A stretch of DNA of 64,000 nt. Origin: Chloroflexota bacterium. GTDB taxonomy: Bacteria; Chloroflexota; Anaerolineae; Anaerolineales; E44-bin32. Location: assembly GCA_027298025.1 (NCBI GenBank), contig JAPUGV010000222.1:5146-69145 (forward strand), written 5' to 3'. The notes under the pieces were generated by a model. It was not told where the DNA came from, made no database searches, and worked only from the letters and a program-made list of their open reading frames with translations. This document shows positions 1 to 64,000 of the stretch, piece after piece; within the stretch, counting starts at the first letter, position 1; each line of letters begins with the position of its first letter. The position numbers were made by a program, and so were the translations under genes.

Positions 1-1
1 T

Positions 2-148
2 ATGATCCCAGCCATCGACCGTTTCTTTGAAGATGTCATGGTCATGACCGAGGATAAGTCGCTGCGAGAGAATCGCTTGGCGCTGCTTCAGCGGGTAGTG
101 CAGCTTGCTAGCGGGGTCGTTGACCTATCCAGGCTGGAAGGCTTTTAG
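2..148 (+). CDS. glyS: 3' end of glycine--tRNA ligase beta subunit (partial, enters from the window edge)
   Basis: The frame is open from the window edge to TAG at 146-148. It translates to MIPAIDRFFEDVMVMTEDKSLRENRLALLQRVVQLASGVVDLSRLEGF. FF-x-x-VMVM...LR-x-NRL-x-LL is the GlyS C-terminal tail as I remember it. Confidence 0.5.
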   Translation: MIPAIDRFFEDVMVMTEDKSLRENRLALLQRVVQLASGVVDLSRLEGF

Positions 149-242
149 GCTCTCAGCGTGCTCGCGGAGCGGGTGTTACCTAGATTGGAAGGAAGAAGGT
201 ACTAGCGATTGGGCCTAGAGGGTAGACAAAACGTAGTTATCA

Positions 243-271
243 TTGCAACCGCATAGGCGCGGGTTTATAAT
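243..271 (+). promoter_or_regulatory. sigma-A type promoter candidate for the dnaG-sigA operon
   Basis: TTGCAA (243-248), a 17-nt spacer, then TATAAT (266-271). It lies 47 nt upstream of the dnaG ATG. Confidence 0.45.
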
Positions 272-318
272 CGCCGCCCACTTTTCATGGAACATCTCGT
301 GCAGGTACTGAAAACCAA

Positions 319-2175
319 ATGACTGTAGTAGAGGAAGTTAAGGACCGGATCGACATCGCCGAAGTGATCGGCCAATCGGTGCAGCTGAAGAAATCCGGCA
401 AGAACTTCACCGGTTTCTGTCCCTTCCATGCCAACACCCGGACGCCGGCATTCGTCGTGTTTCCCGACACGGGGACCTGGCGCTGCTTCGGAGCATGCAA
501 CGAGGGTGGAGACGTTTACAAGTATGTGATGAAGGCGGAAGGTTGGGACTTCCCCCAGGCCCTGCAGCATCTAGCGGAGCGGGCGGGAGTCGAACTCCGA
601 CCTCGAACCCCCGCGCAGGAAGCGCAGGAAGAGGCGCAGAAGGGCCTGCGAGCACTGCTTGAATCGGCGGTTACATTTTATCGCCACAATCTCCTGCACA
701 GCGAGCCGGTCTTGGAGTACCTGCACGATCGAGGTTTCTCGACAGAGACCTTGGAGAGTTTCGGGATTGGGTACGCCATGGAATCTTGGGACGCGCTCCA
801 GACCTTTTTGCTGGACAAGGGGCATGAGCGGGAGGAGCTGCTCGAGGCAGGCTTGATCGTGGAACGCGAAAACGGAGGATATTACGACCGCTTCCGCAAC
901 AGGATCATGATCCCGATTCGTGACGCGCGCGGCCATTTGGCAGGTTTTGGTGCCCGGGTATTCAACCCGAAAGATCAACCGAAGTTCATCAACTCTCCGC
1001 AGACCGTGCTGTTTGACAAAGGGCGGCTCCTGTACGGGCTGGACTTGGCACGCAAGGCCATCCGGACCGAAGACCAGGCGGTGGTGGTGGAGGGGTATTT
1101 GGATGTGATTGCCTTGCATCAAGCTGGCCACGGGAATGCGGTTTCGCCTATGGGAACCGCGCTGACTTCCCATCAGCTACGTACCCTAAAACGCTACAGC
1201 CGCAACATCGTCCTGGCGCTTGACGCGGATGCGGCCGGAAATCAGGCTACGCTCCGGGGGCTTAACGTCGCTCGGGAAGCTCTCGACCGCGACCCCGACC
1301 CGGTCTTTGACGCGCGCGGGCTTGTTCGCTACGAGGGTCGCCTGAATGCGGAAATCCGGATTGTGGGATTGCCGGATGGGAAGGATCCGGATGAGGTTGT
1401 GCTGGACGATCCCGATGCGTGGAGCGACTTGCTTCAGAAGGCAACCCCCGTTGTTGAGTATGTGATGGACGTGCTGATTGATTCGAGCGACTTGCAGGAT
1501 GCAAAAAACAAGGCGGCAATCGCCCGGCAGGTGCTGCCGCTTATCGAAGATGTTCTGGATCCTATTGAGCGGGAAACCTACCGCCAGGGACTCGCACGCC
1601 GCCTGAAGGTGGATGAGCGTGCAATGATGGGCTGGCGCCCGGAAAAGACAGTCCGATCCGGGCAAGCGGCTCAGGAAGTTCCACAAGTGAATCAGGCGGC
1701 CACGGAGGGTTTCTGCCTAGGGCTGCTACTGAGAGATCCAGAGCTAACCTATTGGATTGACGGTCAACTACATGCGTTGGAGCTGGAGGGCCTGTCTGAC
1801 CAGGATTTCATGAGCACCGACTCTCAGGCGATTTTCAAAGCCGTCCAAACCTCTCTTGGCCAGGTAGACGAGGAACCGACCGTACGCTGGAAGGCGTTGC
1901 TTAAGGGAACGACGCTCGATCAGGCGGTCGCTTTCGCTAGCAAAGCAGAGGAAGTAGACTTCGACCGGCCAAAGGTCGCCAACGCAATTTCAGCAGATTT
2001 TCTTCGCCTGCGCATGCGCCGCGTGGAGGGGTTGCTTGAGCAACTAAGCTTCCAGCAGCAAGCCGTGCAGGAGGTGGAAACGGACGCGCAGCAGATAGTC
2101 ACTTTGGCGCAGCAAGCCCAGAATCTAGTGACGCAGAAGCGCCGGCTCGACGCGGCCCTGGCAGGGCGGAAGTAG
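319..2175 (+). CDS. dnaG: DNA primase
   Basis: 618-aa ORF. It has the CHC2 zinc finger CPFHANTRTPAFVVFPDTGTWRCFGAC and the TOPRIM blocks VVVEGYLDVIAL and LALDADAAG. Confidence 0.95.
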   Translation: MTVVEEVKDRIDIAEVIGQSVQLKKSGKNFTGFCPFHANTRTPAFVVFPDTGTWRCFGACNEGGDVYKYVMKAEGWDFPQALQHLAERAGVELRPRTPAQEAQEEAQKGLRALLESAVTFYRHNLLHSEPVLEYLHDRGFSTETLESFGIGYAMESWDALQTFLLDKGHEREELLEAGLIVERENGGYYDRFRNRIMIPIRDARGHLAGFGARVFNPKDQPKFINSPQTVLFDKGRLLYGLDLARKAIRTEDQAVVVEGYLDVIALHQAGHGNAVSPMGTALTSHQLRTLKRYSRNIVLALDADAAGNQATLRGLNVAREALDRDPDPVFDARGLVRYEGRLNAEIRIVGLPDGKDPDEVVLDDPDAWSDLLQKATPVVEYVMDVLIDSSDLQDAKNKAAIARQVLPLIEDVLDPIERETYRQGLARRLKVDERAMMGWRPEKTVRSGQAAQEVPQVNQAATEGFCLGLLLRDPELTYWIDGQLHALELEGLSDQDFMSTDSQAIFKAVQTSLGQVDEEPTVRWKALLKGTTLDQAVAFASKAEEVDFDRPKVANAISADFLRLRMRRVEGLLEQLSFQQQAVQEVETDAQQIVTLAQQAQNLVTQKRRLDAALAGRK

Positions 2176-2181
2176 AACTGT

Positions 2182-3726
2182 ATGGCAAAGACAAAGAATG
2201 CAAAACCCAACGCGAAATCCAACGATCTTGCTCCAGAACCCGTAGACGTGGTAGAGGGCGAGACGCTGGACGTCGAGCCCGATTTCAACGGGGACAATAA
2301 GGACGAAGCGAAGCAGGTTCTCGCCGACTTGCCGGAGACGGGGCCGCTATCGATGCCGGCCGACTCCGGTGATGATCCGGTCCGACTTTACCTCAAGGAG
2401 ATCGGGAGAGTTAAGCTGCTTACATCGGATCAGGAGCTCTGGCTGGCGGTCCGAATGGCTGCCCTACTCCGACTGGATGGTCTGCGGCAGGGGCGCGGGA
2501 AGAAGTCGGGCGAAGGTTCTTTGCTTGAGGCGCACCTTGATCAGTTCGATGACCTTCGAACATCTTGGAAGCGCTTGCTCGAAGATGCAAAACGCATTAA
2601 TGAATCCGAGCCGGAACTCTCTTCTTTGCTCAATGAATCGATTCATTTGAGGAGTACTTGGCAGGCAGAGCCTGGTTCATACATCCGCAGCTGGTTGGAC
2701 AATGGGCTCTGGGGAACCGATCCTGCCTGGGAAGGGGTGGCAAGAACGGCGCTCGAAGCCATGCAGGGACTCTACGCCATGCCTAAGGAGCTTCAAGGTA
2801 AGCTCCATGAGAGACTGGGCAAGGTCAAAGGCCTCCCGACCAATCGAACCTACCAGGGCTGGTTACCGGAGCCGAATGAGCTGGAGGTCGAGTATTCTGA
2901 CTTGGTGGCGCTTGCAGACGAAGCGCAAAAGGCACTGATCCGGGCCAATCTCAGGCTGGTCGTCAGTGTAGCCAAACGCTACATGGGGAGAGGGATCGCC
3001 TTCCTGGATCTAATTCAGGAGGGAAACATCGGACTCCTGCGTGCAGTGGAAAAATTCGATCCCGCGAAGGGCTATAAATTCAGTACATATGCTACTTGGT
3101 GGATTCGACAGGCGATCAGCCGCGCCATCGCCGACCAGGCGCGCACAATCCGCATTCCGGTGCACATGGTCGAGACTATTAATCGGCTAATGAGGGTGCA
3201 ACGGAGGATGGTTCAGGAGTTGGGAAGGGAACCCACATCGGAAGAACTCGCGTTGGATCTCGAGATCCTAGAGCCTGAGGATGCTGCTGCGATAAGGCAG
3301 GCATACTCGGCTGAGCGGCCGCTCGGTCCTACCTTGGAGCAAAAGCTGAGGCGCGGTGCAGAGAAAGTTCGAAAGATCATCCGCATCGCACAGGAGCCGA
3401 TGTCTCTCGAGATGCCGGTTGGATCGGAAGATTCAAGCCAACTGGCAGACTTTATTGAGGATGAAACAATGCCTCAGCCCGTTGATGAAGCCGCCAAGAC
3501 GCTTCTCAAAGAGCAGGTGCGAAATGCGCTGTCCGTCCTGACCGAACGCGAGCGGCAGGTTTTGGAAATGCGATTCGGGCTCTTGGATGGAAGAGACTAC
3601 ACGCTCGAAGAGGTCGGAAAATACTTCCAGGTAACGCGCGAGCGCATCCGGCAGATTGAAGCTAAGGCCCTGCGCAAGCTTCGTCACCCAACCCGGAGTC
3701 GCCATCTCCGCGATTATCTGTCCTAA
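2182..3726 (+). CDS. sigA: primary (housekeeping) RNA polymerase sigma factor
   Basis: 514-aa ORF starting 6 nt after the dnaG stop. Region 2 reads [37 protein letters not shown] and [15 protein letters not shown]. Region 4.2 reads [30 protein letters not shown]. Confidence 0.95.
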
Positions 3727-3871
3727 TTTCGGACTCTCCTAGCGATAGATGCTCTTCCTTTTGCTGTAGCGGAACCTGACCTGAGGCTCAGGGAGGCAAA
3801 CCTCCCCCCACGCCTCGAGGTATGTCTTAGAATCGCCGTACACTATCCAATCCAATCCGGAGGACTTCAGC

Positions 3872-6373
3872 ATGCCAGTTAAAGCCCTGGAGCCGGCGCA
3901 ACTGTGTCAGCTGTGCGATCCAAACCAATTCGATTTCAAAACAACCGAAGACCTCGAGCACCTCACGGACTTCATTGGCCAACCCCGAGCCATTGAGGCT
4001 TTGGAGTTTGGAGTGGGGATTCGCCAAAAGGGCTACAACATTTTCGCCTTCGGGCCCGAAGGAATCGGTAAGGAAAACCTCGTTCGAAAGACATTCGAAG
4101 CCGCGGCTGCGGGTGAGCGCGTACCGTCCGATTGGTGCTATGTGGAAAACTTCGAGCAGCCCCGCAAGCCGAGGGCACTCGAGTTGCCTGCCGGGAAGGG
4201 CAACGAGTTCAAGCGCGACATGGAGCAGTTTGTAGAAGACCTGCAGAACGTGCTCCCCATCACCTTTGAAAGCGAAGAGTACCGAAGTCGAATGCAGGAG
4301 GTGCAGGAAGCTCTCAGTGAGCAACAGGAAGCTGCCCTGGGAGAACTGCGTGCTCAGGCAGAGCAGAAGGGATTGGCCGTGCTCCGTACTCCTGCCGGGC
4401 TGGCTATCGCTCCAGTCCGCGACGGTGAAGTTTTATCCCCGGAGGAATTCCAAAGCATGCCACCCGAGCAGCGGGAAAAGCTCGAGAAAGGCATCAATGA
4501 TCTGCAAGAGGAACTCCAAAAGATGCTGATTAATGTCCCGGGTTGGCAACGCGAACTAAGGGAGCAAGTCACGGACCTGAATCGGGAGATGGCAGATATC
4601 GCGGTTGGAGGACTGATCCGGCAACTTGTGGAGAAGTACGCGGAATTTGAACATATCGTGGAGCATCTGGAGGCGGTTCAGCTGGATGTTGTTCGGCACA
4701 TACGGGAGATCATCGATGAGGGCGACCCCTCTCAGTTTCCGGACCTGCCCTCCTTCAGGGGTCCGCTTGCAGCTCTGGCAGTCGGAGGCGCTCGCTCTAC
4801 CCTCCGGCGCTACCAGGTTAACCTGCTTGCCGATCACGGATCATCGGAAAGCGCACCCGTGGTTTACGAAGATAATCCCACTTTCCAGAATTTATTAGGG
4901 CGCGTCGAGCATACGGCCCAAATGGGAGCGCTGATTACGGACTTCAATTTGATCAAGCCGGGTGCGTTGCATCGGGCCAACGGCGGCTACCTGATCCTGG
5001 ATGCCCGCAAGCTCCTCCAGGAGCCCTTTGCGTGGGAGGGGCTGAAACGTGCCCTGCGATCGGAGCAGCTCAGGATAGAGACGCCCGGACAAGTCCTGAG
5101 CTTTATCAGCACCATCACTCTGGACCCCGAACCGATTCCATTGAAAGTAAAAGTCGCGCTTCTGGGGGAACCGCTTCTTTACTACCTGCTCATGGAGCAC
5201 GACCCGGAATCTCGCGAGCTTTTCCGAGTGGCCTCGGATTTTGACGATCAGATGGATCGCGATTCAGAGTCGCAAATGCTCTATGCCCGATTGATCGGAA
5301 CCCTCGCCGCCGCGCATAGCCTTCGGCCGCTTGACGCGGGAGGGGTGGCGCGGGTCATCGAGTACAGCTCTCGAATGGTCTCGGATGGGAAGAAGCTGTC
5401 GATGCAGATGAACCACGTCGCCGGCCTGATGCGGGAGGCCGATTACTGGTCAGGGAAATCCGGTCGTGAGGTCGTGACTGTGGAGGACGTCTCGAAGGCT
5501 ATCGACGCTCAGATTTATCGCTCAGACCGGATTAGGGAGCGTATTCAGGAACAGATCCACCGGGAGACGGTGTTGATTGACACCGAAGGAATACAGGTCG
5601 GCCAGGTGAATGGTCTCTCGGTACACCAATTCGGCGAATTCGCCTTCGGGCGACCCAGCCGCATTACCGCCCGTGTTCGAATGGGGAAGGGTGAGGTTTT
5701 GGACATCGAACGGGAAGTCGAACTGGGCGGCCCAATCCACTCGAAGGGTGTGCTCATTTTGAGTTCCTTCCTCGGCTCGCGCTATTCGGCGGAGCGCCAG
5801 CTCTCGCTTAACGCAAGTTTGGTATTTGAGCAGTCATACGGGGGCATTGAAGGGGATAGTGCTTCCTCCGCCGAGCTTTACGCTCTGCTTTCTTCGATTG
5901 CGGACGTGCCGGTGAAGCAATCGCTGGCAGTAACCGGATCCGTCAACCAGTACGGCAGGATTCAGGCCATCGGCGGCGTGAACGAGAAGATCGAAGGGTT
6001 TTTTGATATCAGTCAGTCTCGCGGTCTGGACGGCACTCACGGAGTGCTAATCCCCGACTCTAATGTGCAGCACCTGATGCTGCGTGGTGATGTCGTTCAG
6101 GCCGTGGAAGATGGCAAGTTTCATGTGTATCCAATTGAAACCATCGATCAAGGTATCGAGTTGTTGACCGGCATGTCCGCGGGCGAGCCGGATGCAGAGG
6201 GAAACTACCCGGAGAACACCATCAACGGCAAAATCCAGGCTCGGCTCGGAAAATTTGCCGAAGAAGCGGAGAGCGGCAAACCGCGACACGACGAAGACAG
6301 CGAAGGTGAGCAGGCGGAAGAGAAAAGCAACGAAGAACAGGAAGAACAGAATGAAGGTGGTAGCGAGTCGTGA
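3872..6373 (+). CDS. Lon-family (LonC/LonB-like) protease with an AAA-like domain, a coiled-coil insertion and a C-terminal S16 protease domain
   Basis: 833-aa ORF. The N-terminal block is IGQPRAIEALEFGVGIRQKGYNIFAFGPEGIGKENL. A long helical insertion spans roughly aa 120-270. The protease domain reads GGIEGDSASSAELYALLSSIADVPVKQSLAVTGSVNQYGRIQAIGGVNEKIEGFF, which contains the Ser-Lys dyad context. The tail is acidic. Confidence 0.85.
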   Translation: MPVKALEPAQLCQLCDPNQFDFKTTEDLEHLTDFIGQPRAIEALEFGVGIRQKGYNIFAFGPEGIGKENLVRKTFEAAAAGERVPSDWCYVENFEQPRKPRALELPAGKGNEFKRDMEQFVEDLQNVLPITFESEEYRSRMQEVQEALSEQQEAALGELRAQAEQKGLAVLRTPAGLAIAPVRDGEVLSPEEFQSMPPEQREKLEKGINDLQEELQKMLINVPGWQRELREQVTDLNREMADIAVGGLIRQLVEKYAEFEHIVEHLEAVQLDVVRHIREIIDEGDPSQFPDLPSFRGPLAALAVGGARSTLRRYQVNLLADHGSSESAPVVYEDNPTFQNLLGRVEHTAQMGALITDFNLIKPGALHRANGGYLILDARKLLQEPFAWEGLKRALRSEQLRIETPGQVLSFISTITLDPEPIPLKVKVALLGEPLLYYLLMEHDPESRELFRVASDFDDQMDRDSESQMLYARLIGTLAAAHSLRPLDAGGVARVIEYSSRMVSDGKKLSMQMNHVAGLMREADYWSGKSGREVVTVEDVSKAIDAQIYRSDRIRERIQEQIHRETVLIDTEGIQVGQVNGLSVHQFGEFAFGRPSRITARVRMGKGEVLDIEREVELGGPIHSKGVLILSSFLGSRYSAERQLSLNASLVFEQSYGGIEGDSASSAELYALLSSIADVPVKQSLAVTGSVNQYGRIQAIGGVNEKIEGFFDISQSRGLDGTHGVLIPDSNVQHLMLRGDVVQAVEDGKFHVYPIETIDQGIELLTGMSAGEPDAEGNYPENTINGKIQARLGKFAEEAESGKPRHDEDSEGEQAEEKSNEEQEEQNEGGSES

Positions 6374-7191
6374 GCGACCCCCCAAAAATCCGACACATTC
6401 TCGTCGCTATTGACGCTTCTCCTCAGAGCCTAGCAGCTCTGGAGGCAGCGGCCGAACTCGCCGCCCGCCTGGGCGCCGAGTTAGCAGGTCTGTACGTGGA
6501 GGACATTAATCTAGTTCGGCTGGCGGCCCTGCCGGCCGTTCTGGAAATCGGCGCGGCCTCCGCGCGGGCCCGACCGCTGGATCGGCGCCGCATGGCAAGG
6601 CAATTGCGCGGTCAGGCTGCGCGCGCCGAGCGGGCGATGGCGGTGGCAGCCGGCCGCACTCAAGTTCGATGGTCATTCAGCGTCGCTCGTGGATTGATCG
6701 AGACCGAGCTGCTCCAAGCGGCAAACGAGGCGGACCTGTTTGTCCTGGGCCGGGCGGGTTGGTCGGGAAAGCGCAAACTGGGCTCGACGGCCCGTAAGCT
6801 GGTTGCCGCCGGATTTCGTCGGACTTTACTTATCGAGCGAGGAGGGCGCCTGCTGCCCACCCTGATGACCGCCTACGATGGATCCGAACAATCTCAGCGT
6901 GCGCTGGATACCGCGATAGGCATCGGCGGGTACTTGGCGGTTGGCATGGTGGCTGACGACGAGGCGGAAGCCAAAAGGCTGCAAAGCGAAGTTGCGGCAA
7001 GATTGAGCTTAGTGGGCCTCGAGGCTCGCTATCGTTGGCTTGTGCGAGCTGACACGAGTGAATTGGCGGACATGGTGCGCCCCCAGGAAGAATGTATTCT
7101 CATCTTGCCGGGGGAGAGCCCCTTGCTCAAGGGGAAGAGCTTGCCGGAAGCGCTCGATGAGTTCGAATGTCCAGTGCTGCTGGTGCAGTAA
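6370..7191 (+). CDS. tandem-domain universal stress protein family protein
   Basis: 273-aa ORF. Its GTG start overlaps the Lon-like stop (GTGA at 6370-6373). The N-terminus IRHILVAIDASPQSLAALEAAAELAARLGAELAGLYVED and the block VLGRAGWSGKRKLGSTARKLV resemble USP motifs. The second half is a more degenerate USP-like repeat. Confidence 0.75.
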   Translation: MSDPPKIRHILVAIDASPQSLAALEAAAELAARLGAELAGLYVEDINLVRLAALPAVLEIGAASARARPLDRRRMARQLRGQAARAERAMAVAAGRTQVRWSFSVARGLIETELLQAANEADLFVLGRAGWSGKRKLGSTARKLVAAGFRRTLLIERGGRLLPTLMTAYDGSEQSQRALDTAIGIGGYLAVGMVADDEAEAKRLQSEVAARLSLVGLEARYRWLVRADTSELADMVRPQEECILILPGESPLLKGKSLPEALDEFECPVLLVQ

Positions 7192-7246
7192 GAACCGGAT
7201 CGCCGGGTCGAGGCTGGGGTTGGGATGGGACCATGGGTTCTGGCGA

Positions 7247-8161
7247 CTAAAGCACAGCCTTCGCCAATGCTTCGAGTCCACCCTGGTCCTCAAGGTCCAG
7301 CCACTGCAGCATGACACGGTCCGCGCCGGCTTCTTCGTACTCCCCAATTCGATCCGCGATCTGCTGCCCCGTACCCACGATCATCCCAAACTTTTCAATA
7401 CCTTCTTCTGAGTAGCCGCGTTCTTCGACCTTTCGTTTCACTTCCCGGTCATCCCTGCCAAAAACCGTCGTGTTGGCAATGGTGCGTCGGAGCTCGTCAG
7501 GCCGCCGACCTTCCGCCTCCAGAAGCTCATCCAGGTAGGCATTTAATTTCGCGAAGGTTTCCGCGGGTCTAAATCCGCCATTCCACTCATCCGCATAACG
7601 TGCGGTGAGGGGCAAGATGCGTTTCCGACCCCTGCCGCCGATTAGGATCGGAGGCCCACCCGTGCGCTGCGGTTTGGGTAAGAGCTCGGCTTCGTTCAGT
7701 TTGAAGTACTTGCCCGAAAAACTTGCCGGTCCCTCGCCCTTGAGCAATTTGTGGACGACCTCAACGCCCTCCTCGAATCGGTCAAGACGTGGCCCAATCT
7801 CCAGCAGATCGAACCCAAATTTCTCGTGCTCATATTCCTGCCAACCCGCCCCCAATCCGAGTATGAAGCGGCCCCCTGAGAGGTCATCGATGTCCTTACC
7901 CATCCGTGCTGTAAATATTGGGTTCCTGAAAGATACCGGAGACACCAACGGGCCGAACTCGATGCGGCTGGTGTTGTCTGCCAACCACGCTAACGAAATC
8001 CACATTTCCAGCGAGTCTTTGTCTGGGGGACCCATGTTTGTGAAGTGATCCGACCGATAAAGACCCGCAAAGCCCAAATCCTCGACCGATCGAGAGATAC
8101 GCTTCCAATTGTCCCAATTTAAGCCGTTTTGGCCTTCAAGAAAGATGGCGACGTCGATCAC
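7247..8161 (-). CDS. LLM-class (luciferase-like) flavin/F420-dependent oxidoreductase
   Basis: 304-aa ORF. GFAGLYRSDHF, FILGLGAGWQEYEHEKFG and IGEYEEAGADRVMLQW are typical luciferase-like monooxygenase blocks. Confidence 0.8.
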   Translation of the reverse strand: MIDVAIFLEGQNGLNWDNWKRISRSVEDLGFAGLYRSDHFTNMGPPDKDSLEMWISLAWLADNTSRIEFGPLVSPVSFRNPIFTARMGKDIDDLSGGRFILGLGAGWQEYEHEKFGFDLLEIGPRLDRFEEGVEVVHKLLKGEGPASFSGKYFKLNEAELLPKPQRTGGPPILIGGRGRKRILPLTARYADEWNGGFRPAETFAKLNAYLDELLEAEGRRPDELRRTIANTTVFGRDDREVKRKVEERGYSEEGIEKFGMIVGTGQQIADRIGEYEEAGADRVMLQWLDLEDQGGLEALAKAVL

Positions 8162-8181
8162 TAGGGTTCCTCCCGGGAGCG

Positions 8182-9090
8182 TTAGAACTTGTGGATATCG
8201 AGGATTTTGCGTTCTTTCTCGGATTCCAGGTGGGCGACCACCTCCACATAGGGTGCCAACGTGGAGTTGGCGAGCTTGCGTTTGAGCAGCTCGTCCACCT
8301 GGAAAATTCCGGCGGAGTTATTGAGCAGGATATCCACCCGAACGGGCAATTCCTCGCCCTTTTCGATTCGCACTTCTTCGATGGCCTGCGCCGACACGGA
8401 ATGGATGTTGACCTCACCCGCTTCGAAGGGGATGCGAGATCGCCCCTGCGTCATGTCCAGCGCATCTGCGACTTTCAGCACACCGGCTTCCAGGCTCAAC
8501 GGCTGAACGTCCCACCGATGGGCGATGATGGCATGCAGCACTTCGGATACGATCGTGGTTAGGTTTGGTTCGTCATAAAGATTTGCCAAAAGCTGGCGCG
8601 CCTTAGGATAGCTCAGCATCAGGCTTATATTTTCATGATTGTCCCGATGGACGGCCATCCCCACATCGTGCAGGCTTGCGGCAAGCACAACCAGAACCTC
8701 TGCATCCTCCTCCGTCAGGCCGTGTTCAGAAACTACGCTCGGCTCGACGCCCGCCGCCACGAGCAATCGCAGTATCTTTACGCAGGCATTGGCAACGATC
8801 TGGATGTGAACCGGACCATGATCGCTCATGCCGAGACGCCGGACGGCGTTGATGTTGGCCGCCTCCCAAAGCTGCTGCAGTTCTTCGTCTCCGTTGACTT
8901 CTGACAGGAGCGCCGCGAGTTTCTTGTTGCCTTGAGTGCTGACTTTCAATCGGTAGACTCCGAAACCAGAGTGAGGTATTGTAAGGCTCTTTTTCGGCGC
9001 AGAGCCGCCCAGGGAAATCCGAATTGGGATCGATCGTCCGACATCACGCGCAGTCCATGATTTGCCTCGAATCACGGGCGGAATTCCCAT
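8182..9090 (-). CDS. HD-domain phosphohydrolase (start uncertain)
   Basis: The ORF contains GPVHIQIVANACVKILRLL ... LAASLHDVGMAVHRDNHE, which is an H..HD motif. The longest ATG (9090) abuts the nuoA promoter candidate. A TTG at 8949 (LKVSTQGNKKL) is a plausible shorter start. Confidence 0.75.
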   Translation of the reverse strand: MGIPPVIRGKSWTARDVGRSIPIRISLGGSAPKKSLTIPHSGFGVYRLKVSTQGNKKLAALLSEVNGDEELQQLWEAANINAVRRLGMSDHGPVHIQIVANACVKILRLLVAAGVEPSVVSEHGLTEEDAEVLVVLAASLHDVGMAVHRDNHENISLMLSYPKARQLLANLYDEPNLTTIVSEVLHAIIAHRWDVQPLSLEAGVLKVADALDMTQGRSRIPFEAGEVNIHSVSAQAIEEVRIEKGEELPVRVDILLNNSAGIFQVDELLKRKLANSTLAPYVEVVAHLESEKERKILDIHKF

Positions 9091-9092
9091 TG

Positions 9093-9101
9093 TGATAGAA
9101 T
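9093..9101 (+). promoter_or_regulatory. extended -10 promoter candidate for the nuo operon
   Basis: TGaTAGAAT (TG at 9093-9094, hexamer at 9096-9101), 50 nt upstream of the nuoA ATG. I saw no good -35. Confidence 0.35.
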
Positions 9102-9151
9102 GAACTTATTCTGTTAAATTCGACCTGGTTCCCCCACCAGAGCCCATAAAA

Positions 9152-9508
9152 ATGCCCATCGACTACCTGCCCATCGCCGTACTTATCTTCTTCGCGGTAG
9201 GCATCGCAGTCATGACGGTGGCGCTCGGGCACATGCTCGGACCCCGCAAGAAAAATCCCAGCAAGGGTCAACCGTACGAATCTGGCATGGTTCCGTATGG
9301 ACCCGGTCAGCGACGGATGCCGGTGCACTTCTACCTCGTCGCGGTGCTTTTCATCCTTTTTGACATCGAAATCGTGTTCTTGCTGCCTTGGGCAGTTGTT
9401 CTTCGCGATCTTGCCATTTTCGGGTTAATCGAGATGGTGATCTTCGTACTGATCCTCGCGGTGGGTCTCATCTACGCCTGGAAGAAAGGGGCGCTCGAAT
9501 GGGATTAG
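9152..9508 (+). CDS. nuoA: NADH-quinone oxidoreductase subunit A
   Basis: 118 aa with three hydrophobic helices. It has the [12 protein letters not shown] motif and is the first gene of a colinear nuoA-N cluster. Confidence 0.93.
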
Positions 9509-9972
9509 AGAGCAAGCTCGGCAATCTGGGCGCCGTAACCACTTCGCTTGAGAAGGCGGTAGGTTGGAGCCGGACGCGTGCCATGTGGCCGCTCCTCACC
9601 GGCCTGGCGTGCTGTGCGATTGAGATGATGGCTGCGCAAGCCGCGGACTACGACTTGAGCCGCTTTGGCATGGAGATCAACCGCGCGAGCCCCCGGCAGA
9701 GCGACCTGCTGATCGTAGCCGGCCGCGTGTCGCGCAAGATGTCACCGGTATTGCGGAGACTCTACGATCAGATGCCTGAACCTAAGTGGGTGATAGCCAT
9801 GGGTGACTGCTGCTCATGCGGCGGGGTCTTCAACAACTATGCTATTGTGCCCGGAGTCGACGAGATTATGCCGGTGGACATCTACATCGCCGGATGCCCA
9901 CCGCGCCCCGAGGGGCTCATCCACGGAATCCTCACGCTGCATGACAAAGTGATGGCCGAGAAATTGGCTTGA
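9499..9972 (+). CDS. nuoB: NADH-quinone oxidoreductase subunit B
   Basis: ATG at 9499 (MGLESKLG...) overlaps the nuoA stop by 10 nt. The N2-cluster cysteines are in [19 protein letters not shown] and AGCPPRPE. The ORF-track start at 9388 lies inside nuoA and is rejected. Confidence 0.93.
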
Positions 9973-10481
9973 CCGAAGCTGAGACTACTCTGGTTGCACT
10001 GCAGCAGGCACTCGAGGAGCGATTCCTCGACTCGGTTGAATTTCGGGATCAGCTGACTGCGGTGCTCCAACCCGAGGCAGTCGTTGAAGCCTGTCAGTTC
10101 CTCAAGCGGCGCGACTTCGATCTTCTGATCGCGCTGACCGCCGCGGACCACTGGCCCGAAGAGCCTCGCTTTGAGATGGTCTATCAACTCTTTTCCGTCA
10201 AGCTAAATGCGCTAATCGGCCTGAGCGTCAGTCTCGAAGGAGACGAGCCGAAGGTTCCGAGCATCGAATCGGTTTATCCCAGCGCAAATTGGCACGAGCG
10301 AGAGGTCTTCGACATGTTTGGGATTGACTTCCCTGGGCACTCAGACCTAAGACGGATCCTGATGCCGCATGACTGGGAAGGCCATCCGCTCCGCAAAAAC
10401 TATCCGCTTGGCTATGAAGAGGTCCAGTTCTCCTTCAACTTTGATGACATTGACCGGCGGAAGAAGTACGCCAAGGACTAA
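9969..10481 (+). CDS. nuoC: NADH-quinone oxidoreductase subunit C
   Basis: 170 aa. The TTG start overlaps the nuoB TGA. Contains [24 protein letters not shown]. Confidence 0.9.
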
Positions 10482-10494
10482 TCGAGAGCCGCAA

Positions 10495-11727
10495 ATGCTT
10501 GAAGGTCAAATGGAAGTCACCGTCGACGAGCTGAGGGGTCTTGTTTCGGAGCGCGCAATCCAGGGCGAGACAATGCTCCTTAACATGGGTCCTCAGCACC
10601 CCAGCACGCACGGGGTGTTGAGGCTGATTCTGGAGCTCGATGGCGAGACCATCGTCAACTTAGTGCCAGACATCGGTTTCCTTCATACGGGTATCGAAAA
10701 GAATATGGAAGCCATGACCTATGAAAAGGCCTTGGTCATGACGGACCGCATGGACTATTTAAATAATCTGGGCAGCAACCTGTGCTATTGCCTGGCGGTC
10801 GAAAAGCTCGTCGAGCTCGATGTCCCGCCCCGAGCCCAAGTAGTGCGTGTGCTGCTCACAGAGCTTACGAGAATCGCCTCCCATCTCCTATGGTTAGGAA
10901 CCCACGCGCTCGACTTGGCGGCCATGTCCGTGTTCTTGTACACCTGGCGCGAGCGGGAAATCCTCATGGATATTTTCGAGATGTGCTCGGGGCAACGGAT
11001 GATGACCTCCTATTTCCGGCCGGGCGGCTTATGGCGAGATATTCCACAGGGATTTGAGGGTGCCGTCAAGCAGTTTCTGGAGCTCTTTCCAGAGCGGATC
11101 AGGGAATATGAAAGCTTGCTGACGGAAAATCCCATCTATATAGAGCGTACAAAAGGAATCGGGGTTATTTCCACGGAAGAGGCCCTCGAGATCGGACTCA
11201 CGGGGCCGATTTTGAGAGCCACCGGCCTGCCGTTCGACATGCGCAAGGCCCAACCCTACAGCAGCTACGAGCAGTTCGACTTTGAAGTGCCAATCGCGAC
11301 CAACGGCGACACGTATGACCGCTATATCGTGCGCATGGAAGAGATGCGACAGTCGCTCAATATCGTGCGTCAAGCGCTGGATCGCCTGCCCGAAGGACCC
11401 TTCCGCAGCAACAACCGCAAGTTCGTCCCCCCACCGCGATCAGAACTGGGGCACAGCATGGAGGCCGTCATCCATCATTTCAAGTTGTGGACAGAGGGCT
11501 TTTTGGCTCCAAAGGGCGCGGTCTACGTACCCGTCGAATCGCCGCGCGGCGTCCTGGGATGTTACCTGGTGGGAGACGGTGGGCCCAAACCGCGGCGTGT
11601 GCACTTTCACGCGCCGAGCTTCGCCAACTTACAGGCGCTGCCCATGCTGTCCAGGGGCCACCTGGTTGCAGACGTTATCGCCATCATCAGCAGCCTCGAT
11701 CCCATTCTCGGCGATTCAGATCGGTAG
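10495..11727 (+). CDS. nuoD: NADH-quinone oxidoreductase subunit D
   Basis: ATG at 10495 (MLEGQMEV...), 13 nt after the nuoC stop. Contains LNMGPQHPSTHGVLRL and HAPSFANLQALP. The ORF-track start at 10369 overlaps nuoC and is rejected. Confidence 0.93.
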   Translation: MLEGQMEVTVDELRGLVSERAIQGETMLLNMGPQHPSTHGVLRLILELDGETIVNLVPDIGFLHTGIEKNMEAMTYEKALVMTDRMDYLNNLGSNLCYCLAVEKLVELDVPPRAQVVRVLLTELTRIASHLLWLGTHALDLAAMSVFLYTWREREILMDIFEMCSGQRMMTSYFRPGGLWRDIPQGFEGAVKQFLELFPERIREYESLLTENPIYIERTKGIGVISTEEALEIGLTGPILRATGLPFDMRKAQPYSSYEQFDFEVPIATNGDTYDRYIVRMEEMRQSLNIVRQALDRLPEGPFRSNNRKFVPPPRSELGHSMEAVIHHFKLWTEGFLAPKGAVYVPVESPRGVLGCYLVGDGGPKPRRVHFHAPSFANLQALPMLSRGHLVADVIAIISSLDPILGDSDR

Positions 11728-11731
11728 AGTA

Positions 11732-12232
11732 ATGCTGGCGGAAATCTACACCCAAGAGATCGAAGCCATCCTTGCCAAGTATCCCTCCGACCAGAAGCGT
11801 TCGGCGGTTATGCCGCTGCTATTTCTTGCACAACGAGAGTATGGAACTCTGACCAACGAAGCGATTTCCGAAGTCGGTGAATTGATCGGACTCCAGTCTA
11901 CGGAGGTCGCCTCGCTGGTGGGTTTCTATACTCTGTATCACGATCGACCGGGGGGCAAGTATCGCATCCAGGTCTGTACCGATTTGCCCTGCTCCTTGCG
12001 AGGCGCGCAGGCATTTGCAGATGAATTGTGTGAGAAATTGGATATCAGGATGGGAGAGACTACCCCTGACGGGCAGGTGACCGTTGAGGAAGTGAAATGC
12101 CTGGCCGCATGTGATCACGCGCCAATGTTTCAGCTGCAGGAGCCGAATGGAATCCACTATTATGAAGACCAGTCTGCGGGTTCAGCCATGGCGCTGATCG
12201 AGGCTCTCCGGGTAAAGGGCCAAGTTGACTGA
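11732..12232 (+). CDS. nuoE: NADH-quinone oxidoreductase subunit E
   Basis: ATG at 11732 (MLAEIYTQEIEAIL...). The 2Fe-2S cysteines are in VCTDLPCSLRG and KCLAACDHAP. The long ORF-track N-terminus (11282) is the alternate frame of nuoD. Confidence 0.92.
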   Translation: MLAEIYTQEIEAILAKYPSDQKRSAVMPLLFLAQREYGTLTNEAISEVGELIGLQSTEVASLVGFYTLYHDRPGGKYRIQVCTDLPCSLRGAQAFADELCEKLDIRMGETTPDGQVTVEEVKCLAACDHAPMFQLQEPNGIHYYEDQSAGSAMALIEALRVKGQVD

Positions 12233-13493
12233 ACACATCGTCCTGCGGCACCGGGACTTGGAAGGGCTTGACCAGCTCGACGTCTACCTCGAGAACGGTG
12301 GTTTTGGCGCACTCGAGTCGATCGTCAAGAAGAAGTCACCTGAGCAAGTCATCGATATCGTCAAGAAGTCGGGACTGCGAGGTCGAGGGGGGGCTGGATT
12401 CCCTACCGGAGTCAAGTGGAGCTTCCTCTCCCCCGACGTGTTTCCGCGTTATGTTGTCGCTAACGCGGATGAGTCCGAGCCCGGCACCTTCAAGGACCGC
12501 GAGATCATGGAGCGCAACCCCTTCCAATTTCTCGAAGGGGTTGCGATCTGTGCCTACGCGGCACAGGCCAACGTGGCCTACATCTATTGCCGGGGGGAGT
12601 TCTGGGATTTGACACGTGAGCTCGATTCGAAAATCGAGCAGCTTAAAGAACTGGGGTTGTTGGGAAAGAAGCTCTTTGCCAGCGACTACTCGCTAGAGAT
12701 GCAGACGCACCTGGGGGCAGGCGCTTACATTTGCGGCGAAGAGACCGCGCTGCTTGAATCGCTGGAAGGAAAGTTGGGACAGCCGAGGCTGCGCCCGCCG
12801 TTTCCCGCCGCGGAAGGTCTCTACGGAAAACCCACGGTAGTGAATAACGTAGAGACGCTGACCAATTTACCTCCGATCATTAATCGCGGAGCCGACTGGT
12901 TCAGCAGCATCGGAACCGAGAAGAGCACCGGCACCAAGGTTTTTTCAGTGTCTGGGAAGGTCGAGCGACCGGGCAACTATGAATTACCGCTCGGAGCGAC
13001 TTTCCGCGAATTGATCTTCGAACGCGCGGGGGGCATCCCCAACGGCCATGCGATCAAGGCAATCCTGCCGGCGGGCGCCTCAGCCCCAATCCTGCCCGCG
13101 ACCAAAGAGGTCTTGGACACCGGGATGGACTATGAATCGGTGTCTCAGGTTGGATCTTCGCTGGGGTCCGCCTCGATCATTGTGATCGACGAGACGGTGG
13201 ATATCGCCTGGGTGGAATCCAAGATCACGGACTTCTTCGAGCACGAGTCGTGCGGCAAGTGCACTCCCTGCCGAGACGGCACCTATTGGATGAAGCACAT
13301 CTTTGAGCGCATCATGCACGATACGGCGCAGCCGCAGGAGATTGACCTGCTGCACACGGTTGGGATCGGGATTCAAGGCAAATGCTTATGCGCACTGGGC
13401 GATTTCGCGGGGTTGGCGGTCACATCGGCGTTGGAGCGTTTCGGGCCGGAATTTGACCTTCACGCCGTGGGCAATTCGAGCAAGGCCGCATGA
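12225..13493 (+). CDS. nuoF: NADH-quinone oxidoreductase subunit F
   Basis: 422 aa. Contains GLRGRGGAGFPTGVKW (FMN/NADH site) and ESCGKCTPCRDG (the N3 cluster). Confidence 0.95.
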   Translation: MTEHIVLRHRDLEGLDQLDVYLENGGFGALESIVKKKSPEQVIDIVKKSGLRGRGGAGFPTGVKWSFLSPDVFPRYVVANADESEPGTFKDREIMERNPFQFLEGVAICAYAAQANVAYIYCRGEFWDLTRELDSKIEQLKELGLLGKKLFASDYSLEMQTHLGAGAYICGEETALLESLEGKLGQPRLRPPFPAAEGLYGKPTVVNNVETLTNLPPIINRGADWFSSIGTEKSTGTKVFSVSGKVERPGNYELPLGATFRELIFERAGGIPNGHAIKAILPAGASAPILPATKEVLDTGMDYESVSQVGSSLGSASIIVIDETVDIAWVESKITDFFEHESCGKCTPCRDGTYWMKHIFERIMHDTAQPQEIDLLHTVGIGIQGKCLCALGDFAGLAVTSALERFGPEFDLHAVGNSSKAA

Positions 13494-15973
13494 GCGTCAC
13501 ACTCACGATAGATGGCACGGAAGTCACCGTACCCGAAGGTATGCTGCTCGTGGACGCCGCTAAGCGTCAGGGCACCGAGGTGCCGGTCTTCTGCTACCAC
13601 CCCAAGATGGAGCCGGTAGGCATGTGCCGCGTTTGTCTGGTTGAGATCGGGCGCCCGGCTCGTGATCGGGCTACCGGTGAGCCGCTTCTCGACGAATCCG
13701 GCGATCCAGTGATCCAATTTGGGCCGAACCTCGAGACGGCCTGCACGATGCCCGTCGGCCAGGGCTGGCAAGTACGGGTTGCAAGTGAGAAGGCAATTCA
13801 GGGGCGCAATGAGATCGTCGAATACCTGCTCACCTCCCACCCGCTCGACTGCCCGATCTGCGATAAGGGCGGTGAGTGCCCGCTCCAAGACCTGACCATG
13901 GGGCACGGGCCGGGTGAAAGTCGGTTCCTCTTCGATGACAAGATTCATCTCGCCAAACACGTCCCTCTCGGGGAGCTGATCTTCCTCGATCGGGAACGAT
14001 GTATCCAATGCGCTCGGTGTACCCGGTTCCAGGACGAGATCGTGGGCGACCCGGTCATCGGCTTTTATGAGCGCGGACGTCGCCTCGAAATCGTTACCTA
14101 TTCGAATCCGGGATTCGATTCCTATTTTTCCGGCAATACAACCGACATCTGCCCGGTGGGCGCACTGACGACCGCCGACTTCCGATTTGGGGCGCGCCCG
14201 TGGGAGCTCAATTCAGCCGCTTCGATCTGCCCGCATTGCCCGGTGGGATGCAATCTGACGCTGAGCACTCGGCGCGAGGCGCGTGCTGGCGGGCGGGATA
14301 TTGTCAAGCGCGTCATGCCGCGGCAGAACGAACATGTCAATGAGATCTGGATATGTGACAAGGGCCGCTTCGCCCATCACTACGCCCGGGACCCGGAACG
14401 ATTGACGACCCCACTGGTCCGCAAGAACGGGAAGCTGGCCAAGGCTTCGTGGAAAGAGGCCCTGACAAGAGCCGCTGAAGGCCTGAAGGAAGCCGGGACG
14501 GATTTAATCGGAGTCGCGAGCGGCCGTCTCACAAATGAAGACCTATATAACTTGCGAGTGCTATTCGGGAAGTTGGGCGGAAAAGCTATCCTGTCCGATC
14601 CGATGGCGGGAGGGAACCTCGTTCAGCGCTACGGTGTCGGCGTGGGAAGCAATCTCAGCTCGCTGGGCAAGCGAGACGCGGTTCTGGTGATCGCCTCAGA
14701 TCTGCATGAGGAGGCGCCCATATGGTGGCTGCGGCTCAAGCAGGCCGCCGAACGGGGCGCTACACTCATCGTTGCAAATGCCCGGGCAACCCGTCTCGAC
14801 GACTACGCCCAGCATAACCTGCGTTATGACTGGGGTGATGGCGCACGCACGGCGCTGGGACTCCTCCACTTCATCGGAGCAGATCCGGAGCTCGCCCGGT
14901 TTGAGGGGGATCGGGCCCTGAAATCGGCGGCTAGGGCGTTCAAGAGGGCGCGGAATGCCACCGTCTTCTTCGGTCGGGAGGGCCTGAACTACGCTGGGAC
15001 GGAGGCGCTTGCCCGCGCTTGCGCATTAATGATTGAGGCCAAGGGACGCCTGGGTGAGCCAAACAATGGGCTCGTGGCAGTGTGGCCGCGGGCGAATACT
15101 CAGGGTGCTTGGGATATGGGCTTGAGACCCGATCCTCGAGGATTGAATACTGCTCTCGAGGGAGCGGTGGCGGCCTATGTCATAGCGGCCGATCCGGTCG
15201 GCGACGAGTCCGCCTCGCTTGAGAAGCTCTCGACGCTGATTGTTCAGGACCTATTCGTTACTGCAACCGCGGAGTTGGCAGACGTGGTCCTCCCTGCGCA
15301 GTCCTTCGTTGAGCGAGCCGGCACGTTCACGAGCGGCGAGCGCCGAGTGCAACGACTCTATCCCGCGGTCAGCGAACCCTCGGGGAGCCTTCCGGATTGG
15401 AAAATTGTGGCGGAAGTGGCTCGCCGGCTGGAGATCGGTCTGGAAGATACGGCGGCTCCGCTGGTGTTCGAGCGCATCGCCAGCGAGGTTCGAGACTATT
15501 CGGGGCTCAGCTACGATGATCTGGCGGTGGTTGAACCGCAGTGGCCGGAGGTTGGGGGAGGGGACAATTACTTTGGCGGAACGGCCTACGCCAACAAGCA
15601 AGGGTTGGGTGTCCAACTCGCGCCGCACAGAGCCAGCCGACCGCTAAGGTGGAAGGCGCCTCCCAGGGCAAGCGCCGCAAAGGACCTCCTGCTAATGCCG
15701 GTCACAAAACTCTACGATCAAGGCCGCACGCTGAGACCGTCCAAGTTGCTGGCGGCCCGGATGGCTCCACTTCAGATGACTCTACACCCCACGGAAATCG
15801 AGCGGCTGGGGCTTTCGGGGGCCGAGGAGGCGGAGATCAGCTGGGACGGACGAGTGGAACGGTTGAAATTCACGCCGAGCACCGAGGTACCGCCCGGCTC
15901 CGCGCTGGTTCCGCGCAGCGTAGGCCTGGCCCTTTTGGAACCGACTCCGGTAACGGTGAGGCGCCCAAACTAA
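13490..15973 (+). CDS. nuoG: NADH-quinone oxidoreductase subunit G
   Basis: 827 aa with an ATGA overlap with nuoF. The N-terminal Fe-S motifs are CYHPKMEPVGMCRVCLVE, HPLDCPICDKGGECPLQD and CIQCARCTRF. A molybdopterin-oxidoreductase-like body follows. Confidence 0.93.
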   Translation: MSVTLTIDGTEVTVPEGMLLVDAAKRQGTEVPVFCYHPKMEPVGMCRVCLVEIGRPARDRATGEPLLDESGDPVIQFGPNLETACTMPVGQGWQVRVASEKAIQGRNEIVEYLLTSHPLDCPICDKGGECPLQDLTMGHGPGESRFLFDDKIHLAKHVPLGELIFLDRERCIQCARCTRFQDEIVGDPVIGFYERGRRLEIVTYSNPGFDSYFSGNTTDICPVGALTTADFRFGARPWELNSAASICPHCPVGCNLTLSTRREARAGGRDIVKRVMPRQNEHVNEIWICDKGRFAHHYARDPERLTTPLVRKNGKLAKASWKEALTRAAEGLKEAGTDLIGVASGRLTNEDLYNLRVLFGKLGGKAILSDPMAGGNLVQRYGVGVGSNLSSLGKRDAVLVIASDLHEEAPIWWLRLKQAAERGATLIVANARATRLDDYAQHNLRYDWGDGARTALGLLHFIGADPELARFEGDRALKSAARAFKRARNATVFFGREGLNYAGTEALARACALMIEAKGRLGEPNNGLVAVWPRANTQGAWDMGLRPDPRGLNTALEGAVAAYVIAADPVGDESASLEKLSTLIVQDLFVTATAELADVVLPAQSFVERAGTFTSGERRVQRLYPAVSEPSGSLPDWKIVAEVARRLEIGLEDTAAPLVFERIASEVRDYSGLSYDDLAVVEPQWPEVGGGDNYFGGTAYANKQGLGVQLAPHRASRPLRWKAPPRASAAKDLLLMPVTKLYDQGRTLRPSKLLAARMAPLQMTLHPTEIERLGLSGAEEAEISWDGRVERLKFTPSTEVPPGSALVPRSVGLALLEPTPVTVRRPN

Positions 15974-16983
15974 TGATCTCCATAGCATCCCTGGTGGAGT
16001 GGTCCATTAAGTCTCTAGTGCTCATCACCATCATCCTGGGAGGATTCGCGTATCTGACGCTGTTTGAGCGACGCACCCTCGCTCGGATGCAGACCCGCAT
16101 CGGACCCAACCGAGCCGGGCCAGCAGGCCTGCTGCAGCCGGTTGCGGATGGGATCAAGCTGATGTTCAAGGAGGAGCTGATCCCAGACCGGGCTGACAAG
16201 GTGTTATTCATATTGGCCCCCATTATTACCGTGGTACCCGTGCTGCTGCTGCTGGCAGTCATTCCGCTGGGGCCGGACATCGAGCTCTTCGGTCAGGAGA
16301 TCAGCTTGGGTCTAGCATCCGAGATCGACGTGGGGTTGCTCTTCATCCTGGCCGTAGCCTCGATCGCAGTTTATGGCATCGTAATCGCCGGCTGGTCTTC
16401 CTACAGCAAATACTCCCTGCTAGGTGGACTGCGCGCTACGGCCCAGATGGTCAGCTACGAGCTTGCGCTGGGATTGGCCATCGTGGGCCCGATTTTGCTT
16501 GCCGGGTCCATGAGCGTGGCAGAAATCGTGGCCGATCAACGAAGTCTCTGGTACGTGGTCCTGCAACCGATCGGGTTTCTAATCTTCCTGATTGCTTCAG
16601 TAGCGGAGATCAATCGAGCGCCATTTGACATGCCGGAGGCGGAACAGGAGCTGACCGGCGGCTACCTCACCGAGTATTCGGGAATGAAATTCGCGCTCTT
16701 TTTCATGGCCGAGTACGGGAAGATGATCGCGATCAGCTTCGTGACTGCCACCGTATTCCTCGGAGGCTATTGGGGACCCTTTGTTGATCGCATCGGCTTG
16801 CTGGGACCGGTTTATCTGTTCGCGAAGGTAGTGGCGCTTCTCTTCTTTATTATCTGGATTCGTGCCACCCTGCCACGCCTGCGTTACGATCGACTGATGG
16901 CCTTTGGCTGGAAGGTTCTGCTTCCCGTTGGACTGCTCAATGTCGTCATCACCGGCGGCCTCATCGTGGTGTTGGACTTATGA
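15973..16983 (+). CDS. nuoH: NADH-quinone oxidoreductase subunit H
   Basis: ATG at 15973 sits in a TAATG overlap with nuoG. Contains TLFERRTLARMQTRIGPNRAGP and EAEQELTGGYLTEYSGMKFALFFMAEY. The ORF-track start at 15541 is the alternate frame of nuoG. Confidence 0.93.
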   Translation: MISIASLVEWSIKSLVLITIILGGFAYLTLFERRTLARMQTRIGPNRAGPAGLLQPVADGIKLMFKEELIPDRADKVLFILAPIITVVPVLLLLAVIPLGPDIELFGQEISLGLASEIDVGLLFILAVASIAVYGIVIAGWSSYSKYSLLGGLRATAQMVSYELALGLAIVGPILLAGSMSVAEIVADQRSLWYVVLQPIGFLIFLIASVAEINRAPFDMPEAEQELTGGYLTEYSGMKFALFFMAEYGKMIAISFVTATVFLGGYWGPFVDRIGLLGPVYLFAKVVALLFFIIWIRATLPRLRYDRLMAFGWKVLLPVGLLNVVITGGLIVVLDL

Positions 16984-17483
16984 AGCCGCTCGAGCTCTTG
17001 CGCGGACTACGTACCACCTTGTTCATGATGTTTGAGCGCCCGGTCACCTACCAGTATCCCGAGGTCAAGCGCCCGGTCCGGGAGCGCTTCAAAGGCCGGC
17101 ACGAACTGAAGCGCTACGACAATGGTCTGGAGAAATGTATCGGCTGCTCGCTTTGCGAAGCCGCATGTCCGGCCGATGCTATTTTTGTTGAGTCGGCGGA
17201 GAACACCGACGAGGAGCGCTATTCCCCGGGCGAACGCTACGCCAGCACCTATGAGATCAACATGCTGCGCTGCATCTTCTGCGGGTACTGCGAAGATGCC
17301 TGCCCGACGGAGGCCATCGTCCTGGAACACAACTACGAGCTTTCGTACACGAATCGTCGGGAGGCGATCTACACCCGCGATATGCTGCTTGTGCCGGTGC
17401 TCCCTGGGGGACATCCAACGCCAATGAAGACGACGCCCGGAGAATTCGACCGCTCCATCCCAGAGATGGACGATCCGCAATAA
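16980..17483 (+). CDS. nuoI: NADH-quinone oxidoreductase subunit I
   Basis: 167 aa with two 4Fe-4S ferredoxin motifs, CIGCSLCEAACP and CIFCGYCEDACP. Confidence 0.93.
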   Translation: MKPLELLRGLRTTLFMMFERPVTYQYPEVKRPVRERFKGRHELKRYDNGLEKCIGCSLCEAACPADAIFVESAENTDEERYSPGERYASTYEINMLRCIFCGYCEDACPTEAIVLEHNYELSYTNRREAIYTRDMLLVPVLPGGHPTPMKTTPGEFDRSIPEMDDPQ

Positions 17484-17549
17484 GAGCTGGGTGCTGACCA
17501 TTTGAACGGTTGGAGAAGGCCTGCGCTGCCGGAAGCAGCGAAATAACGC

Positions 17550-18062
17550 ATGACCGTTGAATTCGCGATCTTCTTGAGCCTGGCGGCTGTTGCAGTGGGC
17601 GCATCCATCGCTATGCTCGTCAGCCGAAACGCGGTCTATTCGGCGCTCTTTCTGGTCATTGTCTTATTTGCCATCGCAGTGCTCTTCTTGCTCTTGTCGG
17701 CGGCGTTCATAGCCATGGTTCAGGTGGCGATCTATGCGGGCGCCATCATGGTTTTGTTCCTTTTCGTAATCATGCTGCTGGGGACGGAGAATGTTGAATC
17801 CGAGCCAAGCCACCCCTGGCAATTCGCAACCGCGCTCGTGCTCAGCTTTGGGCTCATTATTCAATTCCTCATCGTGGCGAACGGCCTTCCTGGCGAGTCT
17901 GGCGGCGATTTCGGCGAGGTGGCGGAAGGCTTTGGCAGTCCTGCCGGCATCGGAACGCTGCTCTTCGAGGAATACTTGATTCCCTTTGAAGTGACCTCGC
18001 TCTTGCTTCTGGCTGCCATGGTGGGCGCCATTGTCCTGACGCGCTGGGAGCGTTCGAAATGA
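17550..18062 (+). CDS. nuoJ: NADH-quinone oxidoreductase subunit J
   Basis: 170-aa hydrophobic protein at the nuoJ position. Contains [20 protein letters not shown]. Confidence 0.88.
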
Positions 18063-18370
18063 TCCCCGGAGTCTCAATGACGCATATCCTGATCCTCTCG
18101 GGAGTGCTCTTCACACTGGGGACATTGGGAGTGCTGATTCGGCGCAACGCTATTGTGATGTTTATGTCCATCGAGCTTATGCTGAATGCCTCCAACTTGG
18201 CGTTCGTAGGCTTTGCGAGATCCATGGGGGCCCTGAGCGGCCAGGTGTTCGTGTTTTTCGTCATCGCGGTGGCCGCGGCAGAGGTGGCGGTCGGACTGGC
18301 CCTGATTGTTGCCGTCTACCGCAGCCGGAGCAGCATCGACGTTGACAGGGTGAGCGATCTCAAGGGATGA
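18059..18370 (+). CDS. nuoK: NADH-quinone oxidoreductase subunit K
   Basis: 103 aa with three TM helices. Contains [15 protein letters not shown] and [13 protein letters not shown]. An alternative ATG is at 18077. Confidence 0.9.
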
Positions 18371-20400
18371 CTGCAGAAGCCCTTTTCAGTCTGGCGCCGC
18401 TCTTAATCCTCTTCCCGCTCTTGGGTCTGGTCGTCAACATAATTGCCGGCCGGCGCCTAGGCGAACGCGGGGTGGGCATCGTGGCCAGCGCGGCGGTCGG
18501 CCTGGCGTTTGTGATCGCGATCCTCCAATTCATCGCGTTGAGAATGGATCCGAGCGGCGCCACGATCCACATCGCCGATTGGATCGTGATCGGGCAACTC
18601 GAAGTCGAGTGGGCGCTGCAAATCGATACCCTGTCAGTGACCATGATGCTTATGGTGACGGGTGTGGGCGGATTGATCCATATCTATGCCGTTGGTTACA
18701 TGCACGACGACGTGCGCTTTCAGGGCGACCCCTCCCGCTTCCCACGTTTCTTCGTCTACTTCAACCTCTTCATCGCGGCCATGCTGCTTCTGGTCACAGG
18801 AGACAGCTACCTCACGATGTTCGTGGGCTGGGAGGGCGTGGGGTTGTGCTCCTACCTGCTGATCAGCTTCTGGTATGAGAAAGGCGAGGACGGGATCGGG
18901 AACGCGTTGGCAGGCAAAAAGGCCTTCGTCGTCAACCGTATTGGAGACTTTGGCTTCATTATCGCCATGCTGATCACGTTCTGGTTCTTCGGAACCTTGA
19001 CGTTCGAAGAGGTCTTTAATGAAGCAGAGGCGATGGGGGCCGGCGCGGTTGGCGCCGCCACCGCCATCACGCTCTTTCTTTTGGTTGGTGCGGCCGGCAA
19101 GTCGGCCCAAATCCCACTCTTTGTCTGGCTTCCCGATGCGATGGCCGGACCGACTCCCGTTTCGGCTCTTATCCACGCCGCCACGATGGTGACCGCCGGC
19201 ATTTACATGCTCGTTCGCAATGCAGCACTGCTTGAAATTGCGACTGTGACACCGGACATCATTGCGATTATCGGAGCCGCTACCGCGCTGCTCGCGGCCA
19301 GCATCGCGGTCGCTCGTTTTGATATCAAGCGCGTGCTTGCCTATTCCACCATCAGCCAGCTGGGGTTCATGATCGCCGCGGTGGGGATCGGAGCTTATGT
19401 AGCCGCCATCTTCCATCTTGTGGCTCACGCATTTTTCAAGGCGTTGCTGTTCCTTTCTGCCGGTTCCGTGATCCAGGGGGTGGAGCATGGGCACCACCGT
19501 GCGGATTCGCACGAGGAGCATTTCAACCCAAACGACATGCGAGTCATGGGTGGCTTGCGTACGCGGATGAAGGCTACCTTCTGGGTATATCTGATCGGGG
19601 CCCTGGCGCTGGTGGGTATACCGCCCTTGGCCGGTTTCTTCTCAAAGGACGAAATTCTTGCCGACGCCTTGTTGGTGAGTCCCGCAGTCTATTGGGTGCT
19701 TGTAGGCTCCGCCTTCCTGACCGCCTTCTATATGGGTCGGCAGATCCTGATGGTCTTCTTTGGCAAGCCGCGCTCGAAGGCTGCCGAAGCTGCGGAAGAA
19801 AGCCCGGCTGTCATGGTGGCCCCGCTCGTTGTGCTGGCAATCCTGTCCGTGGGCGGCGGCCTCATCAATAGTCCCGGATTACTCCCCCTCACCCACTTTT
19901 TGGAGGACACCCTCGAGGGCCTCCGCGAGCCCGAATTTGTCGCGGCAGTCGCCGCCATCTCGACGCTACTGGCGGTCTTGGCCATCGTCCTGGCCTGGCT
20001 GGTGTATGGCCGGAGACCGATGGCCCACGATCCGGTGCGGCGGCTGGGATCTCTATGGACGGCGATTCGTCATCGATGGTGGGTTGATGGGTTTTACGAT
20101 TGGCTGATCGTCAGCCGATATATTTCGTTGTCGCACTGGTTAGCTGAGGTGGCGGACGAGCAGTTTCTACACGATTGGGTTCACGATACGGTGATCGCCC
20201 GAAGCTTCGTTCGAGCCACGAACTGGCTGGCCAGCGTACTTGACCTCAGGCTCATTGATCGGGGATTCGACGGGCTGGGGGCTCTTACGCGCAGGGGCGC
20301 TGGCGGGCTGGGAGCGCTGCAGACCGGCTACGTGCGCAATTATGCGGTCGCGGTATTTATTGGAATGGTGCTCGTGGTGAGCTACTTGCTGCTGAGCTAG
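18367..20400 (+). CDS. nuoL: NADH-quinone oxidoreductase subunit L
   Basis: 677-aa antiporter-like subunit. Contains [15 protein letters not shown] and [25 protein letters not shown]. Confidence 0.93.
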
Positions 20401-20416
20401 GGACCCGGGAAAACAT

Positions 20417-21919
20417 ATGGATGCTTGGATCCTCACTCTGGTTACGTTTTTCCCAATCGTCGGGGTCATCGTTCTGCTTTTCCTTCCCAAGGAGCGGGAG
20501 ACGGCGATGCGTTGGACGGCACTGCTGACGGCCGTGATCACCTTTGTGCTTTCATTGATAATGCTGGCGGGCTTCGAATCGAGCGACCCGGATCTCCAAA
20601 TGGTCGTGCGGCTGACGTGGTTCAGCATTGGCGACCTGCATATCGAGTACTTCCTCGGAGTAGACGGGCTCAGCATTCTCCTGGTTCTGCTCACCACGTT
20701 TCTCATGGTGCTGGCCCTCCTCTCGACCTGGACAGCCATCGTGGATCGTGTCCGTGAGTTCATGATCTTCTTCCTGCTCTTGGAAGTGGGGCTGGTGGGC
20801 GTCTTTCTGGGCATGGACTTATTCCTCTTCTATGTCTTCTGGGAATTCACGCTGGTGCCGATGTATTTCCTGATCGGCGTGTGGGGTGGCGAGCGCCGGA
20901 TGTATGCAGCCATCAAGTTCTTCCTATACACCATGGCGGGTTCGATCCTGATGCTTTTGGCCATTATCTGGCTCGGTCTGGATGGTGGAACGTTTTCGAT
21001 CCCGGATTTGATCAAAGCTCAGGCCATTCCCGCCAACCTGCAATTCTGGCTGTTCTTGGCCTTTGCCGCGGCGTTCGCCATTAAGGTGCCAATGTGGCCG
21101 TTTCATTCCTGGCTGCCGGACGCGCACGTGGAAGCGCCGACCGCGGCCTCCGTGATCCTGGCGGGCGTGCTTTTGAAGATGGGTACCTATGGTTTCCTAC
21201 GCTTTAACCTCGGGATATTCCCGCAGGCTTCCGTCCGATTGGCGCCGTGGATCGCGCTCTTTGCTGTAATTGGGATTCTCTATGGCGCGGCTGTCGCGTA
21301 CGCTCAGAAAGATGTGAAGAAACTGGTGGCCTACGCTTCTATCAGCCACCTTGGTTTTGTCATGCTTGGATTGTTCGCGCTCAATCTCCAGGGATTGCAA
21401 GGCGGCATCCTGCAGATGATCAACCATGGCCTGAGCACTGGAGCGCTCTTCTTGATTGTCGGGATGCTCTATGAAAGACGACGCACGCGGGAGATGGACG
21501 CCTTCGGCGGACTCTGGAAGGTGATGCCCATCTACGCCGGTTTGACGTTAATTGTCACTCTGTCCTCCATGGGCCTACCCGGCCTGAACGGTTTTGTCGG
21601 TGAGTTCACGATCCTGCTCGGATCCTTTGGTTCGATTGCGATTGGTTCTGAAGGGTTCGCCATACTGGCTGCTGTGGGGGTGATCCTGGCGGCAGTCTAC
21701 ATGCTGTACATGTTCCAGAAGCTCTTCCTCGGTCCGCTGGATAACGAAAAGAACAAACGCCTACCGGATCTAAACCGGCGAGAGTTGCTCACGTTGGTGC
21801 CGATCGTGATCCTCATCTTTTGGATCGGGCTGTATCCGCGGCCCTTCTTCGGGCTCACCGAAGCCTCGGTTGAAAAAGTCGTCCAGCTGGTGAGCTCGGC
21901 AGCCATGGCGATGCGATGA
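20417..21919 (+). CDS. nuoM: NADH-quinone oxidoreductase subunit M
   Basis: 500-aa antiporter-like subunit. Contains WLPDAHVEAPTAASVILAGVLLKMGTYG. Confidence 0.93.
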   Translation: MDAWILTLVTFFPIVGVIVLLFLPKERETAMRWTALLTAVITFVLSLIMLAGFESSDPDLQMVVRLTWFSIGDLHIEYFLGVDGLSILLVLLTTFLMVLALLSTWTAIVDRVREFMIFFLLLEVGLVGVFLGMDLFLFYVFWEFTLVPMYFLIGVWGGERRMYAAIKFFLYTMAGSILMLLAIIWLGLDGGTFSIPDLIKAQAIPANLQFWLFLAFAAAFAIKVPMWPFHSWLPDAHVEAPTAASVILAGVLLKMGTYGFLRFNLGIFPQASVRLAPWIALFAVIGILYGAAVAYAQKDVKKLVAYASISHLGFVMLGLFALNLQGLQGGILQMINHGLSTGALFLIVGMLYERRRTREMDAFGGLWKVMPIYAGLTLIVTLSSMGLPGLNGFVGEFTILLGSFGSIAIGSEGFAILAAVGVILAAVYMLYMFQKLFLGPLDNEKNKRLPDLNRRELLTLVPIVILIFWIGLYPRPFFGLTEASVEKVVQLVSSAAMAMR

Positions 21920-23355
21920 GCCCCTCGGACCTGCTTCCGGCACTTCCCTTCATTATCGTTTCCGTGTGGGCGATTCTGCTCCTGCTGTTCGACCTATTCA
22001 TTTCCAACAAGGGCATCACCGCGATTTTGGCGGCGGCAGGCGTAGCGGCCGCACTGGTGGCGGTCATCGCGCGCCTCGGCAGCTACCAGGTGGCGTTCAA
22101 CGGCATGATCGTGGCCGACAGCTTTTCCGATTACCTGCAGATCGTGATTCTGGCCACCGCACTGCTGGGAATTGCGGTGGCGTATGACTACCTGCGCCGA
22201 ATGAACATGGAGCGTGGCGAGTACTACACGCTGATGCTATTTACCGTCTCGGGGATGCTGCTCATGAGCCTGGCGGGAGATCTGATACTCGTCTTTCTGG
22301 CCATCGAACTGCTATCCCTGCCGCTCTATGTCCTGTCGGGGTTTGCACGACCCGAGAAGAGCTCGGAAGAAGCGGCCATGAAGTACTTCATCCTGGGCGC
22401 CTTCTCATCCGCTTTTCTAGTGTACGGGATTGCGCTCATATTTGGGTCCACGGGGACCACAAACATGGCTGGTGTTGCGCAATCCATCGCCGGAGATCAG
22501 GCGGATCCGACACTGATGATCATCGCAGTACCCATGCTGTTAGTGGGTTTGGGTTTCAAGGTGGCGGCGGTTCCATTCCACATGTGGACCCCCGACGTCT
22601 ACGAGGGCGCTCCCTCGGCTGCGGTGGCATTCATGTCCGTCGGGGCGAAGGTGGCCGGTTTTGCGGCGCTGCTGCGGATTTTTGTCGCGGCGTTGCCGGA
22701 ACTGGCTCCGGCGTGGGGTCCGGTGGTAATTGCAGTTTCCGCCGCCACGATGATCTGGGGCAATGTTGCCGCGATTGCGCAATCAAACATCAAGCGCATG
22801 CTTGCGTATTCAAGCATCGCGCATGCCGGCTATATCTTGATGGCGCTAGCCGCGGCCTCGGATCCCACCGTGGCCGACAAAGCGGTGAGCGCGGCTCTGT
22901 TCTATCTCTTTGCCTATCTATTCTCAAACTTGGGAGCCTGGGCGGTGGTTCTGGCGATGGAGCGATCGAAGGGGGGCGGACTGCGGATCGAAGATTACGC
23001 CGGCCTGGGACGACGCCGTCCGGCGCTGGCGCTTGCGATGGCAATTTTCATGCTTTCGCTCATTGGCGTTCCCCCAACAGCAGGGTTCATCGGTAAATTC
23101 CTGGTGTTTGGCGTCACGATTGAAGCGGGCCTGATCGGTTTGGCGATCGTGGGTGTGGTGACAACGCTAATCTCCGCCTACTATTATCTGCGGGTGGTGG
23201 TCATGATGTACATGCGCACTGGCGAACCCGAATCTCGATCCGAGGGCTGGCTTAATCGCACCGTGGGGCTGACGGCCCTGGCAACTTTTCTTCTCGGGGT
23301 GCTCCCGGGTCCGATTCTGATCTTGGCCGGGAGTTCAGGCTTCATCACGCCCTAA
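21916..23355 (+). CDS. nuoN: NADH-quinone oxidoreductase subunit N
   Basis: 479 aa with an ATGA overlap with nuoM. Contains HMWTPDVYEGAPSAAVAFMSVGAK and is the last gene of the cluster. Confidence 0.92.
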   Translation: MSPSDLLPALPFIIVSVWAILLLLFDLFISNKGITAILAAAGVAAALVAVIARLGSYQVAFNGMIVADSFSDYLQIVILATALLGIAVAYDYLRRMNMERGEYYTLMLFTVSGMLLMSLAGDLILVFLAIELLSLPLYVLSGFARPEKSSEEAAMKYFILGAFSSAFLVYGIALIFGSTGTTNMAGVAQSIAGDQADPTLMIIAVPMLLVGLGFKVAAVPFHMWTPDVYEGAPSAAVAFMSVGAKVAGFAALLRIFVAALPELAPAWGPVVIAVSAATMIWGNVAAIAQSNIKRMLAYSSIAHAGYILMALAAASDPTVADKAVSAALFYLFAYLFSNLGAWAVVLAMERSKGGGLRIEDYAGLGRRRPALALAMAIFMLSLIGVPPTAGFIGKFLVFGVTIEAGLIGLAIVGVVTTLISAYYYLRVVVMMYMRTGEPESRSEGWLNRTVGLTALATFLLGVLPGPILILAGSSGFITP

Positions 23356-23391
23356 GACCCTCGGGGGCCTTACGACACTTAGAGGAGAGGG

Positions 23392-23700
23392 ATGAGTATG
23401 GCAGATAGCCGGGCACACGCCTACATCTCTGGCAGAGTGCAGGGGGTTAGCTTTCGCTACTTCACCTACCACGAGGCGCTCAAGCGGGGACTGCGTGGCT
23501 GGATCCGCAACCTACAGGATGGCCGGGTGGAGGCTGTTTTCGAAGGAGAGAAGGGAGCCGTCCAGAATGTTTTGGAATGGTCCGAGATTGGGCCGCCGGG
23601 AGCACAAGTGGATAATATCGAGGTTGAATGGGAAGAGCCCTCGGATTCGATGACCGCCTTTAATGTGCGCGCGACCGCGAGCCCGGGGGATGAATCCTGA
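23392..23700 (+). CDS. acyP: acylphosphatase
   Basis: 102 aa. GRVQGVSFRYFTYHEALKRGLRGWIRNLQDGRVEAVFEG matches the acylphosphatase signature. Confidence 0.88.
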   Translation: MSMADSRAHAYISGRVQGVSFRYFTYHEALKRGLRGWIRNLQDGRVEAVFEGEKGAVQNVLEWSEIGPPGAQVDNIEVEWEEPSDSMTAFNVRATASPGDES

Positions 23701-24076
23701 GTACCGCGCTAGCACTCGATTTGCAGCGGTCGTGTTCCGCACGCGATCGCTCAATCTGCAGCTCTGGCTTTGGCGGCGAGGTTCGCATCTGCTGCTCCGG
23801 AAGGTCGAGATGTACACCTACCGTGACCACGGGCACATCTTCCCCCTTCGAACCTAAGAGACATCGATGAGCAACGGGTGGCATTGATTCAAAAGTCGTA
23901 CGCGCCGGGGAGAATATGCGACTGTACGCTCCTGGCCCAGAGCAGGGCGGCTTAGCGAAGGCACATATTGAAAGACGAAGTGCGCGCAGACTAGCCGCAG
24001 GTTTTCCAACGATCTGGACGAATCAAAAAACGCCGGCAATCCCGCGCCAGTGCTTGCTGTTACGGATTCGGAAAGC

Positions 24077-24301
24077 CTAGTTCAAGCTCGCACAAGAGCA
24101 CGAGCCGCCGCAGGCGCAACCGCCCCCGTTGCTCTGGGTGAGCGACTCCCCATTAGACTGAGCGAAGAAAACGGAGATCATGCGCGAGGTGTGCTCACTT
24201 TCGCATGCCTGGCATACGATGGCCGAATCGGCCTGCGACATGGGCCGCAGAGCGTCGAAAACGTCGTTGCATTCCAGGCAGAGGTACTCGTAAATTGGCA
24301 T
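24077..24301 (-). CDS. FmdB-family (CxxC_CxxC_SSSS) zinc-ribbon protein
   Basis: ATG at 24301 gives MPIYEYLCLECNDVFDALRPMSQADSAIVCQACESEH followed by a Gly/Cys tail, GGGCACGGSCSC. The longer ORF-track start (24337) is not needed. Confidence 0.8.
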   Translation of the reverse strand: MPIYEYLCLECNDVFDALRPMSQADSAIVCQACESEHTSRMISVFFAQSNGESLTQSNGGGCACGGSCSCASLN

Positions 24302-24333
24302 GGCGCTGATTCTACCTTTCTGTCCCGTAAGGG

Positions 24334-25272
24334 TCAACCTCGGCCCGGGGAGTCGGTATCGCGCCGGATTTTAAACCGGTCAAAGTCGCGCGCGACGGTA
24401 ACGTTTGGAAAGATGGCCTGAGCTTCCTTCCGAATCTCGTGTTCCCGATAGCGTCGCGATATGTGCGTGAGGTACATGTGACCAACGTCGGCCTGCTTAG
24501 CGAATTCAGCCGCCTGGCGGGCTGTGAGATGACCGAACTTCCTGGCCAATTCCTCCTCCGATTCAAGGTACGTGGCCTCAATCACCAGACCATCCGCTCC
24601 CGCGCTATGCTCTAGCAGGCCTTCAGTGCTGCCACAATCCCCGATGTGAACAAGCCGCGTGCCGCGTCGTGGTGGACCGAGCACCTGCTCGGGCTCGATC
24701 ACCGTTCCATCCGACAGCTTGACATTGTGGCCCCGTACCAGCTCGCGTCGGATGGGTCCCGCGGGCACTCCAAGTTCCGTCGCACGCTGAGGGAGGAAAG
24801 GGCGGCGAGCCTTCTGCTCGAAGACAAAGCCAAAGGTGCCGGCTCCGCGGTGCTCCACCGGAAACGCAGATAGCTGAAAATGATCATCCTCCATCAGGAG
24901 GCCAGGCTCAATGGGTATTAGCTCAATTTGCAAGGGTGGACGCGCTCCCCGGAGCACGACGCCAAACAGCAGGTCGTGAATGCGCTCCAGCGCCCAAGCA
25001 CTTCCCCAAATCTGAAGTTCTTCGACGGCCTCCCACCGCGCAAAGGTAGAAAGCAGCCCGGCCAGACCCAAGATGTGATCCAAATGCCCATGCGTTATGA
25101 GGATCCGATTTAGCCGCCGAAAACCGATCCCTGACCGGAGGATTTGACGCTGCGTGCCCTCGCCGCAATCGATGAGAATGCGATAGTCGCGGAAGCTAAC
25201 GATGTGGGCGCTGAGCCCGCGGTGAACGGACGGGGCCGAGGCCGATGTGCCAAGGAAGATGAGCTCGAACAA
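24334..25272 (-). CDS. rnz: ribonuclease Z (metallo-beta-lactamase fold)
   Basis: 312 aa. Contains MFELIFLGTSASAPSVHRGLSAHIV...ILIDCGEGTQRQIL...ILITHGHLDHILGLAGLL. Confidence 0.88.
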   Translation of the reverse strand: MFELIFLGTSASAPSVHRGLSAHIVSFRDYRILIDCGEGTQRQILRSGIGFRRLNRILITHGHLDHILGLAGLLSTFARWEAVEELQIWGSAWALERIHDLLFGVVLRGARPPLQIELIPIEPGLLMEDDHFQLSAFPVEHRGAGTFGFVFEQKARRPFLPQRATELGVPAGPIRRELVRGHNVKLSDGTVIEPEQVLGPPRRGTRLVHIGDCGSTEGLLEHSAGADGLVIEATYLESEEELARKFGHLTARQAAEFAKQADVGHMYLTHISRRYREHEIRKEAQAIFPNVTVARDFDRFKIRRDTDSPGRG

Positions 25273-25363
25273 GAGGTACCTTGAGTTGCCGCGGGGAGAC
25301 CGGGCGAGTCATTGTACCTCACTCAACTTAAAGAGCTCGCAGGGGAGGGTTATGCGAAAGCAA

Positions 25364-25825
25364 CTAGCCCGCGTTGAACGAAGACGCCTTGAGCGCGGTG
25401 CCCGAGGATGCAGCCGCGGCGGCAATTGCCGAAATCGAAATCAGCAGGGGCGCCGCGGATGATCCTGCCATAGCCTGGTTGATTCCCCAGAGCGCGGCTA
25501 AGGCCATTACGCCAGCCAAGTAACGATGTGTGAACGTGCGCCGCCAAACGAATTCTGGGATCCAGCTCGGCCGAGTGTACGTCGCCCATATTGTCGCCAG
25601 CGCAAGCGCCAGGAGTATGATTCGGAGTGCCATCGGCCACTCAACCATGGCCATTACCAGTGCGGTGGCCGGAATAAACAGTGCGATTGAATAGGATGCG
25701 GCCAGCAGTCCCTCTCGCGCCCCACGTCTTTTCGTAATCGACTGGCGGGCGAAGAACCCAACGGCTCCCGCGATCCCCAAATAAAGCGTTACGATCCCAG
25801 ACCATAACGTGAGCTGCAATATCAT
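25364..25825 (-). CDS. hypothetical polytopic membrane protein
   Basis: ATG at 25825 is preceded by GGGAGG. The product (MILQLTLWSGIVTLYLGIAG...) is about 153 aa with 4-5 hydrophobic helices. I recognise no family. Confidence 0.55.
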   Translation of the reverse strand: MILQLTLWSGIVTLYLGIAGAVGFFARQSITKRRGAREGLLAASYSIALFIPATALVMAMVEWPMALRIILLALALATIWATYTRPSWIPEFVWRRTFTHRYLAGVMALAALWGINQAMAGSSAAPLLISISAIAAAAASSGTALKASSFNAG

Positions 25826-25972
25826 CTGACCTCCCAACTCCTTGCTCCTATGGCTGCAAGTTGCGTGCCCAGGTGGGCTGGGAAGCAGGGGAGCGCGGGT
25901 GCGGAGGAGCGGGGGGATCAAGGGGAGAAAGGGGAGCAGGGGAGAGCGAGATCGTGAGTTGCGAACCCGCTT

Positions 25973-26458
25973 TCAGGCAGTCCGCGCCAGCGCGGTAAGT
26001 CCAAGCACGAGGATTCCGAACGCCAAGCTCACGCGATTCAGGCGGGAAATTTCCACTGCGACCTGATCGGAGGCGGCGGCCTCCCGCTTCAACGCCAAGC
26101 GCGATAAGCGGGGATTCAGCACCCAGGTCTGGTAGGCGGCAACCAGCATCATCAAGCCCACCGTAATATGCTTTGTCAGGATCGCGCGTGACCAAGGGTT
26201 TGTGACGGCGAAAAGGCCCACGTAGTTTGGATTTCCCGACATCTGGAGCAAACCAGTACCGAACAGGACTAGCAGGCTCAGCCAGGCCAGAGGCTGAAAA
26301 CGACGCCGCATGTCCTCCGCTAGCCGGCCGCGCTCGGCTGGCAAACGCTCGAGAGCCGGATTCACGACGACCGCCTGGTAGAAGAGCCCGCCGATCCACA
26401 CGATCGTGGCTGCCATATGGAGCCAGAAGGCAATTGTGAGCGCAGCTTGATCCAACAT
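25973..26458 (-). CDS. CopD-like / DUF-type membrane protein
   Basis: ATG at 26458 shares the A of the upstream TGA (TGATG). Contains MLDQAALTIAFWLHMAATIVWIGGLFYQAVV and has four helices. The resemblance to the CopD C-terminal domain is from memory. Confidence 0.5.
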   Translation of the reverse strand: MLDQAALTIAFWLHMAATIVWIGGLFYQAVVVNPALERLPAERGRLAEDMRRRFQPLAWLSLLVLFGTGLLQMSGNPNYVGLFAVTNPWSRAILTKHITVGLMMLVAAYQTWVLNPRLSRLALKREAAASDQVAVEISRLNRVSLAFGILVLGLTALARTA

Positions 26459-27519
26459 CACTCCTCTGGAGTGGAAGTTTCGGTTGGAGGAGCTAAATCT
26501 GTTGCTTCCGACGTGGCAGTTGGCGGCGGAGCCGGGGGCGGGGCGGTCGCCGTCCTGCACGCGTCACGAACGGCCGTAGCAGTGGGCGCCAGATCCTCGT
26601 TGAAAATCACCTCCAAAGATACGTCCAGTTGCTCTTCCGCTGCACACGGATCTCCCCCGCTGGCCAGTAGCATGGCGTACATGAACTTCGCTTGAGCATA
26701 TTTCCATGCTACGTCATTGCGAATGCCGGGCGCGACGGAATAGACCACTTCAAAATAGAAGGCGGCCTGCTCCCAGTTGAGGCCGTAAAAGCTGTTTGCC
26801 GTCAGGTAGAGCTGGGCCCAGCTTCGCCAGTTATTGGCATCTTGGTCCAGGGGTGCGAAACTCTCCGCCAAGCTCAGGTCGTAGATTCCCTCTTCTAGCT
26901 GTTTGTCCTGGGAAATCCGTCGAATACCGCGGTTGCGCAAGGCGGCATACATTAACCCATCCGCCTCAACCGCCCGAAATGCACCATCTTTGGCTCGCAA
27001 GGCAAGGACATGCGCGATCGTTGCCTCCCAGTCGCCCTCCTTAAATGCTGCTTGAGCCAGATCGAAAATCTCCTGAACCGGAGCGAGGTTTGGAGTTGGC
27101 GTGACCGGTGGTGAGGTTGGGGTGGCGAGCGGTTCGCTCAAACCTAGTAGAGCCTCTGCCAGGCGCACGGGAGCATCTGGGAAGATGGGGTTCAACTGGA
27201 TGATGTACTCGAATCGCTGTCGGGCAACGTCAAAGCGCTCTTCTTCAAGGTCGATCAGACCCAGGGCGAACTGCTCCTTGATAATGGAGGTCACCTGCTC
27301 TTCTTCCGCTTGGTCCCGCTCCGACCGTCCGACCAAAACGCCCCCCGCGGCCGCAATACCCAGCAGCAGCAGCATGATGGGGAGAGCCCACAACAGCGGA
27401 CGCCAAGACCAGCTGGAGTTGGAATCCCCTTCCGAAAGCACGGGCGGCATTATACCGTAGCGGTTACGAAGGCTCGATTTCACACGGACTGGGCGCCCAA
27501 CTGGCCTATACTCCTGCAC
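26458..27519 (-). CDS. membrane-anchored TPR-like/helical-repeat protein with a Pro/Thr-rich tail (start uncertain)
   Basis: 353-aa ORF with one TM (WRPLLWALPIMLLLLGIAAAGGVLVG), a helical repeat body and the tail TATAPPPAPPPTATSEATDLAPPTETSTPEE. An alternative ATG is at 27450. Confidence 0.6.
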   Translation of the reverse strand: MQEYRPVGRPVRVKSSLRNRYGIMPPVLSEGDSNSSWSWRPLLWALPIMLLLLGIAAAGGVLVGRSERDQAEEEQVTSIIKEQFALGLIDLEEERFDVARQRFEYIIQLNPIFPDAPVRLAEALLGLSEPLATPTSPPVTPTPNLAPVQEIFDLAQAAFKEGDWEATIAHVLALRAKDGAFRAVEADGLMYAALRNRGIRRISQDKQLEEGIYDLSLAESFAPLDQDANNWRSWAQLYLTANSFYGLNWEQAAFYFEVVYSVAPGIRNDVAWKYAQAKFMYAMLLASGGDPCAAEEQLDVSLEVIFNEDLAPTATAVRDACRTATAPPPAPPPTATSEATDLAPPTETSTPEE

Positions 27520-27547
27520 TTATGTTTAGATTTAGATCGATCGAGGA

Positions 27548-28885
27548 ATGCGCCAATTGGCCCTAACCAAATCCACGGTGCGTGATCTCCAGGGGTCCTT
27601 GACGCCGAAATTTTCGGGGTGGTATGATGCACCATTCCCCCCTATGTATCTAAGCGGAAGCAAGTGGAACACTCGTAAGCGACGCCGCCGGTCAAACCCA
27701 TGGCGCATCGTCCTCTTATTGCTGCTGATCGGCGGTGTGATCTATGTGGAGCGCGTGGTCGTACCTCAGACCCCGCCGCTCTTTGTGGTTACGCCCATCC
27801 CGACCCGCAACCCCGCCACCATTATTTTGGAAGCGGACAGTCTCTTCCGGGCCGGCAAGCTGGCACTGGCCGAGCAGGCCTACCAGGAGGCGATCTCCAT
27901 CGATCCGCAGGAAGCTGATTACTACACGGAGTTGGCCCGGATTGAGGTCTTTGGGGGGAAGTACTCGGCGGCCGTGACAAACGCCAGCAATGCGATCCTG
28001 CTAAATCCCAACTCGGCTATGGCAAATGCGGTGCTGGGCTGGGCGCTCGATTTCCAATCGCAGCTCGACCCCGAATCCGCCGACATCTTGGAGGCGCTAC
28101 AAAAAATAGAGAAGGCGGTAGAGCTCGATCCAAATTCGGCGCTCGTTCGCGCTTATTATGCCGAGATCATCATCGATGATGACGTGACCGCTTTCCAGCA
28201 GGCAGGGGAGCAGGCGCAGTTGGCCGTTCAGATGGATCCGAACCTGCTTGAGGCGCAGCGCGCGGTGGGTTACGTATGGGAGAGGACAGGAAACTACGAC
28301 CTGGCCTTCGAAGCCTATCAAAACGCATTGCGCATCAATCCAAATCTGGCGTTAATCCATATCGCCATGGGGAACATGTATTTCAACAACGCGGATTCCC
28401 GATCGGCCATTGACAGTTACATTCGTGCAAGCACCTTGGCCCCGGAGAATGTGATTCCCCTGAGGTTGATCGCCCAGGCTTATGCACGTGACGGCGAGTT
28501 TGGGAAGGCTAGCCAGTATGCGCAAAGCGCCGTTGATCTGGAGCCGTCAAGTTCCCGTCTTCACGGTGATTTGGGGAGAATGCATTACAAGAATACAGAC
28601 TACGACTCCGCCATCGAATCGCTGGCGCTGTCCATTCATGGCGGCTCCTACCTAGAAGGGGTTCAGGTGGCGGGTTTGCCACTGGATCCCGGCGATCCCT
28701 TAGTGGTCGAGTTCTACTACATGTATGGTCTGGCTCTGTCCAAACAGGGCCGGTGTGATCTGGCCGTCGATCTCTCCGAAGCGCTGATCACCGGCGTTCC
28801 CGACAATGAGATCGCCGCCATCAATGCACAGGAGATCCTGATTCTGTGCGGTCTGATCGATCCTCCTGAAGAGACAGAGGCTTAA
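27548..28885 (+). CDS. membrane-anchored tetratricopeptide-repeat protein (start uncertain)
   Basis: 445-aa ORF. A basic N-terminus is followed by a TM (PWRIVLLLLLIGGVIYV). TPR units follow, such as AEQAYQEAISIDPQEADYYTELARI and AFEAYQNALRINPNLALIHIAMGNMY. An alternative ATG is at 27644. Confidence 0.75.
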   Translation: MRQLALTKSTVRDLQGSLTPKFSGWYDAPFPPMYLSGSKWNTRKRRRRSNPWRIVLLLLLIGGVIYVERVVVPQTPPLFVVTPIPTRNPATIILEADSLFRAGKLALAEQAYQEAISIDPQEADYYTELARIEVFGGKYSAAVTNASNAILLNPNSAMANAVLGWALDFQSQLDPESADILEALQKIEKAVELDPNSALVRAYYAEIIIDDDVTAFQQAGEQAQLAVQMDPNLLEAQRAVGYVWERTGNYDLAFEAYQNALRINPNLALIHIAMGNMYFNNADSRSAIDSYIRASTLAPENVIPLRLIAQAYARDGEFGKASQYAQSAVDLEPSSSRLHGDLGRMHYKNTDYDSAIESLALSIHGGSYLEGVQVAGLPLDPGDPLVVEFYYMYGLALSKQGRCDLAVDLSEALITGVPDNEIAAINAQEILILCGLIDPPEETEA

Positions 28886-28893
28886 CCCAAGGG

Positions 28894-30234
28894 ATGCAGC
28901 TGAAAGGCGACCGCATGCCGTTTGGCGGCGCGGGAAGAGGATCCCGCCCCTGGCGGATCCTGATTCTGGTGACGCTTATTGCCGGCGGCATCCTCTTGAC
29001 CCGGCTAGTTGAGGCAGGGAGGGTGGAACCCTTGTTCCTGCCCACCCCAACTCCCACGCGCACCGCCCTATCCCATCAAGGAGAAGGCGAGGCTCACTTC
29101 GCATCCGGAGATCTAGAGCGATCTATCGAGGCCTACAAGCAGGCGGTGCGCTTGAGACCCGCTGACGCGGAGCTGCTGGCCGAATTAGCCAGGGTTCAGA
29201 CCTACTCAAGCGCGCTGATCGCGACCGCAGAGGGGGAAAGAGACAGGCTTCAGGAGGCTCAAGATTCGATTGATCGGGCTGTGGCACTTAGTGAAGACAG
29301 CGGTTTCGCGTGGGCAGTGCGAACCCTAGTCAACGATTGGCTAGCAGCCGCCGAAGACGATCTGCGTCTACGACAGAAGTATTTCACCGCTGCGGAAGCT
29401 TCCGCCAACCGTGCGTTATTGCTCCGGCCGGACAGCGCGTTGGCACTCGCCTATGAAGCTGAGGTCGATGTTGATCAGCTGAGGTACGCGGAGGCAACCG
29501 ATAAGATCCAATCCGCCCTTGATTTGGATTCGTCCAGTATGGATGTTCACCGCGTCCACGGCACCGTGCTGGAGAGCAACGGTTTCTATGAGGATGCCAT
29601 TCAAGCCTATGCCAAGGCGGCGCAAATCAACCCCAACCTCACATTCCTCTACCTGCGGATGGGGGCTAACTACCGACGTCTGAGCGAAATGGACAAGGCT
29701 TTGGAGTACTTCGCCAAAGCCGCGACCATCAATCGTCAGCTCGGGATAGCAGATCCAATCCCCTACTGGTCGATCGGTCGTACGTATCTTCAGGACGGGC
29801 AGTTCTTCATAGCGGCCAGGAATCTCGAAAGTGCACTCGAGATCTCGCCCGACAATGCCGAATTGCTAGGCTACCTGGGCATTATCTATTTCAAGGCCAG
29901 AAACTATGAGAATGCAGTAGGGACGCTCAGATGCGCCGTGGACGGGTGTACGGATGCCGAGCATGCCCGACTGCTGTGCGACACACTGGCAATTCTGAAC
30001 TGCGAGGACGAAGAGCAGGCTTTCAGGGCCAGCGGTGTATCCGGTCTTGAGCTTGGACCGAAGAGCTTGGAGTATTACTACACATACGGATCGGTGCTAA
30101 CGCTCGACAAAGCTTCCTGCGATGAGGCGGAACGCGTATTTCTGGATCTGGAGAGCAGCTACGGTACCGACCCGATCGTTTCAGCCATTGTCCTAGAGGG
30201 CCGCGGGCTCTGTGAGGACGAAACTGGGCAGTAG
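28894..30234 (+). CDS. membrane-anchored tetratricopeptide-repeat protein (paralog of 27548..28885)
   Basis: 446 aa. The N-terminus PWRILILVTLIAGGILL...PLFLPTPTPTR parallels the upstream gene. TPR units include SIEAYKQAVRLRPADAELLAELARV and AIQAYAKAAQINPNLTFLYLRMGANY. Confidence 0.75.
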   Translation: MQLKGDRMPFGGAGRGSRPWRILILVTLIAGGILLTRLVEAGRVEPLFLPTPTPTRTALSHQGEGEAHFASGDLERSIEAYKQAVRLRPADAELLAELARVQTYSSALIATAEGERDRLQEAQDSIDRAVALSEDSGFAWAVRTLVNDWLAAAEDDLRLRQKYFTAAEASANRALLLRPDSALALAYEAEVDVDQLRYAEATDKIQSALDLDSSSMDVHRVHGTVLESNGFYEDAIQAYAKAAQINPNLTFLYLRMGANYRRLSEMDKALEYFAKAATINRQLGIADPIPYWSIGRTYLQDGQFFIAARNLESALEISPDNAELLGYLGIIYFKARNYENAVGTLRCAVDGCTDAEHARLLCDTLAILNCEDEEQAFRASGVSGLELGPKSLEYYYTYGSVLTLDKASCDEAERVFLDLESSYGTDPIVSAIVLEGRGLCEDETGQ

Positions 30235-30347
30235 CTTCTAGACCCCTCTCATGGGCTCGACTCCCTCGCTAGGGTTGTAAGAGCAGTCTAACCCCCGCTG
30301 ATCCGAACCATAGACTCCAAGCAAACCGTCAACATCAACGCTACTTC

Positions 30348-30376
30348 TTGACATCCCCATTCGATACGGTTAAACT
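30348..30376 (+). promoter_or_regulatory. sigma-A promoter of groES-groEL
   Basis: TTGACA (30348-30353), a 17-nt spacer, then TAAACT (30371-30376). It sits immediately upstream of the CIRCE operator. Confidence 0.6.
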
Positions 30377-30387
30377 AGCGCGGCTAG

Positions 30388-30414
30388 TTAGCACTCCCGC
30401 GTGAAGAGTGCTAA
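30388..30414. promoter_or_regulatory. CIRCE operator (HrcA binding site)
   Basis: TTAGCACTC-ccgcgtgaa-GAGTGCTAA is a perfect match to the CIRCE consensus TTAGCACTC-N9-GAGTGCTAA. The inverted repeat extends to CTAG on both sides (30384-30418). Confidence 0.9.
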
Positions 30415-30471
30415 CTAGCGAATGTTGTGTCTAGGCTCCGTGAGAGCACCATAATTAATAGGAGAGTTCAT

Positions 30472-30771
30472 ATGTCGCTCAATCTCAAACCGTTAGGTGA
30501 CCGCCTGGTCGTCAAGCCGAAGGAAGATGAAGAGGTGACGCCAAGCGGCATCGTACTTCCGGAGACTGCCAAGGAGAAGCCCCAGAAAGGGGAGGTGTTG
30601 GCGGTGGGGCCAGGAGCCCGCGACGACGACGGCAAGCGCATTGAGATGGATGTCACGGTCGGCGACACAATATTGTTTGCCAAGTACGGTGGCACCGAGA
30701 TCAAGATGGATGATGGTGACAAGCTCTTAATTCTTCGTGAGAGCGATGTTCTTGCCATCCTCGACGACTAA
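30472..30771 (+). CDS. groES: co-chaperonin GroES
   Basis: ATG at 30472 follows AGGAGAG. Contains [48 protein letters not shown]. Confidence 0.95.
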
Positions 30772-30804
30772 TTCGGAGAATCTTTCAGGAGGAAAACAAA
30801 ACAG

Positions 30805-32439
30805 ATGACGGCCAAACAACTTGCATTCGCAGAGGACGCTCGCAGCCGATTGAAGGCCGGTATAGACGTCTTGGCCAACGCAGTGGCCACCACCCTCGGC
30901 CCGAAGGGCCGGAACGTTGCGCTCGACCGGAAATTCGGCTCGCCCACCATCACCCATGACGGTGTAACGGTGGCTAAAGAAGTGGAGCTAGAAGATCCCT
31001 ACGAGAACATGGGCGCCCAGCTGCTCAAAGAAGCGGCGACCAAGACCAACGACATCGCGGGTGACGGCACGACCACCTCGACCGTGCTGGCACATGCCAT
31101 GGTCAGCGAAGGTCTGAAGAACCTCTCGGCCGGCGCGAACCCGATGATGCTCAAGAGGGGCATCGAGCGAGCTTCCAAGGAAATCGCCGAGGTCATCAAT
31201 AAGACAGCCATCGACGTCACCACGAAGGAAGAAATTGCCTCCGTGGCGGCCATTTCCGCACAAGACGAGGAAATTGGAGAGCTCATCGCCGAAGTGATGG
31301 ATAAGGTCGGCAAGGACGGGGTGATCACGGTCGAGGAGTCCAAGGGCCTCGAATTCGAGACCGAATACGTCGAGGGCATGCAGTTCGATCGTGGTTATAT
31401 TTCACCCTACTTCGTGACCGACCCTGAGAACATGGAATCGGTGATTGAAGAGCCCTATATTTTGATTCACGACAAGAAGATCTCTGCCGCCACCGATATT
31501 GTTCCGCTGTTGGAGAAGCTGGTTCAGGTTGGCACGCGCGAGCTGGTCGTGATCGCCGAAGACATCGACGGGGAGGCATTAGCGACGCTGGTACTCAACA
31601 AGCTGCGTGGCATGCTGAACGTCATGGCGGTCAAGGCACCGGGGTTCGGCGATCGCCGCAAGGCTATGCTGCAAGACATCGCAGTTCTCACGGGTGGCAC
31701 AGTGATCACTGAGGAGCTTGGGCGGAAGCTTGAGTCGGTCACCATCAACGATCTGGGCAAAGCCGGCAAAGTGTTGTCGACGAAAGATGACACAACCATA
31801 ATCGAGGGCCACGGCGATAGCGACAAGATTAAGGGTCGCATCGAGGAGATCAAGGTTGAGATCGATCGCTCGACCAGCGACTACGACAAGGAGAAGCTGC
31901 AGGAGCGGCTCGCCAAGCTTTCCGGCGGAGTTGCAGTCATTCGCGTGGGCGCAGCTACCGAGACGGAACTCAAGGAAAAGAAGCACCGCGTGGAGGATGC
32001 GCTGTCGGCAACACGCGCCGCGGTGGAGGAAGGTATCGTTCCGGGAGGCGGTGTAGCGTTGATCAATGCCTTGAAGTCCATCGAGAAGCTTTCGGACAAA
32101 GAGGAGGACATCAACACCGGTATCAAGGTCGTGCGAACTGCACTTACGATGCCGCTGCGTGGTATCGCTCGCAATGCTGGCCAAGAGGGAGCGGTAGTGC
32201 TCGAGGCCGTGCGGCGCAAGCAAGAAGAGGCCAATAACGACCGCATCGGCTACGATGTGATTTCGGGGGACTACGTGGACATGGTAGAGGCCGGGATCAT
32301 CGATCCGGCGAAGGTCACGAAGGGCGCGCTGGAAAATGCGGCCTCGATCGCAGCCATGATCCTAACCACCGAGGCCCTAATTACGGATGTCCCGGAAGAC
32401 GATAAGATGCCGGCTGCACCCCCCATGCCGGATTACTAG
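30805..32439 (+). CDS. groEL: chaperonin GroEL
   Basis: 544 aa. Contains [45 protein letters not shown] and GGVALI. Confidence 0.97.
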
Positions 32440-32470
32440 ACTCATCCGAACGAAGCCAAGGTAGGGAACA

Positions 32471-32500
32471 ACAGCCCCTTCCACTGGAAGGGGCTGTTTC
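32471..32500 (+). terminator. rho-independent terminator after groEL
   Basis: ACAGCCCCTTCC / GGAAGGGGCTGT form an 11-12 bp stem with a 3-4 nt loop, followed by TTTC. Confidence 0.7.
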
Positions 32501-32553
32501 GTCCTTATGATCGAGGCGGAGGCTTAGAAATGCCCCCGTCAACTACGACCGGC

Positions 32554-32730
32554 CTAGTTCAGCCAGGTGGCGATACCCCCAATAATGACCAGGACCGCGA
32601 TCGCCGCGCATCCTAATGTAAAGAGCCGCACAGTAAACCTCAGTGCGACGCGCAAGACCATCCATGCGACGATAGCGCCCACAATCACGATGACTGCTTT
32701 GAGTGCAGCAGGTATTTCAGCGAAATCCAT
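32554..32730 (-). CDS. small hypothetical membrane protein
   Basis: ATG at 32730 gives MDFAEIPAALKAVIVIVGAIVAWMVLRVALRFTVRLFTLGCAAIAVLVIIGGIATWLN (58 aa, two TM helices). It overlaps the hutI 3' end by 14 nt. Support is only the ORF and its hydrophobicity. Confidence 0.35.
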   Translation of the reverse strand: MDFAEIPAALKAVIVIVGAIVAWMVLRVALRFTVRLFTLGCAAIAVLVIIGGIATWLN

Positions 32731-33994
32731 CTCGGCTCCGATCCACGACGATCCGGCCTTTCTTGACCACAGTCTGTACAAGGTTCGTGCCAAAACGGTA
32801 GCCCAGGTGGCGATAGTCCTCCACTTCCAAGATCAGCAGATCGGCCTGTTTACCCAGTTCCAGGCTTCCAACCACATCCTCGCGACCGATGGCAGCCGCG
32901 GCGTTGACCGTGCAGGCAGCGATGGCCTGCGCCGGCGTAAGGCCCATATACCGAGTGGCAAGTGCGATCACAAACTGCATGCTCTCACACCACGCGGTCC
33001 CCGGATTGAGGTCGGATGCCAGAGCCAGCAATCCACCTGCCTGCAGAATCTTAAGCGCGGGTGTGTACTCGGACTCCGCTAACCCAAACGGCGTAGCCGG
33101 AAGTGCGATGGCGGCTGTTCCCGAGTCTCCAAGCATCTGGATCTCATTGGCAGTTGTGTGAACCAAGTGATCCGCCGAAATTGCGCCTAATTCGATCGCC
33201 AGCTTGGTTCCGCCTAAGCTTGCGAATTCGTCTGCGTGGATCTTGAGTGGGAAGCCGAGCTCTTTGGCGACGCCTAGCACTCTTTGACACTGGGCCAGAT
33301 CGAAGGCCCCTTCCTCACAGAACACGTCGACGAAGGGCAGGGGGGTATCGCTCCGGCGATCTCCCCACCACACCACCAGCGCGGGAAGCATCTCATCGCA
33401 GATCAAGCCCACGTACTCGTCGGCCTCGTATTCGGCCGGGACCGCATGCGCCGGCAGGAAGGTCGGCGAGAGTTCAATCGGACCCCGCTCATCGAGAGTC
33501 AGGATTGCATCGAGTATGCGCAGCTCGGGTTCAAGCGCTAATCCATAGCCGGTCTTGGCCTCCGCGGTCGTGGTTCCATGGTTCAACATTCGATTCAGCC
33601 GCAGGCGCGCCTGCGCGATGAGCTCTGACGGTTCGGCCGCGCGCGTGTGGCGCACAGTCGATAGGATGCCGCCGCCCTGAGAGAGGATTTCCATATAGGT
33701 AGCGCCTGAGGCGCGGGCCTCGAATTCATCGGCTCTGTCCCCAGCCCAAATCAAGTGAGTGTGCGGATCGACGAAGCCTGGCATGACGACCCGACCGAAG
33801 GCATTGATCATGACATCCGGCTCGAACGTCTCGCGCAGTTCATCCGAGCTTCCAATGGCTTGCACCCGCTCGCCCGCGATCGCCACCGCGCCATCCTCAA
33901 TGATCCCCAGCTGACCCAATTCACTCCCGCGCTGAGGGCCGCCAGAAAGCGTGAGCAGCTGGGAAGCGGAGTGTAAGAGCAGATCTACCTCCAT
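32717..33994 (-). CDS. hutI: imidazolonepropionase (amidohydrolase superfamily)
   Basis: 425 aa. Contains PGFVDPHTHLIWAGDRADEFEARASGATYMEILSQGGGILSTVRHTRAA, KIHADEF and ISADHL. Confidence 0.85.
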   Translation of the reverse strand: MEVDLLLHSASQLLTLSGGPQRGSELGQLGIIEDGAVAIAGERVQAIGSSDELRETFEPDVMINAFGRVVMPGFVDPHTHLIWAGDRADEFEARASGATYMEILSQGGGILSTVRHTRAAEPSELIAQARLRLNRMLNHGTTTAEAKTGYGLALEPELRILDAILTLDERGPIELSPTFLPAHAVPAEYEADEYVGLICDEMLPALVVWWGDRRSDTPLPFVDVFCEEGAFDLAQCQRVLGVAKELGFPLKIHADEFASLGGTKLAIELGAISADHLVHTTANEIQMLGDSGTAAIALPATPFGLAESEYTPALKILQAGGLLALASDLNPGTAWCESMQFVIALATRYMGLTPAQAIAACTVNAAAAIGREDVVGSLELGKQADLLILEVEDYRHLGYRFGTNLVQTVVKKGRIVVDRSRDGFR

Positions 33995-34049
33995 TGAGCC
34001 ACCCGGCGCTGTGGATCCGGGATGAGTTGGGATCCAAGGCTGTCTGCCT

Positions 34050-35213
34050 TCATGGAGCTACTGCAACCACCTCTCCCCGTTCTCGAACGAAGGCCAGCAG
34101 GAGCCCAAGTGCAAGCAAATTGAGTATCGCACCGACCACTCCATTCCCACCCAGACCGATCGCGAAAAGCGGTCCACCCGCCAATGCGCCCAATATTCGG
34201 CCAAGTGAGAACGCGGCCAGGTTGGTTGCCATTAGAGTCGATCGTGCCTTGGGTGTCTGCTCGCTCATGAGAGGAATCGAACTTACGATGGCAAATTCGA
34301 AAAATAGGTAGAGGGCGAAAACCGCGAAAAGGGCGCCGGGAAGAGTTCTGCCGAGGACCGGCAGCGCAAGGGATGCGAGCGCGGTAAGCAAAAGCCCGAT
34401 CGCCACCGATCGCTTCTTACCAATGCGATCTGTGATTCCTGCCACCAATCCCTCGCCGCTGAGCTCAGCCAGTCCGATGACGATGCTCGCCGCACCTAGA
34501 GCCGCTACCGTCAGGGCGAAGGCCTCCTCAAACCAGAGACCGTACACGATGCTTACGACCTCGTTGCCCGCCGCCATCAGTAGGCTGACGCCGAGCGCCG
34601 CCAAGGCCGACCTGCGCACCAGGATCGAATTGAAACTGTCAAACAGGCTGGGCGTATCAGTTCTCGCCGGCTGGTCCGCGGGCAGAGACCGCCAAAGCCA
34701 TATGCCTCCCAAAACTGTCAGACCGGCCAGGATCGGAAACGGCGAATGCCAGCCCCAGGCCGCGATCATCAAGCCAACGATTGGGACCCCGACCAAGAAG
34801 GCGGCAGACCAGCTCACTTCAACGAGCGCCATCGGGGTGCCTCTGCGCTCGAACGCCACGCGATCCCCGACGTACGCATACTGAGCAGGATCCATAACGA
34901 TCTTTGAGAGTCCGGTGGCAAGGATGGCAAGGAACAGCGCAATGTAGATGGGCCAGATCCCTACCAAAACCATGCCTCCCGCGAAAATGCCTACCCCGAC
35001 CAGGATCGCCAGCTTGCGGCCGCGCAGGTCGCCGAAAGACCCCAGAATCGGGCTTGCCAGGCCCAGGCCTGATCTCGAGGTAATCGCCAAAACGATCGCC
35101 TGTGGCTCCACGCCGACCCCCCGGGCCAGAACAGGCAGGAACGGATACACCAACCGAAAACCGGTACTGATAATGGTGCGTGTAACCGTGATTGCAAGGA
35201 GCTGCATGCGCAT
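34050..35213 (-). CDS. MFS transporter
   Basis: 387 aa with about 12 hydrophobic helices and the loop 2-3 motif GDLRGRK. Its start is 3 nt after the upstream nitroreductase stop. Confidence 0.8.
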   Translation of the reverse strand: MRMQLLAITVTRTIISTGFRLVYPFLPVLARGVGVEPQAIVLAITSRSGLGLASPILGSFGDLRGRKLAILVGVGIFAGGMVLVGIWPIYIALFLAILATGLSKIVMDPAQYAYVGDRVAFERRGTPMALVEVSWSAAFLVGVPIVGLMIAAWGWHSPFPILAGLTVLGGIWLWRSLPADQPARTDTPSLFDSFNSILVRRSALAALGVSLLMAAGNEVVSIVYGLWFEEAFALTVAALGAASIVIGLAELSGEGLVAGITDRIGKKRSVAIGLLLTALASLALPVLGRTLPGALFAVFALYLFFEFAIVSSIPLMSEQTPKARSTLMATNLAAFSLGRILGALAGGPLFAIGLGGNGVVGAILNLLALGLLLAFVRERGEVVAVAP

Positions 35214-35216
35214 GGA

Positions 35217-35735
35217 CTAGCTTCCCCAGCGATCGTAGGAAATGACCTCAGAGAGCGTCTTGCGCCCGCCGGCGTGAGGAGAGGCCGTCAGTGAACTCGG
35301 GTCCTTCGGGTAGCCAAGAGAGAGAACTGCCCTGACGTGGAATTTGGGGGGGAAACCCAGCAGCTCGCGAGCCCGATCGGGCTCGTATATGGATACCGGG
35401 CAAGAGCCGATCCCGAGTTCCCAAGCAGCGAGCTGCATGTACGCGGCCGCCTGACCGGCATCGAACATAATTGACCAGCGTTCTGCCGGGTCAGGGGTGA
35501 GGATGACAATTGCGGCCGCAGCCCCCGCAAGCTGCTTTGCGAATTGACCGAGCTGCGACAGTTCGACGAGAACTTCCCGATCTTGCGCAATAATGAAGTG
35601 CCAGGCTTGGCGGTTCTTTGCCGACTGGGCGCGACGCCCCGCATTTACGACCGCTGTTAGTAGCTGCTCAGGGATGGGGTCGTCCGTGAACTCTCTCACC
35701 GCACGTTTCATTCGGATGGCTTGGCTTACATCCAT
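35217..35735 (-). CDS. nitroreductase-family protein
   Basis: 172 aa. Contains [41 protein letters not shown]. Confidence 0.8.
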
Positions 35736-35851
35736 GTTGTTTTCCTCCCATAGGTGCGATGGATTTTACTCCCCCAATTGGGGTCTACGTTGCGAAAAAG
35801 AAGGCATGGTATCATTGCCCACTTTCACAGAATCGTGACAAAGGGAGCACC

Positions 35852-37210
35852 TTGAAGAACCTGACAGTCGTCGGAGTAGGTCACGTGGGCCTCGTAACCG
35901 GGGCCTGTTTTGCGGACCTGGGAAATCGAGTGATCGCCCTGGACACGGACGAGGAACGCATCGAAGGGCTCAACAGGGGCCAGATGCCGATTTATGAACC
36001 GGGGTTGGAGGAACTCGTTTCGCGTAACGTATCCGCGGGCCGATTGACCTTCACAAGTTCCTATGGGGACGCAATCCGAGACGCAGAGTTCGTCTTCATT
36101 GTTGTCGGCACGCCAAGCGGCGTGGAGGGCGAGGCCGATCTGAACTACATTCGGCAAGCGGCGGAATCCATTGCGGAGGCGATGATCGCCCCTCTCGTGA
36201 TCGTCAACAAGTCCACTGTTCCGGTCGGAACCGGAGACTGGGTAGCCGATATCATCCAATCGCATCAGAAAGTCTCGATCCCCTTTGCCGTGGTCTCAAA
36301 CCCTGAATTCCTGCGTGAAGGGGCAGCCATTTCCGACTTCATGAGCCCCGCACGTACGGTGCTTGGGTCAACGGATGCTCGAGCCGCAGAAAGGGTTGCG
36401 CAGCTTCACCTGCCTCTCCGCGCACCGATTGTGATTACGGATTTGCGAACGGCGGAAATGATCAAATACGCCTCCAACGCATTTCTAGCGACAAAGATCT
36501 CTTTCATCAACGAGATCGCCAACATCTGTGAGGCGCTGGGGGCGGATATCATGGAAGTGGCCACAGGTATGGGATACGATCCGCGGATTACGCGTTACTT
36601 TCTCGACGCCGGTCTTGGATATGGTGGCTCGTGTTTTCCAAAGGACGTCAAGGCGCTGGCCTACATGGCGGAGGAAAAAGGCCGACACCCACAACTCCTG
36701 CATGCGGTCATGGAAATCAACCAAGATCGGCGCTCCCAGCTAGTTGAAAAGGCGCGCGAGCTTCTGGGCAGCCTGGAAGGGAAGAAGGTCGGCCTGCTTG
36801 GCCTTACCTTTAAGCCCAACACGGATGATCTACGTGAAGCACCGGCCCTGGACGTAGCGGAGCTCCTTCAGCGAGAGGGGGCACAAGTGCGGGCCTACGA
36901 TCCGGTTGGTATGGAGCGTGCAAGCCAGCTGGTGCCGGAAATCGAAATGGCGCGGGATGCCTACGCACTGGCAGATCAGGCAGATGCCATCATTGTATGC
37001 ACGGAATGGAACGAATTCTTACAGCTTGATTTGGAACGAATTCACGATCTTATGCGTCAGCCGGTGATCATCGACGGGCGGAACATCTACGACCCCAAGC
37101 AAATGGCACGTCTTGGCTTCAGGTACCTGGGGTTTGGCCAGGGCTACGGACCTGACGGCTCGGCGGTTTCACAAGCAGAACGCACAAAGGAAGAACAGCC
37201 CAGCCTATGA
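35852..37210 (+). CDS. ugd: UDP-glucose 6-dehydrogenase
   Basis: TTG at 35852 is preceded by AAGGGAG. Contains [30 protein letters not shown] and GGSCFPKDV. The ORF-track ATG at 35759 adds 31 non-conserved residues. Confidence 0.88.
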
Positions 37211-38496
37211 GTGGAGCCGTACTGCGCACCCGGCTCCGTAATGGCTTGGAAGTCCGGCTCAAGGAAATCCACGCCGCGCCGCTGATCAGCACCTGGGTGT
37301 GGTACCGGGTGGGGGCGCGGAACGAAGTCCCCGGCATCACCGGCATCTCCCACTGGGTCGAGCACATGCAGTTTAAGGGTACGCCGACGTTTCCAGCCGG
37401 AACGCTGGACCGCGCAATCTCCCGGGAGGGCGGTTTCTGGAACGCCTTCACCTGGATGGATTGGACCGCCTACTTTGAAACCATGCCTCAAGATCGAGTG
37501 GAGCTCGCATTGAAGGTCGAAGCCGATCGCATGCAAAACAGCCTGTTCGATCCGGCGGAAGTCGATTCCGAGCGCAACGTAATCATTTCAGAACGCGAAG
37601 GCAGTGAGAATGAGCCCACATTCCGTCTGTCCGAGGAAGTGCATGCGGCAGCCTTCCGAGTTCACCCGTACCATCATATGACTATTGGTGACATGGCGGA
37701 TCTGCACACCATCTCGAGGGATGACCTGTACGAACACTATCAGAAGCATTATGTGCCTGGCAACGCGGTGCTAGCAATTGCAGGTAATTTCAAAATAAGC
37801 ACCATGCTCCGGCGCGTTCGGGAGCAGTTCGGCTCCATCCCCAGCGGTCCGAGACCGGAGTACTCGAATCGACCGGAACCCGAGCAACCGGGTGAGAGAC
37901 GCGTTAACGTCGAGGGTCCAGGTCAGACCGCATTTCTCGAGCTAGCCTATCAGGGCCCGGACGCCACTCACGAGGATTTCATACCGATGGCAGTGCTCGA
38001 CAGCGCATTGACCGGAGCCTCAAACCTTAATCTCTTTGGCGGCGGCATTTCGAATAAGACCTCTCGCCTTTACAAGAAGCTGGTGGAGGGCGAACTGGCA
38101 GCCTCCGTCGTAGGCGGATTGGCGGCCACCATCCATCCCTATCTGTATTCGATTATGGCCACGGTGAGACCGGACAGCTCTCCCGAGCAGGTGCTGGCTG
38201 CCTGCGACGAGGAGATCCAGAGGATGCTGGATAAGGCGGTCACGAAAGAGGAGGTAGCGAGGGCCATCAAGCAAGCCAAAGCCCTGTTCGCATACGCGAG
38301 TGAGAGCATCACCAACCACGGGTTCTGGCTTGGGTACAGCGAAATGTTCGCAACCTACGACTGGTTCGAAACGTACCTTGACCGTCTCTCGAAGGTGACC
38401 CCAGATCAGGTGCTAGAAGTAGCCAGAAAGCGGCTTATTCCCTCGCGGCGCGTGGTAGGAGTGTACCGTCCCAATGGGACAGCTGCCGCGGCTTGA
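37207..38496 (+). CDS. M16-family zinc peptidase (catalytic-type subunit)
   Basis: 429 aa with an ATGA overlap with ugd. The inverted zincin motif HWVEH sits in [14 protein letters not shown], followed by EREGSENEP. Confidence 0.85.
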
Positions 38497-39844
38497 TATC
38501 AAGACCCTTCCGGGCTCGAAGACGGTCCTGCGGAAGGAGCTGGAAAACGGGATCATCTTTCTGGCGAGGGAGAATTTCTCCTCTCCCTCTGTCGTGATCT
38601 CCGGATACTTGCGCGTGGGAGCGCTGCTGGAAGAAGCCCATATGGCTGGACTGGCATCCATGACCGCAGCTTCCCTGATGCGCGGCACTCGGCAGCGCAA
38701 GTTTGGCCAGATCTATCATTCAATCGAATCGATCGGCGCGCGCCTCAATTTCTCCGCAGGTAAACACAGCATTTCCTTCTCCGCAAAGGCTCTGGCGGAG
38801 GATCTTGGTGTGCTGCTCGATCTCCTTTACGAGGTGTTGCTGACTCCAACCTTTCCCAAGGCGCAGGTCGACCGCCTGCGCGCTGAAAAGCTCACTGCGC
38901 TGGGCATCCGCGATCAGGAGACGAGTGCGCGTGCGGATATGGCTTTCAACCAGCTGATCTACAAAGATCATCCCTATGCCATACCCACGGAAGGAAACAA
39001 AAAGACCGTGGCTCAGCTGACGGCCGCAAACGTGCGAACCTTTCATCGAAAGTACTTCGGCCCGGATGGCATGGTCATCTGTGTGGTTGGCGGAATCAAG
39101 GCTCGGCAGGCGGCAAAAGCGGTCTCCGAACGCTTCAAAAGCTGGAAGAGGAATGGACAAGTTTCGGATCTGAGTGTTCCATCGGTCAGCCCACCGAAGG
39201 GCCTCCAGCGCACGCACGTAGACCTCGAGGGAAAGAGCCAGGCCGATCTGGTCATGGGGATTCCGGGCCCGCCTCGGTCTGATCCGGATTTTATATCTGC
39301 TGCACTTGCCAACAATATCCTAGGGCGCTTCGGCATGTTCGGCAGGATCGGGGATGTCGTTCGCGAGGAGGCCGGCTTGGCATACTACGCCTACAGCACG
39401 CTCGCGGGTGGGATGGGTCCTGGCCCCTGGCAGGTAGTCGCGGGGGTGAATCCCAGCAATCTCGAGAAGGCCATAGAGTTGATCCGAGGTGAGTTAAGCA
39501 AGATCATCAGGCGCCCTCCTGATGAGGACGAGCTGGATGACAATAAGGCTAATTTTATCGGGCGTCTACCGCTTCAGCTAGAATCCAACGAAGGGGTGGC
39601 GGGGGCAATCGTGAACGCGGAAAGGCATTCGCTGGGCATCGACTATTACCAGAAATATCCGGATCTTATAGCCAGCGTGACGCGCGACGAAATCCTGCGC
39701 ATAAGTCAGCGCTTTATCGATCCCGACAATCTGGCAATCGCCAGCGCGGGACCGCCCGCGACGGATGGAAAACGGCCGGGAAGCAAACGTGGCAGAAAGA
39801 AAGGCGGGGGAGCAGCTCGAAAAGCCCGCGAGCCCCAATCATGA
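38474..39844 (+). CDS. M16-family peptidase-like protein lacking HxxEH (non-catalytic partner type)
   Basis: 456 aa, overlapping the upstream gene by 23 nt. The equivalent position reads LASMTAASLMRGT, so there is no HxxEH. The tail is basic: GKRPGSKRGRKKGGGAARKAREPQS. Confidence 0.8.
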   Translation: MGQLPRLDIKTLPGSKTVLRKELENGIIFLARENFSSPSVVISGYLRVGALLEEAHMAGLASMTAASLMRGTRQRKFGQIYHSIESIGARLNFSAGKHSISFSAKALAEDLGVLLDLLYEVLLTPTFPKAQVDRLRAEKLTALGIRDQETSARADMAFNQLIYKDHPYAIPTEGNKKTVAQLTAANVRTFHRKYFGPDGMVICVVGGIKARQAAKAVSERFKSWKRNGQVSDLSVPSVSPPKGLQRTHVDLEGKSQADLVMGIPGPPRSDPDFISAALANNILGRFGMFGRIGDVVREEAGLAYYAYSTLAGGMGPGPWQVVAGVNPSNLEKAIELIRGELSKIIRRPPDEDELDDNKANFIGRLPLQLESNEGVAGAIVNAERHSLGIDYYQKYPDLIASVTRDEILRISQRFIDPDNLAIASAGPPATDGKRPGSKRGRKKGGGAARKAREPQS

Positions 39845-40221
39845 CCACGTTACGTTCAGGCGTCGATATCGTTGAAGTCAACCGCATTGACAAGGCGATC
39901 TTGCGGCACGGGCAGCGCTTTTTTGATCGCTTCTACACCAGTCAGGAATTGATCGATTCTCAGGGTCAAACTCCCTCGCTCGCGGCGCGCTTCGCAGCTA
40001 AGGAAGCCGTAGCCAAAGCCCTGGGCACCGGAATCGGACAGGTGTCCTGGAAAGACATCGAAGTCGTAACGGGACCGCGAAGGGAGCCAATGCTCCGGCT
40101 GCACGGACAAGCGCAGGAGTTGGCGGAGTCCTTAGGGCTGACCGATTGGGCCATTAGTTTAAGCCACACAGAAGACCATGCGGTCGCGGTTGCGGTCGCC
40201 TTTAACAATGTCATCGACTAA
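39841..40221 (+). CDS. acpS: holo-[acyl-carrier-protein] synthase
   Basis: 126 aa. Contains GVDIVEVNRI, ARFAAKEAVAKALGTG and ISLSHTEDHAVA. Confidence 0.9.
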   Translation: MTTLRSGVDIVEVNRIDKAILRHGQRFFDRFYTSQELIDSQGQTPSLAARFAAKEAVAKALGTGIGQVSWKDIEVVTGPRREPMLRLHGQAQELAESLGLTDWAISLSHTEDHAVAVAVAFNNVID

Positions 40222-40231
40222 GTACTGGGTG

Positions 40232-40240
40232 TGATATACT
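40232..40240 (+). promoter_or_regulatory. extended -10 promoter candidate for the rpsB-tsf operon
   Basis: TGaTATACT (TG at 40232-40233, hexamer at 40235-40240), about 100 nt upstream of the rpsB ATG. Confidence 0.3.
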
Positions 40241-40340
40241 GCCAACCGCTCCCGCCCAAGTCCGTTCGCGGCCCGGCGGGAGAATTTGTGCACAGGGATG
40301 GTGTGCTTATGTTCAGGGAATTTTCAGCTGAGGATGCTTT

Positions 40341-41438
40341 ATGGCCGTCGTGAACATGAAGGAATTGCTTGAAACTGGGGTCCATTTCGGGCATCGGACT
40401 CGAAAGTGGAATCCCAGGATGCGGCCCTTTATCTTCACGGAACGAAATAACATTCACATCATCGATCTTCAGCAGACGCTCGATTCACTGGAAGATGCCT
40501 ATGCGCTGATACGTGACGTCGTCGCCGAAGGAGGAAACATTCTCTTCGTAGGCACAAAGCGACAGGCTCAAGAGACGATCGAGCTGGAAGCTAGGCGATG
40601 CGGTATGCCTTACGTCAATGCTCGGTGGTTGGGGGGGACGCTGACGAATTGGCGGACCATCCGAAGTCGCATCGACGAACTCACTGAGCTCGAGCGCCGG
40701 CGGGACGAAGGCGAATTGGAGCTACTTTCAAAGAAGGAAGCGCTGACAATCACCCGGAGAATCGACAAGCTCGAGGAGCGTCTGGGAGGCATTCGCGAAA
40801 TGAAATCTGCTCCGGACCTCCTGTATGCGGTCGATGTACGAAAAGAAGAGACGGCCGTACACGAGGCCAATTTACTCAAAATCCCGGTGATTGCGTTGGT
40901 CGACACTAACTGCGATCCAAGTGGGGTCGATTATGTGATCCCATCGAATGACGACGCGATCCGCGCCATCAAGCTGCTCACTTCCACAATCGCAGACGCC
41001 GTACTTGAGGGAGTGGGACTGCGCAAGGATCTCGACACAGACGAAGAGCAGGTCGCGTCGGCTGACCAGGAGATTGCCCCACTGGAAATGAGCGATGAAG
41101 AGTTGCTGGGTGAGGCGACCCTGGCCAAGCTGGAGAGCGGCGACTTCGATGAAAAGCAGCTCACGGTAGAGGTTGAGGACAAGACGGATGAAGAAAGCTC
41201 GGTGCCCGCGGAGGAAGAGCAGGCTGAAGCGGAAGCCGAAGCTGCGGACGGTGGTGCTGAGGCTGAGCAGGCTGAAGCGGAAGCTGTGGACGAAAGTGCT
41301 GCGGCAGAGGAAGATCGGGCTGAAGCGGAAGCTGTGGCTGAAGGGGACCAAGAGGCAGATGCTGAGCAGGTTGCTGATGCTGAGGCAGCAGAAGGAGTAG
41401 AAGAACAAGAAGAAGCTGAAGCTCCCGAAGACGAATGA
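40341..41438 (+). CDS. rpsB: 30S ribosomal protein S2 with a long acidic C-terminal extension
   Basis: 365 aa. The S2 core covers about aa 1-228 ([40 protein letters not shown]). A tail of about 137 aa rich in E/A/D follows. Confidence 0.95.
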
Positions 41439-42037
41439 AGATTCCTGCTGAACAAGTGAAGGAGCTCCGCCAGCAAACCGGGGCCGGGGTGCTCGATTGC
41501 CGAACGGCACTGGAACAGGCGCAAGGCGATATGGACGCCGCAGTGGGAATCCTGCGCCAAAAGGGGCTCGCCAAGGCGGCCAGCCGGGCCGGCCGAGAGG
41601 CCAGCGACGGCATTATCGACCTTTACAGCCACGGTGAAGGACGGCTGGGCGTCATGGTGGAGGTCAACACAGAAACCGATTTTGTAGCTCGCACGCCGGA
41701 ATTCCGCGAGTTTGCCCATGAGATGGCCCTACAGGTAGCGGCGACCGCACCCCGCTGGGTAAGTCGCGATGACGTTCCGGAAGAGATCCTGGCAAAGGAG
41801 CGGAAAGCGGCTCGTGAGGATGCGCTGGCCGAGGGAAAGTCGGAAAAGGTGGTCGATCGCATTATCGAGGGAAAGCTAGAGAAGTTCCTGAACGATGCGT
41901 GTCTGCTGAATCAACCCTATGTCAGAGACGAGGAGCGGAAGGTTTCGGAAGTTATTCAAGATCTGATTCTTGCCACTGGGGAAAATATTTCGATACGACG
42001 GTTCGAGCGATGGGAGATTGGCGAGGCGCTCGAGTGA
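41435..42037 (+). CDS. tsf: elongation factor Ts (short form)
   Basis: 200 aa with an ATGA overlap with rpsB. Contains [41 protein letters not shown]. Confidence 0.93.
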
Positions 42038-42835
<798 letters not shown>

Positions 42836-42974
42836 AGCCCCCGATTTCAGACTGTTCGCAAAACGTCCATTTTACGCTATCCTATAACCTACTCCGTTCC
42901 CCAGGGCCTGGCCTCTAGGGTGGGGCCGTAGTCCGAAAGTGAGCCCAGAACAAACCGTAGGCAGGAGAAGCTAA

Positions 42975-43532
42975 ATGATTAAGGACGCCTTAGGCGAGGC
43001 GGGTTCTCGAATGACGGGCGCCATTCGGGCGCTAGAGGACGATCTCGGAGCGATCAGAACCGGTCGCGCTTCACCTGCGGTCGCAGAGAAGGTCATGGTG
43101 GACTATTATGGAACCCCTACTCCCCTAATTCAACTGGCCACCATTTCCGCTCCAGAGCCGCGGCTGCTGACCATTCGACCCTTCGACCCGGCCAGCATCA
43201 AGGATATTGAGCGTGCGATCCTGTCGTCTGATCTAGGGCTCACGCCGAGCAACGATGGCAAACTCATTCGCCTCAGCATCCCACCGCTCACCGAGGAACG
43301 GCGGCACGAACTCGTAAAGCTGGTGAAGTCGCGGACGGAGGAAGCGCGTGTCTCGGTGCGCAACGTGCGACGCGACGTCCATAACGATATGCGTGAGTTT
43401 GAGAATGAGAAGCTGATCTCAGAGGATGAACTCCATCGCGGCGAAGAAGACCTTCAGAAGGTTACCAATGACTTCACCGAGCAGATTAACGCTATCGGAG
43501 AACGCAAGGAAAAGGAAGTCTTAGAGGTCTAG
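42975..43532 (+). CDS. frr: ribosome recycling factor
   Basis: 185 aa. Contains [32 protein letters not shown] and [14 protein letters not shown]. Confidence 0.95.
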
Positions 43533-43544
43533 GATCTACTTAAG

Positions 43545-44273
43545 ATGGACCGCTCAGAGCAGAAACTGCCGGAGACCATCCCAACGCATGTTGCCATCAT
43601 TATGGATGGCAACGGCCGCTGGGCCCGCGATCGGCACTTGCCCAGACTAGCGGGTCACCGCGCGGGCGTTGAAAACTTACGACGTATGCTGCGCGCCGCC
43701 GAAGAATTTGGGATCCGCTACCTGACCATCTATGCGTTCTCCACTGAGAACTGGGAGCGTCCCTCGCGCGAAGTGCGTGGCTTGATGAATATCCTCGAAG
43801 ACGTGATTGATCGCGAACTCGCCGAGATGCACAAGAACGGCGTACAGCTTCGCCATATCGGACGTCTGGAAGGATTGCGCCCAGAGCTCCAGGAAAAGGT
43901 CAGACACGCAATCGAGCTCACGAAGAACAACAGCCGGCTGGTGCTGAACGTGGCCTGGAATTATGGTGGGCGAGACGAAATCATTCATGCCGTACAAGGC
44001 ATGATCCGTGACGGCGTCGATCCTGCAGATATCGACGAAGAGATGGTGCATCGATATCTGTTCACCGCTGACAGCCCCGACCCAGACCTTGTGATCCGCA
44101 CCTCCGGCGAACTGCGAGTGAGCAACTTCCTAATCTGGCAGAGCGCCTACTCAGAGTGGGTGTTTCCTGACACCTATTGGCCAGACTTCGGCCCCGAGCA
44201 ATTACGCGAAGCGCTCTGGGACTATGCACGGCGAGAACGGCGTTTCGGCACAGCAACTGCTCCGGTCGCTTGA
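43545..44273 (+). CDS. uppS: undecaprenyl (isoprenyl) diphosphate synthase
   Basis: 242 aa. Contains HVAIIMDGNGRWA, LTIYAFSTENWERP and RTSGELRVSNFLIWQSAYSE. Confidence 0.93.
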   Translation: MDRSEQKLPETIPTHVAIIMDGNGRWARDRHLPRLAGHRAGVENLRRMLRAAEEFGIRYLTIYAFSTENWERPSREVRGLMNILEDVIDRELAEMHKNGVQLRHIGRLEGLRPELQEKVRHAIELTKNNSRLVLNVAWNYGGRDEIIHAVQGMIRDGVDPADIDEEMVHRYLFTADSPDPDLVIRTSGELRVSNFLIWQSAYSEWVFPDTYWPDFGPEQLREALWDYARRERRFGTATAPVA

Positions 44274-45079
44274 TGCTGCGCCAGCGCGTCATCATTTCCA
44301 TCCTCGTCCTTCCTCTGGTGCTAGGGATGATCGCCTTAGGGGGTTGGCTGTACGTGGCCGGCGTCGCCTTGGCCCTGGCTCTGGCGGCGGCCGAATTCGG
44401 GCAGCTATTTCGCCACGCGGACCTGAGGCCCTCGATCCCGCTGCTGGTCGCGGGTGTATCTGGATTGGTCATCGCCCGCTTTCAGCTGGATGCCGAGCAC
44501 ATGGCATTGTTACTCGCCGCCATTGCTTTGCTGAGCATGATCTGGCATCTGGTGGATTATGAGCGAGGGGCGATGCGGTCCGGCACCGATTTCACCGTGA
44601 CTCTCGCCGGAATCTTCTACCTTGGCTGGATCGGTGCCTACCTGGTAGAGCTAAGGTTGCTACCTGAAGGCCAGTGGTGGGTTCTGATCGCCCTCCCGGT
44701 TGTATGGATTGCGGATACGGCGGCCTACTTCGTCGGGAAACGTTATGGCAGGCGGCCGCTATCGCCCCGCTTGAGCCCTAACAAAACGTGGGAAGGCTAC
44801 TTGTCGGGAGTGCTCACGGGGACCCTGGCCGGCTACGGTCTGGCGGCCCTTTTTGCCAGTCTGGGAGGGAATGTGGATCCCGTGGGTGGCGCCATCGTCG
44901 GCTTCCTAGTGTCAACCATCGCTCCCCTCGGGGATCTGGGTATCAGCATGATCAAGCGTGAGATGAACGCCAAGGATACCGGCACGCTGCTCTCCGCCCA
45001 CGGTGGAGCGCTGGATAGAATCGACTCCTGGCTGTGGGCGGGCGTGTTGGGGTTCTATGCTGTGGTTTGGGCGGTGTAA
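44273..45079 (+). CDS. cdsA: phosphatidate cytidylyltransferase
   Basis: ATG at 44273 sits in a TGATG overlap with uppS. Contains SPNKTWEGYLSG and ISMIKREMNAKDTGTLLSAHGGALDRIDS. Confidence 0.9.
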   Translation: MLRQRVIISILVLPLVLGMIALGGWLYVAGVALALALAAAEFGQLFRHADLRPSIPLLVAGVSGLVIARFQLDAEHMALLLAAIALLSMIWHLVDYERGAMRSGTDFTVTLAGIFYLGWIGAYLVELRLLPEGQWWVLIALPVVWIADTAAYFVGKRYGRRPLSPRLSPNKTWEGYLSGVLTGTLAGYGLAALFASLGGNVDPVGGAIVGFLVSTIAPLGDLGISMIKREMNAKDTGTLLSAHGGALDRIDSWLWAGVLGFYAVVWAV

Positions 45080-45150
45080 GCAGTGGCAGAGGCACCTTCA
45101 AAGAACCTGGTGCTTGAACTGGCCCGCGTGACGGAAGCGGCGCCAGCGTA

Positions 45151-45262
45151 GCTCCCAGGTCTGCTTGTAGGCCGAAGGTCTGCTTGTAGGCCGAAGGTCT
45201 GCTTGTAGCTCCCAGGTCTGCTTGTAGGCCGAAGGTCTGCTTGTAGGCCGAAGGTCTGCTTG
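45151..45262. repeat. tandem array of six 19-nt units in A-B-B-A-B-B order
   Basis: A = GCTCCCAGGTCTGCTTGTA (45151, 45208). B = GGCCGAAGGTCTGCTTGTA (45170, 45189, 45227, and 45246 truncated). It lies in the cdsA-rho spacer. Confidence 0.95.
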
Positions 45263-45288
45263 CGCGGCCAATAACCGAATGCTATAAT
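45260..45288 (+). promoter_or_regulatory. promoter candidate for rho (extended -10)
   Basis: TTGCGC (45260-45265), a 17-nt spacer, then TGcTATAAT (TG at 45280-45281, TATAAT at 45283-45288). This leaves a leader of about 135 nt. Confidence 0.45.
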
Positions 45289-45431
45289 CGTTGAGTCAGA
45301 GCCTTTTCGAGACATCCCCAACCACGCAATTGAGCCTGGCTGTTATCTAGCACCCACCAAGTGATTCCTATCCAGAACATTGTAGCTCGCGAAATCCGCG
45401 GATAGCCTCACTTCCCGCAGGGAGAAAACTT

Positions 45432-46712
45432 ATGAACATTGGGGAACTGGAAGCCCTATCCCTTCCCGATTTGCGCACCAAATCCAAGGAATTGGAGATT
45501 CAGGGCGCCACCCGCTTGAAGAAAGAGGATCTCATACTACGTCTCATGCAGGCCGAGGCCGAACGCAAGGGCCTTGAGCTCCGTGGCGGTGTGCTTGAGG
45601 TCATGAACGAAGGCATGGGTTTCCTGCGCGCCGAGCACTACTTGCCCGGCCCGAACGACATCTACGTTTCGCAATCGCAAATCCGCCGCTTCGGTCTCCG
45701 CACCGGGGATATGGTGATCGGCCAGATCCGGCCGCCAAAGGATACGGAGAAGTACTACGGATTGCTGCGGGTCGAGTCCATCAATGGCATGAACCCAGAT
45801 GAACTCAAGGATCGTCCCAAGTTTGAGAAGCTGACGCCGATCTTTCCGGAGGAGCGCTTCAACCTCGAGACGGATCGACACGCGCTGGCGAACCGGATGC
45901 TGAATCTGGTTGCCCCGATTGGTAAGGGGCAACGTGGTTTGATCGTTTCGCCTCCCAAGGCAGGCAAGACCACCGTGCTGAAGGGTATTGCGAATGCCAT
46001 CTCGCAGAACTACCCACAGGTGCACCTCATGGTGGCGCTGATCGGCGAGCGCCCAGAAGAGGTGACCGATATGGATCGCTCCGTGGATGCGGAGGTTATT
46101 TCCTCAACCTTCGACGACCCTGGCAGCTCGCACGTACGTGTGGCCGAAATGGCTCTCGAGCGGGCAAAGCGGCTGGTGGAGTGTGATCGTGACGTCGTGA
46201 TCCTGCTCGACTCCATCACGCGCCTGGCGCGGGCCTACAACTTGATGGTCACGCCTTCCGGCAGGACGCTGTCGGGTGGGCTGGATCCGGCTGCGCTCTA
46301 TCCGCCGAAGCGATTCTTTGGCGCGGCGCGCAACCTGGAGGAGGGTGCCTCGCTCACCATCATCGCCACCTGCCTGGTGGACACTGGCTCACGGCTGGAC
46401 GACGTGGTTTACGAGGAGTTCAAGGGCACCGGCAACATGGAGCTGCATCTCTCGCGCAAGCTGCAGGAGCGCCGTGTGTTCCCCGCATTCGACATCGATC
46501 GATCATCGACCCGACGCGAAGAGCTGCTGCTTGGGCCGGACATCACTCAGAGGGTATGGCTCATGAGGCGGATGTACTCTCAACTGCTCATGGCGCCGCC
46601 GAATGGGGCCGGTATGGAGATGGTCAGCGCTACCGAAGCCATCATCGACCGGATTCGGCGCACAGAGAACAACGTGGAGTTCCTCGAAACGCTGACCGAG
46701 GACGGTTCCTAG
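45432..46712 (+). CDS. rho: transcription termination factor Rho
   Basis: 426 aa. Contains RFGLRTGDMVIGQIRPPKDTEKYYGLLRVESING, GQRGLIVSPPKAGKTTVL and VFPAFDIDRSSTRREELL. Confidence 0.96.
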   Translation: MNIGELEALSLPDLRTKSKELEIQGATRLKKEDLILRLMQAEAERKGLELRGGVLEVMNEGMGFLRAEHYLPGPNDIYVSQSQIRRFGLRTGDMVIGQIRPPKDTEKYYGLLRVESINGMNPDELKDRPKFEKLTPIFPEERFNLETDRHALANRMLNLVAPIGKGQRGLIVSPPKAGKTTVLKGIANAISQNYPQVHLMVALIGERPEEVTDMDRSVDAEVISSTFDDPGSSHVRVAEMALERAKRLVECDRDVVILLDSITRLARAYNLMVTPSGRTLSGGLDPAALYPPKRFFGAARNLEEGASLTIIATCLVDTGSRLDDVVYEEFKGTGNMELHLSRKLQERRVFPAFDIDRSSTRREELLLGPDITQRVWLMRRMYSQLLMAPPNGAGMEMVSATEAIIDRIRRTENNVEFLETLTEDGS

Positions 46713-46881
46713 CCGCAAGGACTGAACCCGAGCTCTTCAAAGGGTTCGCAGCGCATCGGATCCAACCAACCCCCAATCGACCCTTCATAATGCATGTGAG
46801 CCACGGGCTCGATCGACGTGTTATCATCCGCGCTTGTTCTGGGAGTGCTGAACTGCGCTGCTGCAAGCGGATTATAGGGGC

Positions 46882-47979
46882 TTGCCCAGAACTCCTAAGG
46901 GGAAAGCCTTGAATCCCGACGATCCCTCGGATCGAAAACGAATCTCCTTGCCCCGATATGCCGAGCATGCAGGCTTCCTGCTCATCGCAGTCGTTGGGCT
47001 GCTCGTAGCACGGGCCGGGCTCGAGGCGCCACCCGAGCGCTCTGAAGCGCAGGCGGTGGTTTCCGACCCTATTGCTCTCGAACTTCCTGACTACATCCCC
47101 CCATCGGATCAATCTCTCCGTCGAACTGCCGATGTTCACACGCTGATTCCGACGCGTGACAGGCTCACGATCCTGAAATATGTCGTTCAGACGGGCGACA
47201 CGCTTTTTGGGATCTCCAACCGGTTTGGACTTCAGCCGGAGACCGTCCTTTGGGGCAATTTCGATACTTTGGAAGACAATCCGCATAGCCTGAAGCCGGG
47301 TCAGGACCTCAACATCCTGCCGGTAGACGGCACATTCTATGTGTGGAAACAGGGCGATGGGTTGATCGGCGTTGCTGACTTTTTCGGAGTGTCTCCACAG
47401 AATATTCTGGATTGGCCCGGGAATCAGCTTCCGCAGGATTTGGACTTGATTAATCCCGATATTGCACCGGGCAGCCCGATTGTGATACCGGGTGGGCAGC
47501 GAGAGACGGTAGATTGGCGAGCGCCGCGCATCACTCGCGCGAATCCGTCGTCGGCTAGGATCCTGGGCCCCGGATTTTGCGGTTCTGTTTACGATGGCCC
47601 GGTCGGGGCCGGCTTCTTCGTGTGGCCAACGCCGGGGCGCTCAATCTCAGGTTATTCGTTCAGCCTCAACATTCATCCCGCAATCGACATTGGAGGAGGC
47701 GAAGGCAACGCCATCTATGCTGTCGATGCAGGGGTGGTGGTCTACGCGGGCTGGCACAATGGAGGATACGGCAACGTGATCGTTATCGATCACGGCAATG
47801 GCTGGCAGAGTCTCTACGCTCACATGCGCAGTCTGTCCGTGGGCTGCGGCGACGGCTTGTTCCAGGGAAGCATAATTGGAGGGATGGGCAGCACCGGAAA
47901 CAGCAGCGGAACTCACTTACACTATGAGATGCAAAATGATCAATTTGGGAAGGTCAGTCCGCTCAACTTCCTTCCATAA
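46882..47979 (+). CDS. M23-family peptidoglycan endopeptidase with two LysM-like domains and an N-terminal TM (start uncertain)
   Basis: 365-aa ORF with a TTG start. The TM is AGFLLIAVVGLLVA. The LysM-like units are YVVQTGDTLFGISNRFGL and YVWKQGDGLIGVADFFGV. The M23 core is HPAIDIGGGEGNAIYAVDAGVVVYAG...GSTGNSSGTHLHYEM. Confidence 0.85.
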   Translation: MPRTPKGKALNPDDPSDRKRISLPRYAEHAGFLLIAVVGLLVARAGLEAPPERSEAQAVVSDPIALELPDYIPPSDQSLRRTADVHTLIPTRDRLTILKYVVQTGDTLFGISNRFGLQPETVLWGNFDTLEDNPHSLKPGQDLNILPVDGTFYVWKQGDGLIGVADFFGVSPQNILDWPGNQLPQDLDLINPDIAPGSPIVIPGGQRETVDWRAPRITRANPSSARILGPGFCGSVYDGPVGAGFFVWPTPGRSISGYSFSLNIHPAIDIGGGEGNAIYAVDAGVVVYAGWHNGGYGNVIVIDHGNGWQSLYAHMRSLSVGCGDGLFQGSIIGGMGSTGNSSGTHLHYEMQNDQFGKVSPLNFLP

Positions 47980-48001
47980 TGCGATGCATGGAGGCTGATC
48001 G

Positions 48002-49081
48002 GTGAATCGGGCAAGTGCGCTATCGCTCTTCAGGTCGTCTGTGTTCTGGAGCGCGGTGCTCGCGCTGGCGGTATTGGGTGTGGCGGTCGCAGGGGTACGG
48101 GCTCGGGCAGTGACGCCCGCGAAGACGGAGGTCGAGCAGAGCCTACCGCCAACCTCCGCGCCCACCCTCCTGCAGATCGAGGACCTGCCACCTTTTGCTG
48201 AAGCACAGGAAGTAGGAATCAGCCGGCTATCGGATGTCCATACCGTCATCCCGACCCGCCCCAGACTCGGTTTGCTCAAGTACCTGGTTCAGGGGGGCGA
48301 CACATTATTTGGCATTGCGGATAAATTTGATCTGAAGCCCGAGTCTATCCTGTGGGGCAACTGGTACGAATTGGATGGAGATCCTCATTTCATTGCACCC
48401 GGACAGGATCTCATCATCCTGCCGGTCGATGGCACGCTGCACCGGTGGAGTGCGGGCGAAGGGCTTAATGGCGTAGCGACCTTCTACGGGGTCACGGCGC
48501 AAGACATCCTCGATTGGCCAGGAAACGATCTCGACCCCCGCATGGATCCGGCCAATCCGGACATAGCAGAAGGCAGTGGCCTGATTGTGCCGGGAGGGAA
48601 ACGTGAACCCCCCAGCTGGCAGCTGGTCCGCATCACGCGCTCCAATCCAGCGGTGGCTAACATTCTTGGGCCGGGGGCCTGTTCGGCGGTTTCAGACGGA
48701 CCGATTGGAGACGGCGCATTTGGTTGGCCGACACCAAGCACGGCTGTCACGGGGAATCCTTACATCCCGGGGGTGCACGAGGCGATTGATATCGGTGGCG
48801 GCGCCGGCAATGCAATATACGCATCCGACGACGGGGTCGTGGTTTATGCGGGTTGGAACGACTGGGGCTACGGCTACACCGTTGTACTCGACCACGGTAA
48901 CGGCTGGCAGTCGCTGTATGCCCACAATGGCCAGGTTAAGGTCGGCTGTGGTCAAGCGGTGTTCCAAGGCAACGTGATCGCCGGGATGGGCTGCACCGGC
49001 AGCTGCAGCGGCACCCACTTACATTTCGAGCTGCGCAGCGATGCCTTCGGCCGCGTCAACCCCCTCAATTTCTTGCCCTAG
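48002..49081 (+). CDS. M23-family peptidoglycan endopeptidase with LysM-like domains (tandem paralog)
   Basis: 359 aa with the same architecture and colinear similarity to 46882..47979. Contains YLVQGGDTLFGIADKFDL, HEAIDIGGGAGNAIYASDDGVVVYAG and GCTGSCSGTHLHFEL. Confidence 0.85.
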   Translation: MNRASALSLFRSSVFWSAVLALAVLGVAVAGVRARAVTPAKTEVEQSLPPTSAPTLLQIEDLPPFAEAQEVGISRLSDVHTVIPTRPRLGLLKYLVQGGDTLFGIADKFDLKPESILWGNWYELDGDPHFIAPGQDLIILPVDGTLHRWSAGEGLNGVATFYGVTAQDILDWPGNDLDPRMDPANPDIAEGSGLIVPGGKREPPSWQLVRITRSNPAVANILGPGACSAVSDGPIGDGAFGWPTPSTAVTGNPYIPGVHEAIDIGGGAGNAIYASDDGVVVYAGWNDWGYGYTVVLDHGNGWQSLYAHNGQVKVGCGQAVFQGNVIAGMGCTGSCSGTHLHFELRSDAFGRVNPLNFLP

Positions 49082-49164
49082 CTCCGGAAAGACACCACCC
49101 ATCATCCGGGCGCCCGTCGATCCAAGCTGACACCCATGTCGATCTTGGGATTCACATTACGTGA

Positions 49165-49195
49165 AACCGCCCACTTCGCAAGGAGGTGGGCGGTT
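49165..49195. terminator. bidirectional hairpin between the M23 gene (+) and the tRNA cluster (-)
   Basis: AACCGCCCAC / GTGGGCGGTT form a 10-bp stem with an 11-nt loop. On the minus strand it is followed by TTTCAC, directly after the tRNA-Arg 3' end. Confidence 0.6.
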
Positions 49196-49198
49196 CAG

Positions 49199-49272
49199 CG
49201 CGCCTAGTAGGATTCGAACCTACGACCTTCGACTCCGCAAGCCGGTGCTCTATCCAGCTGAGCTATAGGCGC
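49199..49272 (-). tRNA. tRNA-Arg, anticodon GCG by hand fold (no encoded CCA)
   Basis: The reverse complement reads GCGCCTA-TA-GCTC-AGCTGGATA-GAGC-A-CCGGC-TTGCGGA-GTCGA-AGGTC-GTAGG-TTCGAAT-CCTAC-TAGGCGC-G. The D-arm is Arg-like. The anticodon stem has a C27-A43 mismatch and one G-U pair. Confidence 0.8.
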
Positions 49273-49316
49273 AAGACCCCCTGGGGGGTACTCTTCAAAT
49301 CAATGGTAAATCGAGG

Positions 49317-49409
49317 CGGGGAGGGAGGGATTTGAACCCTCGATTGAGGTTTGTGCCCCAATAACCGCTTAGCAGGCGGTCCCGATCAGCCAGACTCCGG
49401 CACCTCCCC
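49317..49409 (-). tRNA. tRNA-Ser, anticodon GCU (class II, no encoded CCA)
   Basis: The reverse complement reads GGGGAGG-TG-CCGG-AGTCTGGCTGA-TCGG-G-ACCGC-CTGCTAA-GCGGT-(22-nt variable arm)-GAGGG-TTCAAAT-CCCTC-CCTCCCC-G. Confidence 0.88.
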
Positions 49410-49412
49410 ATG

Positions 49413-49502
<90 letters not shown>

Positions 49503-49533
49503 GGGATTCGGGCTCCCTTTCCAGAGCGCCCGG

Positions 49534-49542
49534 ATTTTACCA
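49534..49542 (-). promoter_or_regulatory. extended -10 promoter candidate for the tRNA cluster
   Basis: The minus strand reads TGgTAAAAT, ending about 31 nt upstream of the tRNA-Ser(UGA) 5' end. I saw no clear -35. Confidence 0.3.
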
Positions 49543-49595
49543 TGCGCGCCCTTTATCGCCCTCGGCCGCTATCGTACACTATCGCGGGGAACTAA

Positions 49596-50381
49596 TCATG
49601 CGACTTCCCAGCATTGGTAAAGGCCCAATCGGCCGTTCTCTCCATCCGAACGATATTCTTGGGCCACCCGATAGCCGGCCTCATCGGCAAGTTTATGGAG
49701 CTCGTCCTCCGTAAAGTGGTGGACATAACGCACCCCGCGGCCACCTTCACGCCAATCCACCAAATAGTCTCCCTCGTCAACTTCATCTTTCCCCAAATCC
49801 ACGGTCTCCCATGGCACAACCCGATCCCGGAGACGCGGGCTCGCCAGAAAATCCCACACCGAGACCGCCACGCAGCATTCGGCACTTAAAAGTGCTCTGA
49901 TTGCGATTGCGGTCGATGTTCGCAACTCCGTGGTGGGTAGATGGTGAAGGACCGCGAAGGCAAATGCCCAGTCGAACTGACTCGATCTTCCCGCATTACC
50001 TGGCCCTGAGGCCGGGTCTTCCCTAAGCAGAGTTCGCGCGGTCTCGGGCCACTCATCGTCGCTCAGGTCGGCCAATCCGAACTGGTAGCGCGGCGGTTGC
50101 AACGGCTCGGAGATCGATTCCAAAAGCGGGCGGCTTGCGTCCAGTCCCACATACCGTCCGGAAAAACCGCGCTCCCTGAGCTCCTCGGCCAACGCACCAT
50201 GTGCGCAGCCGATATCGAGCACGTTCGCGTCTAAGCGCACTGACTCGAGAACTCGAACGACACCTGGCTGCAGACGCCCACGGGTAACCCGGAAGGGTTG
50301 GGCAAAGCTCTGATAGAATCCGCGGTTAATGCTAAGCAGACGTTCGACGACTTCTCTTCGCACGAGCACCTCACGAGGCAC
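49596..50381 (-). CDS. class I SAM-dependent methyltransferase with Trm9-like sequence blocks
   Basis: 261 aa with a GTG start. The SAM motif is VLDIGCAHGALAEEL. It also carries FAQPFRVTRGRLQPGV, FDWAFAFAVLHHLPTTELR, RDRVVPW and RYVHHFTEDELHKLADEAGY. Confidence 0.8.
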   Translation of the reverse strand: MPREVLVRREVVERLLSINRGFYQSFAQPFRVTRGRLQPGVVRVLESVRLDANVLDIGCAHGALAEELRERGFSGRYVGLDASRPLLESISEPLQPPRYQFGLADLSDDEWPETARTLLREDPASGPGNAGRSSQFDWAFAFAVLHHLPTTELRTSTAIAIRALLSAECCVAVSVWDFLASPRLRDRVVPWETVDLGKDEVDEGDYLVDWREGGRGVRYVHHFTEDELHKLADEAGYRVAQEYRSDGENGRLGLYQCWEVA

Positions 50382-51989
50382 AAGCGGATTATAGCGGTGG
50401 CCCAGGACTGGTACGAAGCCCGTAAGTACACACCCGCGAAGCTCAGCCTTGCGCGCGAGATTCTGGTGGAAGTACGCGCCGGTCAGAAGGTTTCAAAGGC
50501 CGTGCGCGCGCACCCTCTCCCAGAGGGGGGCTACGTTGGCAAGCACGTGCTGGTACACGCTTACCGGGAGCTGACCGAGGCCGGCACATGGGAGTTCGAA
50601 GCGCAGCTGCTGAGCCGCATTCGCATGAAACCCACACGGACGCTATCCGGTGTCACCACCGTCACCGTACTCACGAAGCCTTACCCGTGTCCCGGAAAAT
50701 GCATCTTCTGTCCCACCGATGTGCGCATGCCCAAGTCGTATCTGCCGGACGAACCTGGAGCGATGCGCGCCCTCCATCATAAATTCGATCCATTCGACCA
50801 GACGGCAGCCAGATTGGCGGCGTTGGAAGCCATTGGGCACCCAACAGACAAAATCGAATTGCTGATATTGGGAGGGACCTGGAGTTCCTACCGTGACGAT
50901 TACCAGGAATGGTTCATCCAGCGCTGCCTGGATGCCATGAATGGATTTGAGTCGTCCACCTTCATCGAGGCTCAAGAGGCGAACGAGGCGGCAGGACACA
51001 AGAACGTTGGAATGGTCATCGAGACTCGCCCAGATCACGTGTCTCTCGCCGAAATCGCTCGATTGCGGGCGCTGGGCGTCACAAAGGTTCAGCTCGGAGC
51101 CCAAAGCCTCGACGACCGTATCCTTGAACTGAACGCACGCGGCCATACGGTGGCCGAGACCCGAGAGGCCGTGCGCTTGCTCCGAGCAGCTGGATTTAAG
51201 ATCGTGCTGCACTGGATGCCGAACTTGCTGGGCTCCACACCCAAATCGGACCGCCACGACTTCACTCGACTCTGGGACGATCGAGATCTGCGGCCGGATG
51301 AGATCAAGATCTACCCATGCCAGTTGCTTGAGAATGCCGAGCTTTATGAGTACTGGGAGCGGGGCGAATACCAGCCGTACTCGACCAACGAACTCATCGA
51401 GCTCATCGCCGACATCAAGCCTACGATCCCTGAATACTGTCGCGTTAACCGAGTGATCCGGGACATTCCTTCCACCAATGTGGTGGCCGGGAATAAGCGC
51501 ACAAGCCTGCGGCAGGATATTCATGACGAGATGAGGCTGCGAGGAACACGCTGCCGCTGCATTCGTTGCCGCGAAGTTCGTGGCGAGAAGGTGCAATGGA
51601 GCGCACTGCAGCTCGATGACTTCTCCTACGAAGCCGGTGGGGCGGAGGAACACTTTCTCACATTCACTGCGAGCGGCGACCGGCTGGTGGGCTTATTACG
51701 ACTTAGCTTGCCAGGCCCAGCCTCTCCGTGCATAGAGCTGCGCGATCTCGGGCAGGCGGCGATCGTGCGTGAGGTGCATGTTTACGGTCAGTCGCTTCAG
51801 GTCGGGGCGGATCAGTCCGGAGCCGCCCAGCACATCGGGCTAGGCACACGCCTCATGATGAAAGCCGAGGCTATTGCCCGTCGCAGCGGCTACCGCAGGT
51901 TGGCAGTGATCTCGGCACTGGGCACACGGGGCTACTATCGGAAGCTCGGCTATGAGCTGGGCGAGACCTACATGGTCAAGCGTCTTTGA
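50298..51989 (+). CDS. elp3: Elp3-type radical-SAM / GNAT acetyltransferase (tRNA U34 carboxymethyl-type modification enzyme homolog; start uncertain)
   Basis: The ORF contains KPTRTLSGVTTVTVLTKPYPCPGKCIFCP (a CX3CX2C radical-SAM cluster), a radical-SAM body (GGTWSSY, MVIETRPD, VQLGAQSLDD) and a C-terminal GNAT (HIGLGTRLMMKAEAIARRSGYRRLAVISALGTRGYYRKLGYE). Possible starts are TTG 50298, GTG 50397 and ATG 50625. Confidence 0.85.
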   Translation: MGKALIESAVNAKQTFDDFSSHEHLTRHKRIIAVAQDWYEARKYTPAKLSLAREILVEVRAGQKVSKAVRAHPLPEGGYVGKHVLVHAYRELTEAGTWEFEAQLLSRIRMKPTRTLSGVTTVTVLTKPYPCPGKCIFCPTDVRMPKSYLPDEPGAMRALHHKFDPFDQTAARLAALEAIGHPTDKIELLILGGTWSSYRDDYQEWFIQRCLDAMNGFESSTFIEAQEANEAAGHKNVGMVIETRPDHVSLAEIARLRALGVTKVQLGAQSLDDRILELNARGHTVAETREAVRLLRAAGFKIVLHWMPNLLGSTPKSDRHDFTRLWDDRDLRPDEIKIYPCQLLENAELYEYWERGEYQPYSTNELIELIADIKPTIPEYCRVNRVIRDIPSTNVVAGNKRTSLRQDIHDEMRLRGTRCRCIRCREVRGEKVQWSALQLDDFSYEAGGAEEHFLTFTASGDRLVGLLRLSLPGPASPCIELRDLGQAAIVREVHVYGQSLQVGADQSGAAQHIGLGTRLMMKAEAIARRSGYRRLAVISALGTRGYYRKLGYELGETYMVKRL

Positions 51990-52024
51990 ACCAAGGACGA
52001 CACTTTCACCTCGAGGGCCTGTAA

Positions 52025-52720
52025 ATGGGATTGAGTAGTTTGCTGGTCGTAGGTTTCTTGCTGGGAGTGCGCCACGCGCTGGATCCCGATCACATCGCTT
52101 CGGTAGCAACGATTTCAAGCGGCAGCCGGACCCTAAGGGACGGCCTCAAACAGGGGGCGGCGTGGGGGGTAGGTCACACACTCACCTTACTGCTCTTCGG
52201 AGGATCCGCATTGCTGCTAGGGTTCGTGGTTCCAGAAGACCTGGCACTTGTTCTCGAACTCGCGGTGGGTGTGATGCTCATCTTGCTTGGAGCGGATGTG
52301 GTACGACGAATCATCAGGGAGCGAATTCACTTACACCGCCACGATCACGCGGATGGCGCTTCGCATTTTCATATCCACTCACACGCGCAGTCCAATCGAC
52401 ATGAACACGCCCACTCCCCGCTCATCCTGCTGAGGGCGCTGTTTGTGGGCCTGATGCACGGATTGGCGGGTTCTGCGGCGCTGGTTCTACTCAGCGTCGC
52501 CTCTGCCCCGTCCATTTCAAGCGGGATCATATACATCCTCGTATTCGGCGGCGGCTCCATTCTCGGGATGGGCTTGCTCTCCGTCACGATCGTCCTTCCC
52601 CTTCGACTCTCCTCAAATCGCTTTGAACGTGCTCAAAGGAATTTTCGTTTTTGGGTCGGTATTGTCACGATCGTGCTCGGTCTAAGCATCGTTCGCAATA
52701 TTCTCGTCATCGGCCTCTGA
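52025..52720 (+). CDS. NicO/RcnA-like nickel/cobalt transporter-family membrane protein with a His-rich loop
   Basis: 231 aa with about six TM helices. The HX4DH signature sits in GVRHALDPDHIASV. The central loop RERIHLHRHDHADGASHFHIHSHAQSNRHEHAHSP has 11 His in 35 residues. Confidence 0.7.
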   Translation: MGLSSLLVVGFLLGVRHALDPDHIASVATISSGSRTLRDGLKQGAAWGVGHTLTLLLFGGSALLLGFVVPEDLALVLELAVGVMLILLGADVVRRIIRERIHLHRHDHADGASHFHIHSHAQSNRHEHAHSPLILLRALFVGLMHGLAGSAALVLLSVASAPSISSGIIYILVFGGGSILGMGLLSVTIVLPLRLSSNRFERAQRNFRFWVGIVTIVLGLSIVRNILVIGL

Positions 52721-52744
52721 TTGAAATTCCGACTTAAACAAACC

Positions 52745-52770
52745 GGGGCAGCTGATGACTCAGCTGCCCC
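52745..52770. terminator. hairpin between convergent genes (better terminator context on the minus strand)
   Basis: GGGGCAGCTGA-tgac-TCAGCTGCCCC is an 11-bp perfect stem. On the minus strand it is followed by GGTTTGTTTAAG. Confidence 0.55.
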
Positions 52771-52820
52771 ATCCGGTTGCAAGAACCGGAACCGCCTGTT
52801 GATTCGATTCTATCTTAAGG

Positions 52821-52851
52821 ATCCGCGCGGGTCAATTTGACTCGCGCGGAT
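52821..52851. repeat. 31-bp near-perfect palindrome
   Basis: ATCCGCGCGGGTCAA-T-TTGACTCGCGCGGAT has 15-nt arms with one mismatch. It lies 10 nt downstream of the stop of the 52862..53275 ORF. Confidence 0.8.
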
Positions 52852-52861
52852 TGGGTGGCGA

Positions 52862-53275
52862 CTAGTCGCTGAGGATCCAGAAACTCGTCACCCGGATCTG
52901 ATTTCGATCCGCCCAATCTTTCACGCTGGCCGCCAGAGAATCCGGGGCGACGACGTAGAAAGAACCTTCCCCCACTTTAGCCCGGCGTGCCAGGGTCTTG
53001 CACGATTTCTCGGAGACGCTAGAGGCAAGCCCGTCCCGATTGATCACATACCAAAAAGCCTCACGCCACTTCATCGTTTTCCATTCCAGCGCGGAGACAT
53101 GCGGACGAACGCCGTGCATATCATCGGGGGGGCCCGCTGGCCAGTTGGTGGGGGTAGCGCGCACATCTAAAAAGTTTGCTGCCTGCGAGACGCGTTCTGC
53201 CACCTGGCCTACGAGGTGGTCGAGCTCCGTTTTCGTGGTGTGATTAATCTGCAACGCAGAGTTCAACGTCGCCAT
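52862..53275 (-). CDS. hypothetical protein (no family recognised)
   Basis: 137-aa ORF (MATLNSALQINHTTKTELDHLVGQVAERV...WKTMKWREAFWYVINRDG...FYVVAPDSLAASVKDWADRNQIRVTSFWILSD). It is not hydrophobic and has no motif I can name. Confidence 0.5.
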   Translation of the reverse strand: MATLNSALQINHTTKTELDHLVGQVAERVSQAANFLDVRATPTNWPAGPPDDMHGVRPHVSALEWKTMKWREAFWYVINRDGLASSVSEKSCKTLARRAKVGEGSFYVVAPDSLAASVKDWADRNQIRVTSFWILSD

Positions 53276-53380
53276 GGCTGGGGCCCTCCGGCAATCCCAC
53301 GCAGATGCTACTCTTCGGAAGAATTAGGGGAAATAGGATATCCGTCCCCCACATATGTGGTGGAACATTTGTGCTGTGCG

Positions 53381-53408
53381 TGGACCCGAAACTGGCGTGC
53401 GATATAAT
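53381..53408 (+). promoter_or_regulatory. promoter candidate for the ABC exporter gene
   Basis: TGGACC (53381-53386), a 16-nt spacer, then TATAAT (53403-53408). It lies 48 nt upstream of the ATG at 53457. Confidence 0.35.
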
Positions 53409-53456
53409 GCCATCTTCGTTTCGAACGTAGTTAGCCAAACAGGTCTCGAGGACAGC

Positions 53457-55472
53457 ATGGGGTTTCACTCAGGCAACTGGTATTCCTTCATCCGATACGA
53501 CGAGGACCAGGATCAGCCGCAGGTTAACAAAGGATTATTGCGGCGCGTGGCGCGCTTCGCCAGACCCTACTGGCGCTGGGTCGCGCTCACGCTGGTAACG
53601 ATTATCGGGATTTCTCTGCTGAGCTTAGTACGCCCGCTGCTGATCCGTAATCTGATCGATGTGGCCATTCCTCAAGGGGACGTTGCCCGCTTGAGCCGGC
53701 TTGCACTGGCGATGATTGCAGTTCCGATCATCAATGGCCTGCTCGGCGTGGCGCAGCGGTACGCTAGCGCTACCGTAGGCGAGGGGCTCATTTTCGATCT
53801 GAGAAGCAGCGTGTATGCGCACCTGCAACGCATGAGCTTGCGCTTCTACACTCACACTCAGACCGGTGAGATGATGTCGCGTTTGAACAACGATGTCGTC
53901 GGGGCTCAACGGGCGGTGACCGGAACGCTGGTTACGATCGTGAGCGATTCGATTTCACTGATCGCTACATTGGCGATCATGACCGCCCTCGATTGGCGCC
54001 TGACTTTGCTTAGCGTGGCCATTTTGCCGCTGTTCATCCTTCCTGCCCGGCGTGTTGGACGGGTTCTTCGAAAGATCGCGCGCGAGCAGATGAATCTGAA
54101 CGCGCGCATGAACGCACTGATGAGCGAGACGCTCAACATCAGCGGGGCTCTGCTGGTCAAGATTTTTGGCCGATATGATACGGAGGTGGGCCGCTTCCGG
54201 GAGCGCGCGGCAGACGTGCGCGACATTGGAATTCGCCAGGCCTTCGTCGGTCGCTGGTTCTTTCTGTCGCTCAGCCTCGTTACCGCGATCGGCACCGCAA
54301 TGGTTTTTTGGTTCGGAGGCTACCTCGTCATCGTCGACATTTTCACCCTGGGCACGCTGGTAGCCTTCACCGCCTATTTGGTCAATCTCTACGGCCCGCT
54401 CATGGCGCTGACCAACGCTCGAGTCGATTTCGCTACCTCCATGGTGAGCTTCGAACGAGTCTTCGAGGTACTCGACCTGCCAGTCGAGATCCAGGATCGG
54501 CCAAATGCGGTCAAGATCGATCGCGCGGAAGGAAACGTTCGATTTGAGGAGGTCTCCTTTAGCTATATGGAGGGGGGCGATGCCGGCTCGGGGCTCGAGG
54601 AGGTGCGGCGTTTCTCGTGGGGAGGTCGAGGAACTTATGTGCCGCCGACCCAAACCAAAGACGGTAAGCCGCTCGATGGTGAGGATAAAGGTGAGAATGG
54701 GAGGGAGAGCAGGCCCGAAGAGCGCCGCTGGGCCTTGAAAGATCTAAATTTCGAAATGAAGGCTGGCCAGGTTGCGGCTCTGGTGGGACCCAGCGGGGCG
54801 GGTAAGTCGACGATCACTTACCTCTTGCCTCGTCTCTACGATCCGACCGAAGGACGCGTCACGCTGGATGGTATCGATTTGCGCGATATCATGCTGGAGT
54901 CGCTTGCCGGTCAGGTGGGGATGGTCACGCAAGAGACGTTCCTCTTCCACGATACCGTGCGCAATAATCTGCTCTATGCAAAGGATGACGCCACTCCCGA
55001 GCAGATCGAAGAGGCATGCCGGGCGGCTAACATTCACGAGTTCATCGAGCAATTGCCGAATAGATATGAGACGCTTGTGGGTGAACGAGGGTATCGGTTA
55101 TCCGGCGGGGAAAGACAGCGGGTGGCAATTGCCCGGGTGATCCTCAAAGATCCCAAGGTGCTGATTCTCGACGAAGCCACCAGTCACCTCGATTCCCGAT
55201 CCGAGTCCCTGATCCAGCGTGCGATGGAACGAGTGATGAAGGGCAGGACCTCGCTGGTGATCGCGCACCGATTGAGCACCATCATCGGAGCGGACTGGAT
55301 CCTGGTCGTGGATCAGGGGCGTCTGGTCGAACAGGGGCGGCATCACGAGCTACTGGCGCGGCGTGGCCTCTACCATACGCTCTACGAGACACAGTTCAAG
55401 GAAGGTTTCCTGAGCGAAAGCGAGGCAAAGGACCGACTGGAAACAGCCTCAGAGACCCACCGGGATTCCTAG
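53457..55472 (+). CDS. ABC transporter, fused permease/ATP-binding (MsbA/exporter type)
   Basis: ATG at 53457 lies downstream of the promoter candidate. There is a six-helix TMD. The NBD has Walker A GPSGAGKST, the signature LSGGERQR and Walker B LILDEATSHLD. A roughly 50-aa insertion precedes Walker A. Confidence 0.88.
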   Translation: MGFHSGNWYSFIRYDEDQDQPQVNKGLLRRVARFARPYWRWVALTLVTIIGISLLSLVRPLLIRNLIDVAIPQGDVARLSRLALAMIAVPIINGLLGVAQRYASATVGEGLIFDLRSSVYAHLQRMSLRFYTHTQTGEMMSRLNNDVVGAQRAVTGTLVTIVSDSISLIATLAIMTALDWRLTLLSVAILPLFILPARRVGRVLRKIAREQMNLNARMNALMSETLNISGALLVKIFGRYDTEVGRFRERAADVRDIGIRQAFVGRWFFLSLSLVTAIGTAMVFWFGGYLVIVDIFTLGTLVAFTAYLVNLYGPLMALTNARVDFATSMVSFERVFEVLDLPVEIQDRPNAVKIDRAEGNVRFEEVSFSYMEGGDAGSGLEEVRRFSWGGRGTYVPPTQTKDGKPLDGEDKGENGRESRPEERRWALKDLNFEMKAGQVAALVGPSGAGKSTITYLLPRLYDPTEGRVTLDGIDLRDIMLESLAGQVGMVTQETFLFHDTVRNNLLYAKDDATPEQIEEACRAANIHEFIEQLPNRYETLVGERGYRLSGGERQRVAIARVILKDPKVLILDEATSHLDSRSESLIQRAMERVMKGRTSLVIAHRLSTIIGADWILVVDQGRLVEQGRHHELLARRGLYHTLYETQFKEGFLSESEAKDRLETASETHRDS

Positions 55473-55563
55473 TCCTCCATCATTGAATTCATCAATCGAT
55501 CCCACCCGTGTGCTGGATTGTGTGGCTGCGCGCTTGCTCGCACGGTTGCGCTCCGCAAAAGCA

Positions 55564-55587
55564 TGCAACCTTCCACGGATCGCTGCG
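55564..55587 (+). promoter_or_regulatory. ECF-type promoter candidate (autoregulation)
   Basis: GCAAC (AAC at 55566-55568), 16 nt, then CGT (55585-55587). It lies about 30 nt upstream of the ECF sigma ATG and is only a partial match to GAAC-N16-CGT. Confidence 0.3.
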
Positions 55588-55617
55588 TATATATGAGTAG
55601 AACGAGAACGGCTGCCA

Positions 55618-56202
55618 ATGGCGGGTGACGACGAAAAAGCTCTGATAAATGCAGCCGTGAACGGCGATGATGATGCATTCACAAAGATCGTCGAGCGATA
55701 TCAAAAGCCGGTCTACAACCTCTGCTATCGACTGCTGGGAAATCACGGAGATGCGGAAGACGCCTCCCAGGAAGCATTTATGAAAGCCTATAGAGGGCTC
55801 GGAAAGTACGATCTGCAGCGCCCGTTCATATCCTGGTTGCTTGCGATCGCGTACAACCTGTGCATTGATCAGCTCCGACGTCGGCGCGTTACCTGGGTCG
55901 GCCTCGAAGCGCTGTTTGACAGGTCCGACCCGCTATCACGGACTCCCGAAGTTGCCTTAGAGGCCAGAAACGAAGCCGAGGGCGTTCAAAAGATCCTCTC
56001 AACCTTGAGCGTGAAGGATCGAGCCGTGGTCGTTCTGCGTTATTGGTACGACTATTCTTATGACGAAATTGCGGAAACGCTGTCGTTGACGAACGGTGCG
56101 GTCAAGAGTCGACTGCACCGTGCACGCCGCGAACTGATGGGTACATGGAATGCCGAGCAGCTGGCGCTAGGAGAAAGTCAGAATGAAGTCTCGCCTGCTT
56201 GA
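55618..56202 (+). CDS. ECF-family RNA polymerase sigma factor
   Basis: 194 aa. Region 2 reads YQKPVYNLCYRLLGNHGDAEDASQEAFMKAYRGL and WLLAIAYNLCIDQLRRR. Region 4 reads SYDEIAETLSLTNGAVKSRLHRARREL. Confidence 0.9.
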   Translation: MAGDDEKALINAAVNGDDDAFTKIVERYQKPVYNLCYRLLGNHGDAEDASQEAFMKAYRGLGKYDLQRPFISWLLAIAYNLCIDQLRRRRVTWVGLEALFDRSDPLSRTPEVALEARNEAEGVQKILSTLSVKDRAVVVLRYWYDYSYDEIAETLSLTNGAVKSRLHRARRELMGTWNAEQLALGESQNEVSPA

Positions 56203-56713
56203 TCCATGGCCGCTCGACGAGCGCGATCTGAGTGCTGCCGAAAGGGAGCGTCTTGAGCGTTCGCTCGCGGAATCTCCAGAGCTGCGGAGGGAACTTAGCG
56301 CCTGGCAGGCGATTGAAGCTTCGCTCCGAGGATCGCCCGTTATCGGCCCGAGGCCGGGTTTTGCCCGCCGGTGGCGATTGAGTCTGGCTGAGAGACAAGA
56401 ACGCCGGCGCCAGCGGCACGTCAAGTGGTTGCTCGGGGTGTTGCTGATGGGAGCGTTTGCCGCGATGTTGCTCATTGGATTGGAAGCCCTGGCCTCGCCG
56501 GCTCAGTTGGGCGTAGCCTGGCTCGAGGCGGTTATACGGGTCGGCCAGATCCTCGAGACAGGCGCGCGCTTCTTGACCATCTTGGGGGATGGCTGGCCGG
56601 CTCTCCTGGGTGCCTTGGCATTGAGCGCTGGCCTGGCGTGGTTGAGCGTGCTGTGGGCCGCTGCAATGGTTCGATATGGTTTTGGCCGAGTTCAGAATGG
56701 AGTGAGTGGATGA
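56183..56713 (+). CDS. putative membrane-anchored anti-sigma factor
   Basis: 176 aa, overlapping the sigma gene by 20 nt. It has a helical N-terminus (SAAERERLERSLAESPELRRELSAWQAIEASL) followed by TM segments. There is no HxxxCxxC zinc motif. Confidence 0.6.
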   Translation: MKSRLLDPWPLDERDLSAAERERLERSLAESPELRRELSAWQAIEASLRGSPVIGPRPGFARRWRLSLAERQERRRQRHVKWLLGVLLMGAFAAMLLIGLEALASPAQLGVAWLEAVIRVGQILETGARFLTILGDGWPALLGALALSAGLAWLSVLWAAAMVRYGFGRVQNGVSG

Positions 56714-57753
56714 AGAAACTTGTATGGGTTCCAGTTGTAGTGCTTGTTGCAGCCCTGGCACTGCCGGGTCCAGCTTACGCGGGCCAAGGCGAACAGGGCC
56801 AGGTCATTTTTGGCGGAACATTCACACTGGAAAGCGGTGAGGTGCTGAATGGGGACCTGGTGATATTCGGCGGATCGGTTGAGCTCGAGGAGGGCTCGAT
56901 CGTTGACGGTGATGTTCTCCTGTTTGGCGGCAATGCCGAGGTGCACGGCGAGATCGGTGGGGACCTTGCGCTGCTAGGCGGGAACGCGGATCTTGGTCCC
57001 TCCGCAGTTATCGGCGGTGATGTGGTTACCCTGGGCGGCAATGTGCATCGTGCCCAGGGCGCGGTTGTGGAGGGCGATTTCGTCTCGGCAGAGGGTTTCT
57101 ATCTGCCATTCGACTTTGAGCTCCCCAATCTACCAGATATTGGAGACACGGTCCGCATACGACCCTTTGGGCGCAGCAGCTTTGGGCCCTTCTTCTCGCC
57201 GGTCACGGGCATTCTGTGGTTCATTCTTCGGAGCCTGCTGGTTGCCGCGCTGGCCATTCTAGTTGTGCTGTTCTGGCCGAAGCCGGCAGAGCGAGCGGGC
57301 CGCGCCGCGGTTTCGCAGCCGATCGTCGCGGGAGGGCTGGGCTGCCTGACGTTTATCGTGGTTCCGATCCTGAGTATCCTCATGGCGATTACGATCATCG
57401 GCCTGCCGGTGAGCTTCCTGACGGTGGTGGCGTTAGTGGTGGCAGTCGTGTTCGGTTGGATTGCCATCGGGGTAGAGGTCGGCCGGCGCATGGCCGAGGC
57501 GTTTGATTGGGAACTCCATCCAGCGGCCGCGGCAGGGATTGGAACGCTGGCAGTCAGCTTCGTCGTGGGTGGGATCGGGCTGATCCCGTGCATCGGCTGG
57601 CTGGCGCCGCTGCTGGTGGGCGCAGCCGGCCTGGGAGCGGTAATCCTGACCCGCTTCGGATCGAGAGAGTATCAACTAGCACCCGCGAGCGCAGAGCTAC
57701 CGCCGCCTAAGAGCAAGAAGGCGCCGGCCAAGAAATCCTCTTCCAAGAAGTAG
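56710..57753 (+). CDS. exported beta-helix-repeat (bactofilin/polymer-forming-like) protein with a C-terminal polytopic membrane domain
   Basis: The ATG overlaps the anti-sigma stop (ATGA). The signal peptide is MKKLVWVPVVVLVAALALPGPAYA. The repeats are VIFGGSVELEEGSIVDGDVLLFGGNAEVHGEIGGDLALLGGNADLGPSAVIGGDVVTLGGNVH. After that come 4-5 TM helices and the tail PPKSKKAPAKKSSSKK. Confidence 0.7.
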   Translation: MKKLVWVPVVVLVAALALPGPAYAGQGEQGQVIFGGTFTLESGEVLNGDLVIFGGSVELEEGSIVDGDVLLFGGNAEVHGEIGGDLALLGGNADLGPSAVIGGDVVTLGGNVHRAQGAVVEGDFVSAEGFYLPFDFELPNLPDIGDTVRIRPFGRSSFGPFFSPVTGILWFILRSLLVAALAILVVLFWPKPAERAGRAAVSQPIVAGGLGCLTFIVVPILSILMAITIIGLPVSFLTVVALVVAVVFGWIAIGVEVGRRMAEAFDWELHPAAAAGIGTLAVSFVVGGIGLIPCIGWLAPLLVGAAGLGAVILTRFGSREYQLAPASAELPPPKSKKAPAKKSSSKK

Positions 57754-57985
57754 TCGACGGCAGAAACCTTATGGAGCGAACGGAGCTGGCCCATCGGGCT
57801 AGCTCCGTTTGTTTTGGGGATTCGTGATTCGCGTAACTCGATGGGACCAGCCAATTGGAACGATCTTGCTCTCATTTGCACGCCAATCCCTCGGAAGCCT
57901 TAAAATTCCGGCTCAAAACGCGCAATGGGTGGCATCCCACCCGACGCTCCGATATAATCGCCCGGGTCCAATTTCTCGGGGGGGC

Positions 57986-60900
57986 ATGTCCTTCGTTCAC
58001 CTGCACGTCCATTCCGAATATTCGCTACTTGACGGTCTGAGTCGTATCCCAGCTTTGGTGCAACGCGCCAAGGAATTGAACATGCCTGCCGTAGCGCTGA
58101 CGGATCACGGCACCATGTTTGGTGCCGTGCATTTCTATAAGGCGGCTAAGCAAGAAGGCATCAAGCCCCTAATTGGGATGGAGGCTTACCTTGCACCTCG
58201 GGGCATGCAGGATCGCGACCATCAGCGGGACAGCCGTGCCGCCCATCTGCTGTTGCTGGCCGAAAACGCGGAGGGCTATCGGAACCTGTTAAAGATCGCC
58301 ACCGCCGCGCAGCTCGAGGGCTTCTACTACCGCCCCCGCATCGATCGCGAGTTTCTCGCAGCTCATAACCATGGGCTCATCGCTACAACCGGGTGCTTGT
58401 CCGGCGAAGTCCCTCGAGCCTTAAGTCAGGGCCGTCAGGAGCACGCCGAGGAGCGACTGGACTGGTATTTTGACGTCTTCGGCAGGGACCGATTCTTCTT
58501 CGAGCTTCAGAACCACAATATCCCGGAGCTGGAGGTTGTCAATCAAGCGCTGATCGATCTAGCGCCGAAGTACAAGGCGCGCATTGGGGCGACCAACGAC
58601 GTGCATTACGTGCGGCCGGAGGAGGCCGGCCTGCAGGACGTGCTGCTTTGCATACAGACCGGCTCGGTCCTGAACGACCCGGATCGCATGCGCATGACGG
58701 ATGATTCCTACTATCTCCGCTCAACACAAGAAATGACCGAGTTGTTTGGTGAGGTAAAAGGAGCCATCGAGAACACGCTCTGGATCGCTGAGCGCGCGAA
58801 TGTAGAGCTGGATTTTAAGCAATACCGCCTTCCGCCATTTGAGGTTCCAAAAGGTCAGACCGCTGAGACCTATCTCCGAGAGCTGTGTGATGAGGGACTC
58901 GAGCGTCGCTACGGAGCTTACGCCAAGGACCGGGAGCGGAGGGAGCGATTAGATTATGAGCTCGACGTGATCCATGAGATGGGATTTGATGCTTACTTCC
59001 TGATCGTGTGGGACCTCTGCCGGTTCGCGGCGGAGCAAGGCATCTGGTACAACGCACGCGGCTCGGCCGCCGGATCCATCGTGGCCTACTGCTTGGATAT
59101 CACTCTTGTAGATCCCATCGAGCACGGCCTAATCTTTGAGAGATTCTTAAATCCTGGCCGCGTGTCCATGCCAGACATCGATATGGATTTCCAGGATGAC
59201 CGGCGCTCGGAGCTTCTTGAATACACAGCCAAGAAGTATGGCAGGGACAAAGTGGCCCAGATCATCACCTTCGGCACGCTCGGCGCCAGAGCCGCAATCC
59301 GCGATGTTGGTCGGGTGATGGACATTCCTTTGCCGGAAGTGGACAGGATTGCGAAGGTCATTCCGAATATTCCTGGAAAGCCGATCACGATACCGGAGGC
59401 GCTCGAAACGGTTTCAGACCTCCAGGAGGCCTATCAGAGCAGTGAGTACATCCGCGAGCTGATCGAGACGGCCGCCAAGCTTGAAGGGGTTGCAAGGAAT
59501 GCGGGCACGCACGCGGCGGGGGTGATCATCACTGACAAACCTATCACCGAATACATTCCCCTTCACAGGCCGACCAAGGGCAGCCTGGAAGATAGCCCCA
59601 TACGCGCTGTTACCCAGTTCGAAATGGGGGTCCTGGAGTCGCTGGGTCTGCTGAAGATCGACTATCTTGGCCTCTCGACTCTGACCGTCATGGCACGCGC
59701 TTGTGATCTCATCCGACAGCGGCATGGTGTGGAGTTGGACATCCATTCCATCCCGCGGGACGATCCCAAGACGTACGATTTGCTAGGGAGCGGGGACGTC
59801 TTGGGAGTGTTCCAGGTCGAAGGAGCCGGAATGCGCCGCTACTTGATGGAGATGAAACCAAGAAACTTGGCGCATGTCACGGCTATGGTGGCGCTCTATC
59901 GCCCCGGCCCCATGGAATTCATTCCGGCCTACATTCGCCGCATGCACGGGGAGGAGGGTGTGACCTATCGCCATCCCTCCCTGGAACCGATCCTGAAGGA
60001 GACCTACGGGATCACGGTCTACCAGGAGCAAATCATGTACTCCGCCATGAGCCTGGCGGGCTATACGGCCTCCGAAGCGGACAACCTGCGAAAGGCGGTT
60101 GCGAAGAAAAAAGCCAAAGCGTTGCGGGAGCAGCGAGAGAAATTCGTTGAGGGGGCGGTAGCCAACGAGATTCCTCGGGAAACGGCCGACACGATTTTTG
60201 ACGACTGGGAAGCGTTCGCTCGATACGGCTTTCCGAAGGGTCATGCCGCAGACTATGCCGTTATCTGCGTGCAGACCGCATATCTGAAGGCAAACTATCC
60301 AATTGAGTACATGACGGCCCTTCTGTCGGTCTACATGGGTGACACCGATCGAGTGGCACTGTATGTGGCCGAGTGCAGGCGTATGGGGCTGAGCGTACTT
60401 CCTCCGAACGTCAATGGAAGCGGGCTCGACTTCGAGATCGAGAACCAAGCACCGGATGAGGCGATCATTCGCTACGGCCTTGGAGCGATCAAGAACGTCG
60501 GACATAGCTCGGTGGAAGTGATGCTCCAAGCCCGGCCCGACGAGGGATTCGTCGACCTGGTGGACTTCGTCCGTCGAGTGGATTTGCGACAGGTTGGAAA
60601 ACGAGCCATGGAGAGCTTGATTCGGGTCGGGGCGCTGGATGAATTAGGACCGCGGCTGGATCTGCTGGAATCCCTCGATCGCATTGTGAGCTATTCTGCC
60701 ACGCACTTCAGGGCGGCGGAGGTCGGCCAGCTGTCGATTTTTGGCGAGTCGACCGGAGTTGCAGAGCAATTGGTATTAAAACCAGCCACCGTCGATGTCT
60801 CCTGGCGCCGCCAGCTAGGCTGGGAGAAGGAGTTGTTGGGATCCTACGTTTCGGATCATCCGGTGGCGGCGAAGATGGACGAGCTCTCCAGCGTCGTAAC

Positions 60901-61867
60901 TCATTACAGCGGTGAGATCAGCGAGTCCATGGAAGGCGAGAAGGTAACCGTCGCCGGCGAGATCAGCGCCATCCGACCCTATCTCACCCGCGCGGGTAAA
61001 GAGATGGGCTTCCTATCCCTGGAAGATCTACAGGGCACGATCGAGCTGGTGGTATTTCAACGGCTCTGGGAGAAGATCTCCAGCGACATCGAACTCAATC
61101 AAATCGTAGTCGTGAATGGGCGCGTGGATTCAAACCGCGGCGAGACAAAGCTACTGGTGGACTCGGTAGATCATGACCTCGCTAAGATCTCGCGCTCTTC
61201 GGGCGACGCGGCAAATCATGATGAGGGGGAAACGGCGCATGCGGTCCATTCCGGCTCCGACAGTTCTCCGCGAGCGGTGCCTCAGAATTCGAATCAGCTG
61301 GGGGAGGTAGCGATGGTCGGCGCGGGTGGGGGGAACGGGGAGATTCCCGATGCAGAACAACTAACCCATGAGCCGGCCGCGGCTCCGAGCATCCCCAAAG
61401 AGCCCATGGATGACGCCTCCGGAACCCTGCAGGCTGCAGAGGCTCCGAGCGTATCCAAAGAGCCGGAGCTGGGGGATGACCCTCCCGTTGCGGGGGCATC
61501 CCTTCAGGATGCCGAGGCTCCTCCCGCGCCCGTGTTAGGCGCACAGATTGGTGAACAACAGTTCTCCCAAGAATCACTTCCCGACTATCTCGCCGTCTGG
61601 CAGGGACCTGAGCCTTCGCGAGTCACCATCCTTCTACGATCCTCGGGAGATCGCCAGCGGGATATCAGGCGCATGCGGCGCATCCATGCGCTGCTCGCAT
61701 CCTATCCAGGCAGCGACCGCTTCGCATTTACTGTTTATGAGGATGCCGGCCGATACGATCTGGCATTCCCGAATTCTTCCACCCGCTACACTCCCGAGCT
61801 CCACACGAAGCTTCTGAGGTTGGTTGGAGACAACTGCGTGCTTGTGGCGCCGCTACACCTTCACTAA
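57986..61867 (+). CDS. dnaE: DNA polymerase III alpha subunit
   Basis: ATG at 57986 gives MSFVHLHVHSEYSLLDG (PHP domain). Contains GMPDIDMDF-type PDIDMDFQDDRR, the finger/palm blocks and an OB fold. A low-complexity linker and a C-terminal domain follow. The ORF-track start at 57809 adds a non-conserved leader. Confidence 0.95.
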   Translation: MSFVHLHVHSEYSLLDGLSRIPALVQRAKELNMPAVALTDHGTMFGAVHFYKAAKQEGIKPLIGMEAYLAPRGMQDRDHQRDSRAAHLLLLAENAEGYRNLLKIATAAQLEGFYYRPRIDREFLAAHNHGLIATTGCLSGEVPRALSQGRQEHAEERLDWYFDVFGRDRFFFELQNHNIPELEVVNQALIDLAPKYKARIGATNDVHYVRPEEAGLQDVLLCIQTGSVLNDPDRMRMTDDSYYLRSTQEMTELFGEVKGAIENTLWIAERANVELDFKQYRLPPFEVPKGQTAETYLRELCDEGLERRYGAYAKDRERRERLDYELDVIHEMGFDAYFLIVWDLCRFAAEQGIWYNARGSAAGSIVAYCLDITLVDPIEHGLIFERFLNPGRVSMPDIDMDFQDDRRSELLEYTAKKYGRDKVAQIITFGTLGARAAIRDVGRVMDIPLPEVDRIAKVIPNIPGKPITIPEALETVSDLQEAYQSSEYIRELIETAAKLEGVARNAGTHAAGVIITDKPITEYIPLHRPTKGSLEDSPIRAVTQFEMGVLESLGLLKIDYLGLSTLTVMARACDLIRQRHGVELDIHSIPRDDPKTYDLLGSGDVLGVFQVEGAGMRRYLMEMKPRNLAHVTAMVALYRPGPMEFIPAYIRRMHGEEGVTYRHPSLEPILKETYGITVYQEQIMYSAMSLAGYTASEADNLRKAVAKKKAKALREQREKFVEGAVANEIPRETADTIFDDWEAFARYGFPKGHAADYAVICVQTAYLKANYPIEYMTALLSVYMGDTDRVALYVAECRRMGLSVLPPNVNGSGLDFEIENQAPDEAIIRYGLGAIKNVGHSSVEVMLQARPDEGFVDLVDFVRRVDLRQVGKRAMESLIRVGALDELGPRLDLLESLDRIVSYSATHFRAAEVGQLSIFGESTGVAEQLVLKPATVDVSWRRQLGWEKELLGSYVSDHPVAAKMDELSSVVTHYSGEISESMEGEKVTVAGEISAIRPYLTRAGKEMGFLSLEDLQGTIELVVFQRLWEKISSDIELNQIVVVNGRVDSNRGETKLLVDSVDHDLAKISRSSGDAANHDEGETAHAVHSGSDSSPRAVPQNSNQLGEVAMVGAGGGNGEIPDAEQLTHEPAAAPSIPKEPMDDASGTLQAAEAPSVSKEPELGDDPPVAGASLQDAEAPPAPVLGAQIGEQQFSQESLPDYLAVWQGPEPSRVTILLRSSGDRQRDIRRMRRIHALLASYPGSDRFAFTVYEDAGRYDLAFPNSSTRYTPELHTKLLRLVGDNCVLVAPLHLH

Positions 61868-61936
61868 GAGAATCGTTACGAACTTGCGCGCAAGGTTAGA
61901 TCACTGAATGAACTTTTAGCAATCCTAGTTAATTCC

Positions 61937-61960
61937 AGCCCGCCACCTAGGCGGGCTTTT
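61937..61960 (+). terminator. rho-independent terminator after dnaE
   Basis: AGCCCGCC-accta-GGCGGGCT followed by TTTCGTT. Confidence 0.75.
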
Positions 61961-62227
61961 CGTTCGCGCCAACTCCCGCAGTGGGAATAGTTTCAAAATC
62001 AATCCCATGCAATAGGAATAATCCCATGCAACACCATCCACTCATCATCCGGTCTGCCAACACCCCGCAATCAGACGTGGAAATCGACTTCCCCAGGTAC
62101 TCGAGGCGCTTGGTGAGGTGATGAGGCCTGCGCCCACTCTTCTCGATCTCAATACGATTGCGCGGTCGTGGGAAAGAACTGAGGCAAGCACCTAACTCTG
62201 GACGATTACAGAGATATAAGGCCGAGC

Positions 62228-62527
62228 TCAGAGCAGCAGAACGAGCTGGCTACCCTGTATGGGGCCCCAGCGGGGGTGTGCCTTGCGCCGCTCCACCAAT
62301 TCCTCCACGATCGCCGCATCTGTCTGCCAAGGGCAGCTGTGTGGCCGGCGCGAGTGTTCGTGAAACCCAGCCTGGCCGGGCTCTTCGAACCGGTTGATCC
62401 ACTTACCCTGGTGCCCAGGATGGGTATGGCCGGTCTTGCGGGATATGCTGAAGCGTTCGGCGAGTTCCGTGATGGAATAGTAATTCAGTTGATAGTCTTC
62501 GAGGAATCTCTGTCTTTGTTCGCTCAC
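62228..62527 (-). pseudogene. IS481-family transposase N-terminal remnant (HTH region only; DDE domain absent)
   Basis: The 99-aa ORF has a GTG start. MSEQRQRFLEDYQLNYYSITELAERFSISRKTG...KWINRFEEPGQAGFHEHSRRPHSCP...HPRWG resembles the N-terminus of IS481-type transposases, from memory. Homology ends near RWG and no integrase core follows. Confidence 0.6.
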
Positions 62528-62572
62528 GGTAACACCTTTTCAGGGCACGGGCACCTCCTGTACAGCGGAAAG

Positions 62573-62640
62573 TGTTACCCATGTCATTAGACAATGTGTT
62601 ACCTATGTCCTTAGAATATTCTGTTACCTATGTCCCGGTA
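62573..62640. repeat. three direct 24-25 nt repeats with core TGTTACCYATGTC, beside the transposase remnant
   Basis: TGTTACCCATGTCATTAGA (62573), TGTTACCTATGTCCTTAGA (62598) and TGTTACCTATGTCCCGGTA (62622). An inverted GTGTTACC copy sits at 62528-62536, next to the transposase GTG. Confidence 0.85.
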
Positions 62641-62816
62641 CGGTTCAACAGCGGCTCCGACATGCTGATCGACAAGCAACGGATGTCCATCAGAATCCAC
62701 CGCGACAAATCCCAGTGGCCATAGTTGACGTTCATAGAGCTTGGCTGACTCCCACTACATGGCATGAAATCGAGCGAATTTTTCGAAAGAGGAGGTTGAG
62801 AACAAGCTACCGGGCT

Positions 62817-63707
62817 TCATTCAGTCGTTAGTCCTGTTTTTAGAACCAACTCATCCCACAACCTCTTTCCCCATTCCTCGTTATTCATTGCCTTGTCAGG
62901 CTTTTCAACGCGCTTATCCAGTTTAAACAAGGCGCCATTGATTGCACTACGATCTTTATGCGAGAGCATCAGATTGGCAACGGGCTCACCCGCGAACGCA
63001 GGTGGCTTTGCAATGAAAACTGCCATTATCCGGTAGAAATAACCCGTGAGTCCGGTGGATAGCCACCTCTTGGTCAACTCTGGATCTGACTTATCGAAGA
63101 TGAATCCGGGATTGAATGCTACAGAAGAGATTTTTCCTGCATATCGTCGAGCCAACTCCGCAGCGATCACCCGGTGCATTGTCTTAGTCCTTTCATATGC
63201 AGTCATTGGCTTGTGATTGCTGATGCTTTCAACATCATCCCAGTCGATTTCTTTGTAGTATGGTGCAATCACATGAAGGACCAATCCGTCTGATTGCTGC
63301 ATCCTCTCTAGCAACAGCTGGGTAAACAGAAACGGCCCCATCACGTTCGTGGCAAACATCAACTCATGACCGCTGGGCAGGATGTTCGGACCCGTTGTTG
63401 GGGTTTGAGCAACGGCAGATAGAACCAGTCCATGTATCCTCGGAAACCGGTTCAACGCCTCCGCAGCCGCGAGCCTTACAGACTCCATATCAGAGAAGTC
63501 GATTACCAGCGAGGCAATGTCCGTATCCTGATAATCGATCTGCGCTTCAGATAAAGCCACACGAATAGAATCCGCCCTGGCTTCTAATTTCTCGAGCTTA
63601 CGCCCGAGCAACACAACTCCAGCGCCACGTTTTGCCAGCGCGACCGCAGCACCTCCCCCAATAGATCCAGTCGCTCCAGTTACCAGTATTGTCTGCTTGT
63701 CCGTCAT
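62817..63707 (-). CDS. short-chain dehydrogenase/reductase (SDR) family oxidoreductase
   Basis: ATG at 63707 follows GGAGG. MTDKQTILVTGATGSIGGGAAVALAKRGAGVVLLGR carries the TGxxxGxG motif. The gene has visibly lower GC than the core genes. Confidence 0.85.
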   Translation of the reverse strand: MTDKQTILVTGATGSIGGGAAVALAKRGAGVVLLGRKLEKLEARADSIRVALSEAQIDYQDTDIASLVIDFSDMESVRLAAAEALNRFPRIHGLVLSAVAQTPTTGPNILPSGHELMFATNVMGPFLFTQLLLERMQQSDGLVLHVIAPYYKEIDWDDVESISNHKPMTAYERTKTMHRVIAAELARRYAGKISSVAFNPGFIFDKSDPELTKRWLSTGLTGYFYRIMAVFIAKPPAFAGEPVANLMLSHKDRSAINGALFKLDKRVEKPDKAMNNEEWGKRLWDELVLKTGLTTE

Positions 63708-63825
63708 TTTACTAACCTCCATTGGAATAATAGGATCTATTCGATGGGTTGCCACAGTAACTACATTTTTAGACTTATAACGCCAAGCTGGGCTATGAAG
63801 TACAGCGGTGGGGTGCAGCGCTTAG

Positions 63826-63999
63826 TTAGGTTTTGCCATTATGTTCCACAGTTATGACTACATTTCCCATTGCGTGCCCTTTTGCAACATAGCTGTGAGC
63901 CTCGGCAGTCTGTTCCAAGCGATCCCGACAATAACATTCATAAATTCCAAGCTCGGTGGGAATTGGCAGGCCAAGATGCCCTAGCTCATTTTGTACAAG
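63826..63999 (-). CDS. 3' end of a medium-chain (zinc-type/quinone) oxidoreductase, partial at the window edge
   Basis: The minus frame is open from the window edge to TAA (63826-63828). It reads ...RLEQTAEAHSYVAKGHAMGNVVITVEHNGKT, which resembles the MDR C-terminal ...AEAHRYVE-GH-x-GNVVITV tail, from memory. Confidence 0.45.
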   Translation of the reverse strand, partial: LVQNELGHLGLPIPTELGIYECYCRDRLEQTAEAHSYVAKGHAMGNVVITVEHNGKT

Positions 64000-64000
64000 G

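Follow-up and report, generated by a model that had tools for sequence, protein, structure and literature searches.

The cdsA–rho locus and its repeat array

The locus lies in the window, by which we mean the whole 64-kb stretch of Anaerolineales DNA that was analysed. Here cdsA, the last gene of the run tsf-pyrH-frr-uppS-cdsA, is followed on the same strand by rho, and a tandem array of 19-nt units stands between the two genes. The positions of the features are collected in Table 1. The start of cdsA was set from the 268-aa gene calls in two relatives, L086 and L088. By its Rho sequence the window belongs to the Anaerolineae (Chloroflexota). The Rho protein of the window is identical to P0001, a protein of an NCBI Chloroflexi MAG. 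Directly downstream of rho, two tandem paralogous LysM-M23 peptidase genes were observed (46882–47979 and 48002–49081), an arrangement that relatives share. The minus strand carries three tRNA genes at 49199–49502. An Rfam scan of the whole window returned three tRNAs only, with no match at the array or at the rho leader.

Table 1. Features of the cdsA–rho region, in coordinates of the window.
Feature	Position	Strand	Basis
cdsA (phosphatidate cytidylyltransferase), last of tsf-pyrH-frr-uppS-cdsA	44273..45079	+	NCBIfam match
glpX deletion scar, 22-codon residual ORF GTG...TAG	45083..45151	+	tblastn of L088 GlpX; DNA alignment
19-bp minisatellite, six units	45148..45262	.	TRF; unit table across 12 loci
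Units in natural register	45149–45167, 45168–45186, 45187–45205, 45206–45224, 45225–45243, 45244–45262		
−35 hexamer TTGCGC of the predicted rho promoter	45260..45265	+	position and spacing as in 55/80 Anaerolineae rho loci
Extended −10 TGcTATAAT (TGCTATAAT)	45280..45288	+	conserved in all clade members and most Anaerolineae
−10 to rho start, 143 nt, nearly all rho leader	45289..45431	+	comparison within the clade
rho, 426 aa	45432..46712	+	NCBIfam NF006886, 620 bits

Read directly from the sequence, the array consists of six contiguous units at 45151–45262 in the order A-B-B-A-B-B, where A is GCTCCCAGGTCTGCTTGTA and B is GGCCGAAGGTCTGCTTGTA, and the sixth unit is truncated after ...GCTTG. This is exactly the arrangement given in the original prediction. 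The contig is metagenome-assembled, and the exact copy number of this 115-nt perfect repeat rests on the assembly and not on reads. TRF resolved the A-B-B block of 57 nt as an exact duplication (45148–45262; 2.0 copies, 100% match, score 230), and the 19-nt period gave 5.6 copies with a score of 184. As in a VNTR, tandem units of at least 10 bp are thus arranged head to tail at one locus. In its natural register, which is kept by all units of the window, a unit is composed of TAG, a 5-nt linker and AGGTCTGCTTG. Units 1 and 4 carry the linker CTCCC, which comes from the tail of glpX.

The array was the top-scoring tandem repeat of the window, and its score also exceeded those of all 44 arrays detected in 650 kb of related genomes (maximum 221). 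TRF reported further repeats in the window at 62572–62635 (24–25 nt, 2.6 copies, score 84) and at 22775–22826 (27 nt, 2.0 copies, score 65). The 13-nt core AGGTCTGCTTGTA occurs in five exact copies and a truncated sixth, all within the array, and no other copy with up to two mismatches was present in the 64 kb, which agrees with the earlier claim that nothing similar exists elsewhere in the window. Six core matches were reached in 0 of 100 shuffles. When the 16-mer GGTCTGCTTGTAGGCC was searched in the window with up to three mismatches, one extra match was obtained in a coding region on the minus strand (29130), which is within chance expectation. Dispersed copies resembling REP, BIME or MITE elements did not exceed chance in 80 related loci, and the tandem-core matches in metagenomes were all located upstream of rho.

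Twelve exact 17-mer matches on viral contigs fell into four unrelated coding contexts and were attributed to chance. The array is not coding. Its copy number changes in steps other than multiples of three units, and on the minus strand the ORFs at 45055–45321 and 45098–45271 are stop-free artefacts of the repeat.

The rho promoter and the origin of the unit

Upstream of rho, the arrangement TTGNNN, 17 nt, TGnTATAAT was found in 55 of 80 Anaerolineae loci (L001–L080, anchored on the −10). The spacer was 17 nt in 54 of these promoters and 18 nt in the remaining one. Their −35 region followed the consensus tgCTTGCa, in which hexamer position 4 was a C in 50 of 55 cases, and their −10 was located 131–366 nt (median 181) before the start codon. 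In the window, TTGCGC and TGCTATAAT are 17 nt apart, and TGCTTGCGC together with TGCTATAAT fits the class-wide arrangement exactly. Both the spacing, within the 16–18 nt of a sigma-70-type promoter, and the orthologous position upstream of rho support this assignment. A promoter with TTGCGC and TGcTATAAT had been proposed earlier from the window, and phylogenetic conservation now backs this candidate. It had also been proposed that the TTG of its −35 is contributed by the array, and the last repeat unit indeed ends in this TTG. A simple consensus promoter scan of 44900–45600 found nothing, because the −35 shows only 3 of 6 matches to TTGACA, and the promoter was recovered only through comparison with relatives. 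A sigma-54 site was considered by eye and set aside: AGGCCG-N5-CTGCT at the unit junctions reaches about 8 of 12 positions of the −24/−12 consensus and misses several conserved positions.

Transcription of rho probably starts at about 45295. The leader is 84–100% identical within the clade, compared with 53–59% at silent sites for the most distant members. It shows a C>G skew and contains an invariant C-rich box, CCCCAACCACGCA (45316–45328). A hairpin at 45412–45424, TTCCCGCAGGGAG, includes the Shine-Dalgarno sequence, and alignment and consensus folding showed it in L001 as well. In E. coli and B. subtilis, Rho controls its own expression through attenuation in the leader, and the leader described here is a candidate Rho-autoregulatory or translational control element.

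The relatives indicate where the repeat unit came from. In L001, L088 and L100, glpX (class II fructose-1,6-bisphosphatase, 330–336 aa) lies between cdsA and rho. In relatives in which this upstream gene is intact, its stop codon TAG precedes the rho −35 TTG by 16 nt, and the 19-bp segment from the TAG to the TTG is the repeat unit itself, TAG-GCCGR-AGGTCTGCTTG. The glpX stop codon was found inside the first unit in L088, L099, L084 and L100, and among these an intact glpX was observed in L088, L099 and L100. The array edges are sharp on both sides in the natural register. These comparisons indicate that the array is an originally 19-bp glpX-to-(−35) junction that was amplified in tandem.

This origin bears on how the internal units should be read. 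Their hexamer TTGTAG is the junction TTG|TAG. It departs from the functional TTGC at hexamer position 4, where 50 of the 55 natural promoters have C; internal copies carry TTGTAG only as a duplication junction. Since the units are copies of the segment from the glpX stop to the −35, they are −35 derivatives and not an independent operator array beside the promoter. The linker GCTCCC of the A unit corresponds to the last glpX codons (AGC CCC TAG in L088, AGC TCC TAG in L099). Therefore, the order A-B-B-A-B-B represents the whole ancestral three-unit array, duplicated together with its left edge.

In the window, glpX itself is reduced to a scar. A tblastn search with the L088 GlpX matched residues 3–20 at 45089–45142 with 89% identity. 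At the DNA level, homology to glpX codons 1–20 begins at the same GTG as in L088 and runs to about 45143, is lost after codon 20, and is found again only a few bases ahead of the former stop codon. Some 930 nt of glpX are missing, and no other glpX was found in the 64-kb window. This deletion explains the unusually long cdsA–rho spacer that had been pointed out before. Its length of 352 nt was correct, but it is not a spacer by design, as close relatives carry an intact glpX at this place. It is made up of a 3-nt gap after the cdsA stop codon, about 64 nt of glpX scar, the array (115 nt), the promoter segment (26 nt, comprising the 17-nt spacer and the −10) and the leader segment (143 nt).

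Loss of glpX occurred independently at least three times in the clade, namely in the window and L086, in L085, and in the L089 group. L085 lost the gene by an in-frame 813-nt deletion with a left junction that differs from that of the window, and no glpX remnant was detectable at the cdsA–rho locus of the L089 group. The array and the promoter were kept in every lineage that lost glpX. At the glpX 3′ ends of L081–L083, the C-terminal tail of GlpX is variable in length and sequence. In L083 the tail seems to cross a decayed repeat-like sequence, GGGTCTGCAAAG, about 100 nt before the array, and array turnover may have remodelled the GlpX C-terminus in this lineage.

The best species-level representative among the relatives, L001 (Rho 91% identical to that of the window), is also the nearest outgroup and does not have the 19-bp array. 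Its contig CAZJUE010000027 carries at 3741–3843 a 46-nt direct repeat present twice with a period of 59 (1.8 copies), which ends at TGCTATAAT and has its copies set apart by the GC hairpin ACCCCTCCGGGGC. This repeat spans the same glpX-to-(−35) junction, with TTGTGT as the −35. Like the array, it is a duplicated glpX-to-rho junction that includes the −35 and stands upstream of the conserved −10. Unlike the array, it has a unit length of 59 bp and 1.8 copies, and its sequence is unrelated. The L001 duplication is a separate event and is not homologous to the 19-bp array.

Copy number, conservation and RNA folding in the clade

Among the related lineages that were examined, all 11 whose Rho is at least 92% identical carried the array, with 2–9 units, and it was supported by 25 contigs from the lineages' own assemblies. 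Five contigs were obtained when metagenomes were scanned for two cores in tandem. All of them were rho upstream regions of relatives, which were 78–90% identical to the window at the nucleotide level and contained 2–6 units ending at the same −35. Further loci came from look-ups of near-identical Rho proteins. All 11 close lineages contained the core, and none of them showed an otherwise similar spacer from which the array was absent, but upstream of rho in 80 more distant species-level relatives the core was not found, and only scattered chance matches with two mismatches were seen.

Nine units were counted in L086, six in the window and in L083, five in L081 and L099, three in L082, L085 and L088, and two in L084, L100 and the L089 group; the numbers are taken from short-read metagenome assemblies and may err in detail. 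The window and L086 are conspecific (rho nucleotide identity 98.9%, 143-nt leader 100% identical, same deletion scar). The nine units of L086, compared with six in the window, show a different linker series that includes three consecutive GGCGGA units. Such a difference within one species, between homologous flanks, indicates that the locus is a genuine VNTR. The VNTR-like character, one of the possibilities raised in the original prediction, is therefore supported, both by the difference between six and nine units within the species and by the range of 2–9 units among relatives.

The behaviour of the tracts depended on their length and perfection. Long perfect tracts varied and the short imperfect 2-unit tract was stable. 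In the L089 group the 2-unit array was identical in 16 independent assemblies, as would be expected of such a tract. The base at the last linker position depends on the lineage (A, G or C) and is common to the units of one array, and the first units of L081–L083 showed 7–8 mismatches. Internal units are homogenised and edge units are degenerate, which is the pattern of concerted evolution. In the near-identical assemblies of one species (L089–L098 and L113–L118), a poly-G tract located about 10–20 nt after the cdsA stop (about 1175–1185 in L089) ranges from G7 to G9; either a length polymorphism of the homopolymer or noise in the sequencing could explain this.

Free variation in copy number, together with the 100% identity of the 57-nt duplication in the window, which must be very recent or artefactual, raises the question of whether the array beyond the −35 copy is neutral junk, with descent and homogenisation mimicking conservation, or whether the six copies are an assembler error. 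Two contigs of close relatives also break beside the array. L087 starts (position 1) at TATAAT, next to the array position, and L119 starts (position 1) inside the rho leader, just downstream of the promoter; these ends are consistent with assembly-graph breaks at a population-heterogeneous repeat. Furthermore, tandem repeats are not enriched upstream of Anaerolineae rho in general (1–2 seen in the promoter windows compared with about 0.6 expected, for a background of 0.068 arrays per kb). A tract of AACTACCA with 6.6 copies was observed in L046 at 75–127, ending about 20 nt upstream of the rho promoter −35. The neutral or artefactual reading does not agree with the recurrence of the array in all 11 clade lineages on the 25 independently assembled contigs, nor with the variant-marked nine-unit array of L086, which is resolvable by unique k-mers. 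It also fails to account for the consensus shared between species, which homogenisation cannot keep (p about 0.002 per lineage), and we regard it as very improbable.

This shared consensus was examined between the window and L081, L082, L084 and L100. The 4-fold sites of rho are 53–59% identical in these comparisons and therefore near saturation, the rho leader is 84–88% identical, and the unit consensus is identical at 17–18 of 19 positions. For a neutral identity of about 55%, a binomial estimate from the 4-fold values gave the above probability for at least 17 of 19 matches. As homogenisation within a genome cannot fix a consensus between species, at least one copy per genome appears to be under purifying selection. 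The unit is conserved also in lineages without glpX, which places the constraint on the side of the rho promoter and not on a function of the glpX 3′ end.

Within the unit, 8 of 19 columns were invariant among 15 distinct unit variants (G2, G3, G7, and TGTAG at 10–14), four more were conserved at 90% or above, and the variation was concentrated in the linker. The 14-nt part AGGTCTGCTTGTAG was nearly invariant in all non-edge units. From about −33 to −71 the DNA is the same in all arrays of at least two units, and extra units alter far-upstream DNA only, which fits with their free variation in number. We infer from the conservation of the unit between species that at least the promoter-proximal copies are constrained DNA.

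The anatomy of the array, direct repeats beside a promoter that share a conserved core, is also that of an iterated operator. According to this reading, each 19-bp unit would bind a dedicated, sequence-specific regulator of rho, whose molecules would line up head to tail or sit as dimers on the imperfectly palindromic GGTCTGC-TT-GTAGGCC, and the unit number would set the occupancy and would itself be regulated or selected. The repeats abut and overlap the −35, AGGTCTGCTTGTAG hardly changes in non-edge units while the linker varies, and each unit contains a 7-2-7 imperfect inverted repeat. The conservation of the unit, far above that of silent sites and independent of glpX, would also be explained. 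However, the copy number is not constant (2, 3, 5, 6 and 9 units, and six against nine in one species), the edge units decay, and the period is 19 bp and not about 21 bp. Neither a second site in the 64 kb nor an adjacent regulator gene was found, and TTGTAG with most of the core is explained by descent from the −35 region. The iterated operator is a possible and live rival with positive evidence limited to anatomy, and on balance we consider it unlikely.

The RNA of the array was also analysed. The plus strand folded with −68.5 kcal/mol (z = −5.1), which was matched by 0 of 200 shuffles. The minus strand folded worse than its shuffles (z = +2.9), because two of the seven pairs that GGUCUGC forms with GUAGGCC in the array RNA are G.U. 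These results, together with the start of the array exactly at the glpX stop in glpX-bearing relatives, where it is the only sequence available for a 3′ end, would fit an element acting on read-through transcripts of cdsA and glpX. The units would then form stacked hairpins or one long imperfect duplex and serve as a 3′-end stabiliser, a terminator-like insulator or an RNase III site that separates the upstream mRNA from rho. For hmw1A, an RNase III element that depends on an SSR has been documented (PMC12721329).

The finer pattern of the folding speaks against such an RNA element. The GGTCT/AGGCC hairpin proposed in the original prediction can be folded, with its stem extended to 6 pairs, but 0 pairs with compensatory changes were found, and the linker variants GGCGGA, GCTCCC and GCCGCC of recently expanded units break its arms. 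The pairing of the unit hairpin was not above shuffled controls, as 106 of 500 shuffles reached it. The region 44900–45600 contained no terminator-like site, and the hairpins are followed by UUGU only and not by a U-tract. The conservation of the unit in lineages without glpX and the negative Rfam result are further points against this reading, which we judge to be improbable.

Taken together, these data lead us to favour, with modest confidence, a locus-specific minisatellite (VNTR) that was derived from the rho promoter region, in which the proximal copies are selected and the distal copies are mostly by-products of slippage. The 19-bp segment from the glpX stop to the −35 was amplified head to tail, and the last copy is the working −35 of a promoter that is conserved across the Anaerolineae. 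Slippage or unequal recombination changes the copy number, and the fresh 3-unit (57-bp) duplication in the window and the three identical variant units in the sister strain L086 are signs of it. Later, glpX was deleted in the lineage of the window, leaving the array beside a 20-codon scar.

The promoter-proximal copies, from about −33 to −71, would be a selected DNA element of the rho promoter, as is suggested by the identity of 17–18 of 19 unit positions between species with nearly saturated silent sites, a level that lineages lacking glpX also maintain. Such an element would most likely be a contact site for RNA polymerase or for a regulator. The distal extra copies would at best tune rho transcription, and such tuning would probably be buffered by Rho autoregulation in the conserved C-rich leader. 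Against this favoured minisatellite reading stand the 19-bp period, which does not match the turn of the helix and would be an uncommon spacing for sites that are bound cooperatively, and the absence of another copy of the motif from the 64 kb, which leaves no regulon visible. The strong folding of the plus-strand RNA also counts against it, as it would suit a role on read-through transcripts.

Relation to known repeat loci and significance

MIRUs form a dispersed family with dozens of loci and units of 40–100 bp. With MIRU-VNTRs the array shares its setting as an intergenic minisatellite between co-directional genes of an operon-like run, the copy-number polymorphism between strains, and a first unit that overlaps the stop codon of the upstream gene. 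Unlike a MIRU, it is confined to a single locus and ends in the −35 of a promoter.

Iterons and iterated operators include the plasmid Rep iterons of 17–22 bp, ParR/parC, the heptads of the omega repressor and the metboxes of MetJ. The array resembles them in having direct repeats of about 19 bp at or over a promoter, with an invariant core and a variable linker. It differs from them in several respects. No gene for a cognate binding protein is present among the neighbours, and the locus is a chromosomal housekeeping locus. The contiguous 19-bp period is out of helical phase, the number of units differs within one species, and descent from the −35 segment accounts for the units.

Contingency loci offer another comparison. 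In nadA of Neisseria meningitidis a TAAA tract is located upstream of the promoter (PMC2791445), and in hmw1A of Haemophilus influenzae 7-bp repeats are located in the promoter/5′ region (PMC8262952, PMC12721329). As in these loci, the array is a head-to-tail tract immediately upstream of a promoter, its copy number is polymorphic between strains through slippage, and it occupies a position where the repeat number can alter the geometry or content of the upstream promoter DNA. The contingency-locus tracts have units of 1–7 bp, whereas the unit of the array is 19 bp, in the minisatellite range, and is a copy of the −35-bearing segment itself. The known loci control surface antigens of pathogens, whereas the array belongs to the housekeeping gene rho of free-living uncultured Chloroflexota. 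The likeness of the array to contingency loci is one of sequence and position.

No description of repeats at a rho promoter was found in the literature searched. The locus calls for no new mechanism; it is notable for the gene concerned and for a unit that copies the −35 segment. It shows how a compact junction, with a stop codon 16 nt from a −35, turned into a minisatellite. The annotation of the region is corrected, as the "long spacer" is a glpX pseudogene scar, and the array provides a strain-typing marker for this Anaerolineales clade. The analysis also defined a class-wide rho promoter and a strongly conserved leader, both candidates for a part in the autoregulation of Rho in Chloroflexota.

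Should rho transcription depend on the repeat number, the array would be a contingency-type repeat acting on a global regulator in environmental bacteria, a setting in which contingency-type loci are hardly known. A more far-reaching idea, to which we give little credence, is that the array acts as a heritable and reversible rheostat, in which 2–9 or more units would alter the binding of a regulator or of RNA polymerase and hence the dosage of Rho. If this were true, changes in Rho dosage would shift genome-wide termination, antisense transcription and the silencing of foreign genes, and a contingency locus at a housekeeping gene would maintain standing phenotypic heterogeneity in uncultured Anaerolineales.
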